Source: Escherichia phage RB3
Sequence record: KM606994
Reading direction: 5' to 3' (one strand)
DNA length: 64,000 nucleotides
This document shows positions 1-64,000 of the stretch, in pieces. The translations under genes and the position numbers were made by a program. Under the pieces are notes generated by a model that was given only the letters and a program-made list of their open reading frames with translations, had not been told where the DNA came from and did no database searches. Every line of letters starts with the position of its first letter. Positions within the stretch are counted from its first letter, which is position 1.

Positions 1-363
1 AAATTCTGCTTGGAAATCTTTACTGCTGGCAGATTCATTAAGACGTGTACCGTTAACGGTGATTTCGAAAACGTTCGGTTTTTGTCCTCTTTTGATATAG
101 TACTTTTTCTCATCATATTCCATCCACAGTTCAACTAAAAGTTCTTTCTTATTTGTGCTGTTTATTAATTGACCTTTCTTTACATCACGAAATGGCTTGC
201 CAAAAAGCCCAAATGTGATGGCTTCTAACATAGTAGACTTACCACCGCCATTTCGTCCAGTAATAAGAGTTTTTTGAACCTTATCTAATTGAATGTCAAT
301 AGGATTTCCACCTACTGACATTATATTTTGATACCTAACTCGGTTTAGTTTAAAATTCTTCAC
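1..363 (-). CDS. 46: Recombination endonuclease subunit gp46 (Rad50/SbcC-like ATPase), N-terminal part only; gene runs off the window start
   Basis: Minus-strand translation reads VKNFKLNRVRYQNIMSVGGNPIDIQLDKVQKTLITGRNGGGKSTMLEAITFGLFGK with Walker A GRNGGGKST; GTG at 363 overlaps the upstream stop (GTGA), alternative ATG at 321. Confidence 0.85.
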   Translation of the reverse strand, partial: MKNFKLNRVRYQNIMSVGGNPIDIQLDKVQKTLITGRNGGGKSTMLEAITFGLFGKPFRDVKKGQLINSTNKKELLVELWMEYDEKKYYIKRGQKPNVFEITVNGTRLNESASSKDFQAEF

Positions 364-623
364 AAAAGATTCCTTTTAATGTATCTTTTAGACCATTCTA
401 TCATATCATCATAATCTAAAAAGTATTCATCAAATTCAGCCATGCAAACAACGCCTTGTGCTGCTTTTGATGTGATATAAATTATTCCAACATATCTAGA
501 ATCTTCTTCGGTGTAATCAATATTTGCTATGAATTCATCATTAATGTCAAATGTCGAAAACTTCACAGTATGCATCCTTAATACAAGATACAGCCATATC
601 TTGTAATGATTTAGGTGTGTCAT
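360..623 (-). CDS. Hypothetical small protein (46.1 position)
   Basis: 87-aa ORF, stop overlaps gp46 start; start uncertain because it overlaps the next ORF. Confidence 0.4.
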   Translation of the reverse strand: MTHLNHYKIWLYLVLRMHTVKFSTFDINDEFIANIDYTEEDSRYVGIIYITSKAAQGVVCMAEFDEYFLDYDDMIEWSKRYIKRNLL

Positions 624-810
624 TATCTAAAATGTTGAAGTTAAAAGATACAGCCCAGTCAGTGTAGACCGTGACCTTTTTAATACAATTATCTTCAACC
701 TCTAGCGGTTCAAACCAATATTCAATAATTTCTTTATGCCCAATATCATCTTTTACTTCGCATTCAAAATGCTGACCCATCATAACATTTTTAAATTCAT
801 CAAAAGTCAT
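547..810 (-). CDS. Hypothetical small protein (46.2 position)
   Basis: 87-aa ORF whose start overlaps the gene 47 stop by 4 nt. Confidence 0.4.
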   Translation of the reverse strand: MTFDEFKNVMMGQHFECEVKDDIGHKEIIEYWFEPLEVEDNCIKKVTVYTDWAVSFNFNILDNDTPKSLQDMAVSCIKDAYCEVFDI

Positions 811-1826
811 TGTGTTGCCTCTACATATAACTGATTTGCATATTGAATAAGTGCTTCACGGTCAGAATCAGTGATGTCTGGAATTGCATTAATATACTCT
901 TCCATTAATGTCTGAAGCGATTGGACTTCAACTTCTTCACTGTCATCTGACTCGACAGAGTTATCAATCTTTGACACAACTCGTAATGAATGCACAACTT
1001 TTTCTAGTTCAGATTCGAACTTCGTCAGATTTTTGTCTACTTCAGTTACTATAACACGTACTGATAGATTTGTAAAATCTTTATAGTCAATTTTTCCTTT
1101 AAATGGATAATGAATTCTACGATGCCAGGTAGTATTGTTTGGAATAAATTCCATTCGTTCTGTTTCTGTATCAAACATCCAGAACCCACGAGGGTCATTC
1201 TCGTCACCTGCAGTTAGTGTCCATGGTGTCCCAATATATCTGACGTTTGCAGCCTCAGAGATAGTATGGAAGTGACCAGACCACACTTCTTTATAAGTCT
1301 TAAGGAAATCAGGTTCAAGACCGTGAGATTTCATTCCTTTATAAAAATAAAATCCATTCAGTTCCCAGTGACCAACACAAAAAGAAGCAGATGAAGTTTT
1401 GATATGCTCAAGAATTTCACCAGTATTTTCTTCGCACATCCAAGGAATTAAATCAATCAAACATCCGTCAAAATCTACTGTAGTAGGCTTATCATATACT
1501 TTAACATTAGGATATTTAGCCAAAAGCTCAGTAGAAGCATTTGGATGCATTACATTTTTGTAGTGGAGATCGTGATTTCCTACAATAGTATGTAATGTGA
1601 TTCCAGCACCATCAAGCATTTGAACTATTTCACGGGCAAACTCCATAGTTTTATGCGTGATTGCTTTTCGCACATCAAAAATATCACCGTATTGAATCCA
1701 GGTAGTAATTCCATTTTTCTTAGAATATTCTATTGCTTGTTTAATTCCATCAATTTGAATACCGCGAATCCACTCATCATCAGCTTTAACGCCTAAATGC
1801 CAATCACCTAAATTTAAAATTTTCAT
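807..1826 (-). CDS. 47: Recombination endonuclease subunit gp47 (Mre11/SbcD-like phosphoesterase)
   Basis: 339 aa; calcineurin-like phosphoesterase motifs GDWHLG, GDIFD, GNHD, GHWE, GHFH. Confidence 0.9.
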   Translation of the reverse strand: MKILNLGDWHLGVKADDEWIRGIQIDGIKQAIEYSKKNGITTWIQYGDIFDVRKAITHKTMEFAREIVQMLDGAGITLHTIVGNHDLHYKNVMHPNASTELLAKYPNVKVYDKPTTVDFDGCLIDLIPWMCEENTGEILEHIKTSSASFCVGHWELNGFYFYKGMKSHGLEPDFLKTYKEVWSGHFHTISEAANVRYIGTPWTLTAGDENDPRGFWMFDTETERMEFIPNNTTWHRRIHYPFKGKIDYKDFTNLSVRVIVTEVDKNLTKFESELEKVVHSLRVVSKIDNSVESDDSEEVEVQSLQTLMEEYINAIPDITDSDREALIQYANQLYVEATQ

Positions 1827-1987
1827 ATATCAAGAACCGTCATTGAAATGCAAAATAAAATTATTGAAATAAACCCATCTGGTGTGCTAAAGAACCCAAT
1901 CCAACACGCTCTAGTGAATAGATAAAATGCAAGAAAAAGTATCACATATCCAAGAAATATCATTATATCAAACTCCGTATAAAGCTA

Positions 1988-2004
1988 AAGGGCCGAAGCC
2001 CTTT
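1988..2004 (-). promoter_or_regulatory. Intercistronic C(UUCG)G hairpin between a-gt and 47
   Basis: Plus strand aaagggccgaagcccttt; transcribed strand reads GGGC-UUCG-GCCC. Confidence 0.6.
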
Positions 2005-3205
2005 ATTTTGTAATAATGTCAAACTGTTCTTTAAAGCAGAAGCTTGAATCTTGATGCTGATACAAAAATTCATATGCTTTTTCTCGCTCACGGTCATAAA
2101 GAGCTCGGTCAGATGACAGTTCTTTAATACGCTCGAATGTTGATTCCATGTCATTTTCATCAAACCAAATGATACCGCTATCATGCGAGGTCAAAGGAGT
2201 ATTATCAACACGGAATTTTAAATTATCACCCGTTGATTTCCAGAAAACAGGAATTGTACCGCAAGCACCTAATTCAAGATGAGTATATTCGAGTGAGCGT
2301 TGTAGATATTTTTTATCCAACTTACTCAACTGATAACCAAAACCGGATTTACTCATACGTTCAAGCATTTCGCTATTTACATAACGGTCAAGAATTTGCG
2401 TTGGCAAATTAGGAGCAATTTTAATTTGGTCTACTTGATGAAGACGATAATACTCGTATGGAATTCCTTTTTCTTTAATGGGAATGAACGCTGGAGAACG
2501 TTCCAGACCTTCCATAATAGTACTTAGTCCTGCAGGTTTAAGATGTTTTTCATGAAAATCAAACATCTGATAAAAACCTTTCCACGTAGTCGTACGACCA
2601 ATCCAACGGTTAATATTCATGTTAATTTCAGAAACATCTTTCCAGTAGGTTGACCGAACCTTCGCAATATCCATAGGAGGCTGAAAGTTATATACGGTCG
2701 GTGCTTCTTCAATATCATCAAACAGAGAAACTGTTTCAGGATACCATTCTTTCATCAGAACTTTATTAAAATCGCCATTATCAGAATGACTAAAAATAAC
2801 ATCAGCTCGACGAACAGTTTCTTCTAATCCCAAATTTCGACGCAAAGAAAGAGAAGAATGGTCATGTTGATAAACTACAACACGAACCGAAGGTTTAATG
2901 TTATCAATAATTTTTTTATAGTTATTAATTGTGTCTTCTTCGACTGAAGTAGCAGGAACTGAATTGATAATTAGAATATCACAATCATTTACCAGCTTAA
3001 GTGTTTTATCGTATTCTTTTGCCAATAAAACCGGAATTGAAAATGATTTATAATCATGCGCGCAGTTACGAGTAAATGATTTATCTTTAGCATAAACCAA
3101 AGTTACTTCATGACCATTTTTAATAAACCAATCACGCTGCTCAAGAGAAAATTTAGTTACACCGCAACCTTCAAGACCTCGAGCCATAAAAATACATACT
3201 TTCAT
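2003..3205 (-). CDS. a-gt: DNA alpha-glucosyltransferase
   Basis: 400 aa; near full-length match to my memory of T4 alpha-glucosyltransferase (MKVCIFMARGLEGCGVTKFSLEQRDWFIKNGHEVTLVYAKDK...). Confidence 0.9.
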   Translation of the reverse strand: MKVCIFMARGLEGCGVTKFSLEQRDWFIKNGHEVTLVYAKDKSFTRNCAHDYKSFSIPVLLAKEYDKTLKLVNDCDILIINSVPATSVEEDTINNYKKIIDNIKPSVRVVVYQHDHSSLSLRRNLGLEETVRRADVIFSHSDNGDFNKVLMKEWYPETVSLFDDIEEAPTVYNFQPPMDIAKVRSTYWKDVSEINMNINRWIGRTTTWKGFYQMFDFHEKHLKPAGLSTIMEGLERSPAFIPIKEKGIPYEYYRLHQVDQIKIAPNLPTQILDRYVNSEMLERMSKSGFGYQLSKLDKKYLQRSLEYTHLELGACGTIPVFWKSTGDNLKFRVDNTPLTSHDSGIIWFDENDMESTFERIKELSSDRALYDREREKAYEFLYQHQDSSFCFKEQFDIITK

Positions 3206-3255
3206 TTAATATCCTCATTGTTTTGGTTTATTTTACCAAAAATTTATAAAGCAAT

Positions 3256-3275
3256 ATAGGAGCCGAAGCTCCTAT
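3256..3275 (-). promoter_or_regulatory. Intercistronic UUCG hairpin upstream of a-gt
   Basis: Plus strand ataggagccgaagctcctat, an 8-bp stem with a cgaa/UUCG loop. Confidence 0.55.
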
Positions 3276-3448
3276 CCGCATAATACGCCATACAAAGGCT
3301 CGTTAGAGCTTCTAAATTTTATACGCTTATATGTTATAGTTCCTTCTGCTTTAGCTTTATCATGAGACTCTTTAAAGCGTCTCATCATTTCTACTTTAGA
3401 GGAACGAATTTTATTATAATCTATTTCAGAAGTCTGGGTGTTCATCTT

Positions 3449-3655
3449 TCACAGTTGCCACCATTTTTTGACTTGGTAAGAATCAACCCACACTTTCATA
3501 TTAGGGTCTGCTCTTACAATGGGAGGATTAACTTCTTTAATTGAACTATCGTGGTATTCTTTTTCAGAAATTTTCACACAAAGATGACCATTCAAAGATT
3601 CAGTAAATCCTGCATTAATTTTAAGACGCTTGAATTTTACGTGTGTAAGCATCAA
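3449..3655 (-). CDS. Hypothetical small protein
   Basis: 68-aa ORF in the a-gt/55 intergenic block; overlaps the next ORF by 35 nt. Confidence 0.3.
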   Translation of the reverse strand: MMLTHVKFKRLKINAGFTESLNGHLCVKISEKEYHDSSIKEVNPPIVRADPNMKVWVDSYQVKKWWQL

Positions 3656-3938
3656 TCATATCCTCAATCTGCGATCTAGTAGTCTTCCAAAGAATACTGA
3701 TGAGTTCATCGTTATATGGCTGTTTTAGAATATCCCGACTTTTCTTGATAGCATATTCGTATTGAGCAAAATTATTATTTTCAGCTGCAATCTGAGCGTG
3801 CTTATAAAGACGATTCAGTTCGCGTTTGTTTTTAGACAATAACTTATTTGCTTTTCTTTCTGCTTCAAGACGGTTCTTTTCTTCAATAGAAGAAATAAGC
3901 TTTTCCACTTCATCATTAATTTCGGGTTTATCAGTCAT
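3621..3938 (-). CDS. Hypothetical protein, predicted helical
   Basis: 105-aa ORF, charged and helical (EEKNRLEAERKANKLL). Confidence 0.5.
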   Translation of the reverse strand: MTDKPEINDEVEKLISSIEEKNRLEAERKANKLLSKNKRELNRLYKHAQIAAENNNFAQYEYAIKKSRDILKQPYNDELISILWKTTRSQIEDMIDAYTRKIQAS

Positions 3939-3939
3939 A

Positions 3940-4158
3940 TTATTTCTCTAATATAAAATAAAAATCATCATCTGTTAAATGATACCGATAGTTTAATTCT
4001 ACACCATTAGATTTAAAAGCGGTATCATACGGATTTTCTGGGTCAATATCAATGTCAAGAGCTAAAACTTCCCTGAGATACATTTTAAGTAAATAGGGAA
4101 TAGCTTCAACTTCAGGTATTTCTTCCAAGAATCCGGAGAGGTTAATCGTTAGCCTCAT
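3940..4158 (-). CDS. Hypothetical acidic small protein
   Basis: 72-aa ORF tightly packed downstream of gene 55. Confidence 0.45.
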
Positions 4159-4705
4159 ATAAAAAATCCAAACTAGGAGAATCGTCTACAACACTTTTCT
4201 TTTCAGCCCCCGGTGTTCTATAGGTTGATTCTTCGTAATGCGTCATTTTATCGTAGATGTCTTGAATAAAAGTTTCATCTACTAACGCAACCATATCGTC
4301 GTCACGGCTGTCATAGACATTGTGAACGAAGTAACTATATTTCTTTGCAACTTCCTTACGTTCTTTTTTAATACGTTGGACGAATGCATTAAAACAAGCT
4401 TGAGTTATATACGCATGTGGGTTTTTATATTTCGTTTCATCAAAATTATGAAGCCCCTTAATAGAAGCTTCTATACCATCTGCAATCATTTCTTGTTTCC
4501 AAGACTGGGTGTATCCTGAAAAGTTGAAACGTTTAGATAAGCCTTCTGCAATAAGCATAATGGCTAATCCGATAGTATCATTCTGACGAACTACTTTATT
4601 TGGGTCTTTATTATTTGCTAATTCTGTTTTCCAATCAATAATAGCTTGTAAAAGCTCTTTATTGTTTACGTAATTATATTTAGGCTTAGTTTCTGACATT
4701 TTCAC
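4142..4705 (-). CDS. 55: Late-transcription sigma factor gp55
   Basis: 187 aa; position and sequence ([25 protein letters not shown]...) match my memory of T4 gp55. Confidence 0.85.
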
Positions 4706-4779
4706 CTCTTAGCTCAATTCATAGATCTATTATATCATAATATTTGAAGATCTATCTTAAAGCATAGAGGATGAATCAG

Positions 4780-5049
4780 TTATCTAAGTAAACAGTATGC
4801 TTGGAACACTTTCTCCATCATCTTTTTAAATTCATGAATATCTATATAATGACTAGTTAAATCAGCATGATATAAAAAGTCTAAAAACTTTTCATGTGTG
4901 CTAACATATTCACTTTCATTTAATTCAGAAACATGACTTTCCCAATATCCAACACCAGTCTTATTTGGGAAAAATGAAATTTTCATGTATTGGTCAACAT
5001 AGAAAATGCCATAATTTTCAATAGTAATAGAAATATTAATAAATTTCAT
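4780..5049 (-). CDS. Hypothetical protein
   Basis: 89-aa ORF; start overlaps the upstream stop. Confidence 0.45.
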   Translation of the reverse strand: MKFINISITIENYGIFYVDQYMKISFFPNKTGVGYWESHVSELNESEYVSTHEKFLDFLYHADLTSHYIDIHEFKKMMEKVFQAYCLLR

Positions 5050-5261
5050 ACATTCATCAACTTAGCCGCTTCAAGAGCTGCATCTAGTGAATCAAATTGA
5101 TCGACATATTCAATCAGTTCGCCGTAATTAGCATATAACCACCATTGGCTAAATTCATACTCAAGGATGAATCCGTTTCCTTCAATTTGAGTTAAACCAA
5201 TGCCATTTGTATTTACTTCATACCCAGCAAGACGTAAATCGTTAATAAGAGCTTCGTTCAT
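5046..5261 (-). CDS. Hypothetical protein
   Basis: 71-aa ORF, tightly packed. Confidence 0.45.
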   Translation of the reverse strand: MNEALINDLRLAGYEVNTNGIGLTQIEGNGFILEYEFSQWWLYANYGELIEYVDQFDSLDAALEAAKLMNV

Positions 5262-5263
5262 AA

Positions 5264-5590
5264 TTATACCTTAGTAATTTTCAGGTCTGCAAATTTTTTC
5301 TTGCGTTGATTTTTCATACGACGAATAGTTTTATCGGAAATTTCATGCTTTTGATAAGCTTTAGATTCTACACCAAAAGCTTTAACATCAAATTCTGACA
5401 AGATATATTGAACCAACAATTCACGGACAGTATTGCGTCCAATCTTCTGATCATTCTGTTTCATCGTCTGATGAAGCTCTTTTTCCCATTTATCCAAAAT
5501 TTGAGGAGTTACAATATCGCCTTTTTCTAGCAAAGAAACTACTTTATCATATGCGTAAGAATTAATGACGTTTTTAATTTGAATAGTCAT
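5264..5590 (-). CDS. Hypothetical protein
   Basis: 108-aa ORF with a basic C-terminus. Confidence 0.5.
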   Translation of the reverse strand: MTIQIKNVINSYAYDKVVSLLEKGDIVTPQILDKWEKELHQTMKQNDQKIGRNTVRELLVQYILSEFDVKAFGVESKAYQKHEISDKTIRRMKNQRKKKFADLKITKV

Positions 5591-5628
5591 ACATTATCCT
5601 CAATTACGTTAAAATTTTATTATCCAAA

Positions 5629-5644
5629 AAGGGCCGAAGCCCTT
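5629..5644 (-). promoter_or_regulatory. Intercistronic C(UUCG)G hairpin
   Basis: Plus strand aagggccgaagccctt. Confidence 0.55.
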
Positions 5645-5843
5645 AGCTAAACTTTTTGGCACCCTTCCAGCCTTCATACATCATTGCGGCTGATATTAAT
5701 ATTGCTCCTGAGCAACTTGAATATTTGTGATTCCAAAACCAGTTTAGAAAAACTTCATCATCAATACCTTGGGCTATCATATTTTCAAAGAACTGACGAC
5801 GAGCTTCGGCAATTCGCTGCGATAATTTAGATTCAGGATTCAT
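5643..5843 (-). CDS. Hypothetical protein
   Basis: 66-aa ORF. Confidence 0.4.
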   Translation of the reverse strand: MNPESKLSQRIAEARRQFFENMIAQGIDDEVFLNWFWNHKYSSCSGAILISAAMMYEGWKGAKKFS

Positions 5844-6059
5844 TTAAATTTCCCAATTGCCATTTTCATCAATAAATTTAATCCAGTCATTTACTGACCA
5901 CTTGGTCGTATCACCTTTTGGAGTAACATTTAAAGTGTATAGCCCTTGCTTAAAAAGCATTCGTTTGATATTCATATTTTCCTCAGCTGTAACGATAACA
6001 CTCGTTTGATTTACGTTTAGCAACTCGTTGAGAAGTATTATAATCAAAATCATCGTCAA
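5844..6059 (-). CDS. Hypothetical protein
   Basis: 71-aa ORF; real start may be the internal Met at ~5975. Confidence 0.35.
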   Translation of the reverse strand: MTMILIIILLNELLNVNQTSVIVTAEENMNIKRMLFKQGLYTLNVTPKGDTTKWSVNDWIKFIDENGNWEI

Positions 6060-6321
6060 TGTAAACTGATTTTTTCAACTTTCTTACTTCACCGCGTAAT
6101 TGACGATTTAGCTCATCTTTAACTTCTGAATCAATACCTTTCATTCTACGCCATTTATCTGAGCGAAAAATGTTTTCAACCATATCTTTATGACTTACAC
6201 CATCAGGAGCTTTACGCTTTCCGAAATAGTCATAATCACGCACTTTTAAATCTTTACGACGATACGTTTTACCCATGGAGTTTAATTTCCTTAGCAACTG
6301 AACTAAATACAGCACGGTCAC
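5983..6321 (-). CDS. Hypothetical basic protein
   Basis: 112-aa ORF, lysine/arginine rich; likely start at the internal Met (~6276). Confidence 0.45.
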   Translation of the reverse strand: MTVLYLVQLLRKLNSMGKTYRRKDLKVRDYDYFGKRKAPDGVSHKDMVENIFRSDKWRRMKGIDSEVKDELNRQLRGEVRKLKKSVYIDDDFDYNTSQRVAKRKSNECYRYS

Positions 6322-6451
6322 AAATCATCTGTTTATGTAACTTGAGTATAAGATAATAAACTTCAAAACCGTTTACATAAGTAACACGAACAACATTACC
6401 ATTAATAAAATAATACTGTCCCTTTTTAATTTCTTTATCAATCATAACCAT
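6269..6451 (-). CDS. Hypothetical protein
   Basis: 60-aa ORF directly downstream of the early promoter at 6481-6520. Confidence 0.45.
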   Translation of the reverse strand: MVMIDKEIKKGQYYFINGNVVRVTYVNGFEVYYLILKLHKQMICDRAVFSSVAKEIKLHG

Positions 6452-6480
6452 ATCAATTCCTCAAAGGCAATTCATATGTT

Positions 6481-6520
6481 AATAATACCACGGTTTGAAC
6501 TTGTTGTAAACAACTTTGTG
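6481..6520 (-). promoter_or_regulatory. T4-type early promoter
   Basis: Minus strand reads GTTTACA-spacer-TGGTATTAT. Confidence 0.6.
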
Positions 6521-6592
6521 AAAAATATTTTAGGGAATGATAAGAAAGGAACGATAGCTTAGAATGGTAATATACAGAATGTGAGAAAGAAA

Positions 6593-6606
6593 GGCCCAGA
6601 GGGCCC
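6593..6606 (-). promoter_or_regulatory. GC hairpin downstream of the glutaredoxin gene
   Basis: Plus strand ggcccagagggccc. Confidence 0.45.
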
Positions 6607-6609
6607 GTC

Positions 6610-6918
6610 TTAGTCTTCTATGATATCTCTATCATATCCAAGTGAAATGAGAGTTTCTTTGAAGTGTTTAATGTTCTTTTGTCTAGAATCATTAATGAAA
6701 ATGACTGGATAACGAATGTTAAGAGATGTGAATCCAGCGCGTTTAGCAAGAGATACAATCAGTGGACGATCATACTCAATCTTACCATTATTTGTAAGAA
6801 CTTTATAGAAAGTAAAAGGAGCATTGAGCTCCTTTAGAAGTTTTGTAACTGATTGACATCCAGGACAACGACCTACTTCATCTGGAATTCCATAGACTTC
6901 AATCTTATTTTGTTTCAC
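6610..6918 (-). CDS. nrdH: Glutaredoxin-like redoxin (NrdH-like)
   Basis: 102 aa with a CPGC redox motif near the N-terminus; sits in the nrd cluster. Confidence 0.6.
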   Translation of the reverse strand: MKQNKIEVYGIPDEVGRCPGCQSVTKLLKELNAPFTFYKVLTNNGKIEYDRPLIVSLAKRAGFTSLNIRYPVIFINDSRQKNIKHFKETLISLGYDRDIIED

Positions 6919-6920
6919 AA

Positions 6921-7133
6921 CTATTCCTTACTAAGAGCAGCATTCAGCTTGTTAGTAATTTTATCCAAACGTTCATTGAACTCGCTAGAAGATAGTCCTT
7001 TTTCTGGAGAAATCAAACTAATCACGAAAAATATAGCAATAAAAGGAATAAGGAAAATAGCTCCAACTGCCATAAACAAAAAGAATGTTACAGTTGTAAG
7101 AAAATCAGCTAAACCTTTACGAAATTTATACAT
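6921..7133 (-). CDS. Small hydrophobic membrane protein
   Basis: 70 aa with one long hydrophobic segment (VTFFLFMAVGAIFLIPFIAIFFVISLI). Confidence 0.5.
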   Translation of the reverse strand: MYKFRKGLADFLTTVTFFLFMAVGAIFLIPFIAIFFVISLISPEKGLSSSEFNERLDKITNKLNAALSKE

Positions 7134-7248
7134 ATTTTACCCTTAATTAATTAACCAAGCATTTATAAGCACTAAACTATATTGGGAATAAAATTCTGGA
7201 CCAAAATGAAAAATCATATCATTTATAGTATCCATAATGTAATTCAAT

Positions 7249-7719
7249 TTAATCATGTTTCCACACCCCATCGGTATTTGACCAAAGTCGCTGATTATCT
7301 GATCCTCGCCACAGCTTTTTAGTCGGAAGATTTTTCTCATACTTCCCATCAATAATAACATCAACATATTTAAGCATTTCTAGTTGTTTAATATCTTCAA
7401 ACTTATATCCTGTCCACAACCAAATGCTTTTATTGGGATAAAGATTTTTTACTGTTTGAACAATGCAATGAATAACATCTCGATTGTCAGGATAGAGAGG
7501 GTCTCCTCCGGTTATAGTCAATCCTTCTATATAATCATTATTCAAACATTCAATTAATTGTTCTAGTGTTTCACCAGTGAATGGAATACCATTTCTAGCA
7601 TTCCATGTTGATTTATTATAACACCCTTCGCATTTATGCAAACAACCTGTAACGAAAAGAACGACCCTGCATCCAGGGCCATTCACGAAGCAGCACGGGT
7701 ATATTCTGTCATAATTCAT
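7249..7719 (-). CDS. nrdG: Anaerobic ribonucleotide reductase activating protein (radical SAM)
   Basis: Cysteine cluster CxxxCxxC (GCLHKCEGC); start taken as the ATG at 7719, which forms an ATGA overlap with the upstream stop. Confidence 0.8.
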   Translation of the reverse strand: MNYDRIYPCCFVNGPGCRVVLFVTGCLHKCEGCYNKSTWNARNGIPFTGETLEQLIECLNNDYIEGLTITGGDPLYPDNRDVIHCIVQTVKNLYPNKSIWLWTGYKFEDIKQLEMLKYVDVIIDGKYEKNLPTKKLWRGSDNQRLWSNTDGVWKHD

Positions 7720-8546
7720 AATAATATCCAATTTTTCCAAGCTTCATCAGTAGAATTACAGCGTTTTAGTATAAGATGTCTAGAAACTTTTATGGCATTT
7801 GAGCACTTTTTAATTGAATCATATTTAATACCGTCAACTGAAACGGTTTTGCTAGTTGGAGAAATTTTTCCATACATTGGATTTTTTGAACCAACTTGAA
7901 GTCCTTTTAAAGCTTTTGAAAGCTTTTGTCTAGATTCCAATGACATGGGAGAATTCTTTTTACCTTCAATAATTCGCTTGCGATGAAGTTCGCGTTCTTC
8001 TTCACTCAAAGAATTGTAATATTTTTTAACACCGTTTGATATAGATAATTTATCTTTCTCAGACCGCTCTCCAGCTAATTTACTTCTAACATCTTTTCGC
8101 TTCATAGCTATGCTTACGGCTTTATTTAAATTTGCTTGATGCTCTGGCGTACGTTTATATTTCTTTAAAGCACGTGAAATAGCTATTTTAGTTTCTTCTG
8201 TTCTCTTTTTACCTTTATTTGCTAAACTATTTTTGCGGCGATGTTCAAGTGTCTGTTCATAGGCAGTTCCACCTTTTCCACCAGGTTTAATATTATATGT
8301 ATTTTCTTTTAGACAATACTCTTCGGTTACGAGTTCAGCTTCTTTATCATACATTTGTTTTTCATTATCAAAAACATGTAAAATTTCTTTATTAAAATTT
8401 TTTCTACCATATTTTAATAAAGCGGCACGAATCAATGTTCCTGACCCCATATAACCGTCATTTATGTTATCGGTGCTATGCGCACCGATATATTCCTTTG
8501 AATTAATTATATTTGTTATTTTATAAATTATATAATACCTATGCAT
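7716..8546 (-). CDS. GIY-YIG homing endonuclease, free-standing (seg-like)
   Basis: 276 aa; N-terminal YYIIYKITN...KEYIGAHS GIY-YIG module and basic C-terminal repeats; overlaps nrdD end by 8 nt and nrdG start by 4 nt. Confidence 0.8.
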   Translation of the reverse strand: MHRYYIIYKITNIINSKEYIGAHSTDNINDGYMGSGTLIRAALLKYGRKNFNKEILHVFDNEKQMYDKEAELVTEEYCLKENTYNIKPGGKGGTAYEQTLEHRRKNSLANKGKKRTEETKIAISRALKKYKRTPEHQANLNKAVSIAMKRKDVRSKLAGERSEKDKLSISNGVKKYYNSLSEEERELHRKRIIEGKKNSPMSLESRQKLSKALKGLQVGSKNPMYGKISPTSKTVSVDGIKYDSIKKCSNAIKVSRHLILKRCNSTDEAWKNWILL

Positions 8547-10356
8547 GTTTTACTCGTTTTACCATTTCTTTCATTTTACCTAAATTCCATGGGACAACGC
8601 TAGGAGTTCCAAGATATCCGCATGTTCTTCTTATTGTGTTCATCTTTTTGGGATCAGTTTCTCCACAAATAGAACAAACAAATCCGTTTTCAGTAGGAGT
8701 CATTTCATGGGTACTTCCGCATGTAAAACATTTATCTACTGGCATATTAACACCAAAATAATCTAAATGTTGTGCAGCATAATCCCATACGGCCTCAAGA
8801 CCCTTTAAGTTATTTTTCATATCAGGAAGTTCAACATAAGAAATGTGACCACCTGTCGCAATGAAATGATATGGCGCTTCACGAGAAATCTTTTCAAACG
8901 GAGTAATATTTTCTTCTACTGAAACATGGAAACTGTTAGTGTACCAACCTTTATCGGTAACATCTTTTACGCTTCCATATTTTTCTGTATCGAGTTTACA
9001 GAAGCGATAACAAAGGTTTTCAGCAGGAGTCGAATATAAACTAAAAGCAAATCCAGTTCTTTCAGTCCACTGTTTAAGATGAGCATTCATTTTAGTTAAA
9101 ATTTCCTGTCCAATATCACGACCGACAAGAATATTCAATTCATGAATACCAATGTATCCTAGGGACACTGAACTTCTACCGTTTTTAAATAACTCAATTA
9201 TGTCGTCATCAGGTTTAAGACGAACCCCGAATGCACCTTCTTGGTAAAGAATAGGAGCAACAGTAGCTTTAACTCCTTTTAAGGAACTAATTCTACACAT
9301 CAAGGCTTCAAAACACAGGTCCATTCGCTCATCAAACAATTCAGTAAATTTCTGTTCATTGAACTGTGTTCCAATATAAGAATCTAACGCGATGCGAGGA
9401 AGATTCAGTGTTACAACACCAAGATTATTACGTCCATCAAGAATTTCATTACCAGTCGAATCTTTCCATACGCTCAAGAAACTACGGCAACCCATTGGAG
9501 AAACAGGAACAGATGAACCAGTGATAGCTTTATTGTTCTTAGCTGAAATAATATCAGGATACATCCTTTTGCTTGCACACTCTAGAGCAAGCTGCTTAAT
9601 ATCATAGTTCGGATCGTCTTTGTAAAGATTAACGCCTTCTTCGACGAACATAACAAGCTTAGGAAAAATAGGAGTTATCCCATCACGACCGAGACCTTTA
9701 ATACGATTTTTCAGAATTGCTTTCTGAATCATTCGTTCAGTCCAGTCAGTTCCCGTACCAAATGTAATTGTTACAAAAGGAGTTTGTCCGTTTGAACTAA
9801 AGAGAGTATTTACTTCATATTCATAAGCTTGGAATGCATCGTATACGTCTTTTTCTGTTTTAGATTGAGCATAATTCAACGCATCGGCGATTTGCCATTT
9901 TTCTGCATCCTCAATATGTTTTGCATAGGTGCGTTTAACATAAGGAGAAAGTACTTTATCTACATTAGCAAAAGTCGTTCCGCCATATTGGTGAGAAGCA
10001 ACCTGTGCAGTAATTTGTGCCATAATTGCAGTAGCAACACCGATTGATTTAGGAGTTTCAATCTGCGCATTACCAAGCTTAAATCCGTTCTCAAGCATTC
10101 CTTTTAAATCTACTAAACAGCAATTAGTAAATGGAAGAGCAGGGGAATAATCAATATCATGGAAATGGATAATTCCGCTTTCATGCGCTTTCATAATAAA
10201 AGACGGGACCATATTTTTGGCAATGTGTTTAGACACAATACCAGCCATAAGGTCCCGTTGAGTTGGAAAAACACGAGAATCTTTATTAGCATTCTCGTTT
10301 AAAAGGTCTTTATTAGTTTTATGAATCAATCCTTCAATTTCTTTTTCAATTGTCAT
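8539..10356 (-). CDS. nrdD: Anaerobic ribonucleoside-triphosphate reductase
   Basis: 605 aa in one continuous ORF; C-terminal glycyl-radical motif RRTCGYLG and a Zn-ribbon cysteine set. Confidence 0.9.
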   Translation of the reverse strand: MTIEKEIEGLIHKTNKDLLNENANKDSRVFPTQRDLMAGIVSKHIAKNMVPSFIMKAHESGIIHFHDIDYSPALPFTNCCLVDLKGMLENGFKLGNAQIETPKSIGVATAIMAQITAQVASHQYGGTTFANVDKVLSPYVKRTYAKHIEDAEKWQIADALNYAQSKTEKDVYDAFQAYEYEVNTLFSSNGQTPFVTITFGTGTDWTERMIQKAILKNRIKGLGRDGITPIFPKLVMFVEEGVNLYKDDPNYDIKQLALECASKRMYPDIISAKNNKAITGSSVPVSPMGCRSFLSVWKDSTGNEILDGRNNLGVVTLNLPRIALDSYIGTQFNEQKFTELFDERMDLCFEALMCRISSLKGVKATVAPILYQEGAFGVRLKPDDDIIELFKNGRSSVSLGYIGIHELNILVGRDIGQEILTKMNAHLKQWTERTGFAFSLYSTPAENLCYRFCKLDTEKYGSVKDVTDKGWYTNSFHVSVEENITPFEKISREAPYHFIATGGHISYVELPDMKNNLKGLEAVWDYAAQHLDYFGVNMPVDKCFTCGSTHEMTPTENGFVCSICGETDPKKMNTIRRTCGYLGTPSVVPWNLGKMKEMVKRVKHA

Positions 10357-10826
10357 TTTAAACTCTTTCTAAGCTGCTTCTTAAATGAAGCTATTAACTG
10401 TGTTTTGGTGTCAGATTCATTATATTCAAATCCTCTTTGAAGCATCTCGGCCATCATTTCCTCTTTTCCTAAACGAGAAAATTCCTTTGATTTATCTCCA
10501 ACAAAGTTAGGGTGAATATTATTTTGGGTGTAATCGGATTTTAAATAAGTAAGTAAATTTTCTAACCATTCAAGATAATCAACACCTTGTCCCTTTAAGC
10601 CAGAACGATTAAATTTATGCTTCATTTGACCTTCTGCGGCATTGCAGAGATTACAAAGCAATCCACGCACCTTTCCTGCTTTTGGTCCATTTAATTCATG
10701 GTCATGGTCGAGGTGATTAGCTTGAACATCAGGATTTAGTTCTCGTTGGCAAATTAAGCATTTACCGTTTTGTGCATTATAAAATTTTTGTTTTTCTTCT
10801 TTGTATAATTTGCCAGTCAATAACAT
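10353..10826 (-). CDS. 49: Endonuclease VII (Holliday junction resolvase)
   Basis: 157 aa; sequence (MLLTGKLYKEEKQKFY...CLICQREL...HLDHDHE) matches my memory of T4 gp49. Confidence 0.9.
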   Translation of the reverse strand: MLLTGKLYKEEKQKFYNAQNGKCLICQRELNPDVQANHLDHDHELNGPKAGKVRGLLCNLCNAAEGQMKHKFNRSGLKGQGVDYLEWLENLLTYLKSDYTQNNIHPNFVGDKSKEFSRLGKEEMMAEMLQRGFEYNESDTKTQLIASFKKQLRKSLK

Positions 10827-10867
10827 AATAAACCCTTACCTTAAATAGATAAGGGTATTTATTATTT

Positions 10868-11371
10868 TCAAGTATTGTAAAACATTTGATTCAATCGCTT
10901 ATATTGCCGAATCTTTTGGTCAGAAAAAGAAATTTGGGTTTCAAGCCATTCAATATATTCTGCCGCAGCTTGCATCAAATTTCCTTCATAGCCATCGTTA
11001 TTTTCTTGTGCAGCTAATTTAGCTAATGCGTATGAAATACGTTCACCTTGAAAATCAGCTTTAGGCTTCTGAACAACTTGATTAGTTCTCTCTACAACTT
11101 CTTCAATTTCGCCATTTTCTACTGATTCAGTATTCCACAAGCACCAATACGTAATTGGCTTATCGTAGATGTTAATAATCTTTCCATCAGAAAGTTCAAT
11201 TTCAATAATTCCAGTGTCAGGCTCTATATCATCTTCACATTCTTTTGCGAGTTCACGAACTTTAAAGACAGTACCTGCACTAAGTTCCGGCCAGTAATTA
11301 CACAGCCCTGTATCAGCACGATTAATTCTAAACCACTTATCTACTGTAATCATGTCCCATCTCCATATCAA
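10868..11371 (-). CDS. Hypothetical protein at the pin position (possible protease-inhibitor homologue)
   Basis: 167-aa ORF between 49 and nrdC; assignment by synteny only. Confidence 0.4.
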   Translation of the reverse strand: MIWRWDMITVDKWFRINRADTGLCNYWPELSAGTVFKVRELAKECEDDIEPDTGIIEIELSDGKIINIYDKPITYWCLWNTESVENGEIEEVVERTNQVVQKPKADFQGERISYALAKLAAQENNDGYEGNLMQAAAEYIEWLETQISFSDQKIRQYKRLNQMFYNT

Positions 11372-11476
11372 TTAAGTCATTTATCGTTGGTTCATTATAT
11401 ACTGTTTCTTCATCAGTGTAAACCGGTTCTTCCGGCTCTGGCTCTACAGTTTCCCATCTAGCCGCCCACCAAGGTT

Positions 11477-11797
11477 TTATAGCGTAATCCATTCTCGTAC
11501 TGTCTGAGTTACTACACGTTCATGGGGCTCGACTAGTTCAACAGTCGGAACTGCATAATACCAGTCAGAATGATAAGAACCTGACCGAGATTCATTTACA
11601 GCCACATGTACATTATGTTTTGGACTAAAGTAAACACACTGACGATATTGACATTTACCATCTTGCACCCAGTCTTCTATTTCGACAGGTTTAAGATAAT
11701 CGGAAAAATCGAAATCATAGTTTTCCGAAAATGCATCATGGTCTTCAATGATTTCGCTCAGAACTGCATCAACATCTAATTTATTTTCAATAGTCAT
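11477..11797 (-). CDS. Hypothetical acidic protein
   Basis: 106-aa ORF. Confidence 0.5.
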   Translation of the reverse strand: MTIENKLDVDAVLSEIIEDHDAFSENYDFDFSDYLKPVEIEDWVQDGKCQYRQCVYFSPKHNVHVAVNESRSGSYHSDWYYAVPTVELVEPHERVVTQTVREWITL

Positions 11798-11981
11798 TTT
11801 TTCACCAATTAATTTCGCAATTTATTAAGTTCTTCATCATCAATCCAGGATTCTAGTCCTGATGGCAGGGCACATTCAATTTCCCAAAGAAGTTCTTCAA
11901 TTTTCTGAAGACGATCTAGTTCTTCGGCTGGAATAGTAACCATTGACGGAGCTCGTGATACATTAATATCGTAAATCATAT

Positions 11982-12197
11982 TTACCCCAATTTAACCATA
12001 CAATCGCCGTATTTCCACTTAGAAATAGACTTTTCACCATTAGAATAATAAACTTCGAGTTTAGCACGATTATTTTTAATTTGAATAACCTTGGCTGTCA
12101 TCAAAGTTCCATACCCATAATAAACTGCAACTTCATCACCTACATATACCGCGCTTCCGCGGTAATCATGAATATAGTCAGTTCCTTCGAGCATCAT
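11982..12197 (-). CDS. Hypothetical protein
   Basis: 71-aa ORF; start overlaps the nrdC stop. Confidence 0.45.
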   Translation of the reverse strand: MMLEGTDYIHDYRGSAVYVGDEVAVYYGYGTLMTAKVIQIKNNRAKLEVYYSNGEKSISKWKYGDCMVKLG

Positions 12198-12457
12198 TTA
12201 AAATATTCTCGCAGTTGGTCAAATCCACCAATATGACTTCCATCAGGAGCAAATACCTGGGGCATTGTCAAGCCGATTTGAGTATCACGACCTAGTTTAG
12301 TCAGAAGCTCAGCGATTTTCTCATCATCAAAAACACCTTTTTCCGGCATAATGTTGATAAATTCAAACGGCTGTTTCTTCACGGTCAAAAGACGTTTTGC
12401 ATTATCGCAATACACACATTTATGAATGTTGCTATCATAACCATATACTTTAAACAT
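12194..12457 (-). CDS. nrdC: Thioredoxin/glutaredoxin
   Basis: 87 aa with a CVYC redox motif; matches my memory of T4 NrdC. Confidence 0.85.
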   Translation of the reverse strand: MFKVYGYDSNIHKCVYCDNAKRLLTVKKQPFEFINIMPEKGVFDDEKIAELLTKLGRDTQIGLTMPQVFAPDGSHIGGFDQLREYFK

Positions 12458-12458
12458 A

Positions 12459-12701
12459 TTATTCCTTAATTCCTAGTACTTGTTTAAAAGTCTCGTCGTA
12501 ATCAAGACTTTGGCCCGTTTGTTCTTTATGTTTGTATATAATATCACTTACTTCTGATAGCATATTTTTATATGAACGAGTTAAAGCAGATTTAAGCACG
12601 CTGTATCTATCAGGAAATTTACCATGTTCATTATAATAAGCTATTGCTAATTCACGGACTGCCTTTTCAGCAGTCTCCATATATTCTTTACGCTTTGTCA
12701 T
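12459..12701 (-). CDS. Hypothetical protein
   Basis: ORF trimmed to the internal Met ([13 protein letters not shown]...); the longer N-terminal reading overlaps the next gene. Confidence 0.45.
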
Positions 12702-13002
12702 TTTCTTCTCGGTCAAATCGGTGTTTACAATGGCGACATTTATAACGAAGATTATTAGTCTGCCAATGGACCAATTGCACCTGTTCAGTTCCACATTCAG
12801 GGCAATTAGGAACGTTTTTAGAAGCACGTTCGCGGCGTTCAACCATGACCATTACAGAATCCCAATTAATAGGGCTGCTGTAATCATCACAACCATGAAT
12901 CTTTCCACGCATTTCTAGATCGTCTTCTTCACCAGCCATAATAATTTTAATTAGACTAGAATTACTTGAAGCTGCAATGTCTTCTAATAGACGCTTTTTC
13001 AT
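12688..13002 (-). CDS. Zn-ribbon protein
   Basis: 104 aa with CPECG...CRHC cysteine pairs. Confidence 0.5.
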
Positions 13003-13928
13003 TTCAATACCTCAATAGCATTACGTAAACCATTTGCTTTTGCATTAAGAGCTTTTAACAATTTGGTGTGTTCTGCAATTTGGGCTTCAACTTCAGTCAA
13101 ACGGGCATTGAGATATTCACGTTCTTCACTCAGATTATCAACCTTTTCTACTTTAGGCTCTTTTACAACTGTCTTATATGTATTAGGGTTCTTCAGTTTA
13201 ATTAGAATGCGTGAACTGTATAACATTGAACCATTATCTTCGGTTTCGTCATACATTTCCACTACGTCCATAATTTTTAACATCATGCGGAGTTTATAAG
13301 ACAACGAACGAATAGTTTTGTTGTGCTTATTAATTTCTTTAGCTGTCATGGTGCCAAGATTACGTGAGTAATAATAAGGAACCTGGATATTAATTAATAC
13401 TGATGAACCACCTGGCTTGTGTGTTACTTCATCAGCAATAACCCAGTCCTTAACATGAACTGTATTTGTACGGTCATCGCCTGCAGTAAACAGCTTGCGA
13501 GCATGCTTAAAAAGCATATTCACTTGGTCATTGAATTGACAAGCAAATTTATCAGCAAATTTAGTTTCAGGAATGGTAGATAACCAATCAGCCAAATGGG
13601 TCTTTTTAACATCGTTAACAATAGTAAATTGAACCAAATCGGTTATAGATGTCGCAGATTTAATGAAGCTCGGCTTCATAAAGTTTTTAATGTTATCACG
13701 AGCTACAGTAGAAGATAACATACGAGAACGTTTAAACCATTCAAGCAAATTGCCTAACGAATGAGAATAAGCGTTTTGAGTATCTTTACAGATATGATTT
13801 TCCTGACCAACATATTGAAGGAAATCACGAAGAATATTATTGATTACTGCTCTGTGCCCGATCTGATAATTACGGTGTTTAGTAATAAGACTATCAAAAT
13901 AATCAATATAATGTTTACGAGTTTTCAT
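12999..13928 (-). CDS. Paralog family member A: globular domain plus C-terminal coiled coil
   Basis: 309 aa; shares the motif L..K(I/Y)MDVV with the next three genes; C-terminal heptad-like tail. Confidence 0.6.
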   Translation of the reverse strand: MKTRKHYIDYFDSLITKHRNYQIGHRAVINNILRDFLQYVGQENHICKDTQNAYSHSLGNLLEWFKRSRMLSSTVARDNIKNFMKPSFIKSATSITDLVQFTIVNDVKKTHLADWLSTIPETKFADKFACQFNDQVNMLFKHARKLFTAGDDRTNTVHVKDWVIADEVTHKPGGSSVLINIQVPYYYSRNLGTMTAKEINKHNKTIRSLSYKLRMMLKIMDVVEMYDETEDNGSMLYSSRILIKLKNPNTYKTVVKEPKVEKVDNLSEEREYLNARLTEVEAQIAEHTKLLKALNAKANGLRNAIEVLK

Positions 13929-13980
13929 GTTCTTCTCACTTGGTTAATGATTTATGCTCCGAGCCATCCTTGGCTTTAAA

Positions 13981-14982
13981 TTACTTAATTAACTGTAAAG
14001 CTTGTTCCAAACGATCAAGACGATTAACAGATTCTTCCCAAATCTTTTTAGCCTGCTCATATTCTTTCTGCGCTTTATTAGAAATTTCTAGAACTTCCTT
14101 ATAAGCTTTTTCTAGTGCAATAACTTCTGGACGAATTTCTATCGGTTCAGGTGAATCGTCAAGACATTCCATTAGTTCCTCAAGGGTAGTTTCTTCTTTA
14201 GGAGTATTCACAATTTCATCACATTTTTGTTGGTAAATTTCTTTATCAGTAGGTGAATAAGCACATTTCACTTCACGAAGGCTAATTACGAGTTTATATC
14301 CTTCCCAACCACCCATATTTTTGAAAGGATATGTATGAATACTTTTTACAGTTTCCATACAATCCAAAGCCGTCTCTAATTGACGAGTTATAGTGCTAGC
14401 AATTGAGAAAAATTTATTAATATTCTTTTGGTTAGCTTCTGGTGTAAAAAATTCGTAATTCACAAAAATAGCTACTTTATTTTTATCAAGCTCATATTCT
14501 TTTACGATAATCATATCAGAAGCCAAAGGATGAATTTGACGATAATCGCCATAACATAATTTAGAAGCTGATTTTAGAATTTGTCCTTTAAAAAGTCTGA
14601 AATTACTAATCCAACGACGAGTAAAAATATTCTTAGGGTCTTCTTTGATATTAAGATGATAAGAATTAACATCACCGAACCAATTGTATCCTATTACACC
14701 TTTAGTTCGTTTAATTTCTTTCCCAAAATTACCAAGAATATCCCGATTAACCAAATATGAAAGAAGACGAGACCCTTTAAAGATTATCTTAATATCATCT
14801 TTATCTACACGGCTAGAAATTTCACGAACTTCATGAATAAATTTACTGGAAGAAACAATACTTGCATCAATACTGCTGAGCCATTGATTGATAATAGAAA
14901 GAACAGCGTTCTGACTAGACATGGGTTTAACTTTATCATCAATAACGCTATTGAATGATTTGATATATTCGTTACGAGTCAT
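13981..14982 (-). CDS. Paralog family member B
   Basis: Start at internal Met (MTRNEY) because the first ATG lies inside the promoter; segment RWISNFRLFKGQILKSASKL resembles member C; coiled-coil tail. Confidence 0.6.
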   Translation of the reverse strand: MTRNEYIKSFNSVIDDKVKPMSSQNAVLSIINQWLSSIDASIVSSSKFIHEVREISSRVDKDDIKIIFKGSRLLSYLVNRDILGNFGKEIKRTKGVIGYNWFGDVNSYHLNIKEDPKNIFTRRWISNFRLFKGQILKSASKLCYGDYRQIHPLASDMIIVKEYELDKNKVAIFVNYEFFTPEANQKNINKFFSIASTITRQLETALDCMETVKSIHTYPFKNMGGWEGYKLVISLREVKCAYSPTDKEIYQQKCDEIVNTPKEETTLEELMECLDDSPEPIEIRPEVIALEKAYKEVLEISNKAQKEYEQAKKIWEESVNRLDRLEQALQLIK

Positions 14983-15010
14983 AATAATCTCCTCAGTAGA
15001 AAGTAAGAAC

Positions 15011-15040
15011 ATTATACCACATCCTTGTGGTAAAGTAAAC
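15011..15040 (-). promoter_or_regulatory. T4-type early promoter
   Basis: Minus strand reads GTTTAC-spacer-TGGTATAAT. Confidence 0.6.
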
Positions 15041-16062
15041 TAGTTCAGTGCATTTAGTGCATTGCTCAGTTTAGAACGTTGCTTCGTGAGATTTTTGACT
15101 TTTTCTTGTGCTTTTTCTAGCATCTTTTCAGCTTCTAACACTTCATTAGTTGCTTTAACGAGTTCATCATCTACTGCCTTGATAGACTTCTCAATCGCAT
15201 CCGCGTGCCATTTTTCAACAGGTTTAAGACTCGGATTTTCAACAGGAAGAAAATTCACTTTATTGAATTTCCATGCATCTTTATTACCTGAGCTATACAT
15301 CCAAAATTTAGGATCGTTTGATAAGTAATTGGATAAATTTAAGTTATCTTGCACTTCCTGCTTTTTCTCTTGCGGGACTTCGTCCTTTCTCAAAAAATCG
15401 TATTTAAATGAAACGATCATATCAAGTTCATATGTTGTTGTATGTTCCCAATTTCGCTCAAAACGAGGTAAAATCTTAGATTGAACAGCAGCAACAACAT
15501 CCATATACTTAAATGCTTCTGTCAACTGCGATTTAAGGCATTCACAAATTGAAAGAGAATTTTTTGTATTAGGTTTAAAGCTAATTCGCGCAGTTCTATT
15601 ATTTTCTTTTAATGGTCTTACTTCCATCTGAAGAGTATAACCATCAAATTTCAGGTTCTTTAAGTTAATATCAGAGCCTTTTAATCGACTAGCAGTAGAC
15701 AAAATTTGCTTTAATTGTTTACGGAATAGAGCAATAAATCTCCATTCAATACGATAATGATTTGGATTGAAAAATCCAGATGATAAATCGACCTTACTTT
15801 GACCAACGCCTTGAACAATCAAAGGATTTTTATAATCAATAGTTTTACAGAAATCGGTGAGCTGTTCACGAGCAGTCATTTGTGTAATATACCCTGCTTT
15901 ACTAAAATTACGCACCCATTCACTGCTATTCGTATACTTAAAGTGATGAATAACACGATTAACTTTATCAGGGTCTAAATTATTTTCACACAAAAATGTC
16001 ATAACATCACGAGTATAGCTGGCATTACGAACCATATCTTCAATTTGAGAACGAGTTTTCAT
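15040..16062 (-). CDS. Paralog family member C
   Basis: 340 aa; RFIALFRKQLKQILSTASRL and KYMDVVAAV motifs; C-terminal coiled coil. Confidence 0.6.
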   Translation of the reverse strand: MKTRSQIEDMVRNASYTRDVMTFLCENNLDPDKVNRVIHHFKYTNSSEWVRNFSKAGYITQMTAREQLTDFCKTIDYKNPLIVQGVGQSKVDLSSGFFNPNHYRIEWRFIALFRKQLKQILSTASRLKGSDINLKNLKFDGYTLQMEVRPLKENNRTARISFKPNTKNSLSICECLKSQLTEAFKYMDVVAAVQSKILPRFERNWEHTTTYELDMIVSFKYDFLRKDEVPQEKKQEVQDNLNLSNYLSNDPKFWMYSSGNKDAWKFNKVNFLPVENPSLKPVEKWHADAIEKSIKAVDDELVKATNEVLEAEKMLEKAQEKVKNLTKQRSKLSNALNALN

Positions 16063-16070
16063 GGTGTTCC

Positions 16071-16979
16071 TTAAGATTTAAGTAAATCAACAATTTTAAT
16101 TAACTTTTCACGCTCAGATTTAGCTTTACTACTCAGTCCAGATAGTCTGAAAATTTCATCATCATATTGCTGAATAGAAATATTCAGCTCTTCAATCTGC
16201 TTATTAAAATAATCAATTTGTTCAGAATGTTTTTCGTTACTACGAACTGGTACAGGTTTTGTAGGTAATTTAGATGAACTGGATTCATCCGGGCGATAAA
16301 TTAAAATACAACTTGAACCAATTGGACATTTTGCACCAGATGAATATTCTAATGTTCCGGCTTCTTTTAAAACTTCAAAAGCTAAACAGAGATGATGCCC
16401 CATATTAACATAATCAGTAGAGCGAGCTCTGACGTAATAATCATCTCCACGAGTACTAAATTTAAAGCATTTAAGGTCTTCTGTATTATTGGTCTTAAAA
16501 ATCATTTGTTTATCTAGACCTTTAGCTAATCGAGCGCCTAATGCTAATAATCGTCGTTGATTTTCCCACAAATCCGCAATCATTTGATCGAATGATAATT
16601 TCGGCATTAGTCGACCATAAAGGTCATATCCTTTATTATAATTGCGAAGGATTTCACTCGCATTAATACGAGACAACGCTCCAATTTTATTAAGGGCTTT
16701 CATGATGCGATTAGATAAACCCATTCCAGACCCGTTTGTTCGTTGTAAATGTTTATCTAATCCAAACCCAATATCAACTTTAAATTTATCTAAAATTTCA
16801 GCATGAACATCTCTGTCAATAACATTCAAATCCAAAGTTGGGTTAAATCTATGAAAAAATTTATCTGGCTCTCCACGACGAAGTACAGTCCATTCATTCA
16901 ATTTTTTATTAACTAAAGATTTAATTACTGCATTGACATTATTAATTACTACTGACATATTTTCCTCACTCAATTTCAA
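16071..16979 (-). CDS. Paralog family member D (more divergent)
   Basis: 302 aa; weaker LCLAFEVLKEAG motif and a C-terminal coiled coil; start overlaps the upstream membrane-protein gene. Confidence 0.55.
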   Translation of the reverse strand: MKLSEENMSVVINNVNAVIKSLVNKKLNEWTVLRRGEPDKFFHRFNPTLDLNVIDRDVHAEILDKFKVDIGFGLDKHLQRTNGSGMGLSNRIMKALNKIGALSRINASEILRNYNKGYDLYGRLMPKLSFDQMIADLWENQRRLLALGARLAKGLDKQMIFKTNNTEDLKCFKFSTRGDDYYVRARSTDYVNMGHHLCLAFEVLKEAGTLEYSSGAKCPIGSSCILIYRPDESSSSKLPTKPVPVRSNEKHSEQIDYFNKQIEELNISIQQYDDEIFRLSGLSSKAKSEREKLIKIVDLLKS

Positions 16980-17373
16980 TTTTACTAAATACGCAGAATA
17001 TGATGGAAAAGACTATATAAGCACCGCATACAGATTGAACTAATACCATTCCAAAGAACCAAACAATATTATCAAACAATGTCTGTTTTACGTCGAAAGG
17101 ACGTAAACTTACAATAATATTATCACCTTTTTCTATTGAAGAATACATCTCTGGTGAAATATATTCGCTAAATCTATAACCGTCATTTAGTTCATATACG
17201 GCAATAAACGATAAACTAGACCCCTTTCCTTGAGTTCCTGTAAGGGTATTAACTACAGTAACATCATAATCTTTATAATGCATATAATCATTAATAGCAT
17301 AATAACCATATGCAACTACTACACATAAACAGCATATCAATAAATTCAATCTTTTAATTATCAACTGTTTCAT
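16966..17373 (-). CDS. Small membrane protein with two hydrophobic segments
   Basis: 135 aa; hydrophobic N- and C-terminal helices; translationally coupled to member D. Confidence 0.55.
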   Translation of the reverse strand: MKQLIIKRLNLLICCLCVVVAYGYYAINDYMHYKDYDVTVVNTLTGTQGKGSSLSFIAVYELNDGYRFSEYISPEMYSSIEKGDNIIVSLRPFDVKQTLFDNIVWFFGMVLVQSVCGAYIVFSIIFCVFSKIEIE

Positions 17374-17401
17374 AATAATCTCAATTAAAAGGGCTTAGAA
17401 C

Positions 17402-17440
17402 CATTATACCATCCTTGGTATAAAGCGGTTATGCGAGTAC
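17402..17440 (-). promoter_or_regulatory. Early promoter with a strong extended -10
   Basis: Minus strand TGGTATAAT with a weak -35. Confidence 0.4.
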
Positions 17441-17956
17441 CGTCTTTAACCGTTCTTCAAACTTCCGAAGAGTATTCTGGCGTTCAGCTCTTTGCTTTTT
17501 ATAAGTTTCAATACGCTCTGAAATGAGAGTGCATCGTTCATTTACTGATTCTTTCATAAAATCAGGAATTTCACGAGAAGCTTTAATCTCATCAAATTTA
17601 TCAATAACAGCTTGCTCTTCAGCAATTAAGTTATCATACATCAAAATATCTTTCTTGATGAACTCAATATCTTCTTGAGTTACACGAGATAACTTAGATG
17701 CTTTATCCTTTTTGTACTGTTCGTTAGTATCACGAGACCAATGTAATGTACGATTTTTATTCGTATTCTTGTAAATTTCTACGATACCAATCTCATCAAT
17801 AATAACGATCCAATTCCAACGGGATTTGTAAATTTGTCCTCCATCAACCGTGATTTCACCACCGATTGAGACATCATTAAAGAACTTGCTTTGAGCTTCA
17901 GATTTAAATTTACCATCGTTGTAATTTACCAGGTTGAAAATATCTTTAGCGTTCAT
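17429..17956 (-). CDS. Hypothetical protein with C-terminal coiled coil
   Basis: 175-aa ORF with its own promoter; C-terminal heptad-like tail. Confidence 0.55.
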   Translation of the reverse strand: MNAKDIFNLVNYNDGKFKSEAQSKFFNDVSIGGEITVDGGQIYKSRWNWIVIIDEIGIVEIYKNTNKNRTLHWSRDTNEQYKKDKASKLSRVTQEDIEFIKKDILMYDNLIAEEQAVIDKFDEIKASREIPDFMKESVNERCTLISERIETYKKQRAERQNTLRKFEERLKTVLA

Positions 17957-17969
17957 TTTGTGTTCCTCC

Positions 17970-18014
17970 GTAGTTGATAGTTGTATAGTACCACAGAGGA
18001 ACAGTCTTGTAAAC
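17970..18014 (-). promoter_or_regulatory. Early promoter cassette
   Basis: Minus strand GTTTACA-16 nt-TGGTACTATAC followed by the conserved box AACTATCAACTAC. Confidence 0.6.
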
Positions 18015-18016
18015 CA

Positions 18017-18331
18017 CTAAAAGAAACTTCTTTCACAATTTTTTCCACTGAACCATGCGCTCACTGCTTTCTTAGTCTCAGGAGCAGTGTTATCCATAAA
18101 CCATTCAAAGGCAGCCTTTTTATGATTCTGGAGGGCTTCTCGGGCTTTAATCTGCTCACGGTCTATTAACACTAACATATGAGCCTTTCTTGTCACCAGG
18201 GGCTTCTTATGATTTTTTGAATATTCCCAATCATTTGTCCATCGCATCGTTGTTGCGAACTGGAATACAGCTTCTTTAATCTTAGTTTCGTAAATTTCAC
18301 GAGCCTTTGAGTATAACATCATTACCTCCAT
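18017..18331 (-). CDS. Hypothetical protein
   Basis: 104-aa ORF. Confidence 0.5.
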   Translation of the reverse strand: MEVMMLYSKAREIYETKIKEAVFQFATTMRWTNDWEYSKNHKKPLVTRKAHMLVLIDREQIKAREALQNHKKAAFEWFMDNTAPETKKAVSAWFSGKNCERSFF

Positions 18332-18401
18332 TTACCAGTTTAATTCTAGTCATCTTTTTGATGACAGTCCATATAATCTATTTCTGAACTGCCTTTTTGT
18401 C

Positions 18402-19128
18402 TTAGGATTCTTCTAAATGTCTTTTCTGAAAAGTTGATACCATACTACGATACGGTTCATTTGGATACCCGTGTTTTATAGCTTCCTTTGTAAATTTTCT
18501 CCATCCATATTTAGTTTTTTTCCAAAGCTCGAATAATTCATCTTCATATTGCCATATAGTTAAATGAGAACGCTTTGCAGCTTTAATTCCATTAATATGC
18601 TTTTCTTTTACTACAGGATTGCTTAGTTTCTTTTTAATAATATTACTAACTTTTCTAACAAAAACTGGGTCCTTATATCGTTGCGAAGTTTTTATTGAAG
18701 TGTTTAATTTAGCTTCCGGCGTGGATGTAACCTCTTTCATCTTTTTCTTCATATGCTGTATATGATTAGGATTTTTCCATAAATTTATAGAATGCTTTTT
18801 GCATTTTATCCTAGTTTCATCTGCAACCTTTCCTCCTTCACCCCCCCCCCCCGTATGACAGGTTAACACAGTTTTTTCCATATTTCAATTTACCTGCCAT
18901 GATATATAATATTTCAGCTTGTACCATTTTATCATAATTATCAAAAACTTCTAAAACCGTTTTTGATAATATGTGGTCATTTGACACTTTTACACGTTCT
19001 ATATAATTTCCACTACCAACATACGAATCATTGATGTTATTAGTTATATGTCGACCATAATAGTATTTCTTAATACCTGTCTTTAAATTTAATATTTCAG
19101 TTTTATAGATAGTAAAATATTTTTTCAT
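18402..19128 (-). pseudogene. GIY-YIG homing endonuclease gene interrupted by a frameshift at a 12-nt homopolymer
   Basis: N-terminal ORF (18838-19128) has the GIY-YIG module YFTIYKT...KKYYYGRH and ends GGGG-stop; C-terminal ORF (18402-18881) has basic repeats; C12 run at 18841-18852 joins them. Confidence 0.65.
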
Positions 19129-20105
19129 TTTAATAATACCGTTTCAGCAATTTCTTCCCAATGGTTTTTGTCGGTCATAATAAAGTCAGCAAGATAAAGT
19201 GCAGTACGCAGTGAAACATTGCGTAAACGATTAACATTGACTTTCATCCATGATAATGCTTTATAAGTTTCTTCATCAGAAAGACCGCGCTTTTGCATCA
19301 TGTCAGTTGAAAGAATAACATCTTCAACCCTGACCATAATTTCTTCATTAGTGTGAACACCCAAATCCAAATAAACTGAGCGGGACACTAATGCTTGTAA
19401 GTGTGGGGCAAGTTTAGTACCACGGTCTAATTCGCGGTCAATGTCAACGTTTGTGATAAAAACAATCGTTCCTTTAAATTCAAACTCACGCTCAATGCCT
19501 TTTTCTTCTAAGTAAGAAGATGCAGTGCTCCAGCAGACTTTACGGGTCTCTCCAGTGTCCAGAGCAGCTTTTAGAAGATTAAGAATGTCCATATCAGAGA
19601 AAACATCCACATCATCAATCAAAAGGACAGAATTCTCTTCACGATTATTCCAAAGTTGTTCATAAAGACCGATACCGGAGATTTTACCGTTAATGCTTTT
19701 ATATTCAATGTATCCAATATCATTTGCTTTATTTAAAGCTTTATCTAAAGAATACGTTTTACCAATGCCTGCTGCTCCTGAGATAATTAATGAACGAATG
19801 TTTCCGTTAATAATACCATTCGTCATCATTCCCATAACATTAAATCTTTTATTAATGCGGGTTTTCATATCTTCATATGATTCTTTAACTTCTTCAACTT
19901 TTACGCCATCATATGAAATGTCTGATTTGTAAACCCAAACACCGCGACGCTTACCGTCAATTTCAACAAAAACTTTACCATCTCCTTGTGCATCTACCGG
20001 AGCATTATCTGGGAACCATTCGCCTAAGAGCTCAAAAGTTCCAGAGATTTCTTTACCAAAGTAGATACCCTTATTGATAGTTACAGTTTTCATTTTATTC
20101 TCCAA
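19125..20105 (-). CDS. AAA+/P-loop ATPase-like protein
   Basis: 326 aa; Walker A ISGAAGIGKT, Walker B VLLIDDVD, sensor-like FITN. Confidence 0.6.
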   Translation of the reverse strand: MENKMKTVTINKGIYFGKEISGTFELLGEWFPDNAPVDAQGDGKVFVEIDGKRRGVWVYKSDISYDGVKVEEVKESYEDMKTRINKRFNVMGMMTNGIINGNIRSLIISGAAGIGKTYSLDKALNKANDIGYIEYKSINGKISGIGLYEQLWNNREENSVLLIDDVDVFSDMDILNLLKAALDTGETRKVCWSTASSYLEEKGIEREFEFKGTIVFITNVDIDRELDRGTKLAPHLQALVSRSVYLDLGVHTNEEIMVRVEDVILSTDMMQKRGLSDEETYKALSWMKVNVNRLRNVSLRTALYLADFIMTDKNHWEEIAETVLLK

Positions 20106-20116
20106 ATCTGTATCAG

Positions 20117-20160
20117 TAGTTGATAGTTGTATAGTACCATAAAGCTTTATGCTTGTAAAC
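20117..20160 (-). promoter_or_regulatory. Early promoter cassette
   Basis: Same conserved sequence as 17970-18014 (tagttgatagttgtatagtacca ... gtaaac on plus strand). Confidence 0.6.
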
Positions 20161-20190
20161 CATTTTGTGAAAAATTTTTGAAATAAAAAA

Positions 20191-20208
20191 GGGAGCCCGA
20201 AGGCTCCC
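20191..20208 (-). terminator. UUCG hairpin plus U-run (intrinsic terminator / stability hairpin)
   Basis: Plus strand aaaaaagggagcccgaaggctccc; minus strand reads hairpin then UUUUUU. Confidence 0.6.
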
Positions 20209-20210
20209 TA

Positions 20211-21257
20211 TCATTTATAATAACTTCGATGGTTTTCGAGATACACCTTCTCAAGGAAGTCATCCCAGAAACCCATGTCCACTTTTTGCTGCATACCGTT
20301 CTTAGAAGCTTCAGTAGATGCTGCTTCTACTTGATCGACCACATCTTCCAAAAACTCTTGAACTGTTTTAAATGGATGCTTACCCAACTTCACGTCGAGA
20401 ATAAATGGAGCATCTTGGAGTGGATAAACCAAGTCACCAGTTTTGTAAATTTCCAATAGTTGGAGTCCACCACGACAAGCATGACTCAGAGCTTTCCAGT
20501 CAATGCCTTCATTGGCTTCGGCCTTACGAGCGCGTTCACCATATTCAGCATCTAATTTGTTCAGTGACTGCTTAAGCTCAATAAGAGAAAGAGTTGTCTG
20601 ATATTTACGACCCAACACAGTGTAGAACGTTTGTGGGCCTGTTTTCTCATGATTATGGAACACCCATTCACAGAATTCGTTTTCTGGAAGACGATGCTTA
20701 ATATCTTCAACTTTAGTGCGACGCTGCTTAATGGAACCGTCTTCTTGGTAATCAACCCATTGCTCAGGGATTTGATTAACTACTTTCAATACATCGCGTA
20801 ATGCAGCCAAACGAGAACCCTTGACACCGTATTTAGAAGCTTGCTTGCGAACATATCCTAAATAGGATTTCATGTTAGTCGTATAAAAACGAGAACGGTT
20901 GTCTTGAATAAACTTCCACACATCAGGCAAATCAGATTTAACTACTAGTTCAGGTGGAGTATGAAGCATATCTAATGCTACAGTTTCACCATCTGCTGCT
21001 AATTTAAAGAAATACTTAAGACTATACAATTCGTGGTCAATATCATCTTTAGTGTTTTTAGATGATGTATTGTTAGTGTTTTTACTCATATGCTCTTTAA
21101 CATTTCCGATAAGAATATCGCGAGCAGGAGGAACAAAGATTTCTTTAAAATCTACATCAGATTCTGGAGTAGAAGTTCCATAAAGATGACTACCAAAATA
21201 AGACTTAACTACAGTTTTCATTATTAGACCTTTCATAATCTTCATTAAATTGTACAA
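20211..21257 (-). CDS. Nucleotidyltransferase-fold protein (pol-beta superfamily-like)
   Basis: 348 aa; N-terminal GS-x-YG-x5-SDVDF signature; start may be the internal Met near 21221. Confidence 0.5.
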   Translation of the reverse strand: MYNLMKIMKGLIMKTVVKSYFGSHLYGTSTPESDVDFKEIFVPPARDILIGNVKEHMSKNTNNTSSKNTKDDIDHELYSLKYFFKLAADGETVALDMLHTPPELVVKSDLPDVWKFIQDNRSRFYTTNMKSYLGYVRKQASKYGVKGSRLAALRDVLKVVNQIPEQWVDYQEDGSIKQRRTKVEDIKHRLPENEFCEWVFHNHEKTGPQTFYTVLGRKYQTTLSLIELKQSLNKLDAEYGERARKAEANEGIDWKALSHACRGGLQLLEIYKTGDLVYPLQDAPFILDVKLGKHPFKTVQEFLEDVVDQVEAASTEASKNGMQQKVDMGFWDDFLEKVYLENHRSYYK

Positions 21258-21984
21258 TCAATCGATGATAATTAGATTTTGGATATCCTAATTTACTTAT
21301 ATAAGTTCCGAATGACCCACGTTTAGGTCTATTTAATTTAATCCATAACTTATAAAGTAAGTCATAGTCTTGCCAATGTTTACCAGTTCTTTGTCTAATT
21401 TTAGATGAATTTGATTGTTTCTTTTTAGTTTCAAAATTATTCAAAGATTTTTTGACTGCAGCAGAGTGTTTTTCTTTAACTCCCGGTCGTTTAAAAGCAG
21501 CTTTCACCCCTTTAGATATTTTTTCTTTAACTTCCGGTTTGTTTTGTGCTTCTAACTGGGATTCTGAAATTTTAGCCCTTATTTCAGGAAGACTTAATGT
21601 TATCGAACGTTTTTCTCTGTATTCATTAGACTTCCACATTTCTTTCATTGTATTAGAATGTATTTTTGAAAATTTTTCTCTAACTAACTGATATCCTCTT
21701 GAAGTTAATTTGAGATTTCTTCCTAAAGAATCTTCTCCAAAATTATAAAATGACCACCATGCATAAATTAATCCAGGCGAATTATAATGAATTTTAGCTA
21801 AAAGCCAATGGGCTATAAAATGCTCTCTAGCTGTTAATAAAACTAGATTATCAGAATCATCATTACCACCAATACAAGATGGAATAATATGATGCTTTTC
21901 CGTATAAAAATTTAATTTAGATTTATCTAATTTTCTGAGTTTTCCTTTCTTAATTAAATTATTATATACTTTAGTATAATTCAT
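21205..21984 (-). CDS. mobD: HNH homing endonuclease (mob-like)
   Basis: 259 aa; HNH motif EKHHIIPSCIGGNDDSDNLVLLTAREHFIAHW and a basic C-terminus; symbol by synteny. Confidence 0.65.
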   Translation of the reverse strand: MNYTKVYNNLIKKGKLRKLDKSKLNFYTEKHHIIPSCIGGNDDSDNLVLLTAREHFIAHWLLAKIHYNSPGLIYAWWSFYNFGEDSLGRNLKLTSRGYQLVREKFSKIHSNTMKEMWKSNEYREKRSITLSLPEIRAKISESQLEAQNKPEVKEKISKGVKAAFKRPGVKEKHSAAVKKSLNNFETKKKQSNSSKIRQRTGKHWQDYDLLYKLWIKLNRPKRGSFGTYISKLGYPKSNYHRLIVQFNEDYERSNNENCS

Positions 21985-22058
21985 TGGTTCTTCGTCTCAT
22001 TTAATTTTGCTTTGCATTTATAACACATGTCTGTTCCACTTGAAATAAACATATTTCC

Positions 22059-22613
22059 TCACTTTGAAATCATAGTTGGAATAACAGAATCAAGATAAGT
22101 CTTTAACGCAATAGCTTCGTCTTTGTTTAATGTAATGATATGTGATCGAAAATCGTCAATTTGACGAATAGATACTACATCTCCCTCTTCATAGCATTTT
22201 GACACATTTAAAATAGTTTCATCATTCTGATTACAGGGGTTAGTAATAATAGCATTGCAATTTTTGAGCCATTTTAAACTATGTTTTCTTTCATTAGAAT
22301 AATAAAAATATTTAATCTTAGCTATAAAACTATCCCAATGGATAACTGATAAACACATTGACTCACTTTTAATATTAAATCCTGGGCATGAAGAATAAAA
22401 ATGAATTTTGTGCTCATCATTGATGCTTACTATTTTATCAGTATAAGGATATTCAATTTGGGTTAAATGAATAATTTCACTAGGTGTAAAATACAGCATA
22501 TCGTCTTCTTGCGTCAAACGATACATATTATTTACTTTTTCTATAGCCAATTCACCAAAAAGTGGACTAACTTCTAATACTAATCGTTTCATATTAATCC
22601 TTTTTAATGGCAT
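22059..22613 (-). CDS. Hypothetical protein
   Basis: 184-aa ORF. Confidence 0.5.
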   Translation of the reverse strand: MPLKRINMKRLVLEVSPLFGELAIEKVNNMYRLTQEDDMLYFTPSEIIHLTQIEYPYTDKIVSINDEHKIHFYSSCPGFNIKSESMCLSVIHWDSFIAKIKYFYYSNERKHSLKWLKNCNAIITNPCNQNDETILNVSKCYEEGDVVSIRQIDDFRSHIITLNKDEAIALKTYLDSVIPTMISK

Positions 22614-22872
22614 GAATTTGTTCTAAAATTTTAGAGTATTCCTTTATATCAGATTTACGTACAATCGATACACTATAAGGCATACTATCGGTGTCTTTTA
22701 TAAAGCGTTCCAAATGACACTCTAACAAAATTTCTGGATTATAAATCGTGTACATCAAATTACCTGTTGCTCCACGATATTGACAGATTTCTACTGATTG
22801 AGCATCATTCCACAATTTTGTTAAGACTAAATCACCTACTTCTAATTTAGGAAAGCCCATGTTATTCACCAA
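22594..22872 (-). CDS. Hypothetical protein
   Basis: 92-aa ORF. Confidence 0.45.
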   Translation of the reverse strand: MVNNMGFPKLEVGDLVLTKLWNDAQSVEICQYRGATGNLMYTIYNPEILLECHLERFIKDTDSMPYSVSIVRKSDIKEYSKILEQIHAIKKD

Positions 22873-23047
22873 TTAAAGTTTCAATATAAGAATCAAGATT
22901 TACTTTAGCTTCTTCCATAAGAGTTTTGTATTTAATCTTGTTAGCATGTCCGGAGAAAGCTGATTCATCAATAACTGTTGCTGTATGAACAGCTTTGCTA
23001 TATGTTTCAATTAATTCTCTTAATTTAAAAGCCTGCTCACTTGTCAT
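22862..23047 (-). CDS. Hypothetical small protein
   Basis: 61-aa ORF. Confidence 0.4.
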   Translation of the reverse strand: MTSEQAFKLRELIETYSKAVHTATVIDESAFSGHANKIKYKTLMEEAKVNLDSYIETLIGE

Positions 23048-23177
23048 TACATACTCCTCTGAATCATATCAATAATGTTATTCACCAAATTATAAGTAAA
23101 CATTGGGTAATTATATTGAATCATCACATACACAACAAACAAAACTTTCATTCTCTTCTCCTTGGCAGTTGACAAGA

Positions 23178-23209
23178 TTACTATACCATAACCTTGCCAA
23201 CTTGTAAAC
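23178..23209 (-). promoter_or_regulatory. T4-type early promoter
   Basis: Minus strand GTTTACA-spacer-TGGTATAGT. Confidence 0.55.
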
Positions 23210-23374
23210 CATTAAATGACGTTTTCGATAAAATTCTGAAGCTTTGTATGAGCATCAACCATGATTTTCATTTCTTCTTTGGCGAAAGCTATACCTCTTT
23301 CCCGAGAAGAACATTCATAGTCAGAAACTGCATTAGCGTATTCTTCAATTAGCTTCATTAAAAACATCTGCTTT

Positions 23375-23569
23375 TCAGTTTTCATTATTCCACCTAATCA
23401 TTTCAAGATATTGAACTAACTTAGCTTTAGATTTATCCAAATCCTTTTTAGCTGCTTCTATACCGTCGTATGAATATCCTTCACAATGCTCAACTGCTAA
23501 TTGATATGAATCTATTTCAATATCATGCGCTAATTTAATGATTTTTTCAAACTGTTCGCGTGTTAGCAT
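23375..23569 (-). CDS. Hypothetical small protein
   Basis: 64-aa ORF. Confidence 0.4.
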   Translation of the reverse strand: MLTREQFEKIIKLAHDIEIDSYQLAVEHCEGYSYDGIEAAKKDLDKSKAKLVQYLEMIRWNNEN

Positions 23570-23571
23570 AC

Positions 23572-23799
23572 TTACACTCTCGTATTATGATCGATAATTT
23601 CATCAAGAAACATATCTAACGCTTCTACAGCATTATTAAATTTAGCTTCAAATTCTTCAATACCTGATAAACCTGATAAGGCAAAGTTAATGCGTTCCTC
23701 ATCTGCTTTACGAATTAAAGCTACCAATTCCTTAATTTTGTCCGCTTGTTCGATACTAATCATTATTCCACCACATATGAAAGAGAGAATATTGCACAC
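23572..23799 (-). CDS. Hypothetical small protein
   Basis: 75-aa ORF. Confidence 0.4.
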
Positions 23800-23996
23800 G
23801 CCATGTGAGTTGCAACTTCATCACACATATTATAACGTTTCTTAAGAAGTTCTACAAGTTCTTCACTAGTAACTTCATCCATGTCGACGAAAAAATCACC
23901 ATTAATGATGACGTAGATATTTCCTTCTTGATTGAGTGCTTCAATTTTCATGATGTTCTCCTCTTTATCCGATAGTTGTATAGTACCACAGCTCAA
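23763..23996 (-). CDS. Hypothetical small protein
   Basis: 77-aa ORF downstream of the promoter cassette. Confidence 0.45.
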
Positions 23997-24009
23997 ACGG
24001 AAAGTAAAC
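23971..24009 (-). promoter_or_regulatory. Early promoter cassette
   Basis: Plus strand gatagttgtatagtacca ... gtaaac. Confidence 0.6.
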
Positions 24010-24025
24010 CGGTAAAATGAAAAAA

Positions 24026-24041
24026 GTCTCCCGAAGGAGAC
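24026..24041 (-). terminator. UUCG hairpin plus U-run
   Basis: Plus strand aaaaagtctcccgaaggagac; minus strand reads GUCUCC-UUCG-GGAGAC then UUUUU. Confidence 0.6.
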
Positions 24042-24046
24042 TAATG

Positions 24047-24433
24047 CTATTCGAGGGAAAGAAGATATTTACTTTGGTAAAACATTCCAGTAATATCATC
24101 TATCGTGCTTTGGATGGCTGGAGGCATTTCTTTATAAATGCTGTTAGATTGGTCTAGTATGCGATCAATCATTTTAATTGTGTCGGTAGGAAGTTTACTG
24201 GCATCTGGAATTGAAGGCGTGTATTTTCTACCAGAATACCCCAAATATTGCTCACCAAATTTATCAATCAAATCTGGCAACTCGGAGAAAATAAAATCGT
24301 ATGCTTTGTGTCTAGCATAACTTTTAGTTTCAAAATGTGCAGAATGAAAATAAGCTTGTGCAGCCATTAATAAACCTAAGTATTCATCTGCCTTTGAAGG
24401 TTTTCCACTTTGTGAAAAGTCGCTGAATTTCAT
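24047..24433 (-). CDS. Hypothetical protein (rI.-1 position)
   Basis: 128-aa ORF overlapping the rI stop. Confidence 0.5.
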
Positions 24434-24723
24434 TCAGTCTCCAATTTAATGTTCATAATTCTAGCGTATGATTGTGCCATCTCCGCGCCTCGTTCTATAC
24501 ATTCAAAATCAGAAGAGCACGGGTCATTTTTATAGGTCGTTCTCATAAAACTATAGAATTGTTCAGACGATTCTACGCTTTTATTTTCAAAAAGCATATA
24601 AACGTGCCTAATACCAGATTCCATAAATTTATCAAAATGAGGATCGACATTCGCTTCAATTGGTGGAGATAAAGCAAATGACAATCCTAGCATGGCAAAT
24701 AGTGCCGTTGCTTTTAAGGCCAT
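24430..24723 (-). CDS. rI: Lysis inhibition regulator rI
   Basis: 97 aa with an N-terminal signal-anchor; sequence (MALKATALFAMLGLSF...) matches my memory of T4 RI. Confidence 0.85.
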   Translation of the reverse strand: MALKATALFAMLGLSFALSPPIEANVDPHFDKFMESGIRHVYMLFENKSVESSEQFYSFMRTTYKNDPCSSDFECIERGAEMAQSYARIMNIKLETE

Positions 24724-24735
24724 AAAGGCCTCCTA

Positions 24736-24948
24736 TCATTTTTGTCCTGTATTTACTTTATGCCGATGCACGGCCTTAACTTTATCAAGGTATTTTTCAA
24801 AATTTCGCAATCTAGTATAGTCTGCCGGAGATTGGTTGAGTGATACTTCTCGACGCAAAGCTGAAATGATATTTCCAACTTCCCTACGAATTTCATCTAA
24901 TTGAAGCACAGTAAGATTGCGAAGTTGCTTTTCAGTTAATTGTAGCAT
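24736..24948 (-). CDS. Hypothetical small protein
   Basis: 70-aa ORF. Confidence 0.45.
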
Positions 24949-24990
24949 ATATACCCCTTTAGTTAGATAAACCTATTTATAACTTTTGCA

Positions 24991-25572
24991 CTAACCGAGC
25001 TTTTTAGTTAATTCATTCCAATGTTTTCTACACAAAGAAACATAAATTTCATCACCAATACAGATTTGATTACCTTCTTTAACTGGTGTTCCATCTTCCA
25101 TTAATCGAGCTGTCATAATCGCTTTTTTACCGCAATGACAAACTGCCTTTAGTTCAATAAGTTTATCTGCAATCGCTAAAAGTTCTTTAGAACCTTCAAA
25201 TAATTTTCCAGCGAAATCAGTCCTTAATCCATAAGCCATAACAGGAACATTATATGTATCAACAATTCGACTTAATTGATGCACCTGTTCAGTTTTTAAA
25301 AATTGGGCTTCATCTACAAATACGCAATGAATATCTTTTTGTGCTTCAGCCCATTTATAGAACTCGAAAATATCCATATCATCTGTAATAATATTCGCTT
25401 CCTGTTTAATTCCAATGCGAGAAACAACTTCACAGACAGAATCGCGAGTATCAATAGCGGGTTTAAGAACTAATACACTCATTCCACGTTCTTTATAATT
25501 ATGTGCGGCAGTCAAAAGAGAAGCAGATTTTCCAGCATTCATTGCTGCATAAGTAAAAATTAAACTCGCCAT
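24991..25572 (-). CDS. tk: Thymidine kinase
   Basis: 193 aa; P-loop AAMNAGKS and C-terminal Zn-ribbon cysteines; T4 Tk-like. Confidence 0.9.
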   Translation of the reverse strand: MASLIFTYAAMNAGKSASLLTAAHNYKERGMSVLVLKPAIDTRDSVCEVVSRIGIKQEANIITDDMDIFEFYKWAEAQKDIHCVFVDEAQFLKTEQVHQLSRIVDTYNVPVMAYGLRTDFAGKLFEGSKELLAIADKLIELKAVCHCGKKAIMTARLMEDGTPVKEGNQICIGDEIYVSLCRKHWNELTKKLG

Positions 25573-25581
25573 ATCACCTTC

Positions 25582-25767
25582 TTAAAGCGTATTCACATAA
25601 GCTATTAATTCATTTTCTTTCTTATCAAACCGATCAGCAAATTCTTCCTGCTGTTCGGGAGATAACGGGCCGTATTCATCATAAAAGGTGTTTGCTTCTG
25701 TATGCTCATCTAGAAGTTCATGGATAAGCTCAAATAATTTATCTTTTTGTTCTTTACTCAGACTCAT
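25582..25767 (-). CDS. Hypothetical acidic small protein
   Basis: 61-aa ORF. Confidence 0.45.
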   Translation of the reverse strand: MSLSKEQKDKLFELIHELLDEHTEANTFYDEYGPLSPEQQEEFADRFDKKENELIAYVNTL

Positions 25768-25933
25768 ATATTAATTTCCAGGAGTTTTAAAATAATTCGC
25801 TTTTGCTTAAATATTTCCATAGTTAAATGACCAGTATCTTTTTGACCGATTCCAATGGCAAAACCTTTATTAACAGCGAGTTCAATTAAATTATCAAGCT
25901 CACGTAACACTTCGTATTGTAACTCAAAACTAT

Positions 25934-26146
25934 TCATTTTGGTTTACCTTCTTTAACGAAATCTGGATAAGGATAAAATCCCGAATAAAATCCTTCACCT
26001 TTATGATTGATACATCCTTTATTAGAACAATAGCACCAATAATCGAAATCACAAGCCATTTCATCGTTGCATAAAGCAAAAACAACCGGCCACTTACACT
26101 TTTCACAATGGGCATTTTTAAGAATACTAGTTTGGCTCATAACCAT
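25934..26146 (-). CDS. Cysteine-rich small protein (putative Zn-binding)
   Basis: 70 aa with about 10 Cys, including CEKC and CYC. Confidence 0.45.
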   Translation of the reverse strand: MVMSQTSILKNAHCEKCKWPVVFALCNDEMACDFDYWCYCSNKGCINHKGEGFYSGFYPYPDFVKEGKPK

Positions 26147-26349
26147 GTCACCTTTAAGCAGTATTCTTCTACATGCTGTTTACGACCTTTCTTATCAATA
26201 AAGGTATATTCAACGAATGTTCCAATGTAGTCTTTATCTACATCATGTAGGCTATTAATTGGGCATTTAGTACGGCAAATGCGTTCCCATTGACGAATAA
26301 TTTCTGCTTTGTTTTTAGGATCAAACGGATGCGGGTAATGCACTTTCAT
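26137..26349 (-). CDS. Hypothetical small protein
   Basis: 70-aa ORF. Confidence 0.45.
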   Translation of the reverse strand: MKVHYPHPFDPKNKAEIIRQWERICRTKCPINSLHDVDKDYIGTFVEYTFIDKKGRKQHVEEYCLKVTWL

Positions 26350-26800
26350 AATCCACCACTATTAAATCAATATCAGGAGTAAACATGTCGATTAATTTAG
26401 AAACCTTATCCCAATCACCGCCAGCAATACCACAACCTATGCGTGGAATGTAAATTACTGGTTTAAACAAAAGGGTTTCTGCCTGTAGATTTAATTCTAT
26501 CATGCAGTTTACTAAAGCACCATAATCAAGATTAGGACCTGGTTCGTATTGCGTATACAAGTTATAACATATGCCAAAACCATTAGGTTTATGTTTAAAA
26601 ACAATAGACATATCACCGAGTTTTTCACGCGAACCATATTCAGTAGTAGTTTTATCTATTTCTAAAATTTTAGGATAGGCCCTTGCTAATTGACCCGCTA
26701 CACCTGAACCCATAGTATGAAAACAGTTACACCCGTGCGCAATAATATTACCTTCAAGAAAGAGGGCGACAATATCGCCCTTGATATATTTTACAATCAT
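26321..26800 (-). CDS. Macro-domain protein (ADP-ribose binding/hydrolase fold)
   Basis: 159 aa; KGDI...IIAHGCNCFHTMGSGVAGQLA and IPRIGCGIAGGDW resemble macrodomain motifs. Confidence 0.6.
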   Translation of the reverse strand: MIVKYIKGDIVALFLEGNIIAHGCNCFHTMGSGVAGQLARAYPKILEIDKTTTEYGSREKLGDMSIVFKHKPNGFGICYNLYTQYEPGPNLDYGALVNCMIELNLQAETLLFKPVIYIPRIGCGIAGGDWDKVSKLIDMFTPDIDLIVVDYESALPASV

Positions 26801-27144
26801 CTAGTACTCAATCCTCGATTATAAGAATCTACCAAACGGTCAACCATTGAATGACAAGCGGCTTTATCTTTCTCCTCCGCAACTGAACATTCTAAGGTAT
26901 TCCACTTTTTAGCATATCGTTTTAATAATGTATCGTTTTTGTATCTGCTTGATTTATCTCTTTCTCCGTCTTTATATGCATATATTAATTTCTGCGCAAA
27001 TTCAGCTTGGCATGCTTTATTTTTCCCACAATAATCTGCCGCAGTGCGATTTACATATTCTCTAATTTCAGTATATGATGTATCTGCTGACGCAGAAGCA
27101 GAAAATGAAATTAATCCTATACATAAAACCAAAATTTTAGTCAT
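26797..27144 (-). CDS. Small secreted/periplasmic protein
   Basis: 115 aa with an N-terminal signal peptide (MTKILVLCIGLISFSASASA). Confidence 0.5.
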   Translation of the reverse strand: MTKILVLCIGLISFSASASADTSYTEIREYVNRTAADYCGKNKACQAEFAQKLIYAYKDGERDKSSRYKNDTLLKRYAKKWNTLECSVAEEKDKAACHSMVDRLVDSYNRGLSTR

Positions 27145-27682
27145 TTACTATTTCCAAAAGTTTATTATTTTTAAGATAATTAGCCTTTTCTAGGACTTCA
27201 GAAGCATATTTAGAACCAGCTTTAACATTCCATCCCGAATTATAAGAGGATATTGCTTTTCTTATATCTCCCTTGTGTATATTTAACCAATAAGAAAGTT
27301 CAATGTACGCCCAGGAAGCTGAATTGGATCGTTTATTCAACATTCTTTTTATTTCAGCATCGGTCATATTATAACCAAGTTCCTTAACTCTCGCTCGCAT
27401 AGTAGGCAAATAATTTTGGAACATTCCGTAGGCGTGATGCTTTGGTTTAGATTTTAAATTAACTCCGCCAGAGCTTTCTTGCCATAAAATAGCAGCCATT
27501 ATATGACCTAATCCGCTCTTGTGGATATTTTTGTGTGTTTTATATTTTCCATCCTTAGAAAATTGTTCCCCGAATTGATACGCGTAACGCATGTTATCGA
27601 GTTGGACATTACTGAAAGTATGCTCGGAGCTATGTGCCATCATTGAAATGGCCAATAGACCAGCGAGTAGTGCTTTTCTCAT
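27137..27682 (-). CDS. Lytic transglycosylase-like protein (SLT domain) with signal peptide
   Basis: 181 aa; signal peptide plus SLT-like ILWQESSGG and AYGMFQ motifs. Confidence 0.6.
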   Translation of the reverse strand: MRKALLAGLLAISMMAHSSEHTFSNVQLDNMRYAYQFGEQFSKDGKYKTHKNIHKSGLGHIMAAILWQESSGGVNLKSKPKHHAYGMFQNYLPTMRARVKELGYNMTDAEIKRMLNKRSNSASWAYIELSYWLNIHKGDIRKAISSYNSGWNVKAGSKYASEVLEKANYLKNNKLLEIVND

Positions 27683-27689
27683 GCTTACC

Positions 27690-28151
27690 TCATTGAGTTT
27701 TAATTACTGCTTTAGAAGCCTTTCCTGGTAAACGACGACTGTTAATAATTGCCATCCTGCATTGAAGCGACGGGTCTTTGAACTTCGCATTAGGTTTACA
27801 AACTGTAAATCCAAGCCAAAGATTTCCATCTGTGATTTCTAAACGTCCAGGACGATATTCAACCCCATCAATAAAATCCTCGTCAATGTCAGGACGCGGA
27901 GGCATACTCAGGGATTCATTAACTTCTAAAACATGGTCTTTTATTTTATGGAATAATTCAAAAACATATGTCTCATCAATCTCCCGTTGAATTGCGCGAT
28001 CAAGAAGATGTTGAGAATATTTTAGATGAAACGATGAGACTCCTGCTGCTTTTGATGCCTCACGAATCTCATTGTTAATTTGACGAAACTCCGACTCAAA
28101 GTGACGACGAAGCTTATTTCGACGGATAAAAACTTCTGTATTGATAGTCAT
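27690..28151 (-). CDS. regB: Endoribonuclease RegB
   Basis: 153 aa; sequence (MTINTEVFIRRNKLRRHFESEFRQINNEIREASKAAG...) matches my memory of T4 RegB. Confidence 0.85.
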   Translation of the reverse strand: MTINTEVFIRRNKLRRHFESEFRQINNEIREASKAAGVSSFHLKYSQHLLDRAIQREIDETYVFELFHKIKDHVLEVNESLSMPPRPDIDEDFIDGVEYRPGRLEITDGNLWLGFTVCKPNAKFKDPSLQCRMAIINSRRLPGKASKAVIKTQ

Positions 28152-28178
28152 GTTATTCTCCTCTTAACTGATAGAAAA

Positions 28179-28208
28179 ATTATACCACAGTCAAGAGGAA
28201 AAGTAAAC
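28179..28208 (-). promoter_or_regulatory. T4-type early promoter upstream of regB
   Basis: Minus strand GTTTAC-spacer-TGGTATAAT. Confidence 0.65.
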
Positions 28209-28210
28209 AG

Positions 28211-28489
28211 TTATTCTTTAAATCTGATCAATTTATTCATAGACTTTGAAACTTCTGCACGAACCTCATGTAGATTTTTGAGCTGTTCAAGACGCTGCGC
28301 ATAGTAAGCAATTTCATCTTCTTCGAGACAGTCCTGTGAATCTTCTTTAAGATAACGCGCATAGTCCTGGAAAGCATTACGAATTACTTCTTGGAAGTCA
28401 TCAAGACTTTGAATTTTCTTAGGAGCAGCAGATACACGACGAGGGGCAGTATAATACTCATAACCAAACCCTGCGCTTAATTGAGCCAT
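28211..28489 (-). CDS. Hypothetical small acidic protein
   Basis: Start at the internal Met ([13 protein letters not shown]...), coupled to the upstream stop. Confidence 0.45.
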
Positions 28490-28791
28490 TAGTATTTTTC
28501 CTCTGGTTGGAACACAGCACGGCAAGCCCACATACTGGCTTCTTTGAGTTTCGTTTTAGCAATAGTTAACTGATCGAGGCTTTCAGCATAATTCTTCGCG
28601 AGTTCATCATCTTCACAGCTATCGAATGCTTCCCAGAATTCATCGTATAAAGCATCAAAGATAAGTCCTAAACGAACTTCAGCGTCTTTGATAGCATTCA
28701 CTTTACCGATTTTCTCTTCAGTATGCGGCTTATAACCTTTAATGTCTTCAATCATATTTGACTTCCTCACCAGTACATAAATCATATTCAA
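28489..28791 (-). CDS. Hypothetical small acidic protein
   Basis: 100-aa ORF; start uncertain (three in-frame Met). Confidence 0.45.
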
Positions 28792-28969
28792 CTAAACGAA
28801 TAGGTTCATGAATGCCATATCCTTGAACAGAAATTTCTGTTGTAGGATAAATTCCATCAATATCACCCATATTCCAGGCTTCATTAAATTGCTGTTCGCC
28901 TGAATTACTAAACCACTCGGCGAAAGCATTTAGCACATCTTTAGAACCTTCAATAATTATCTTTGCCAT
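28748..28969 (-). CDS. Hypothetical small acidic protein
   Basis: 73-aa ORF coupled to the upstream gene. Confidence 0.45.
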   Translation of the reverse strand: MAKIIIEGSKDVLNAFAEWFSNSGEQQFNEAWNMGDIDGIYPTTEISVQGYGIHEPIRLVEYDLCTGEEVKYD

Positions 28970-29331
28970 TACAGACTCTCAGTAAAGGTACGAGCGATAA
29001 CGTCGCGCTGCTGTTCCGGAGTCAGAGAGTTAAAGCGAACTGCATAACCTGATACACGGATGGTCAGCTGCGGATATTTTTCCGGATGCTTAACTGCATC
29101 TTCCAGAGTTTCGCGACGCAGAACGTTAACGTTCAGGTGTTGACCACCTTCAATTTTAACTGTAGGTTGTGTTTCAATTTCAATTTCACGGGCATGCAAA
29201 CCGTAGAAAATTTCTGGGTCTACAAAAGAGTCCTCTTTAAAAGTTTTAGAGACAATAATTCGTGCTTGAATACCATCTTCAAAATAAATAGTACCTTTGT
29301 GTGTGCCTTCAAGAATTTGATATGCTTTCAT
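28969..29331 (-). CDS. Autonomous glycyl-radical cofactor (GrcA/YfiD-like)
   Basis: 120 aa; C-terminal ...[33 protein letters not shown] contains the RVSGY glycyl-radical motif. Confidence 0.8.
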
Positions 29332-29338
29332 ATAAACC

Positions 29339-29719
29339 TCAATTAGAAAATAAATTTATCCAAGATTGTTCTTTAATTAAAAACGGCTCAGAATCATATG
29401 CCATTAAACTCTGTGTGATTAGTCCTTTAAAAGGACCATCAATAAATTCCATGGTAAAATATGGAATTTTATTCATTAGCCGTGCATTAGGAGCAGTACA
29501 CAAAACTCTGCATCCTTTGAATACGCCTTTTTGTAATTTGTATTGCTTGGGATAAAATTCGCTCAAAATGTTATTATTTGCTAAAATTTCAAAATGATTC
29601 ACCAATTTATTTTTAATAGTTTTTGGCGAAAAATAAAGATATTCGAAAAGCTGAGTGTCTGTCATCATTGCATTCCGATTACGAAAAACTGTGGACGAGT
29701 AATACCACCAATACAACAT
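29339..29719 (-). CDS. Hypothetical protein, possibly the C-terminal half of a split P-loop gene
   Basis: 126-aa ORF overlapping the P-loop ORF by 55 nt in another frame. Confidence 0.35.
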
Positions 29720-30207
29720 TTAATATTACAGCAGCAGTGTACAGTGTCAATATGGACACTATAAATCTTATCCATATCAGGAGATTTGACAGGCTCATCA
29801 ATTATATACAAAATTCGCGAAAGCGATAAACCTCTGAACTTGCTTCCTTTATTACCTATAAAACTGCGCACAGAATCAGTAAATAAACGAAAACGTATAT
29901 CATCATTAGAATAACGCGAAAATTCCTTTTTAATGTTATTTGCAGAAATTTTAGCGTAAGCTGAAGTATTAGAAAGAACAATAACTGTTCCGCCATCATA
30001 CAGCCAATTAGCGGCAAAGTTAGTCACAGCAATTGATTTACCGGATTGACGTCCACCATCTATACGAAGTGTGCAGTACTCTTTAAATAAATGTAATGAA
30101 TAAGGTACATGAAATCCACTATTACAAATTTCTTCTACTCTAGCATCAGAATGGTGTGTAAAAGCATTCATCAGGGATAGATAAGGACCAGTTAAAAATG
30201 TTCTCAT
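29665..30207 (-). CDS. P-loop NTPase-like protein (possibly truncated or frameshifted)
   Basis: 180 aa; Walker A GGRQSGKS, Walker B-like LYIIDEP; the last ~20 residues are low-complexity and Cys-rich. Confidence 0.5.
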   Translation of the reverse strand: MRTFLTGPYLSLMNAFTHHSDARVEEICNSGFHVPYSLHLFKEYCTLRIDGGRQSGKSIAVTNFAANWLYDGGTVIVLSNTSAYAKISANNIKKEFSRYSNDDIRFRLFTDSVRSFIGNKGSKFRGLSLSRILYIIDEPVKSPDMDKIYSVHIDTVHCCCNIKCCIGGITRPQFFVIGMQ

Positions 30208-30349
30208 TTTATTCTCTCTAGGTTTGGGCCATTCCGGTGGCGCATGAATTGTCCATTTCTGTATTTACCCATTACCGCACTTGGGCTCGACCTTATTACA
30301 GGTTGGCGGGAATCCCTCATAGAATCATGAGGTCCAGGTTGTTCCCATA

Positions 30350-30823
30350 TTATTTGAACGATTTAACGTACTGAATAGAACCTTTACTATTCACGAAAGC
30401 GATTTTACCATTTTTATTATACATGGTAGCAGTACGCTGATAGCCATAAGTTTGCTTACCAGATTGATAACCAACTAATGCAAAATTATCTTCACCCATT
30501 TTATTCTGTTTAGCGCGAATGCGTTCATGACCATGCGCCATAAGAACCTTAGCATCACCAGTTGCAATGGATCGACGAGTTTTTTCATCTTCAACTGTAT
30601 TAACAAAGTCGTCAAATGAATCAAATTTAGCATGAGATTTATTATACAGTTTTCCATCTACTGCATAATTATATCCCTGTACATCCATCTCAACTTCTGT
30701 ACCATCATCCAGTACAGCAGTGATTTTCTGTCCTTTTTTAAATTTCAAAAGATCAGTAAAAGATTCAGCAATAATTTGAGAATTAATAGCTGCTTCAGTA
30801 ATAAATTCTTGATATGTTTTCAT
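30350..30823 (-). CDS. Internal protein (IPIII-like) with capsid-targeting N-terminus
   Basis: 157 aa; N-terminal MKTYQEFITE, the T4 internal-protein targeting/cleavage signature. Confidence 0.6.
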   Translation of the reverse strand: MKTYQEFITEAAINSQIIAESFTDLLKFKKGQKITAVLDDGTEVEMDVQGYNYAVDGKLYNKSHAKFDSFDDFVNTVEDEKTRRSIATGDAKVLMAHGHERIRAKQNKMGEDNFALVGYQSGKQTYGYQRTATMYNKNGKIAFVNSKGSIQYVKSFK

Positions 30824-30917
30824 GTGTATCCTTTAAATGTAAATATTTTAATTAATAATTTATCTCTTCAAGTAACTGTGAATATACTATCACAATTCTA
30901 GGAGAAAGTAAATAACT

Positions 30918-31886
<969 letters not shown>

Positions 31887-31905
<19 letters not shown>

Positions 31906-32375
31906 TCAGTGATAAAGTTATTTAAATTTTGAGTATATTTCTTTTCATCAAAAATCTTTTGTTGTCTGCGTAGCCGCCATGGCATTTCAATGAACGTGTA
32001 CCATATCCCAGATAATATTGCTGCTGTAAAAATATTAACAAGTATGGTTAAAAGAATCCAATCTCCTATTCTGTCTATTGGATTTTTTATAAAAAAGTAA
32101 AATACGAATGATGTCACAGGAAGACTAATAATATACCACAGAATCATAATTTTATCTGTGAACCAATCAGCGTTCGTTAACTTAGCGCGACCATTATGAA
32201 TACACACGAATTTATCATCTGTTATAATAGATGGCTTAGCTGCTTGATATCCCATTCTAAACTCCCTAATCAACAAATTTTTCATATCTTCGGAACAACC
32301 ATTCCAGTCAACTCTATCAACTGAAATGCCATCATCCCCATCATCTAAATCATACCAGCGAGTTTTTAAAATCAT
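31887..32375 (-). CDS. Membrane protein, paralog 1 of a three-gene family
   Basis: 162 aa; two hydrophobic helices; C-terminal tail ...FITECRKLK. Confidence 0.55.
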
Positions 32376-32734
32376 TTAATTTTCCTACAATCACTCACAA
32401 ACTCTTCCATTGATTCTTTTTCAATATAAGACATGTAGCTATTATATTCTTTTAATTGTATTTTGTAATCTTTTTTTCTTTGCCAATTTATTTTAAAATT
32501 ATCATAATGAAAATATAACATGGTACCAAAGAATGAAAATAATGAAATAATTTTAGTATAGTGAAGTTCACTCCAAACTTCTATTATATTTACTGTGCCG
32601 TCAATGTTTAAAATAAGACAGTCAATTAACAATCCAAAAAGACTACCCGCAAGAGCTGCAGCCAACGCCACAGCAAAAATTAAAAATGACTCAGGAAGCG
32701 AATATTTGACTTTATTTAGTTTTGGCTTTTGCAT
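32372..32734 (-). CDS. Membrane protein, paralog 2
   Basis: 120 aa; hydrophobic helices; C-terminal tail ...FVSDCRKIK. Confidence 0.55.
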   Translation of the reverse strand: MQKPKLNKVKYSLPESFLIFAVALAAALAGSLFGLLIDCLILNIDGTVNIIEVWSELHYTKIISLFSFFGTMLYFHYDNFKINWQRKKDYKIQLKEYNSYMSYIEKESMEEFVSDCRKIK

Positions 32735-33108
32735 CGTGATTCCTTAACAAATTTCATAATTTCATCAAATTCATACGCAGCAAGTTTAAGCTGATGTTCC
32801 TTTTTAATCTTTTTACACTGTGCTTTCCAATCACGTACGCGTTTACGATAATGCCTTCCTTGATACCAGTATCCTACCCAATTTACAGGTACTAATAAAA
32901 ATGGAACTATCATTGGAAGAATTAGTGTTGACGCAAATATTATATTAGATTCAATATTAGTCATAACATCTATAACTATTCCAACCCCCAGTAGAATTAC
33001 AAATGATACAGCTATTACAGGACCTATTAATACATCAGTAGAAATTATCTGACGCTTTAATTCATACTTTAAGGGTTTACTTGGAAGATACATTGATGGC
33101 TTTGACAT
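32716..33108 (-). CDS. Membrane protein, paralog 3
   Basis: 130 aa; hydrophobic helices; C-terminal tail ...FVKESRCKSQN. Confidence 0.55.
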   Translation of the reverse strand: MSKPSMYLPSKPLKYELKRQIISTDVLIGPVIAVSFVILLGVGIVIDVMTNIESNIIFASTLILPMIVPFLLVPVNWVGYWYQGRHYRKRVRDWKAQCKKIKKEHQLKLAAYEFDEIMKFVKESRCKSQN

Positions 33109-33685
33109 ATTCTCTGCATTCCTTCACAAATTTTTCTAGTAATAAATCGCTTTCAAAATTGGGATTTTCTACGAATTTATCAAAAAGATCATCAACAATA
33201 GTTAAGATATTCTTTTTACTAAGAATACGTTTATTTTCATGCTTCGTTTCAGAATCAACTATAAGAGTAAAGAAATATTTCTTTCCCTGAAATTTTACCG
33301 TAGTATCAATATAGAATAAATTTGACTTTTGTAAGTTACGTTTAAACCATGCGTCACTTAAACTATAAACGCCAAGATAATCATAATCGTCGTTTAAATA
33401 ACAAACTGTCCATTCAGGAGAAATGAAATCAGTAAATTCAACATCAAAATCACACGTCAATGAATGAATTGATTCAATACTGTTAATAAGTATTCCAGGA
33501 CGTATTAAAGACTTTTTACCTCTGGAAAATCTTCCAGAAAGACTTTCATCAGTTTCATATGAAGAACCCCAATAATAATTACGTCCTTCTGCCATACGTT
33601 TAAGAGCATGTAGTAATTGGTCTGGAACATCAACCTGTCTTTGGAACTCTTCAAACATTGAATTGAAATCACTTTGCATTTTCAT
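33077..33685 (-). CDS. Hypothetical protein
   Basis: 202-aa ORF. Confidence 0.5.
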   Translation of the reverse strand: MKMQSDFNSMFEEFQRQVDVPDQLLHALKRMAEGRNYYWGSSYETDESLSGRFSRGKKSLIRPGILINSIESIHSLTCDFDVEFTDFISPEWTVCYLNDDYDYLGVYSLSDAWFKRNLQKSNLFYIDTTVKFQGKKYFFTLIVDSETKHENKRILSKKNILTIVDDLFDKFVENPNFESDLLLEKFVKECREYVKAINVSSK

Positions 33686-33716
33686 TCCTATTTACTCCAA
33701 GTAATAGGGGCCGAAG

Positions 33717-33730
33717 CCCCTTATCATTAT
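33717..33730 (-). promoter_or_regulatory. Intercistronic C(UUCG)G hairpin
   Basis: Plus strand ggggccgaagcccc. Confidence 0.55.
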
Positions 33731-34320
33731 TTCAGAGAATTAATGTATTCCTGAACATCGGCAGAAGTAGTTTCAACCCCAGAAATATTACCATTAAAGG
33801 TTTCAACTCGAGCAAGAGTATCTTCAATATCAACCTTAGTCAGCGCTGCAATTTCAACTACATCATCGGCAGTACTAATTCCAAGTGCATTCGCTGCTCG
33901 AGTTTCACGGATATATTCCAATTTAACTGCAAGTTCTTGGCGAGCATCATCCAATTCAACTACTTTCTTGGCGATTTCAATTCGCATTTCAGCATACCCA
34001 TCAGCTTTAGTAGTTAACTGTTCAGCTGTTCGACGATATAGCAAGCCGAGTTTAGCATGCATTGTTACATCTTGACCTTCGGAAAGAAGCTTGCGAATTT
34101 CACGCTCTTTTGATTCGGCTTGCCGATTCTTTTCAACAATAAGTTCACGAATACGTTTTTCTTCATTAATAGATTTAATAGAAGCAGTTTTTAGATCTTT
34201 AATTTTATCAAGCAGTTTTGCTGCTGCGGCAGTATACTGTTCTTCAACAGATAGATTTTTAGCCATAGCAGAACCAAGTTTAGTGCGAATAAACTCAACA
34301 ATTTTCTTCAGTGTGTTCAT
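33727..34320 (-). CDS. PspA/IM30-like coiled-coil protein
   Basis: 197 aa, predicted almost entirely helical; overall pattern resembles the phage-shock protein A family (from memory, no search). Confidence 0.4.
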
Positions 34321-34609
34321 AGTATTTCCTTAGGTTAATTAAGATTTAAAATCCATGAGAGTATTATACTCCGGATAGTTTGTAAACTATTTCAACATCG
34401 CCTTTTGCTGCTTTATAACCTTCAGCCCAAGATACAACCGAGTTTTTATCTGAAGATTCAAATTCTGGCATTGGGCTTTCGCCAATGTTCACACAGTATG
34501 TTTCTTCATTTTCGTCAAACCAAATAATTAAAGTAGTCATTTATTTCTCCGTTTTCTGTATTTGTTTTGATAAGTCTATAATAACACCGTCCTTGGCGTT
34601 TGTACACAA

Positions 34610-34885
34610 TTATTTCATATTATTGAAATATTCTTCTGCGATTTCATCGTTATCATGGTAAACTTTAGAAGACAGTTTAACATAACCTTCAGCAGTGAAC
34701 ATGTTAATCACAACCTTTACAGTATACCACTGACCATCTTCATTACCCATTACTGCGTAAGTTTCAAACATCGGATGGTCAGGACCGATAACTTTAATAT
34801 CATTCACTGTACGACCAAAATCTTCTGAAACACATTTCATAAAGAAGTTGAACAGTTCGCCGTAATTATCCATTTTATTCTCCAA
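34610..34885 (-). CDS. Hypothetical protein
   Basis: 91-aa ORF downstream of the promoter cassette. Confidence 0.5.
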   Translation of the reverse strand: MENKMDNYGELFNFFMKCVSEDFGRTVNDIKVIGPDHPMFETYAVMGNEDGQWYTVKVVINMFTAEGYVKLSSKVYHDNDEIAEEYFNNMK

Positions 34886-34900
34886 GTTGTTTTCTGTATC

Positions 34901-34946
34901 AGTAGTTGATAGTTGTATAGTACCATGGAAGAACAGGGATGTAAAC
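34901..34946 (-). promoter_or_regulatory. Early promoter cassette
   Basis: Plus strand agtagttgatagttgtatagtacca ... gtaaac. Confidence 0.6.
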
Positions 34947-35084
34947 AGTTTTGTGAAAAAATTTTTAAAAAGTTTTAGGGAATTCTAGGGCGGGGAGGGG
35001 CAATTAAAAGATAGGATAATATATTATAAAGGATATAAACTAAATGATGCCTAGAGAGACAAGGAAAGGCCTAGATACCAAAAA

Positions 35085-35106
35085 GCCCCAACCTTTCGGT
35101 CGGGGC
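35085..35106 (-). terminator. Intrinsic terminator downstream of the tRNA/small-RNA cluster
   Basis: Minus strand GCCCCGACC-GAAA-GGUUGGGGC followed by UUUU. Confidence 0.55.
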
Positions 35107-35109
35107 TAA

Positions 35110-35420
35110 GCCTTGCGGCAACCTTGTCGGGGTTCCACCTGCTAAGGCAAGTGTTTGTACGAAACGCCGGGATTCGAACCCGGTTATTAAGCAGTTGACG
35201 CTACTCAATATTTTTAAAAGGCCATATCTCGACCATATCCGAACGTTCCGTCAAAAACGCTACTCGGCTTACGGCAAAGATATTTCCTCGAATCGATAAT
35301 TTGGTGCGCCGTTTCTGCTGTGATATAAGGGGGCATTAACAAAACATAAAGATTTATTAATGCCAGTCCTTAAACAGGGAACATCAGTCCGACGACTTGC
35401 CGGTAGCGACCCGGCTTCTT
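35110..35420 (-). ncRNA. Candidate stable small RNA(s) downstream of tRNA-Arg (band C/D-like)
   Basis: No ORF; tRNA-like T-arm CCGGGTTCGAATCCCGG at ~35165-35181, a CCA-ended hairpin near 35300-35340; boundaries not determined. Confidence 0.3.
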
Positions 35421-35423
35421 GTC

Positions 35424-35499
35424 TGGTCGAGGCAGTAGGGATCGAACCTACGACCCAGGACTTAGAAGGTCCTTGCTCTTCCTTCTGAGCTATGCCTCG
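35424..35499 (-). tRNA. tRNA-Arg (anticodon UCU)
   Basis: Hand-folded cloverleaf; anticodon loop CUUCUAA; CCA encoded. Confidence 0.8.
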
Positions 35500-35503
35500 T
35501 ATT

Positions 35504-35578
35504 TGGCGGACGTGATAGGATTCGAACCTATAACCAATCGCTTAACAGGCGATCGCTCTGCCATTGAGCTACACATCC
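35504..35578 (-). tRNA. tRNA-Asn (anticodon GUU)
   Basis: Hand-folded cloverleaf; anticodon loop CUGUUAA; CCA encoded. Confidence 0.7.
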
Positions 35579-35582
35579 AAAT

Positions 35583-35669
35583 TGGTGGGGAGTGATGGAG
35601 TCGAACCACCCGAGTCGCAATGACAATGGATTTACAGTCCACACCGCTACCTCTACGGGATAACTCCCC
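35583..35669 (-). tRNA. tRNA-Tyr (anticodon GUA), long variable arm
   Basis: 87 nt; anticodon loop CUGUAAA; T-arm GGTGG-TTCGACT-CCATC; CCA encoded. Confidence 0.65.
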
Positions 35670-35678
35670 TAATTAATT

Positions 35679-35753
35679 TGGTGGCCCTGGGTGGAATTGA
35701 ACCACCATCTGGCGATTATGAGTCGCTTGCTTGAACCTTCCAGCTACAGGGCC
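35679..35753 (-). tRNA. tRNA with CAU anticodon (Met or Ile2)
   Basis: Anticodon loop CUCAUAA; acceptor GGCCCTG/CAGGGCC; CCA encoded. Confidence 0.65.
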
Positions 35754-35754
35754 T

Positions 35755-35830
35755 TGGCGCTGATTGACGGAATCGAACCGCCGACATCCTCATTACAAGT
35801 GAGGTGCTCTACCTACTGAGCTAAATCAGC
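35755..35830 (-). tRNA. tRNA-Thr (anticodon UGU)
   Basis: Anticodon loop CUUGUAA; CCA encoded. Confidence 0.8.
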
Positions 35831-35835
35831 AAAAC

Positions 35836-35925
35836 TGGCGGAGGCGATAGGATTTGAACCTATGAGTCGCCGGAGCGACTGCCGGTTTTCAAGACCGGTG
35901 CATTAAACCACTCTGCCACGCCTCC
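35836..35925 (-). tRNA. tRNA-Ser (anticodon UGA), long variable arm
   Basis: 90 nt; anticodon loop CUUGAAA; CCA encoded. Confidence 0.8.
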
Positions 35926-35927
35926 AG

Positions 35928-36001
35928 TCTCCATACAAGGATTTGAACCTTGGACCTCCTGATCCCAAATCAGGCGCTCTACCAAACTGAGCTACACGGA
36001 G
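35928..36001 (-). tRNA. tRNA-Pro (anticodon UGG)
   Basis: Anticodon loop UUUGGGA; CCA not encoded. Confidence 0.75.
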
Positions 36002-36011
36002 TAAATTAAAT

Positions 36012-36085
<74 letters not shown>

Positions 36086-36090
36086 AAATT

Positions 36091-36177
36091 TGGTGCGAGA
36101 AGTGGGACTCGAACCCACAAGGAAATCATTCCGCAGCATTTTAAGTGCTGTGCCTTTACCAATTTGACCATTCTCGC
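36091..36177 (-). tRNA. tRNA-Leu (anticodon UAA), long variable arm
   Basis: 87 nt; anticodon loop CUUAAAA; CCA encoded. Confidence 0.8.
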
Positions 36178-36179
36178 GC

Positions 36180-36251
36180 TGGGAATAAAGGACTCGAACC
36201 TTTGCATCCTGGAATCAAAATCCAGTGCCTTACCAACTTGGCTAATTCCCA
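36180..36251 (-). tRNA. tRNA-Gln (anticodon UUG)
   Basis: Anticodon loop UUUUGAU; CCA not encoded. Confidence 0.75.
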
Positions 36252-36348
36252 ATTATTAACAAAGGCTCTCTAACAAGAACCCTTGATGATAGAGGGTATT
36301 AATCAGTGCGGTATGAGTTAATAATAACAAATAATTCTTAAAGCATAT

Positions 36349-36636
36349 TTACCATTTATGATAATACGTATTTACGATACATTCAAGACCCAAAGGATTC
36401 TTGAAAATATCATATTCAAGAGGACCTTTTTCTGTTTCAATAAAGAAATCAAAATTTACTATATTAAATTTACGGTCTTCCTTCACTAATTTAACCTGAG
36501 AAGATGAACGGTCAATGTAAACCTTTTCAACTTCAAAACATGTTAAAATGCCATAATCATCAATCAAGTCTTTAGCTGCTTCTTGATCATATTTATATCC
36601 ATTTTCAATGGATGATACTTTAGCATAAAGAATCAT
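36349..36636 (-). CDS. Hypothetical protein
   Basis: 95-aa ORF. Confidence 0.5.
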   Translation of the reverse strand: MILYAKVSSIENGYKYDQEAAKDLIDDYGILTCFEVEKVYIDRSSSQVKLVKEDRKFNIVNFDFFIETEKGPLEYDIFKNPLGLECIVNTYYHKW

Positions 36637-36638
36637 TA

Positions 36639-37049
36639 TCAGCCTCTATCAACGATAGTATGAGTATGGGCATTTACGATTTGCCACCAATCAAAGCGAT
36701 TGGAACCATAATCCGGTTTATTTTCATTTTCTTTAATGATATCACGTAGTTTATCTTCTGTTTCAGCATACGCAATTAAATCATCATATCCACCACAAGG
36801 ATAATAATTATCACCTGCAAATAAAAGAAAATTTACCTTAGATGGATTTACGTAATAATGATCTTTAGGGTATTTAGTTCCTCTCCAATCAGTTACTTCA
36901 ACATAACGATAAGAAAATCCATTTTTGCTTTCAATCCAACTCCACGCTTCAAAAGGAGTATTAAAAACTTTATCAGGTATTAAATTACCTTCAAAATGAG
37001 AAGGATTTGCATAATCCCCAGCATAAACATAATATTCGTTAATACTCAT
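36639..37049 (-). CDS. Hypothetical protein
   Basis: 136-aa ORF, rich in Tyr/Trp/Asp. Confidence 0.5.
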   Translation of the reverse strand: MSINEYYVYAGDYANPSHFEGNLIPDKVFNTPFEAWSWIESKNGFSYRYVEVTDWRGTKYPKDHYYVNPSKVNFLLFAGDNYYPCGGYDDLIAYAETEDKLRDIIKENENKPDYGSNRFDWWQIVNAHTHTIVDRG

Positions 37050-37235
37050 TTATTCACCTTTAGAAATTTTATCCATAACAATAGCGATTAAACCAATTAA
37101 AAATGCTACTACAAGTGAAAACACATTTTCTGCTGTAGTCAATAATCCGCATATAAATCCAACAAACATTGAAAAACTAAAAGCAGAAGCAGAAATTGCA
37201 ATAGCAACATTTCGAATTAATTCACAGCGTTTCAT
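37050..37235 (-). CDS. Small hydrophobic membrane protein
   Basis: ORF trimmed to the internal Met (MKRCELIRN...) because the upstream part overlaps the promoter; one or two TM helices. Confidence 0.45.
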   Translation of the reverse strand: MKRCELIRNVAIAISASAFSFSMFVGFICGLLTTAENVFSLVVAFLIGLIAIVMDKISKGE

Positions 37236-37248
37236 TTTATTCTCCTCG

Positions 37249-37293
37249 GTAGTTGATAGGGTAATAGTATCACTACTAAAACCCCATGTAAAC
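37249..37293 (-). promoter_or_regulatory. Early promoter cassette (variant)
   Basis: Plus strand gtagttgatagggtaatagtatcactactaaaaccccatgtaaac. Confidence 0.55.
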
Positions 37294-37311
37294 AACTTTG
37301 TGAATTATTTA

Positions 37312-37599
37312 TTACAAAAGATTTTTAGCAATAATCTTGAGATGTGCCGCAGAAATGTGTTTAGCTTTAAACAACGCAGTTTCTTCAGCAGGAGAGATAA
37401 CGATTGTAGCACCATCCTTTTTAGCAGACCACCCATCACCTAGGTAAACAGTACCTTTGATTTCTTCACCATCAACCAGACTAATCATCGGTTTACCTTC
37501 TCGTCCTTTATTTGCTTTAATAACTTCAGAAGTAAGAGTAGCTTCAGTAATAGTAGAAACCGGGGTAGTCGTAGAAGTAAATTCTTTGAAAGTTTTCAT
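37312..37599 (-). CDS. Internal-protein-like protein with capsid-targeting N-terminus (ipI-locus cassette)
   Basis: 95 aa; N-terminal MKTFKEF...ITE; own promoter. Confidence 0.6.
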   Translation of the reverse strand: MKTFKEFTSTTTPVSTITEATLTSEVIKANKGREGKPMISLVDGEEIKGTVYLGDGWSAKKDGATIVISPAEETALFKAKHISAAHLKIIAKNLL

Positions 37600-37625
37600 T
37601 TTATTTTCCTAATTAATTTTGATGA

Positions 37626-37659
37626 GATAATAGTATCATAACTAAAACCCCATGTAAAC
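37626..37659 (-). promoter_or_regulatory. Early promoter inside the repeated cassette
   Basis: Plus strand taatagtatca ... ccccatgtaaacaactttgtgaaattatttt. Confidence 0.55.
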
Positions 37660-37671
37660 AACTTTGTGAAA

Positions 37672-37929
37672 TTATTTTAAATCTTCTAATCGTTTCTTCA
37701 TCTTAGAACCATTTTTAGCGATTTCACCTGCATCGGAGCATAATGCTAAAAGTGCTTTAACTTTCGTTTGGTCTCCTTTAAAAGACGAAGGATCGACTGC
37801 AGCAGCAAGTTCTTTAATACGGGAGAAAAGACGCTCAGCTTCAGCTAAAGCCATTCCAAGCTTTACTTCCATACCGTGAGAAGATTCAGTGATAGTAGTT
37901 TTTGTAGCAAACTCTTTGAAAGTTTTCAT
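37672..37929 (-). CDS. Internal-protein-like protein with capsid-targeting N-terminus (ipI-locus cassette)
   Basis: 85 aa; N-terminal MKTFKEFATKTTITE; own promoter. Confidence 0.6.
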   Translation of the reverse strand: MKTFKEFATKTTITESSHGMEVKLGMALAEAERLFSRIKELAAAVDPSSFKGDQTKVKALLALCSDAGEIAKNGSKMKKRLEDLK

Positions 37930-37949
37930 TTTTATTTTCCTAATTAATT

Positions 37950-37990
37950 TTGATGAGGTAATAGTATCACTACCTCATCAGTATGTAAAC
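37950..37990 (-). promoter_or_regulatory. Early promoter with stem-loop (PeSL-like)
   Basis: Inverted repeat tgatgaggta...tacctcatca encloses the -10; gtaaac -35 on plus strand at 37985-37990. Confidence 0.55.
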
Positions 37991-38002
37991 AACTTTGTGA
38001 AA

Positions 38003-38687
<685 letters not shown>

Positions 38688-38688
<1 letters not shown>

Positions 38689-39413
38689 TATAGTACCTTT
38701 AGTGTATTTTTAATTTTAGAAAAAAGTTCTTCAAGAGAACCATCGTTTGTAATTACTAAATCGCCATCACGAATTGGCAATCCAGCTTCTGTAATATGTG
38801 TATCATTGGATTTTTGACCAGGACGAACTACATGAATTACTGTAGCACCCATCGCCCTAGCCGCATCCATTTCATGATCTTGACGGGTATCAGGAACGAT
38901 ATAATAATCATAACCTGAGTTAAATTTATCAAGATAATCTAAAGCAAATAATTTTACCCAGTACATGCGGTCGAAGTTATTAACAATCAAATCCGTACCT
39001 AGGGCTTGCATCAGACGACGGACTGACCATTGATCTTCAATATTATTTATAACGTCAATAATCTTGTTAAATGCTATGGAATCAACTGATTCTTGTCCTT
39101 CGTCATCAAAAACAAACACACCCTTAATTGGGCTTTTACCATTAAGATAGCAAAATGCTTGTTCCATAATCGTGATTACTTCTAATTTAGTCAGATTTAA
39201 ATTAGTCTCACGATCATAGTCAATTCCTTCAAACTCTTTACGAGTTAAGCAAGGATAGTCAGTGTTTGTTGCAAATACTCCCCATGCATAAGCCAATGCA
39301 TCCTTAATAGGACCAGCAAGTTGATATTTAACTGCAGAATAATTATTCATGATAAAATCTGCAGTAGTATCCTTTCCACTACGTTTTACACCGCTTAAAA
39401 AGATTAGTTTCAT
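38688..39413 (-). CDS. 1: Deoxynucleoside monophosphate kinase gp1
   Basis: 241 aa; P-loop GVKRSGKDT. Confidence 0.9.
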
Positions 39414-39462
39414 GTGTTTCTCCTCAAATTTAGTTAAGATTATAACACATGAAACTGAAGCA

Positions 39463-39993
39463 TTAAACTTCTGCTATAATTTTTCCATCTTTTTCTACTT
39501 GAAAATAGGTGTAAGGAATCGTTGCAGTACATACTAAAGCCGGGTCTGAATCTTCTGTGTAGCTAAATTCTACTTCAGATAGGTCAGAAACCCAAGGCTT
39601 ATAAAAATTTATTGACATCACGATTTCAGTTTTACTATTATCTAAAATGTAAAGCGTAATGTATTCAGGGCCTGTTTTTTGGGCAGTATTTTCACCTGTA
39701 AGATAGTTACTAGTTCCTAACATCCATTCATACATTCCTATCCACGACTTAAGTTCTTCATCAACTATAAATCTCACAATGAGTGGATCATACTCAAATG
39801 TAACACCTGGACGTTGTGCTCGACCCAGGCCAAATGGCCCAGTCACGGTATCAGTAACAGGTATTCTAATTCCTGGAATAGGAACTGACTGAGCATTTAA
39901 AGTAAAAGCAGATGTAGTATTACTGTGTGGTATTGATACTACAAAGTTAGTTGTATTTGCTTGGTTAAAAATTTGTTGCAGAGCTTGCGACAT
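39463..39993 (-). CDS. 3: Tail completion / sheath stabiliser protein gp3
   Basis: Start taken at the internal Met (MSQALQQIFNQ...), giving 176 aa. Confidence 0.8.
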   Translation of the reverse strand: MSQALQQIFNQANTTNFVVSIPHSNTTSAFTLNAQSVPIPGIRIPVTDTVTGPFGLGRAQRPGVTFEYDPLIVRFIVDEELKSWIGMYEWMLGTSNYLTGENTAQKTGPEYITLYILDNSKTEIVMSINFYKPWVSDLSEVEFSYTEDSDPALVCTATIPYTYFQVEKDGKIIAEV

Positions 39994-40099
39994 ATATTCC
40001 TCATAATGCTTTATAATTGTTGATGGTATAATGGGTCTAAGTCCCTTCCATTCAATTCCATTTAGAACAAACAACAGAAAAGAATGGAAGATAATAGAA

Positions 40100-40924
40100 T
40101 TAGATATTTGACCAGACTTTGTTTGCAGAGAAACGTTTTCCTTTTGAAACGAACTGCTGAAGTGGCATCAACACAACGTTCGCCCAGTCTTTCGGGGCGA
40201 TTTCAACAAGGCTACCCATAATATTACCAGGTATATATGCCTTAATCATTTGGTCTGCACCCCTAAATCCTTTCACTTGACTCCAATCAATTTTTAATTT
40301 CGTTTTATTAGTAATAGTAGGTGTATTTGCATATTGCTTTAAAAGCTCTTCTAGAAATTGCTGACGAGCTTTAGGTGGAATATAGTGCAAGTTCAATCCG
40401 TACATTAAGTTATGCTTACCTAAACCAAGATAAATTATCAAAGGAAATTTATCCCAGTAAGGAAGAGTTTCCTTGTGTTTAGCATCATAAGCAAAAGCAT
40501 ATATTCGTCCCGGCTGCGGGCGAACAACTTTATGTCCTTTTACTTGCTTAATAGTTTCAGCAAACCACTTTCTGGTTTTATTATTAATTGCTGCACCTTC
40601 ATTACGAATTTTATCGCGCAATGTTTGTCTGAATGAATTTATCATAAGCAGTTGTCTTTCTTGCTTATTGAGTTTATTCATTGGTTTTGATTCAAGCTTT
40701 TGAATCTTTTCAGCTGTTTTAATTCCTGAAGCATATTTTGACATTGCCGAAGTAAACGTAGAATATTTAATTCCTCTTTCTTCAGCAAATTGCTTTCCTG
40801 TCATTCCTTTTGCTTTGGCCTTTTTGTATTCAAGACCTATCTGAATCCATTTCTTTTCGTTTAATGATTGCTTAACCTTTGGAACTTGGGGAGTGCTTTC
40901 ATTAATTATTTGAAAAATAGCCAT
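40100..40924 (-). CDS. 2: DNA end protector protein gp2
   Basis: 274 aa; position and size as T4 gp2. Confidence 0.8.
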
Positions 40925-41376
40925 TATGCCCCCTTAAAGCCAAGAGCTCGTAATCCATCTTCTGTTAGAATTCTAAATTTTATTCCACGCTTTTCAGCTA
41001 AAGATTGTGCTGCTTTCCATTTATCGGTGTTCACAGACCAGGTATAAATTTCATTCATAAATCTTTTCTTCGCTGCGGTTGTTAGATGTGCTGGTTTAAC
41101 TGGTGGTTGTGTTTCTTTTTTAGGCTTTATTTCAATAAAAAATTCTTGCCCAGAAGAATCTTTCATCCAAATATCCATGAAGTATCTACGTTTTTTCCCT
41201 TCGGCATTACAAAAATAAGGAATTACTGCTGTTTCACTACCCCATGCAATAATTTCTGGATTTTTATCTAACCATTCAAAAAAGAATTTTTCCCAATTTG
41301 ATCTATACGTAATTTTTTTAGGGTCACCTCTATACTTTGATATATTTTTAGGAACCCATTTTCCAGAATATGCCAT
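40924..41376 (-). CDS. 4: Head completion protein gp4
   Basis: 150 aa; position and size as T4 gp4. Confidence 0.8.
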
Positions 41377-41387
41377 TGGATTCTCCT

Positions 41388-41410
41388 TATAAATAGATAA
41401 TATATTTATA
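41388..41410. promoter_or_regulatory. Divergent late promoters: TATAAATA for gene 53 (plus) and gene 4 (minus)
   Basis: Plus-strand tataaata at 41388-41395; minus-strand TATAAATA at 41403-41410. Confidence 0.6.
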
Positions 41411-41423
41411 AACAGGAGGGCCC

Positions 41424-42014
41424 ATGCTCTTTACATTTTTTGATCCGATTGAATATGCGGCCAAAACGGTGAATAAAAACGCGCCGACTATTCCTATGAC
41501 AGATATTTTTAGAAACTATAAAGACTATTTTAAACGCGCTCTTGCGGGATACCGCTTACGTACTTATTATATCAAAGGTTCACCCCGCCCGGAAGAATTA
41601 GCAAATGCTATATATGGAAATCCACAGTTGTATTGGGTTTTATTGATGTGTAATGATAATTATGATCCATATTATGGATGGATTACTTCACAGGAAGCTG
41701 CTTATCAAGCATCTATACAAAAATACAAAAATGTAGGTGGAGACCAAATAGTATATCATGTGAATGAGAATGGTGAAAAATTTTATAATTTAATATCATA
41801 CGATGATAATCCATATGTTTGGTATGATAAAGGCGATAAAGCTAGAAAATATCCTCAATATGAAGGAGCACTTGCTGCGGTCGATACGTATGAAGCGGCT
41901 GTTCTTGAAAATGAAAAACTTCGTCAAATAAAAATAATAGCAAAATCAGACATTAATTCATTTATGAACGACCTTATACGTATAATGGAGAAATCTTATG
42001 GAAATGATAAGTAA
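41424..42014 (+). CDS. 53: Baseplate wedge protein gp53
   Basis: 196 aa; first plus-strand late gene. Confidence 0.85.
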   Translation: MLFTFFDPIEYAAKTVNKNAPTIPMTDIFRNYKDYFKRALAGYRLRTYYIKGSPRPEELANAIYGNPQLYWVLLMCNDNYDPYYGWITSQEAAYQASIQKYKNVGGDQIVYHVNENGEKFYNLISYDDNPYVWYDKGDKARKYPQYEGALAAVDTYEAAVLENEKLRQIKIIAKSDINSFMNDLIRIMEKSYGNDK

Positions 42015-43725
42015 TAACCTTAATTGGTTTGTCGGTGTTGTTGAAGATAGAATGGACCCATTAAAATTAGGTCGTGTTCGTGTTCGTGTGGTTGGTCTGC
42101 ATCCACCTCAAAGAGCACAAGGTGATGTAATGGGTATTCCAACTGAAAAATTACCATGGATGTCAGTTATTCAACCTATAACTTCTGCAGCAATGTCTGG
42201 AATTGGAGGCTCCGTTACTGGTCCGGTAGAAGGAACTAGAGTTTATGGTCATTTTTTAGACAAATGGAAAACTAACGGAATTGTCCTTGGCACGTATGGT
42301 GGGATAGTTCGCGAAAAACCTAATAGACTTGAAGGATTTTCTGACCCAACTGGACAGTATCCTAGACGTCTAGGAAATGATACTAACGTATTAAACCAAG
42401 GCGGAGAAGTAGGATATGATTCGTCTTCTAATATTATCCAAGATAGCAATCTAGACACTGCGATAAATCCCGATGATAGACCGCTATCAGAGATTCCAAC
42501 TGATGATAATCCAAATATGTCAATGGCTGAAATGCTTCGCCGTGATGAAGGATTAAGACTAAAAGTTTATTGGGATACCGAAGGATATCCGACAATTGGT
42601 ATTGGTCATCTTATCATGAAGCAGCCAGTTCGTGATATGGCTCAAATTAATAAAGTTTTATCAAAACAAGTTGGTCGTGAAATTACAGGAAATCCAGGTT
42701 CTATTACAATGGAAGAGGCGACGACTTTATTTGAGCGTGATTTGGCTGATATGCAACGTGACATTAAATCACATTCTAAAGTTGGCCCAGTCTGGCAAGC
42801 TGTCAACCGTTCTCGTCAAATGGCATTAGAAAATATGGCATTTCAGATGGGTGTTGGTGGTGTAGCTAAATTTAACACAATGTTAACTGCTATGTTAGCA
42901 GGAGATTGGGAAAAAGCATATAAAGCTGGTCGTGATTCATTGTGGTATCAACAAACAAAAGGCCGTGCATCCCGTGTTACCATGATTATTCTTACGGGGA
43001 ATTTGGAATCATATGGTGTTGAAGTGAAAACCCCAGCTAGGTCTCTATCAGCAATGGCTGCTACTGTAGCTAAATCTTCTGACCCTGCTGACCCTCCTAT
43101 TCCAAATGACTCGAGAATTTTATTCAAAGAACCAGTTTCTTCATATAAAGGCGAATATCCTTATGTACATACAATGGAAACTGAAAGTGGACATATTCAG
43201 GAATTTGATGATACCCCTGGGCAAGAGCGATACAGATTAGTTCATCCAACTGGAACTTATGAAGAAGTATCACCGTCAGGAAGAAGAACAAGAAAAACTG
43301 TTGATAATTTGTATGATATAACCAACGCTGATGGTAATTTTTTGGTAGCCGGTGATAAAAAGACTAACGTCGGTGGATCAGAAATTTATTACAACATGGA
43401 TAATCGTCTTCACCAGATAGATGGAAGCAGTACAATATTTGTACGTGGCGACGAAACGAAAACTGTTGAAGGTAATGGAACTATCCTAGTTAAAGGTAAT
43501 GTTACTATTGTAGTTGAAGGTAATGCTGACATTACAGTTAAAGGAGATGCTACCACTTTAGTTGAAGGAAATCAAACTAATACAGTAAATGGAAATCTTT
43601 CTTGGAAAGTTGCTGGGACAGTTGATTGGGACGTTGGTGGTGATTGGACAGAAAAAATGGCATCTATGAGTTCTATTTCATCTGGTCAATACACAATTGA
43701 TGGATCGAGGATTGACATTGGCTAA
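41998..43725 (+). CDS. 5: Baseplate hub and tail lysozyme gp5
   Basis: 575 aa; internal lysozyme domain (MLRRDEGLRLKVYWDTEGYPTIGIGHL) and C-terminal beta-helix repeats (VEGNGTILVKGNVTIVVEGNADITVKGD). Confidence 0.95.
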   Translation: MEMISNNLNWFVGVVEDRMDPLKLGRVRVRVVGLHPPQRAQGDVMGIPTEKLPWMSVIQPITSAAMSGIGGSVTGPVEGTRVYGHFLDKWKTNGIVLGTYGGIVREKPNRLEGFSDPTGQYPRRLGNDTNVLNQGGEVGYDSSSNIIQDSNLDTAINPDDRPLSEIPTDDNPNMSMAEMLRRDEGLRLKVYWDTEGYPTIGIGHLIMKQPVRDMAQINKVLSKQVGREITGNPGSITMEEATTLFERDLADMQRDIKSHSKVGPVWQAVNRSRQMALENMAFQMGVGGVAKFNTMLTAMLAGDWEKAYKAGRDSLWYQQTKGRASRVTMIILTGNLESYGVEVKTPARSLSAMAATVAKSSDPADPPIPNDSRILFKEPVSSYKGEYPYVHTMETESGHIQEFDDTPGQERYRLVHPTGTYEEVSPSGRRTRKTVDNLYDITNADGNFLVAGDKKTNVGGSEIYYNMDNRLHQIDGSSTIFVRGDETKTVEGNGTILVKGNVTIVVEGNADITVKGDATTLVEGNQTNTVNGNLSWKVAGTVDWDVGGDWTEKMASMSSISSGQYTIDGSRIDIG

Positions 43726-44254
43726 TATACTTCCAATGAGCGCTGATTTAGGAGAATCCATGGAAGGTTCTTCTATCGACGTCACCTTTACCGCTCAATT
43801 AGAAACGGGTGAAACGTTAGTATCTATAAATATAACTAGTTACGAAGAAACTCCTGGGGTTTTAGTAGAAAAAAATCGCTTATATGGAACATATGAATCT
43901 GTGTTTGGATTTGGAGATGACGCGTTGAAATATCGTTTAGGCGATGAATTTAAAACTGCTGCTTCATGGGAAGAACTTCCTACTGATTCTGATACTCAGT
44001 TGTATTTGTGGAAAGCTCCTCAAAATCTCCAGAAGACATTCACTTACGAAGTAACATTAATATATGACTATCAAGAACAAAGTGAATCTGGGGGTTCTGG
44101 CAGTAATTCTAGGTCATCTTCTGATACTACTGAACCGACAGATCCTCCTGCTCCAGTAAGAAAAACTCTCGTTAAAAATTATACTAAAACTATAGTTGGA
44201 AATTGGAGTCGTTGGGCTAATAAATTGAGAAGCTATGTGTATGAGAGGCCATAA
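43697..44254 (+). CDS. Hypothetical protein at the gp5.1 position
   Basis: 185-aa ORF overlapping the gene 5 end. Confidence 0.6.
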   Translation: MMDRGLTLANILPMSADLGESMEGSSIDVTFTAQLETGETLVSINITSYEETPGVLVEKNRLYGTYESVFGFGDDALKYRLGDEFKTAASWEELPTDSDTQLYLWKAPQNLQKTFTYEVTLIYDYQEQSESGGSGSNSRSSSDTTEPTDPPAPVRKTLVKNYTKTIVGNWSRWANKLRSYVYERP

Positions 44255-44548
44255 ATGTCAGGATTAAGTTATGATAAGTGTGTTACTGCTGGCCATGAAG
44301 CGTGGCCTCCAACAGTTGTGAATGCTACACAAAGTAAAGTATTCACTGGAGGAATTGCTGTTCTAGTAGAAGGCGATCCAATTACAGAACATACAGAAAT
44401 TAAAAAGCCATATGAAACACATGGCGGAGTGACACAACCCAGAACTTCTAAGGTATATGTCACTGGAAAGAAAGCTGTTCAAATGGCTGATCCAATATCA
44501 TGCGGTGATACTGTGGCTCAGGCATCATCTAAAGTATTCATTAAATAG
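44255..44548 (+). CDS. 5.4: PAAR-repeat spike tip protein gp5.4
   Basis: 97 aa; position between 5 and 6. Confidence 0.75.
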
Positions 44549-44556
44549 GATTTAAA

Positions 44557-46539
44557 ATGGCAAATACCCCTGTAAATTATCAATTAACAAGAACAGCAAA
44601 TGCTATTCCCGAGATATTCGTCGGGGGTACGTTTGCTGAAATAAAACAAAACCTCATTGAATGGCTTAATGGCCAAAATGAATTTTTGGATTATGATTTT
44701 GAAGGCTCAAGATTAAACGTTCTGTGTGACCTTTTGGCTTATAATACGCTGTACATTCAACAGTTTGGTAATGCTGCTGTGTATGAAAGCTTTATGCGTA
44801 CTGCTAACTTACGAAGTTCAGTTGTTCAAGCTGCACAAGATAATGGATATTTACCTACTTCAAAATCAGCTGCGCAGACTGAAATTATGCTAACTTGCAC
44901 AGATGCATTGAATAGAAATTACATTACTATTCCTCGCGGTACTCGCTTTTTAGCATATGCAAAGGATACTTCTGTTAATCCTTATAACTTTGTATCTACC
45001 GAAGATGTTATTGCTATTCGTGATAAAAATAACCAATATTTTCCACGATTAAAATTGGCCCAAGGACGTATAGTAAGAACTGAAATCATTTATGATAAAT
45101 TAACACCTATTATCATTTATGATAAAAATATTGATAGAAACCAGGTTAAATTATATGTTGATGGAGCGGAATGGATTAACTGGACGAGAAAGTCAATGGT
45201 TCATGCTGGTTCAACATCAACGATTTATTATATGCGTGAAACTATTGATGGAAACACTGAATTCTATTTTGGTGAAGGTGAAATTTCTGTTAATGCTTCT
45301 GAAGGAGCTTTGACCGCTAATTATATCGGAGGTCTTAAACCTACCCAGAACTCTACGATTGTTATTGAGTACATCAGTACTAACGGTGCAGATGCGAATG
45401 GCGCAGTCGGATTTTCATATGCAGATACATTAACAAATATAACTGTCATCAATATTAATGAAAATCCAAACGATGACCCAGATTTTGTTGGGGCAGATGG
45501 AGGCGGTGATCCAGAAGATATTGAGCGTATTCGCGAATTGGGTACTATTAAACGCGAAACCCAGCAACGCTGCGTAACTGCGACTGACTATGATACATTC
45601 GTTTCAGAGAGATTCGGTTCTATTATTCAGGCAGTTCAAACTTTCACTGATTCTACTAAACCTGGGTATGCATTTATTGCTGCTAAACCTAAATCAGGTC
45701 TGTATTTAACTACTGTACAACGTGAAGATATTAAAAATTATCTCAAAGACTATAATTTAGCTCCTATTACGCCATCAATTATTTCTCCTAATTATCTTTT
45801 TATTAAGACTAATTTAAAAGTCACATATGCTTTAAATAAACTGCAAGAATCCGAGCAGTGGCTTGAAGGTCAAATAATTGATAAAATTGATCGCTATTAT
45901 ACCGAAGATGTAGAAATTTTTAACTCGTCTTTCGCTAAATCTAAGATGTTAACTTATGTAGATGATGCAGATCATTCTATCATTGGCTCATCAGCGACAA
46001 TTCAAATTGTTCGCGAAGTACAAAACTTCTATAAAACGCCTGAAGCAGGTATTAAATACAATAATCAAATAAAAGACCGTTCTATGGAATCTAATACGTT
46101 TTCATTTAATTCTGGACGAAAGGTTGTAAATCCTGATACTGGTTTAGAAGAAGATGTATTATATGACGTTCGCATAGTATCAACAGACCGAAATTCTAAA
46201 GGAATTGGTAAAGTTATTATTGGTCCATTTGCTTCTGGCGATGTTACAGAAAATAAAAACATTCGTCCATATACAGGCAACGATTTTAATAAATTAGCAA
46301 ATTCTAGTGGACGCGACAAATACTATGTTATCGGTGAAATAAATTATCCAGCTGATATGATTTATTGGAATATCGCTAAAATTAATTTAACATCCGATAA
46401 ATTTGAGGTTCAGACTATTGAACTATATTCTGACCCAACCGATGATGTTATCTTTACCCGTGATGGTTCACTGATTGTATTTGAAAATGATTTACGTCCG
46501 CAATACTTAACTATCGATTTGGAGCCTATATCACAATGA
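44557..46539 (+). CDS. 6: Baseplate wedge protein gp6
   Basis: 660 aa. Confidence 0.9.
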   Translation: MANTPVNYQLTRTANAIPEIFVGGTFAEIKQNLIEWLNGQNEFLDYDFEGSRLNVLCDLLAYNTLYIQQFGNAAVYESFMRTANLRSSVVQAAQDNGYLPTSKSAAQTEIMLTCTDALNRNYITIPRGTRFLAYAKDTSVNPYNFVSTEDVIAIRDKNNQYFPRLKLAQGRIVRTEIIYDKLTPIIIYDKNIDRNQVKLYVDGAEWINWTRKSMVHAGSTSTIYYMRETIDGNTEFYFGEGEISVNASEGALTANYIGGLKPTQNSTIVIEYISTNGADANGAVGFSYADTLTNITVININENPNDDPDFVGADGGGDPEDIERIRELGTIKRETQQRCVTATDYDTFVSERFGSIIQAVQTFTDSTKPGYAFIAAKPKSGLYLTTVQREDIKNYLKDYNLAPITPSIISPNYLFIKTNLKVTYALNKLQESEQWLEGQIIDKIDRYYTEDVEIFNSSFAKSKMLTYVDDADHSIIGSSATIQIVREVQNFYKTPEAGIKYNNQIKDRSMESNTFSFNSGRKVVNPDTGLEEDVLYDVRIVSTDRNSKGIGKVIIGPFASGDVTENKNIRPYTGNDFNKLANSSGRDKYYVIGEINYPADMIYWNIAKINLTSDKFEVQTIELYSDPTDDVIFTRDGSLIVFENDLRPQYLTIDLEPISQ

Positions 46540-49500
46540 CAGTAAAAGCACCTTCAGCCACTAGTCTCAGAATTTCCAAGTTATCCGCAAATCAGGTGCA
46601 AGTACGCTGGGATGACGTTGGTGCTAATTTCTACTATTTTGTAGAAATCGCTGAGACAAAAACAGACTCGGGGGAAAATCTCCCGAGCGATCAATATCGT
46701 TGGATTAATTTAGGATATACAGCAAATAATAGTTTCTTTTTTGATGATGCTGATCCACTAACATCATACATCATTAGAGTAGCTACGGCGGCGCAAGATT
46801 TTGAGCAGTCTGATTGGGTTTATACAGAAGAGTTTGAAACTTTTGCTACGAATGCTTACACATTTCAAAACCTGATTGAAATGCAATTAGCCAATAAATT
46901 CATTCAGGAAAAATTTACTCTTAACAATTCTAATTATGTCAATTTTAATAATGACACTATAATAGCTGCATTGATGAATGAATCGTTCCAATTCAGCCCA
47001 TCATATGTTGATGTTTCATCAATAAGTAATTTTATTATTGGTGAAAATGAGTATCATGAAATACAAGGTTCTATTCAGCAAGTATGTAAGGATATTAACC
47101 GTGTTTATTTGATGGAATCAGAAGGGATTCTATATCTTTTTGAGCGTTATCAACCCGTAGTTAAAGTATCTAATGATAAAGGACAAACCTGGAAAGCTGT
47201 GAAGCTCTTCAATGACCGTGTAGGATATCCTTTATCTAAGACAGTATATTACCAATCTGCGAGCACAACATACGTTCTAGGATACGACAAGATTTTCTAT
47301 GGCCGCAAATTTACTGATGTTAGATGGTCAGCTGATGATGTCAGATTTAGTTCGCAGGATATAACATTCGCTAAACTTGGTGATCAACTTCATTTGGGAT
47401 TTGATGTTGAAATCTTTGGTACTTATGCTACATTACCTGCAAATGTGTATCGTATAGCTGAAGCTATTACTTGCACCGATGATTACATTTACGTTGTCGC
47501 CAGAGACAAAGTTAGATACATAAAAACGAGTAATGCACCTATAGATTCTGATCCATTATCTCCAACATATTCGGAAAGACTTTTTGAACCTGATACAATG
47601 ACTATAACCGGAAATCCTAAAGCAGTATGCTATAAAATGGATTCTATCGGTGATAAAGTTTTTGCTCTTATTATTGGTGAAGTTGAAACATTAAATGCTA
47701 ATCCTAGAACATCAAAAATAATTGATTCTGCTGATAAAGGAATATATGTTTTAAATCATGACATGAAAACATGGAAAAGAGTTTTTGGCAACACTGAAGA
47801 AGAAAGAAGACGTATTCAACCTGGATATGCGAATATGTCAACTGATGGTAAATTAGTTTCTCTGTCTTCGAGTAATTTTAAATTTTTAAGTGATAACGTT
47901 GTTAATGACCCTGAAACTGCAGCGAAATATCAGTTAATCGGTGCTGTTAAATATGAATTTCCTCGTGAATGGCTAGCCGATAAGCATTATCATATGATGG
48001 CATTTATAGCAGATGAAAAATCTGATTGGGAAACTTTTACGCTTCAACCGATGAAATATTATGCAGAACCATTCTTTAACTGGTCTAAAAAATCTAACAC
48101 ACGTTGTTGGATAAACAACTCTGACAGAGCTGTAGTAGTTTATGCTGATTTAAAATACACTAAAGTTATAGAAAATATTCCGGAAACATCGCCAGATAGA
48201 TTAGTTCATGAATACTGGGATGATGGTGATTGTACGATAGTAATGCCAAATGTTAAATTCACAGGATTTAAAAAATATGCGTCTGGGATGCTTTTTTATA
48301 AATCTTCTGGTGAAATAATTTCTTACTATGATTTTAACTATCGAGTGAGAGACACGGTTGAAATAATTTGGAAGCCAACTGGAATATTTTTAAAAGCATT
48401 TTTACAAAACCAAGAGCGTGAAACTCCTTGGTCACCAGAAGAAGAGCATGGATTAGCTGACCCTGATTTAAGACCATTGATTGGCACAATGATGCCTGAT
48501 TCTTATTTACTACAAGATTCGAATTTTGAGGCATTTTGCGAAGCATATATTCAGTATCTTTCTGATGGATATGGAACTCAGTATAACAATTTACGAAATT
48601 TAATTCGTAATCAGTATCCACGAGAAGAGCATGCATGGGAATATTTGTGGTCAGAGATATATAAAAGAAACATTTATTTGAACGCGGATAAGCGAGATGC
48701 TGTAGCAAGATTTTTTGAATCACGTAGTTATGATTTTTATTCTACTAAAGGAATTGAAGCATCATACAAATTTCTTTTTAAAGTTCTTTATAATGAAGAA
48801 GTTGAAATTGAAATTGAATCTGGAGCTGGTACTGAATATGATATAATCGTTCAATCTGATTCTTTGACTGAAGATTTAGTAGGACAAACGATTTATACGG
48901 CAACAGGAAGATGTAATGTTACTTATATAGAAAGAAGCTATTCTAATGGTAAATTGCAATGGACCGTAACTATTCATAATCTTTTGGGACGATTAATTGC
49001 TGGTCAAGAAGTTAAAGCAGAAAGACTCCCTAGTTTTGAAGGCGAAATTATTCGTGGAGTTAAAGGAAAGGATTTGCTTCAAAACAATATAGACTATATT
49101 AATAGAAGTAGATCATACTATGTAATGAAAATTAAATCCAATTTACCTTCTTCCCGCTGGAAATCTGACGTTATTCGTTTTGTTCATCCAGTAGGATTTG
49201 GATTTATAGCAATTACCCTTTTAACGATGTTTATTAATGTTGGTTTAACTCTTAAACATACAGAGACTATAATTAATAAATACAAAAACTATAAATGGGA
49301 TTCTGGATTGCCTACTGAATATGCTGATAGAGTAGCTAAATTAACTCCAACCGGTGAAATTGAGTATGATTCAGTAACAGGCGAAGCAATTTATGAGCCT
49401 GGCCCAATGGCTGGTGTAGAATATCCTCTTCCTGATGACTATAATGCTGAAAATAATAATTCAATATTTCAAGGTCAATTGCCGTCTGAACGACGTAAAT

Positions 49501-49634
49501 TAATGAGTCCCCTATTTGATGCTTCTGGAACAACATTTGCGCAATTTAGAGATTTAGTTAATAAACGTCTAAAAGATAATATAGGAAATCCAAGAGACCC
49601 TGAAAATCCAACACAGGTTAAAATAGATGAATGA
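46536..49634 (+). CDS. 7: Baseplate wedge protein gp7
   Basis: 1032 aa. Confidence 0.9.
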   Translation: MTVKAPSATSLRISKLSANQVQVRWDDVGANFYYFVEIAETKTDSGENLPSDQYRWINLGYTANNSFFFDDADPLTSYIIRVATAAQDFEQSDWVYTEEFETFATNAYTFQNLIEMQLANKFIQEKFTLNNSNYVNFNNDTIIAALMNESFQFSPSYVDVSSISNFIIGENEYHEIQGSIQQVCKDINRVYLMESEGILYLFERYQPVVKVSNDKGQTWKAVKLFNDRVGYPLSKTVYYQSASTTYVLGYDKIFYGRKFTDVRWSADDVRFSSQDITFAKLGDQLHLGFDVEIFGTYATLPANVYRIAEAITCTDDYIYVVARDKVRYIKTSNAPIDSDPLSPTYSERLFEPDTMTITGNPKAVCYKMDSIGDKVFALIIGEVETLNANPRTSKIIDSADKGIYVLNHDMKTWKRVFGNTEEERRRIQPGYANMSTDGKLVSLSSSNFKFLSDNVVNDPETAAKYQLIGAVKYEFPREWLADKHYHMMAFIADEKSDWETFTLQPMKYYAEPFFNWSKKSNTRCWINNSDRAVVVYADLKYTKVIENIPETSPDRLVHEYWDDGDCTIVMPNVKFTGFKKYASGMLFYKSSGEIISYYDFNYRVRDTVEIIWKPTGIFLKAFLQNQERETPWSPEEEHGLADPDLRPLIGTMMPDSYLLQDSNFEAFCEAYIQYLSDGYGTQYNNLRNLIRNQYPREEHAWEYLWSEIYKRNIYLNADKRDAVARFFESRSYDFYSTKGIEASYKFLFKVLYNEEVEIEIESGAGTEYDIIVQSDSLTEDLVGQTIYTATGRCNVTYIERSYSNGKLQWTVTIHNLLGRLIAGQEVKAERLPSFEGEIIRGVKGKDLLQNNIDYINRSRSYYVMKIKSNLPSSRWKSDVIRFVHPVGFGFIAITLLTMFINVGLTLKHTETIINKYKNYKWDSGLPTEYADRVAKLTPTGEIEYDSVTGEAIYEPGPMAGVEYPLPDDYNAENNNSIFQGQLPSERRKLMSPLFDASGTTFAQFRDLVNKRLKDNIGNPRDPENPTQVKIDE

Positions 49635-50631
49635 TTCAAGTGTTATCTATCGTGCGATAGTTACTTCAAAATTTAGAACAGAAAAAATGTTGAATTTTTA
49701 TAATTCAATTGGAAGTGGTCCGGATAAAAACACTATCTTTATCACATTTGGAAGATCAGAACCGTGGTCATCAAATGAAAATGAGGTGGGCTTTGCCCCA
49801 CCTTATCCAACCGATTCTGTATTAGGCGTAACTGACATGTGGACGCATATGATGGGAACCGTAAAGGTTCTTCCATCAATGCTTGATGCAGTTATTCCTC
49901 GTCGAGATTGGGGAGATACTAGATATCCGGATCCGTATACATTTAGAATTAACGATATTATAGTGTGTAACTCAGCTCCTTACAACGCTACTGAATCAGG
50001 CGCAGGCTGGTTAGTATATCGTTGTTTAGATGTTCCTGATACTGGAATGTGTTCAATCGCATCTTTAACTGATAAGGATGAATGCCTTAAATTAGGCGGA
50101 AAATGGACACCTTCTGTTAGGTCAATGACTCCTCCTGAAGGTCGAGGAGATGCTGAAGGAACAATTGAACCTGGGGACGGGTATGTATGGGAATATCTTT
50201 TTGAGATTCCGCCTGATGTATCTATAAATAGATGCACGAATGAATATATCGTGGTTCCTTGGCCTGAGGAATTAAAAGAAGACCCGACTAGATGGGGATA
50301 TGAAGATAATCTCACTTGGCAACAAGATGATTTTGGATTAATTTACCGGGTTAAGGCAAATACTATCCGTTTTAAAGCATATTTAGATTCAGTTTATTTT
50401 CCTGATGCTGCATTGCCAGGAAATAAAGGATTTAGACAAATATCAATAATCACGAATCCTCTTGAAGCTAAAGCTCATCCAAATGACCCAAACGTTAAAG
50501 CTGAAAAGGATTATTATGACCCAGAAGATTTAATGAGGCATTCGGGCGAAATGATTTATATGGAAAATAGGCCACCTATTATTATGGCAATGGATCAAAC
50601 AGAAGAAATCAATATTCTGTTTACATTTTAA
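49627..50631 (+). CDS. 8: Baseplate wedge protein gp8
   Basis: 334 aa. Confidence 0.9.
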   Translation: MNDSSVIYRAIVTSKFRTEKMLNFYNSIGSGPDKNTIFITFGRSEPWSSNENEVGFAPPYPTDSVLGVTDMWTHMMGTVKVLPSMLDAVIPRRDWGDTRYPDPYTFRINDIIVCNSAPYNATESGAGWLVYRCLDVPDTGMCSIASLTDKDECLKLGGKWTPSVRSMTPPEGRGDAEGTIEPGDGYVWEYLFEIPPDVSINRCTNEYIVVPWPEELKEDPTRWGYEDNLTWQQDDFGLIYRVKANTIRFKAYLDSVYFPDAALPGNKGFRQISIITNPLEAKAHPNDPNVKAEKDYYDPEDLMRHSGEMIYMENRPPIIMAMDQTEEINILFTF

Positions 50632-50636
50632 ATTAA

Positions 50637-50660
50637 GGGAGCCCATGGGCTCCCTTTTTT
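50637..50660 (+). terminator. Intrinsic terminator after gene 8
   Basis: Palindrome gggagcccatgggctccc followed by tttttt. Confidence 0.7.
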
Positions 50661-50663
50661 CTT

Positions 50664-50671
50664 TATAAATA
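50664..50671 (+). promoter_or_regulatory. Late promoter TATAAATA upstream of gene 9
   Basis: Exact tataaata 25 nt upstream of the gene 9 ATG. Confidence 0.65.
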
Positions 50672-50695
50672 TTATAAACTCATAAGGAAACCGCT

Positions 50696-51562
50696 ATGTT
50701 CATTCAAGAACCAAAGAAATTGATTGATACCGGCGAAATTGGTAACGCTTCTACTGGTGATATCTTATTCGACGGTGGTAATAAAATTAATAGTGATTTT
50801 AACGCAATTTATAATGCGTTTGGCGATCAGCGTAAAATGGCAGTAGCAAATGGCACTGGAGCAGATGGTCAAATTATCCATGCTACTGGGTATTATCAAA
50901 AACACTCTATTACAGAGTACGCAACTCCAGTGAAAGTTGGCACTAGACATGATATTGATACCTCTACTGTAGGTGTTAAAGTTATCATTGAAAGAGGCGA
51001 ACTTGGCGACTGTGTTGAATTTATTAACTCTAATGGATCAATATCAGTTACTAATCCTTTAACTATTCAAGCTATTGATTCAATTAAAGGCGTTTCAGGT
51101 AATTTAGTAGTAACTAGTCCATATAGTAAAGTTACTTTACGTTGTATTTCATCTGATAATTCTACGTCGGTTTGGAATTATTCTATTGAAAGTATGTTTG
51201 GCCAAAAGGAATCACCGGCCGAAGGTACATGGAATATTTCTACGTCTGGATCAGTTGACATTCCGCTATTTCATCGTACTGAATATAACATGGCTAAATT
51301 GTTAGTTACATGCCAATCAGTAGATGGAAGAAAAATTAAAACAGCAGAAATAAATATTCTTGTAGATACTGTTAATTCAGAGGTCATTTCTTCTGAATAT
51401 GCTGTCATGCGGGTTGGGAATGAAACCGAAGAAGACGAAATCGCTAATATTGCATTTAGTATTAAAACAAATTATGTAACGGCGACTATAAGTTCTTCAA
51501 CTGTCGGTATGAGAGCAGCAGTTAAAGTTATCGCTACGCAGAAAATCGGGGTGGCTCAATAA
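50696..51562 (+). CDS. 9: Baseplate protein gp9 (long tail fibre socket)
   Basis: 288 aa. Confidence 0.9.
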   Translation: MFIQEPKKLIDTGEIGNASTGDILFDGGNKINSDFNAIYNAFGDQRKMAVANGTGADGQIIHATGYYQKHSITEYATPVKVGTRHDIDTSTVGVKVIIERGELGDCVEFINSNGSISVTNPLTIQAIDSIKGVSGNLVVTSPYSKVTLRCISSDNSTSVWNYSIESMFGQKESPAEGTWNISTSGSVDIPLFHRTEYNMAKLLVTCQSVDGRKIKTAEINILVDTVNSEVISSEYAVMRVGNETEEDEIANIAFSIKTNYVTATISSSTVGMRAAVKVIATQKIGVAQ

Positions 51563-53367
51563 TGAAACAAAATATTAATATCGGTAATGTTGTTGATGAT
51601 GGTACCGGTGACTACCTGCGTAAAGGTGGTATAAAAATAAATGAAAACTTTGATGAGCTTTATTACGAGCTTGGTGATGGAGATGTTCCATATTCAGCCG
51701 GTGCCTGGAAAACTTATAATGCTTCATCTGGTCAAACATTAAAAGCTAAGTGGGGAAAATCATACGCTATTAATACCTCTTCTGGAAGAGTAACTTTACA
51801 ACTTCCTAAAGGAACTGTTAATGATTATAATAAAGTAATTAGAGCTAGGGATGTATTTGCAACATGGAACATTAATCCAGTTACTTTAGTAGCCGCTTCT
51901 GGTGATACTATCAAAGGATCATCGTCATCGGTTGAAATTAACGTTCAATTTAGTGATTTAGAGCTAGTTTATTGCGCTCCGGGCCGTTGGGAATATGTCA
52001 AAAATAAACAAATTGACAAAATTATTAGTTCAGACATTAGCAATGTAGCTCGTAAAGAATTTTTAGTCGAAGTTCAAGGACAAACAGACTTTTTAGATAT
52101 TTTCCGTGGAACTAGCTATAATGTTAATAACATCCGAGTAAAACATCGTGGTAACGAATTATATTACGGCGATGTATTTAGTGAAAACAGTGACTTTGGC
52201 TCTCCAGGGGAAAATGAAGGAGAACTAATTCCTCTCGATGGATTTAATATTAGGCTAAGACAGCCATGTAATATTGGTGACACTGTTCAAATTGAAACAT
52301 TTATGGATGGTGTATCACAATGGAGAAGTTCATATACAAGACGCCAAATAAAAGTACTAGATTCAAAACTAACATCAAAGACTTCATTAGAAGGAAGTAT
52401 TTACGTTACTGATTTATCGACGATGAAATCAATTCCATTTTCCGCTTTTGGATTAATTCCTGGTGAACCTATTAATCCTAACTCTCTTGAGGTTCGTTTT
52501 AATGGAATTTTACAGCAACAAGCTGGAACAGCTGGATATCCTCTGTTTTTGTGTGAAGGCGCTAGTTCAGATACGCAAGAAGGATGTATATCTCTTGGTG
52601 GTGAATGGAAAGAATCAAACACAGATTATTCTATAGAATATGAAGATGGAAAACCTACCAGTCTTTTATTTGATAGAAAATTTGAATCAGGCGATATAAT
52701 CGTTATAACGTGGTTCAATAATGATTTAGGAACTCTTTTAGAAAAAGATGACATTATTGAATTAACGGATGACCGTTATGTTAGCAAAGGATCATCTACC
52801 GAAGTTACTGGTGATGTAGCCTTAACGGATTTTGATAAAATCGGTTGGCCAAATGTTGAAAAAGTTGATTCTTATACTAGAACGTATAATTCAATATCAT
52901 CTATTTTCGATAGCATTTATCCTGTAGGTTCAATTTATGAAAATGCTATAAATCCAAATAATCCGGCGACTTATATGGGATTTGGTTCATGGAAATTATT
53001 TGGTAAAGGACAGGTTTTAGTAGGATGGAATGATGATGTTACGGATCCAAACTTTGCTTTAAACAATAATGATTTAGATTCTAGCGGAAATCCTTCACAT
53101 ACTGCCGGTGGAACAGTTGGAACAACAACAGTGACACTTGAGAATGCAAATCTTCCTGCGACTAAAACTGATGAAAGGGTTTTAATTGAAGATGAAAATG
53201 GATCAGTTATTATTGGAGGTTGTCAATATGACCCAGACGAAACTGGTCCTATATATACAAAATATCGTGAAGACTACGCAACAACAAACTCTTCACATAC
53301 TCCTCCTGCTAATATTAGTAATATTCAACCGTCTATTACTGTATACCGTTGGATAAGGATTGCATAA
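51562..53367 (+). CDS. 10: Baseplate wedge protein gp10
   Basis: 601 aa. Confidence 0.9.
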
Positions 53368-54026
53368 TGAGTTTACTTAATAATAAAGCGGGAGTTATTT
53401 CCCGCTTAGCAGATTTTCTTGGTTTTAGAACTAAGAAAAATGATATTTCGGTTATGAATAATCAGCCAGTAGGCGCTGTAACAATTTCACAAATAGCAAA
53501 AGGTTTTTATGACCCAAATGTAGAATCTGCTATCAATGATGTTAGAAATATGGCAGAGCAACAGGTTGGAGCTGTATTAGTTAATATAAGCGGCGTATCT
53601 CCTACTGGCGTGCAACAAACCGACTATTGGTCATTTGAAGGAACTGTTACTGATACTTCAGACAAACCAGGTGACCCAGTTATTGTTAACATGTTTGGTA
53701 TTCCAGTTAAAGCTACTAATGGAATGACTTCAATTGAATTTACTAGTGCTGTTAGAACAGCTCTACAGGAAATGGTTGTAAAATTTATTGCAATTGATTC
53801 ATTTGAAGACCATCCTACTATAGGAAATAAAATACAAGTTAAGTATTTAGATAACCAAGAACATATCTTAGAGCAATACTCTGATAAAGGAATTACTTTC
53901 AAACAAGAAATAATTTCTCCTTCTAAACCTGGGTACGGAACTTGGCAATTATTAGGTGCGCAAACTGTCACGCTAGATAGTCACACACAACCTACAGTAT
54001 TTTATTATTTTGAGAGAATAGCATGA
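53367..54026 (+). CDS. 11: Baseplate wedge protein gp11 (short tail fibre attachment)
   Basis: Start at ATG 53367 ([20 protein letters not shown]...), overlapping the gene 10 stop (TAATG); 219 aa. Confidence 0.9.
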
Positions 54027-55579
54027 GTAACAATACATATCAGCACGTATCAAATGAATCAAAATATGTTAAATTCGATCCAGTAGGATCGAATTTTCCT
54101 GACACTGTTACGACAGTGCAGTCTGCATTATCAAAAATAAGTAATATCGGCGTAAATGGTATTCCTGATGCAACTATGGAAGTTAAAGGAATAGCAATGA
54201 TTGCATCAGAGCAAGAGGTTTTAGATGGAACAAATAATTCTAAAATCGTTACACCAGCTACATTAGCAACAAGATTATTGTATCCAAATGCTACTGAAAC
54301 TAAATATGGTTTAACGCGCTATTCAACAAATGAAGAAACATTAGAAGGCTCAGATAATAATTCATCAATAACGCCGCAAAAACTGAAATACCACACTGAC
54401 GATGTGTTCCAAAATAGATATTCGTCTGAGTCATCAAACGGGGTTATTAAAATATCATCTACACCTGCAGCTTTAGCTGGAGTTGATGATACTACGGCAA
54501 TGACTCCATTAAAAACACAAAAACTTGCAATAAAATTAATTTCACAAATAGCTCCTTCAGAAGACACTGCAACAGAATCTGTGAGAGGAGTAGTTCAATT
54601 ATCTACTGTTGCACAAACTCGTCAAGGAACTCTCCGCGAAGGATATGCAATTTCTCCGTATACCTTTATGAATTCTGTTGCAACACAAGAATATAAGGGT
54701 GTTATACGTTTAGGAACACAATCGGAAATTAACAGTAATTTGGGAGATGTTGCAGTAACAGGTGAAACACTAAATGGTCGAGGAGCTACTGGTTCTATGC
54801 GCGGAGTAGTTAAATTAACGACGCAAGCCGGTATTGCCCCTGAAGGTGATAGTTCTGGAGCATTAGCATGGAACGCAGATGTAATTAATACTCGTGGTGG
54901 ACAAACTATTAATGGTTCTTTAAATTTAGATCATCTCACAGCAAATGGAATTTGGTCGCGCGGTGGAATGTGGAAAAATGGCGATCAGCCAGTTGCGACA
55001 GAACGTTATGCATCAGAAAGAGTTCCGGTTGGGACTATTATGATGTTTGCGGGAGATTCGGCACCTCCGGGTTGGATTATGTGCCACGGTGGAACAGTGT
55101 CAGGTGACCAATTTCCTGATTATAGAAACGTAGTTGGAACAAGATTTGGTGGGGATTGGAATAATCCAGGGATTCCTGATATGCGAGGTCTTTTCGTCAG
55201 AGGAGCCGGCACAGGCGGTCATATTTTAAATCAACGTGGACAAGATGGCTATGGAAAGGATAGACTGGGCGTAGGATGTGACGGAATGCATGTTGGTGGT
55301 GTTCAGGCACAACAAATGTCATACCATAAACATGCTGGTGCCTGGGGGGAAAATGGAAATAACAGAGGTTATGCACCGTTTGGCGCATCTAATGGCAATG
55401 GATATTTGGGCAATGGTAGAAGCGCCGACTGGGACAACCATTTGTTCTTTACTAATGACGGATTTGAAATGGGTGGTCCTCGTGACTCGTTCGGCACGTT
55501 AAATCGCGAAGGATTAATTGGTTATGAAACTAGACCATGGAATATATCATTAAACTATATTATTAAAATTCATTACTAA
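54023..55579 (+). CDS. 12: Short tail fibre protein gp12
   Basis: 518 aa. Confidence 0.9.
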
Positions 55580-55588
55580 GGATTACAA

Positions 55589-57046
55589 ATGATTGAATTA
55601 AAAGAGTTACCTTTTGTTGATAGCGTTCCTGGCGAAGGTCAGGAACGTATTTCATGGATTAAAAATGGTGAAGAAATATTAGGAGCTAGTACTAAGTATG
55701 GAAACGATGGGTCAATGAATAGACCAATTGTTTCCGTGTTTAAAAACGTCGAGGTTCTTGATGAAAATGTGGGAATTCTTAAAACTGCCATTGAAACATC
55801 ACAGAAAGATATTAAAACAATTCAAGGAGTTTTAGATGTATCAGGAGATATAGAAGCACTATCGCAGATCAGTGTTAATAAAAATGACATATCAAATTTA
55901 AAGACACTTACTAATGAACACACTGATATATTAACTGGAACTAATAATACAGTTGACAAAATTATTGCTGATATAGGTCCATTTAATGATGAAGAAAATT
56001 CTGTTTATAGAACAATTAGAAATGATTTATTGTGGATTAAACAAGAACTAGGGCAATATTCTGGCCAAGACATTAACGGTCTTCCTGTTGTTGGTAATGC
56101 TAGCACAGGAATGAAACATAGAATAATAACAAATAGTACATTATTATCTTCACAAGGCATTCGTTTAAGTGAATTAGAAAATAAATTTACTGAATCTGAC
56201 GTAGGATCATTGACGGTTGAAGTTGGTAAATTACGCGATGAACTTGGTAATAAACCAGTAGATTTTGGGCCAAATATTTATAATAGATTAAGCATTATAG
56301 ATGATAAACAGTCTTTAATAAATTCTGATATAGCAGAAATTAAATCTTCTATTGGATATCCAGAAAATGTTTCTATAATAACAGAAATTAATAATAACAA
56401 AAGTAGCATTGAAGCTATTAATAATGAATTAAATCAGAGTGAAGGTGTTAAACAACGCTTAACATCTATTGAAACTTCTATTGGTTCAGATGATATTCCT
56501 TCTAGTATTAAAGGAAAAATTAAAAATCACACAACTTCTATTGAGTCTTTAAACGGAATTGTTGGTGAAAACACTTCGTCTGGATTAAGAGCGAATGTTT
56601 CGTGGTTAAATCAAATTGTTGGAACTGACTCTAGCGGAGGACAGCCATCTCCTTCTGGGTCTCTATTAAATAAAGTTTCAGTGATTGAAGGAGAAGTTTC
56701 AGTTTTAAACAATAATGTTCAAAATATACAGGTCGAAATAGGAAATAATAAAACAGGAATTAAAGTCCAAGTTATTGAACTCACTTCACTTATAAATGGA
56801 AATAATCCTGACGGATCAACTGTTGAAGAACGAGGATTAACTAATTCTGTAAAAACGAATGAAACCAACATTGCGGCAGTCACACATGAAGTAAATACAG
56901 CTAAAGACAATATATCCTCTTTACAGAGCAGCGTTCAAGCTCTACAAGAAGCAGGTTATATTCCTGAAGCTCCAAAAGATGGCCAAGCTTACGTTCGTAA
57001 AGACGGCGAATGGGTACTACTTTCTACCTTTTTATCACCAGCATAA
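55589..57046 (+). CDS. wac: Fibritin (whisker)
   Basis: 485 aa coiled-coil ending in the foldon [27 protein letters not shown]. Confidence 0.95.
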
Positions 57047-57049
57047 CAT

Positions 57050-57065
57050 GGGGCCGCAAGGCCCC
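57050..57065 (+). promoter_or_regulatory. GCAA-tetraloop hairpin after wac
   Basis: ggggcc-gcaa-ggcccc. Confidence 0.5.
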
Positions 57066-57077
57066 AAAGGATTTTAA

Positions 57078-58779
<1,702 letters not shown>

Positions 58780-58820
58780 TAAATATTATAAACTAATTAA
58801 AGCCCAGATTAGGAGAAATC

Positions 58821-61961
<3,141 letters not shown>

Positions 61962-61989
61962 TATTAAAGCATATTAAAGAGGATTAAAA

Positions 61990-63969
61990 ATGACTTTATT
62001 ATCTCCGGGCATTGAGCTCAAAGAAACTACGGTTCAAAGCACCGTGGTTAATAACTCTACTGGTACAGCAGCTTTGGCCGGTAAATTCCAGTGGGGTCCT
62101 GCTTTTCAGATTAAACAGGTTACAAATGAAGTAGATTTAGTTAATACTTTTGGTCAACCAACCGCTGAAACTGCTGACTATTTTATGTCTGCGATGAATT
62201 TCTTGCAGTACGGAAATGACTTACGAGTAGTTCGTGCTGTTGATAGAGATACCGCTAAAAACTCATCGCCAATTGCTGGTAATATTGAATACACAATTTC
62301 TACCCCAGGTAGTAACTATGCGGTTGGAGATAAAATCACGGTCAAATATGTTTCAGATGATATTGAAACTGAAGGTAAAATTACCGAAGTAGACGCAGAT
62401 GGAAAAATTAAGAAAATTAATATTCCTACTGCAAAAATTATCGCTAAAGCGAAAGAAGTCGGTGAATATCCAGCACTAGGTTCTAACTGGACTGCGGAAA
62501 TTTCTTCGTCTTCCTCTGGTTTAGCTGCAGTAATAACTCTTGGAAAAATTATTACTGATTCTGGTATTTTATTAGCTGAAATTGAAAATGCTGAAGCTGC
62601 TATGACAGCGGTTGACTTTCAAGCAAGTCTCGAAAAATACGGAATTCCAGGAGTAGTAGCTCTTTATCCAGGCGAATTAGGCGATAAAATTGAAATTGAA
62701 ATCGTATCTAAAGCTGACTATGCAAAAGGAGCTTCTGCATTACTCCCAATTTATCCGGGCGGTGGTACTCGTGCATCTACTGCTAAAGCAGTGTTTGGAT
62801 ATGGACCACAAACTGATTCACAGTACGCTATTATAGTTCGTCGTAATGATGCTATTGTTCAAAGCGTTGTTCTTTCAACTAAGCGTGGTGAAAAAGATAT
62901 TTACGATAGTAACATCTATATCGATGACTTTTTCGCAAAAGGTGGTTCAGAATATATTTTTGCAACTGCACAAAACTGGCCAGAAGGATTCTCTGGAATT
63001 TTAACTCTGTCTGGTGGATTATCATCAAATGCTGAAGTAACAGCAGGAGATTTGATGGAAGCTTGGGACTTCTTTGCTGACCGTGAATCTGTTGATGTTC
63101 AACTGTTTATTGCAGGTTCTTGTGCTGGTGAATCTTTAGAAACAGCATCTACTGTCCAAAAACACGTCGTTTCAATCGGGGATGCTCGTCAAGATTGCTT
63201 AGTATTGTGCTCTCCTCCGCGTGAAACTGTAGTTGGAATTCCTGTAACTCGCGCTGTTGACAACTTAGTCAACTGGAGAACCGCAACAGGTTCATACACT
63301 GATAATAACTTTAATATCAGTTCAACCTATGCAGCAATTGATGGTAACTATAAGTATCAGTATGACAAATATAATGATGTGAATCGTTGGGTTCCATTAG
63401 CAGCTGATATTGCTGGTTTATGCGCAAGAACTGATAACGTATCTCAGACTTGGATGTCTCCAGCTGGTTATAATCGTGGTCAGATTCTTAACGTTATTAA
63501 ACTGGCTATTGAAACTCGCCAGGCTCAGCGCGACCGTTTATACCAAGAAGCTATCAACCCAGTAACTGGTACAGGTGGTGATGGTTACGTATTGTATGGT
63601 GATAAAACAGCTACTTCTGTTCCTTCTCCATTTGATCGTATTAACGTTCGTCGTCTGTTTAATATGTTGAAAACGAATATCGGACGTAGTTCAAAATATC
63701 GTTTGTTCGAATTAAACAACGCGTTTACTCGTTCATCATTCCGCACAGAAACTGCCCAATACTTACAGGGAATTAAAGCTCTCGGTGGAATTTATGAATA
63801 TCGTGTAGTTTGCGATACAACAAATAACACTCCGTCAGTAATTGATAGAAATGAGTTTGTTGCAACATTCTACATCCAACCGGCGCGCAGTATAAATTAT
63901 ATTACTTTGAATTTCGTCGCAACTGCTACTGGTGCAGATTTCGATGAGTTAACTGGTCTTGCAGGTTAA
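61990..63969 (+). CDS. 18: Tail sheath protein gp18
   Basis: 659 aa. Confidence 0.95.
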   Translation: MTLLSPGIELKETTVQSTVVNNSTGTAALAGKFQWGPAFQIKQVTNEVDLVNTFGQPTAETADYFMSAMNFLQYGNDLRVVRAVDRDTAKNSSPIAGNIEYTISTPGSNYAVGDKITVKYVSDDIETEGKITEVDADGKIKKINIPTAKIIAKAKEVGEYPALGSNWTAEISSSSSGLAAVITLGKIITDSGILLAEIENAEAAMTAVDFQASLEKYGIPGVVALYPGELGDKIEIEIVSKADYAKGASALLPIYPGGGTRASTAKAVFGYGPQTDSQYAIIVRRNDAIVQSVVLSTKRGEKDIYDSNIYIDDFFAKGGSEYIFATAQNWPEGFSGILTLSGGLSSNAEVTAGDLMEAWDFFADRESVDVQLFIAGSCAGESLETASTVQKHVVSIGDARQDCLVLCSPPRETVVGIPVTRAVDNLVNWRTATGSYTDNNFNISSTYAAIDGNYKYQYDKYNDVNRWVPLAADIAGLCARTDNVSQTWMSPAGYNRGQILNVIKLAIETRQAQRDRLYQEAINPVTGTGGDGYVLYGDKTATSVPSPFDRINVRRLFNMLKTNIGRSSKYRLFELNNAFTRSSFRTETAQYLQGIKALGGIYEYRVVCDTTNNTPSVIDRNEFVATFYIQPARSINYITLNFVATATGADFDELTGLAG

Positions 63970-63976
63970 TTGATAT

Positions 63977-63990
63977 GGGGCTTCGGCCCC
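63977..63990 (+). promoter_or_regulatory. C(UUCG)G hairpin after gene 18
   Basis: ggggc-ttcg-gcccc immediately after the gene 18 stop. Confidence 0.6.
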
Positions 63991-64000
63991 TATTCTCGAG

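Follow-up and report, generated by a model that had tools for sequence, protein, structure and literature searches.

A T4-type vs.3-vs.4-vs.5 block, encoding an Acb2 sponge, a TadIV-1 sponge and a co-translated small protein, Vs.5, is very probably present in the 64,000-nucleotide stretch of Escherichia phage RB3 DNA analysed here (sequence record KM606994; hereafter the window). This reading is built on gene identity, conserved residues, fold and gene organisation, each of which was established for the window itself. The biology concerned is already known, the orthologues being 95-100% identical to characterised T4 proteins. An earlier sequence-only reading of the same DNA had proposed three small, acidic, early proteins, one of which might be an Acb2-type sponge. 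What goes beyond it is that vs.3 is itself a characterised sponge, that the coding sequences start at internal ATGs, and that the T4-type Acb2 is dinucleotide-specific.

Organisation and expression of the block

The segment between positions 27600 and 29600 of the window was 100% identical to the DNA of the T4-like phages RB5, RB6, RB7, RB9 and RB10, and ~98% identical to that of many Tequatrovirus genomes. According to the RB14 and T4 annotations, the minus-strand genes found here are tk.4, vs, vs.1, regB and vs.3 to vs.8. The order regB, vs.3, vs.4, vs.5, vs.6 matched that of both phages exactly, so that the locus does occupy the position of T4 vs.3-vs.5, as had been proposed (Table 1).

Table 1. 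Positions and properties of the block, its neighbours and the distant acb1 gene in the window
Feature	Position	Strand	Properties
vs.3 = tadIV-1, long form	28211-28489	-	92 aa, ATG start, pI 5.47, net charge -2
vs.4 = acb2, helical hairpin	28489-28755	-	88 aa, ATG start, pI 4.58, net charge -8
vs.5, conserved Straboviridae protein	28748-28969	-	73 aa, pI 4.14, net charge -10
vs.6, GrcA-like glycyl-radical cofactor	28969-29331	-	120 aa; Pfam Gly_radical, 67 bits
T4-early-type promoter TTTACT-17-TGGTATAAT	28179-28207	-	vs.3-regB spacer; consensus scan, 10/12 matches, extended -10
57B = acb1, 2H-type phosphodiesterase	38003-38461	-	152 aa; 152/152 identical to T4 57B

Three translationally coupled small ORFs had been reported between 28211 and 28969, and three consecutive minus-strand genes with overlapping junctions were indeed found there. 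The stop codon of vs.6 overlaps the start codon of vs.5 (TAATG), vs.5 and vs.4 overlap by 8 nt (ATGATTGA), and vs.4 and vs.3 overlap again through TAATG, with GAGG Shine-Dalgarno motifs located 5′ of both vs.4 and vs.3. Comparable junction overlaps were observed in the distant Enterobacter phage CIP9. Such overlapping junctions make "translationally coupled" a fair description of vs.5-vs.4-vs.3, and vs.5 would be co-translated from the same message as vs.4 and vs.3.

The maximal ORFs reach further upstream than the genes probably do. The maximal ORF of vs.3 has a GTG start and ends at 28531 (106 aa), its likely coding sequence being shorter, and that of vs.4 has a TTG start at 28791 (100 aa). 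Internal ATGs are most likely the true starts. For vs.4, the ATG at 28755 is preferred because the annotations, the way residues are numbered in the T4 Vs.4 crystal structure and the upstream GAGG all agree on it. The boundaries adopted for vs.3, vs.4 and vs.5 also agree with those annotated in RB14 and in re-sequenced T4. The size range of ~70-100 aa given earlier holds for the three products (73, 88 and 92 aa), but the 100-aa vs.4 frame quoted with it, ending at 28791, likely overstates the gene.

Full-length protein matches were found in 657 phage records for vs.3, in 1236 for vs.4 and in 987 for vs.5, and dN/dS relative to T4T was 0.10, 0.07 and 0.05, respectively. The three frames are real genes under purifying selection and not chance ORFs. 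Their products had all been called acidic, which suits those of vs.4 and vs.5, that of vs.3 being merely mildly so (Table 1).

The vs.3-vs.8 block lies on the strand that T4 uses for prereplicative transcription, and vs.3-vs.4-vs.5 would form a segment of the T4-type prereplicative transcription unit of an RB5/6/7/9/10-type phage. The promoter found in the vs.3-regB spacer, of the strong early type, serves regB and delimits the coupled block on its 3′ side. A consensus scan revealed no convincing promoter immediately 5′ of the block. Its best sigma-70-like matches were located at 29750-29722, inside vs.8, and at 31021-30993, and such sites were no commoner in the region than in shuffled sequence. 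A search of 28200-30400 for the MotA box of middle promoters found none, and the GC-rich spacer at 30208-30349 presented neither an excess of RNA structure (z = 0.03) nor an Rfam match. Chen et al. expressed these genes from "the promoter of vs.8" (PMC13243611).

Since no clear promoter precedes the block, the timing of its expression rests on T4 data. In a T4 omics study, the RNAs of vs.3, vs.4, vs.5 and vs.6 were assigned to the early class and the Vs.3, Vs.4 and Vs.6 proteins to the "middle" class, Vs.5 having no protein class (PMC9697503 supplement). The label "early" given to these genes agrees with the class of the T4 transcripts, and for the present phage it draws its support from analogy with T4 and not from the present sequence alone.

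Inhibitors of nucleotide immune signalling

It was proposed from synteny that the ORF at 28489-28791 was the Acb2 candidate, to be checked by alignment and structure prediction, and both checks came out in its favour. The vs.4 protein was identical to T4 Vs.4 (PDB 7UQ2) in 84/88 residues (phmmer E = 1.7e-53), matched the Pfam family PF24729 (Acb2_Tad1_hairpin) with 71.2 bits (cut-off 27), and matched phrog_717 (E 6e-32), the PHROG through which Jenson et al. defined Vs.4 homologues. The Acb2 of phage PaMx33 (8H2J, 8IXZ) gave a weak sequence match. A single-sequence AF2 model (pLDDT 87) predicted a hairpin of two helices, 10-45 and 50-81, whose top Foldseek matches in the PDB were 7UQ2 (TM 0.74) and PaMx33 Acb2 (8H2J/8H2X, TM ~0.70), the only confident fold matches obtained. 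It is thus confirmed that vs.4 encodes the Vs.4/Acb2 orthologue, which shares with T4 Vs.4/Acb2 (7UQ2; Jenson et al. 2023, Huiting et al. 2023) the locus, the length of 88 aa, the predicted fold and 95% of its residues.

The T4 protein has been characterised in detail. Jenson et al. (2023, PMC10097602) found T4 Vs.4 to be hexameric and to take up three cGAMP molecules (Kd ~30 nM), the bases being stacked by Y8 and F82 and polar contacts being made by H11, K23 and R79. S74 and T12 were also functionally important, and L29, F33, A66, A73 and A77 were placed at the hexamer interface. In the window protein Y8, H11, T12, K23, L29, F33, L60, A66, A73, S74, A77, R79 and F82 are all kept, so that every ligand-contact and hexamer-interface residue is shared with T4. 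In an alignment of the window, T4 and RB14 proteins, the cGAMP-pocket residues (Y8, F82, H11, K23, S74, R79) and those of the interface (L29, F33, A66, A73, A77) were invariant. By its near-identity to T4 Vs.4, the two-helix hairpin protein is expected to form hexamers in which three pockets lie at the dimer interfaces. In each pocket one 3′,3′-cGAMP or other cyclic dinucleotide would be clamped by Y8 and F82 and contacted by H11, K23, S74 and R79, and this binding would withhold the signal from CBASS effectors.

The ligand range of Acb2 proteins is known to vary. Cao et al. (PMC10312549) demonstrated that T4-Acb2 binds cyclic dinucleotides (CDNs), with published Kd values of about 30-84 nM (PMC10097602, PMC10312549), and not cA3 or cAAG. 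The exclusion of cA3 was attributed to an unkinked helix together with Y37, A57, L60, D61 and T64, and a D61R mutant still failed to bind cA3 (PMC10312549). PaMx33 Acb2 has the same Pfam family and fold as the window protein, and its Y11 and K26 correspond to the conserved Y8 and K23, but the two are just ~21-24% identical. Moreover, PaMx33 Acb2 possesses a second pocket that binds cA3 and cAAG with nanomolar affinity, whereas T4-type Acb2 has no pocket fit for trinucleotides (PMC10312549). In the broad-spectrum subtype (PaMx33/JBD67 type), a cyclic-trinucleotide pocket goes with equivalents of R67 and T74 and with a kinked helix that opens it to cA3. The window protein does not belong to this subtype, as D61 replaces R67 and Y37, A57, L60, D61, T64 and also T68 are identical to those of T4. 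Given these T4-type residues, a dinucleotide-only sponge is expected, and this Acb2 should bind cyclic dinucleotides and not cA3 or other cyclic trinucleotides.

The window protein differs from T4 Vs.4 by L44F, N46S, C50D and F52L, and in the AF2 model these positions form the predicted hairpin tip, in or beside the 46-49 loop. Clustered in this way, the substitutions could in principle shift stability or affinity. It may be asked whether the allele is an altered or weakened Acb2, in which changes at the tip modify oligomer stability or ligand range, for example to evade the Panoptes decoy system. This system is triggered by T4 Acb2 through the sequestration of 2′,3′-c-di-AMP, an effect lost in the Y8A and F82C mutants (PMC12657218). 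The same study argued that phages are pressed to retune or lose Acb2 and noted that T2 has a probable binding-site mutation (PMC12657218), and the confinement of all 4/88 differences to residues 44-52 would suit such retuning. However, none of the substitutions hits a published ligand-contact or hexamer-interface residue, and the model places them in the inter-helix loop, far from the N- and C-terminal residues of the CDN pocket. The allele is also shared by RB14, at least 62 phage records are ≥99% identical, and the low dN/dS of vs.4 relative to T4T (0.07) points in the same direction. An altered Acb2 is accordingly regarded as very unlikely, and a T4-like Acb2 is retained as the preferred reading. 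Such a sponge would also come at a cost, since sequestration of CDNs would set off Panoptes.

The second anti-CBASS activity that the sequence-only reading expected from Acb1 was also borne out, with no differences between the window copy of 57B and that of T4. The 57B protein matched the Acb1 structure PDB 7T26, which is that of a homologue, with E 4e-62. It is encoded 9 kb from vs.4 and works by enzymatic cleavage, in contrast to the sequestration exerted by Acb2. Acb1 degrades cyclic di- and trinucleotides, and its combination with Acb2 would therefore broaden the coverage of CBASS signals. It is thus correct that the phage has two anti-CBASS genes, acb1 and acb2.

The third inhibitor was not foreseen by the sequence-only reading. 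The vs.3 protein was identical to T4 Vs.3 in 89/92 residues (97%), with the differences V21A, V36I and T64A, and over its full length matched UPEC07 TadIV-1 (PDB 9WIW, E 1e-37). T4 Vs.3 was identified as TadIV-1 by Chen et al. (Nat Commun 2026, PMC13243611), the study from which 9WIW originates. The authors described a dimeric two-helix sponge for N7-cADPR (KD ~216 nM) that prevents the caspase-like effector of type IV Thoeris from acting. Its activity requires a flexible N-terminal loop, and N7-cADPR binding depends on the T4 residues R17, R18 and K24 (PMC13243611). All the long homologues tested (~90 aa; >80 aa) were active, and the short ones (~70 aa) inactive (PMC13243611). The label "Endoribonuclease" carried by the 9WIW entry is an inherited mis-annotation.

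With 92 aa and an N-terminal loop, vs.3 is the long form (>80 aa) of TadIV-1. It shares with T4 Vs.3/TadIV-1 the position next to regB, the long form, R17, R18 and K24, and the whole of residues 1-20. UPEC07 TadIV-1 differs from both by a 9-residue insertion in the N-terminal loop. Considering its length, its 89/92 identity and the retention of R17, R18 and K24, the vs.3 product should be an active TadIV-1, whose N-terminal loop (R17, R18, K24) would sequester N7-cADPR and so block the caspase-like effector of type IV Thoeris. The V21A substitution, placed in this loop, could in principle shift stability or affinity. For Vs.4 and Vs.3 alike, ligand binding and anti-defence activity would follow from published work on T4 proteins that are 95-97% identical to them.

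The vs.5 product and the T4 reference sequence

The third gene of the block belongs to a family confined to Straboviridae of enterobacteria, where it is found in several genera with identities down to ~41%. Its protein matched phrog_1986 over the full length, a PHROG of the unknown-function class, and found no match in Pfam, NCBIfam or PADLOC. A sequence search of the PDB returned a single weak partial match, to SurE (E 0.008). The AF2 model, built from a 10-sequence alignment (pLDDT 80.7), presented a helix at 10-33 and strands at 44-49 and 58-63. Foldseek found no neighbour of this fold in the PDB (best E 1.9), and in BFVD it recovered uncharacterised proteins of T4-like phages alone. In all these searches Vs.5 showed no likeness in sequence or fold to Acb2, Tad1, Tad2, TadIV-1 or any other characterised protein. 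An exhaustive profile-free HMMER search of 1.84 billion representatives gave 6 matches, 5 of which were phage homologues. An 895-aa repeat protein (P0007), with 7 matches through the repeated "AWFENNGSQSFTE", was judged a motif coincidence and rejected as a Vs.5 homologue because of its partial query coverage and compositionally biased repeat.

The conserved residues of the family are W19, F20, S21, N22, S23, G24, E25, Q26, E30, G50, Y51, E55, P56, I57, V60, E61, Y62, T66 and E68, all of them aromatic, acidic or small, and two motifs of the family, WFSNSGEQ and GYG..EPI..VEY, are invariant. The family alignment contains no conserved Lys or Arg. The lack of a conserved basic residue, together with the strong acidity of the protein, disfavours a phosphate-binding sponge pocket, and judging from the sequence Vs.5 is probably not a nucleotide sponge. 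The role of an acidic protein-binding inhibitor or of a nucleic-acid mimic would fit it better.

The T4 reference describes a different protein. Its Vs.5 has 58 aa and departs from the window protein after residue 17, one C being missing from the reference DNA relative to the window. This deletion was found only in X04567, AF158101 and NC_000866, the extra base being present in all T4 records that were re-sequenced independently. In T4T and MT984581, vs.5 is annotated as a 222-nt gene that shares 8 nt with vs.4, exactly as it does in the window, and T4T Vs.5 is identical to the window protein in 72/73 residues. From the restriction of the deletion to those three records and the agreement of T4T and MT984581, the 58-aa Vs.5 is probably a one-base error of the old sequence. 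The same error may account for the missing Vs.5 protein class in the T4 omics study.

The neighbourhood of vs.5 varies among related phages. In CIP9 the order is vs.5, vs.4, a short vs.3 and regB. In Salmonella phage STML-198, vs.5 is followed by a frameshifted vs.4. In Klebsiella phage KEN22 the vs.5 domain forms part of a 163-aa fusion with an unrelated C-terminal domain, after which come vs.6, vs.4 and regB, with vs.3 absent from this neighbourhood. The C-terminal half of the fusion matched only phrog_17468, of unknown function, and had neither a Pfam match nor a counterpart in the window. A fusion between Vs.5 and Acb2 in KEN22 was considered and rejected, Acb2 being a separate gene further downstream. 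These variable neighbours indicate that vs.5 is kept independently of the adjoining genes.

It is tempting to regard the intact 73-aa Vs.5 as a third, so far undescribed counter-defence factor of T-even phages, a sponge or an acidic protein-binding inhibitor co-translated with Acb2 in an anti-signalling cassette. Its gene is translationally coupled to acb2 and adjoins two proven sponges, it is small and early transcribed, and it is full-length in 985 records across several Straboviridae genera. It is also under purifying selection (dN/dS 0.05) and persists in phages that have a short vs.3, no vs.3 or a frameshifted vs.4, and because of the mis-annotated T4 reference, screens and proteomics based on T4 may have missed it. 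Nevertheless, neither homology nor fold relates Vs.5 to a known anti-defence protein, and no conserved Lys or Arg is available to hold phosphates. When Chen et al. tested T4 Vs.3 to Vs.8 singly, Vs.3 alone inhibited type IV Thoeris (PMC13243611). In addition, small T4 early genes mostly serve host takeover or have no known function, and the order of vs.5 relative to vs.4 is not fixed, vs.6 intervening between them in KEN22. A counter-defence role is for these reasons held to be possible but doubtful.

Vs.5 is rather probably an ordinary non-essential early protein, that is, a host-takeover or metabolic accessory possibly tied to the GrcA-like vs.6, whose adjacency to acb2 would be historical. 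The overlap of vs.5 with the vs.6 stop codon is as tight as that with vs.4, the KEN22 vs.5 domain is fused to an unrelated domain with vs.6 next to it, and the early regions of T4 are patchworks of small genes unrelated to one another. Nothing speaks directly against such a protein, the sole opposing hints being its proximity and coupling to two sponges. Whichever role it has, UniProt and the T4 reference carry a frameshifted Vs.5, so that proteomic searches and cloning designs based on them would use the wrong sequence, and the 73-aa protein should replace the 58-aa T4 reference entry ahead of any screening.

The inhibitor set and its meaning for T4-type phages

GenBank labels the acb2, tadIV-1 and acb1 orthologues of RB5-type phages just "hypothetical protein". 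Transferring the published functions of Acb2, TadIV-1 and Acb1 to these genes improves their annotation, and the analysis further adds the correct gene boundaries, the recognition of vs.3 as a published sponge, and the flagging of vs.5 and of its faulty T4 reference. A functional sponge gene is, however, no guarantee of phage resistance, since T2, despite its active TadIV-1, remains susceptible to type IV Thoeris, possibly owing to low expression (PMC13243611). In turn, acb2 would be at once an asset, against CBASS, and a liability, towards Panoptes. Overall, no fewer than three inhibitors of nucleotide immune signalling are encoded by the phage, two of them in adjacent, overlapping genes, and this set predicts its host range on hosts equipped with CBASS, type IV Thoeris or Panoptes.

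The reading frame of vs.5 in the T4 reference

The Vs.5 protein of the T4 reference is 58 aa long (UniProt P13315), and comparison of the T4 stretch (NC_000866) with the window revealed that a single C was absent after codon 17 of the reference gene, resulting in this shorter product. The deletion was confined to X04567, AF158101 and NC_000866, and all re-sequenced T4 genomes encoded a 73-aa Vs.5 overlapping vs.4, the same as in the window. The 58-aa Vs.5 most likely stems from a mistake in the original sequencing, which may also account for the missing Vs.5 protein class in T4 proteomics.

Coordinates of the features considered in the window and in related phages
Feature	Source	Coordinates	Strand	Description
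Tk.4	Window	26321-26800	-	159 aa; phrog_335 'phosphatase'
vs.5	Window	28748-28969	-	73 aa
Spacer between Ip4 (30350-30823) and vs.8	Window	30208-30349	-	142 nt, unusually GC-rich
Cluster of ten tRNA genes	Window	35427-36251	-	
vs.5, reference form	T4 NC_000866 (L002)	5382-5558		58 aa
vs.5 fusion gene	Klebsiella phage vB_Kpn11382-KEN22 (L004)	2501-2992		163 aa; phrog_17468
acb2	Salmonella phage STML-198 (L005)	2724-3001		

Relatives of Vs.5

In Jiaodavirus phages, the vs.5 domain was found joined to a C-terminal domain of ~85 aa and of unknown function (phrog_17468), whose counterpart is absent from the window. The gene order in these phages is vs.5-fusion, vs.6, acb2 and regB, without vs.3. 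The Vs.5 core motif WFSNSGEQQFNE was also matched (E = 2e-12) by P0007, an 895-aa metagenomic repeat protein presenting seven 'DDIAWFENNGSQSFTERTI' units; this candidate was rejected as a Vs.5 homologue, the match being judged a motif convergence within a compositionally biased repeat.

Annotation of the sponge genes

Residues 1-23 and 22-88 of the STML-198 acb2 matched in separate frames, and two tiny ORFs are annotated at this site in the phage record. The gene appears to be frameshifted, through genuine pseudogenization or through an error in the sequencing. For TadIV-1, the molecule name deposited with the structure (PDB 9WIW) is 'Endoribonuclease', a label also given to genes around regB in some phage records, such as KP869105; it is a mis-annotation that spread from the adjacent regB gene.

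Flanking gene content and Tk.4

The cluster in the window comprised ten tRNA genes; the T4 stretch examined carried seven tRNAs adjoining segB. In T4, denV, ipII and ipIII occupy the locus where Ip4 is found in the window phage. In the Ip4-vs.8 spacer, RNA structure was not in excess (z = 0.03), the Rfam search returned no match, and no clear promoter was found. Downstream of the sponge genes, at a distance of ~1.4 kb, lies Tk.4, to which the T4 annotation ascribed an A1pp (macro-domain) phosphatase motif. ADP-ribose-derived immune signals could, in principle, be a target of a macro-domain protein.

Follow-up and report, generated by a model that had tools for sequence, protein, structure and literature searches.

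Among large lytic phages, bacteriophage T4 has been studied most closely, and a function is lacking for about half of its genes, e.2-e.5 included. Superinfection exclusion by T4 is genetically explained by imm and sp. Like the products of the genes e.2, e.3 and e.4, the subject of this analysis, Imm (83 aa, two transmembrane (TM) helices) is small and accessory, is located in the inner membrane and is made early by this phage. However, Imm has neither a long cytoplasmic tail nor the F-I-x-x-C-R motif described below, and the hhalign probability for Imm vs e.2-e.4 does not exceed 1.4%. The Psp system of Escherichia coli (PspA, PspB, PspC) can be compared by analogy only: in the phage locus, a gene for a hairpin protein, e.6, is followed by genes for small membrane proteins with cytoplasmic domains. 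The immunity proteins of the Bfi1 family (NF053699) are small inner-membrane proteins as well, and their TM helices determine specificity against membrane-acting toxins. The ip loci of T-even phages, located in the same region, are likewise polymorphic and accessory, and their products have a short conserved peptide at one end in common, the capsid-targeting sequence MKTYQEFI(A/T)E; this peptide is N-terminal, and its final Glu is the prohead protease cleavage point.

The T4 proteins e.2/e.3/e.4/e.5 (UniProt Y06M/Y06N/Y06O/Y06P) are near-identical orthologues of those analyzed here and share with them the annotation 'conserved hypothetical, predicted membrane protein'. In the databases, e.2-e.5 are kept as separate, unrelated families without a function (PF26896, PF26873 and PF26876; PHROGs 2203, 2330, 2604 and 2607), with no Pfam family for e.3, and no functional statement on e.2-e.5 was found in the literature, including CRISPRi-ART, HIDEN-SEQ and accessory-gene screens. 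Neither the relationship among these proteins nor the C-terminal motif they share is recorded in the databases; the three database 'orphans' appear to form one diverged family, to which e.2 is linked only in part.

The window, that is, the entire analyzed stretch of 64,000 nucleotides from Escherichia phage RB3 (KM606994), is 100% identical to phages RB5, RB6, RB7, RB9 and RB10. Profile matches and annotations identify three consecutive ORFs on the minus strand as the T4 genes e.2, e.3 and e.4 of a Tequatrovirus-type phage: e.2 (31887..32375, 162 aa; phrog_2203, E 1e-78, residues 1-160), e.3 (32372..32734, 120 aa; phrog_2330, E 2e-60, residues 1-118) and e.4 (32716..33108, 130 aa; phrog_2604, E 2e-69, residues 1-130), with the names of e.2-e.6 taken from the RB14 and T4 annotations. 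The ORF lengths and coordinates given in the initial annotation are thus exact, and so is the translational coupling it proposed: e.3 and e.2, like e.2 and nudE, overlap in ATGA, and e.4 and e.3 overlap by 19 nt. In contrast, the genes had been placed downstream of the lysozyme gene e and nudE, whereas by the direction of transcription they lie upstream of both; the Nudix hydrolase gene nudE (31450..31890, minus strand) is coupled to e.2 through ATGA at 31887-31890. On the other side, the minus-strand gene e.5 (33077..33685), encoding a soluble protein of 202 aa without a TM helix, overlaps the e.4 start with its stop (a 32-nt overlap), and is itself preceded by e.6 (33727..34320, minus strand, 197 aa). 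A G+C-rich hairpin with a UUCG loop (AGGGGC-UUCG-GCCCCU; 33706..33721, minus strand) separates e.6 from e.5; in the record of phage ATK48 this hairpin is annotated as a terminator.

Orthologues of e.2-e.5 in Tequatrovirus show 80-100% identity and retain the gene order, and the order e.6, e.5, two-TM proteins is conserved across six genera. In the VR7 locus (18.5 kb examined), neither e.5 nor e.6 is annotated beside e.4/e.3, so that e.5 is perhaps not an obligate partner there. A profile search with e.2 also detected orthologues in other genera; all e.2 homologues carry the Pfam domain PF26896 (Phage_T4_Y06M), and the distant ones conserve the pattern W..LDDG..GI..VDW..C together with the ending FIKxCRK. 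The family match list includes 45 homologues named e.3, and PF26873 (Phage_T4_Y06O) is found in 98 of the 98 e.4 homologues.

Tandem paralogy of the three genes had been proposed on the basis of their related tails, and formal alignment supports it unevenly. Pairwise BLASTP among e.2, e.3 and e.4 finds no more than short matches in the tails or N-termini (E 0.006-0.1), and hhalign with alignments restricted to Tequatrovirus (Neff about 1.2) gives probabilities below 8%; given that neither single-sequence searches nor such shallow profiles reach significance, multi-genus profiles were needed. With these, e.3 and e.4 align over their full length (94.8%, P 5.5e-8, 117 colinear columns), a score that was not reached by any of the 100 segment-preserving shuffles (z 6.3). 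For e.2 and e.3, the probability is 83.6% and the alignment is limited to the last 19 residues; the RB69 protein ORF133c aligns with e.2 over TM1, TM2 and the tail (92.3%) and with e.3 at 76.7%. In the shuffle controls, none of the 100 reached the observed scores (z 6.3-10.5), and reversed templates stayed below 1%. The direct comparison of e.2 with e.4 is not significant (4.4%), the three families stay unmerged in jackhmmer searches, and comparisons of e.2-e.4 with Imm, Ac, T and pseT.3, which are small T4 membrane proteins as well, score at most 1.4%. Thus, on profile evidence, the proposal that e.3 and e.4 are tandem duplicates is well supported, and the assignment of e.2 to the same group, through TM2, the tail and ORF133c, is partly supported; in principle, the short e.2 tail could derive from recombination at gene junctions instead of common descent.

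The members of the group share a predicted topology along with the C-terminal motif. Kyte-Doolittle hydropathy reveals two hydrophobic helices in each protein and no third, so of the 'two or three' initially proposed the lower figure holds throughout. Both helices are above the threshold in e.2 and e.4, and the second helix of e.3 falls below it in RB5 and is clear in the orthologues. The basic N-termini and basic tails predict an N-in/C-in orientation for all three proteins, a topology based on hydropathy and charge only, and the predicted periplasmic loops consist of only about 6-18 residues. In e.2, a cytoplasmic N-domain of ~75 aa precedes the TM helices (~78-96 and ~106-129) and the tail; the AlphaFold2 model (pLDDT 51) leaves this N-domain unresolved and renders TM2 and the tail, at low confidence, as a single continuous helix. 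The e.3 protein has a basic N-terminus (MQKPKLNKVK), and an acidic loop connects its TM1 (17-42) with a weaker TM2 (61-77); its tail ends in ...SMEEFVSDCRKIK. In e.4, the N-terminus is MSKPSMYLPSKPLKYELKRQ, and TM1 (27-49) is separated by a short loop from TM2 (56-76); between TM2 and the tail (...IMKFVKESRCKSQN) lies a juxtamembrane stretch of aromatic and basic character.

Alignment of the C-termini confirms the related basic tails and resolves them into a common ending, Φ-x-x-F-[IV]-x-[ED]-[CS]-R, in all three proteins. The soluble e.5 carries the same motif at its C-terminus (...LLLEKFVKECREYVKAINVSSK); this fourth tail bearer was absent from the initial annotation. Translation of the whole window in all six frames yields five occurrences of the pattern F[IV]x[ED][CS]R, four of which fall at the C-termini of four consecutive genes, vs 0.02 expected by chance. 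An HMM of the 12-residue tail had no match beyond e.2-e.5 among the 816 ORFs of the complete RB5 genome. Altogether, the motif is present in 25 proteins from Tequatro-, Mosig-, Gapriver-, Dhaka-, Kanagawa-, Jiaoda- and Moonvirus and from metagenomes, including the e.5 orthologues of Mosigvirus, Dhakavirus, Kanagawavirus, Jiaodavirus and Moonvirus and a few other proteins encoded at the same locus in other genera. A strongly selected cytoplasmic peptide of 10 residues is thus common to these membrane proteins and their soluble neighbour in at least seven genera of Tevenvirinae.

The motif always lies over the translation-initiation region of the next gene, and its codons double as the ribosome-binding site of that overlapping gene. 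In e.5, the motif codons F186-R191 (TTT GTG AAG GAA TGC AGA; 33113..33130, minus strand) are located directly upstream of the e.4 ATG. Within the e.4 motif codons F120-R125 (TTT GTT AAG GAA TCA CGA; 32734..32751, minus strand), AAGGAA provides e.3 with its Shine-Dalgarno sequence, and the Arg-Cys codons are overlapped by the e.3 ATG. At the e.3 motif codons F112-R117 (TTT GTG AGT GAT TGT AGG; 32384..32401, minus strand), TAGGAAAA serves as the Shine-Dalgarno sequence for e.2, and the e.2 motif codons F154-R159 (TTT ATC ACT GAA TGC AGG; 31899..31916, minus strand) are followed by AGGAAA, that for nudE. At the DNA level, the e.5/e.4 junction resembles the e.4/e.3 junction (AAATTTGTNAAGGAAT...ATGNNAAAGCC). 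Given the placement of the motif, the Shine-Dalgarno sequence may have influenced its middle residues (KE, KG, EE), and a selected peptide motif that overlaps the ribosome-binding site of the next gene makes a neat case of dual coding.

Selection along these proteins is uneven. In samples of 5-7 sequences, purifying selection acts on the tails (dN/dS 0.07-0.17); the final 12 codons of e.2 have dN = 0 and dS = 0.19, and the final 12 codons of e.4, where the gene overlaps e.3, have dS = 0. The TM1-loop-TM2 segment of e.4 (32881..33030, minus strand) is a hypervariable mosaic cassette, with dN/dS of 0.76, 0.67 and 1.36, so that the hairpin evolves at dN/dS 0.7-1.4 vs 0.15-0.2 in the cytoplasmic parts. 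DNA identity to other Tequatrovirus drops to 47-76% in bins 33056-32925, vs 91-100% in the flanks, these troughs are sharply bounded, and at least four allelic classes are present in the family alignment (e.g. P0132). The corresponding segment of e.3 (32504..32686, minus strand) varies to a moderate degree: its loop contains a 4-aa indel, and identity is 69-71% in bin 32699-32655. The description of the module as diversifying therefore applies to the e.4 hairpin, whereas the signal is weaker in e.3 and e.2. High dN/dS in a membrane anchor can also result from relaxed constraint, and it is the cytoplasmic tail, rather than the loop facing the envelope, that is most strongly constrained.

These genes are dispensable, as indicated by the truncation of e.2 to 102 aa in T4, its absence from T2 and the natural hybrids of e.4 and e.2. 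The in-frame hybrids, e.4(1-31)::e.2(88-162), are found in five genomes of 165 kb and arose via TCCTGT microhomology; furthermore, e.2 is absent from RB32 and e.3 from phiE142. During T4 infection, early RNA was detected for all these genes, and the proteins were detected as well (PMC9697503 supplement). No late-promoter boxes were found upstream of e.2-e.6; gene e has two of its own (TATAAATA; 31426..31446, minus strand), which serve gene e only.

Taken together, these observations lead us to lean, if only slightly, towards a role of e.2-e.4 as accessory membrane anchors in which a variable intramembrane part is combined with a conserved cytoplasmic docking peptide, and which act in conflict. 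Under this scenario, these early and dispensable accessory genes of T-even phages encode inner-membrane proteins of helical-hairpin form, predicted to have both termini in the cytoplasm, and e.2 would have gained the additional N-domain. The part under constraint, presumably also the functional one, is cytoplasmic and comprises the short basic N-terminus, the aromatic/basic juxtamembrane stretch and the C-terminal amphipathic peptide Φ-x-x-F-[IV]-K/x-E/x-C-R-K. The hairpins might anchor this peptide to the inner membrane and let it dock one common cytoplasmic partner, be it a host protein, a phage protein or the paralogues themselves, and the rapidly exchanged TM hairpin, above all that of e.4, would determine which variant of a membrane-embedded counterpart is recognised. 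If so, the inner membrane would be the site at which the module takes part in conflict between phage and host or between phages, and lysis would not be its role.

Superinfection exclusion and defence evasion, two of the roles initially suggested for this locus, are both possible for e.2-e.4. The more specific reading, in which the hairpin and periplasmic loop block superinfecting phages in the manner of Imm and Sp and the tail is structural only, appears rather unlikely to us. It would fit early, small, two-TM inner-membrane proteins that are accessory and often lost, and in which indels and allelic cassettes make the TM/loop region hypervariable. However, the periplasmic loops are very short, the strongest purifying selection is borne by the cytoplasmic parts, the tail is also present on the soluble e.5, and no similarity to Imm or Sp was found (hhalign at most 1.4%). 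The third initial suggestion, lysis timing, is unlikely, and its explicit form, holin- or antiholin-like factors acting with the neighbouring lysozyme e, is barely credible: gene e is indeed only 0.5-2 kb away and the proteins are small, membrane-located and charged in their C-terminal tails, but their RNA is early in T4 (PMC9697503 supplement), the late promoters of e have no counterpart upstream of e.2-e.6, no similarity to the T holin, RIII or pseT.3 was found (hhalign for T and RIII at most 0.4%), and the holin gene t and the antiholin gene rIII sit elsewhere in the genome.

The shared tail could also be read, without requiring homology of the proteins, as a nucleotide-level signal for initiation or coupling, or as a recombination junction that was copied from one gene boundary to another. 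For the majority of members, the ATG of the following gene comes 1-10 nt past the Arg codon, and AAGGAA, GAGGAA, AAAGGA or AGGAAA, in or just after the motif, are the sole Shine-Dalgarno candidates; the resemblance of the e.5/e.4 and e.4/e.3 junctions and the presence of a Mosigvirus seven-gene insert flanked by two motif-coding copies are compatible with this reading as well. Yet, across genera, the invariant F, I/V, C and R are written with a mixture of synonymous codons (F TTT/TTC, C TGT/TGC, R AGA/AGG/CGA/CGT/CGC), T-rich Phe/Ile codons and TGY are not Shine-Dalgarno elements, and the e.2 tail accumulates synonymous changes only. Furthermore, an IME08 e.5-like protein and PEi26 e.5 keep the motif with the next start 25-40 nt off, and the homology of e.3 and e.4 extends over the full length, beyond the junction, so that we consider an exclusively nucleotide-level explanation improbable. 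Similarly low is the credence we give to a Psp-like system for membrane maintenance or remodelling formed by e.6-e.5-e.4-e.3-e.2, in which e.6 would be a PspA/Vipp1 (ESCRT-III-fold) protein recruited, as by PspB/PspC, through the tails of the hairpin proteins. The AlphaFold2 model of e.6 (pLDDT 75) is a long helical hairpin with a third helix, its ten best Foldseek matches in the PDB are all full-length matches to the Vipp1/PspA family (E 3e-4 to 2e-2), a BFVD match links it to a phage PspA/IM30 protein (E 0.04), and the order of e.6, e.5 and the two-TM genes is retained in six genera; no match to the Pfam PspB or PspC domain was found in e.2-e.4 at E <= 1. The extension of this reading, with the F-I-K-E-C-R-K tail of the hairpin proteins recruiting or regulating e.6 at the membrane, e.5 as a soluble adaptor and the hypervariable hairpins sensing or neutralising variable membrane-damaging effectors of the host or of rival phages, likewise strikes us as a long shot. 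Taken together, the family relationship, the shared peptide and the exchangeable hypervariable hairpin of e.4 provide a concrete and experimentally accessible hypothesis for what had been four anonymous ORFs. If the variable hairpin does recognise host membrane effectors or rival phages, these proteins would represent a new class of intramembrane conflict determinant; otherwise, e.2-e.5 would be ordinary accessory genes.

Several further candidate relationships were rejected. Searches of the Pfam, NCBIfam and PADLOC libraries returned nothing above threshold, PADLOC models had no match to e.2-e.5 at E <= 0.1, and a PDB sequence search with e.2, e.5 and e.6 yielded no match. The e.4 protein matches NF053699 over TM1, TM2 and the juxtamembrane region (E 0.0016), but at 18.4 bits, far below the cut-off of 100, and the Bfi1 family has no conserved tail motif; the match probably reflects similar hydrophobic composition, and membership was dismissed. 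The rhodanese/sulfurtransferase name given by NCBI to some copies of e.3 and e.4 was discarded, given that no such domain was found in the Pfam and NCBIfam searches. The window also contains an ip-type gene with a capsid-targeting sequence (30350-30823, start MKTYQEFITEAA), and the 'EFITE' of that sequence resembles the 'NFITE' of e.2. Identification of the tail motif with a capsid-targeting sequence or gp21 cleavage site (I-x-E) was abandoned: many proteins with the e.2-e.5 motif have G, M or Q in place of the Glu and retain Cys-Arg, and e.2-e.4 are early membrane proteins. Eight weak repeat matches of the 2100-aa protein P0197 to e.2 residues 35-89 were judged to be a repeat artefact. In P0142 and P0205, the e.4 N-terminus or the e.2 tail is joined to unrelated N- or C-terminal sequence, and both are probable assembly chimeras; P0142 comes from a 703-nt contig and contains an HTH_11 (PF08279) domain.

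In the 3.5 kb around the small membrane-protein genes e.2, e.3 and e.4, identity is 100% to RB5, RB6, RB7, RB9 and RB10 and 93-98% to hundreds of further Tequatrovirus genomes, T4 and RB14 among them. On the basis of PHROG matches and the RB14/T4 annotation, the three genes were assigned as e.2 (31887-32375, minus strand, 162 aa; E 1e-78), e.3 (32372-32734, minus, 120 aa; E 2e-60) and e.4 (32716-33108, minus, 130 aa; E 2e-69). Given that transcription runs e.6 -> e.5 -> e.4 -> e.3 -> e.2 -> nudE -> e, they precede nudE and lysozyme, whereas the initial annotation placed them downstream. The overlapping, coupled ORFs described there are confirmed by the coordinates: e.3/e.2 and e.2/nudE each share an ATGA start/stop overlap (32372-32375 and 31887-31890), and the e.4/e.3 and e.5/e.4 overlaps span 19 and 32 nt, respectively. 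Between e.6 and e.5 lies a perfect, G+C-rich UUCG-loop hairpin (33706-33721), which is annotated as a terminator in ATK48; it may act in attenuation or stabilise mRNA, setting e.6 apart from the translationally coupled e.5-nudE block. The e.8-e.2 block is preceded by ten clustered tRNA genes (Arg, Asn, Tyr, Met/Ile-CAU, Thr, Ser, Pro, Gly, Leu and Gln; 35424-36251, minus), two more than in T4.

Related C-terminal tails had been noticed in the three proteins, and these are real. Translation of the 64-kb window in all six frames yields five matches to F[IV]x[ED][CS]R. Four of them, where 0.02 would be expected, belong to four successive genes and stand 3-11 residues short of the stop codon. The fourth bearer, overlooked previously, is e.5 (33077-33685, 202 aa), which has no hydrophobic helix; a 12-residue tail HMM found no further ORF in the complete RB5 genome. 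The consensus drawn from 25 proteins of seven genera and of metagenomes is Φ(-3)-[END]-x-F-[IV]-K-E-C-R-K, usually followed by 1-3 residues, with F and I/V invariant, C present in 21 and R in 23; in e.4, the Cys is shifted by two positions (…ESRCK, …EIRCK). The spacing of Φ, F, I and C (i, i+3, i+4, i+7) fits one face of a short amphipathic helix. All distant e.2 homologues (25-35% identity) end in FIK(E/G/M)CRK and retain the N-domain signature W..LDDG..GI..VDW..C..LI.EY.M..GYQP. In Klebsiella phage KP179, a 98-aa ORF left without annotation between two annotated genes (6575-6871 of its locus) ends in ...FNAWIRSCRK, matches the e.2 profile with E 0.001 and is probably an overlooked family member. 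The Ip4-like internal protein (30350-30823, minus) has an N-terminal capsid-targeting sequence, MKTYQEFITEAA, in which 'EFITE' resembles 'NFITE' of the e.2 tail; however, this Glu is not conserved across the e.2-e.5 motif, so a shared function is unlikely.

The motif always falls on the translation-initiation region of the following gene, with the next ATG 1-10 nt past the Arg codon in most tail bearers, and the sole Shine-Dalgarno-like (SD) sequences are within or just after it: AAGGAA (Lys-Glu), GAGGAA (Glu-Glu), AAAGGA (Lys-Gly) and AGGAAA (Arg-Lys). Hence dual use as an SD has probably shaped the two residues in the middle of the motif and its trailing Lys. That the entire tail could be accounted for at the nucleotide level is nevertheless improbable: genera differ in the synonymous codons that they use for the invariant residues (TTT/TTC; ATT/ATC/GTG/GTT/GTA; TGT/TGC; AGA/AGG/CGA/CGT/CGC), the last 12 codons of e.2 show dN = 0 and dS = 0.19 within Tequatrovirus, and two e.5 orthologues retain the motif despite the next start being 25-40 nt away. 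On these grounds, selection acts on the tail peptide itself.

In Kyte-Doolittle profiles, e.2 (about 78-96 and about 106-129) and e.4 (about 27-49 and about 56-76) each have two hydrophobic helices, and e.3 has a strong (17-42) and a weaker (61-77) one, the weaker being clearly hydrophobic in orthologues from Gaprivervirus and Dhakavirus; of the "two or three" helices proposed initially, two thus stand in each protein and a third does not. The N-termini and post-TM2 stretches are strongly basic and the loops short and acidic, so that, under the positive-inside rule, hydropathy and charge predict an N-in/C-in topology. An additional N-terminal domain of about 75 residues is present in e.2, the structure model of which is of poor quality.

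Paralogy is difficult to detect with single sequences: BLASTP among the three proteins is weak (E 0.006-0.1, short aligned stretches only), and profiles built from Tequatrovirus alone (Neff about 1.2) gave no significant match. Because word-indexed searches kept each family restricted to close relatives, orthologues were gathered from Mosigvirus, Gaprivervirus, Dhakavirus, Kanagawavirus, Jiaodavirus and Moonvirus together with metagenomic representatives. With these diverse profiles, hhalign aligned e.3 and e.4 over 117 colinear columns (residues 1-117 vs 1-125; probability 94.8%, P 5.5e-8), e.2 and the 101-aa two-TM Mosigvirus protein RB69 ORF133c across TM1-TM2-tail (92.3%), e.2 and e.3 over the last 19 residues only (83.6%), and e.3 and ORF133c (76.7%); e.2 and e.4 showed no significant similarity. 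When alignment columns were permuted only within each topological segment, so that composition and the hydrophobic pattern stayed the same, 0 of 100 permutations scored as high as the real alignments (z 6.3, 10.5 and 9.1), and reversed templates gave <1%. Against the same profiles, other small membrane proteins of T4 (Imm, Ac, T, pseT.3, gp40, Sp and RIII) scored <=1.4%. In jackhmmer at a large nominal database size, the families stay unmerged. The tandem paralogy proposed initially therefore holds along the full length for e.3 and e.4, which we read as true tandem duplicates, and only in part for e.2, whose place in the group, via TM2 and tail, is partly established.

Within e.4, variation is concentrated in the hairpin. 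By the Nei-Gojobori method (5-7 Tequatrovirus sequences), dN/dS is 0.07-0.17 for the three tails and, along e.4, 0.2 (N-terminus), 0.76 (TM1), 0.67 (loop) and 1.36 (TM2); a value of 1.5 for the e.2 loop comes from few sites. DNA identity to RB5 is 47-76% in the e.4 hairpin (bins 33056-32925) vs 91-100% in the flanks, with sharp bounds, and drops to 69-71% in e.3 TM1. In protein alignments, at least four alleles of the e.4 hairpin can be distinguished, and the loop of e.3 has a 4-residue indel. Because the e.4 divergence far exceeds the flanking synonymous level, it points to exchanged or long-maintained alleles, beyond mere relaxed constraint.

The genes are readily lost or rearranged. In T4, e.2 is shortened to 102 aa, without TM2 and tail (3128-3436 of its locus); e.2 is missing from T2 and RB32, and e.3 from phiE142. 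Five UFV05-type genomes of about 165 kb have e.3 deleted and carry an in-frame e.4(1-31)::e.2(88-162) hybrid (2501-2821 of that locus), whose junction is a TCCTGT microhomology within TM1. Two further fusions, P0142 (97 aa, 703-nt contig; e.4 N-terminus joined to unrelated sequence with an HTH_11/PF08279 domain) and P0205 (83 aa; e.2 tail joined to unrelated sequence), are probably assembly chimeras and conceivably real recombinants. The order e.6, e.5-like, two-TM motif proteins is retained in Tequatro-, Mosig-, Dhaka-, Kanagawa-, Jiaoda- and Moonvirus; Mosigvirus has seven genes inserted between e.3 and e.2, and the 18.5-kb locus of Gaprivervirus VR7 contains e.4, e.3 and e.2 with no e.5/e.6 annotated alongside. 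Directly downstream of e.3, Mosig-, Gapriver-, Dhaka-, Kanagawa- and Moonvirus encode a second tandem family, absent from the window, of 3-5 small soluble proteins each ending in (G)W(V/Y/Q)xSSxxC (L009 6290-7084; L018 5024-6283; L019 4843-5634; L017 4843-5917 and 6257-6454; L026 7066-7835).

In T4 time-course data, e.2-e.6 and nudE all belong to the early RNA class, and the proteins are detected early (e.4, e.5), in the middle period (e.2, e.6, nudE) or late (e.3) (PMC9697503, supplementary files 4 and 6). Late-promoter boxes (TATAAATA) in the vicinity are confined to two ahead of gene e. The e.2-e.4 products are early, dispensable hairpin inner-membrane proteins with conserved, predicted cytoplasmic ends; they have a C-terminal peptide in common with their soluble neighbour, and their membrane hairpin is hypervariable, above all in e.4. 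The hairpins would tether this peptide at the membrane, where it could dock a common cytoplasmic partner, and the variable hairpin might recognise a membrane-embedded counterpart that is variable too; the module would then serve in phage-host or phage-phage conflict. Imm-like exclusion, with the envelope side as the working part, appears unlikely. Still more doubtful is a Psp-like system involving e.6, a far more widely distributed gene found in 1105 phage records, among them Klebsiella and Aeromonas phages and RB43. The single-sequence AlphaFold2 model of e.6 (pLDDT 75) combines a long helical hairpin with a third helix; e.6 has no sequence similarity to PspA. A role of these early-class genes in lysis timing, also suggested initially, is highly improbable. 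We favor the tethered-peptide arrangement.

Annotation of the genes e.2-e.5 dates back to the completion of the T4 genome. They are split into separate function-less families in Pfam (Phage_T4_Y06M, Y06O, Y06P) and in PHROGs, and our literature search found no paper on them. What is new is the homology of e.3 with e.4, the motif that e.2-e.5 have in common in several genera, the way this motif overlaps the ribosome-binding sites of the genes downstream, and the cassette-like character of the e.4 hairpin, a modest advance on known hypothetical genes and not a new kind of system. The 2100-aa repeat protein P0197 has eight matches to residues 35-89 of e.2 (E 1.6e-14), produced by a repeated unit, ...GYTF.GW(F/Y)TDKELT..Y.FSLPVTGD..., and most likely a repeat-driven artefact. 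Given that no rhodanese or other sulfurtransferase domain is detectable in e.3/e.4, the NCBI name 'sulfurtransferase' on many copies (P0002, P0005, P0050, P0071 and others), mostly in Salmonella, Shigella and E. coli assemblies with phage contigs, looks like a propagated mis-annotation.
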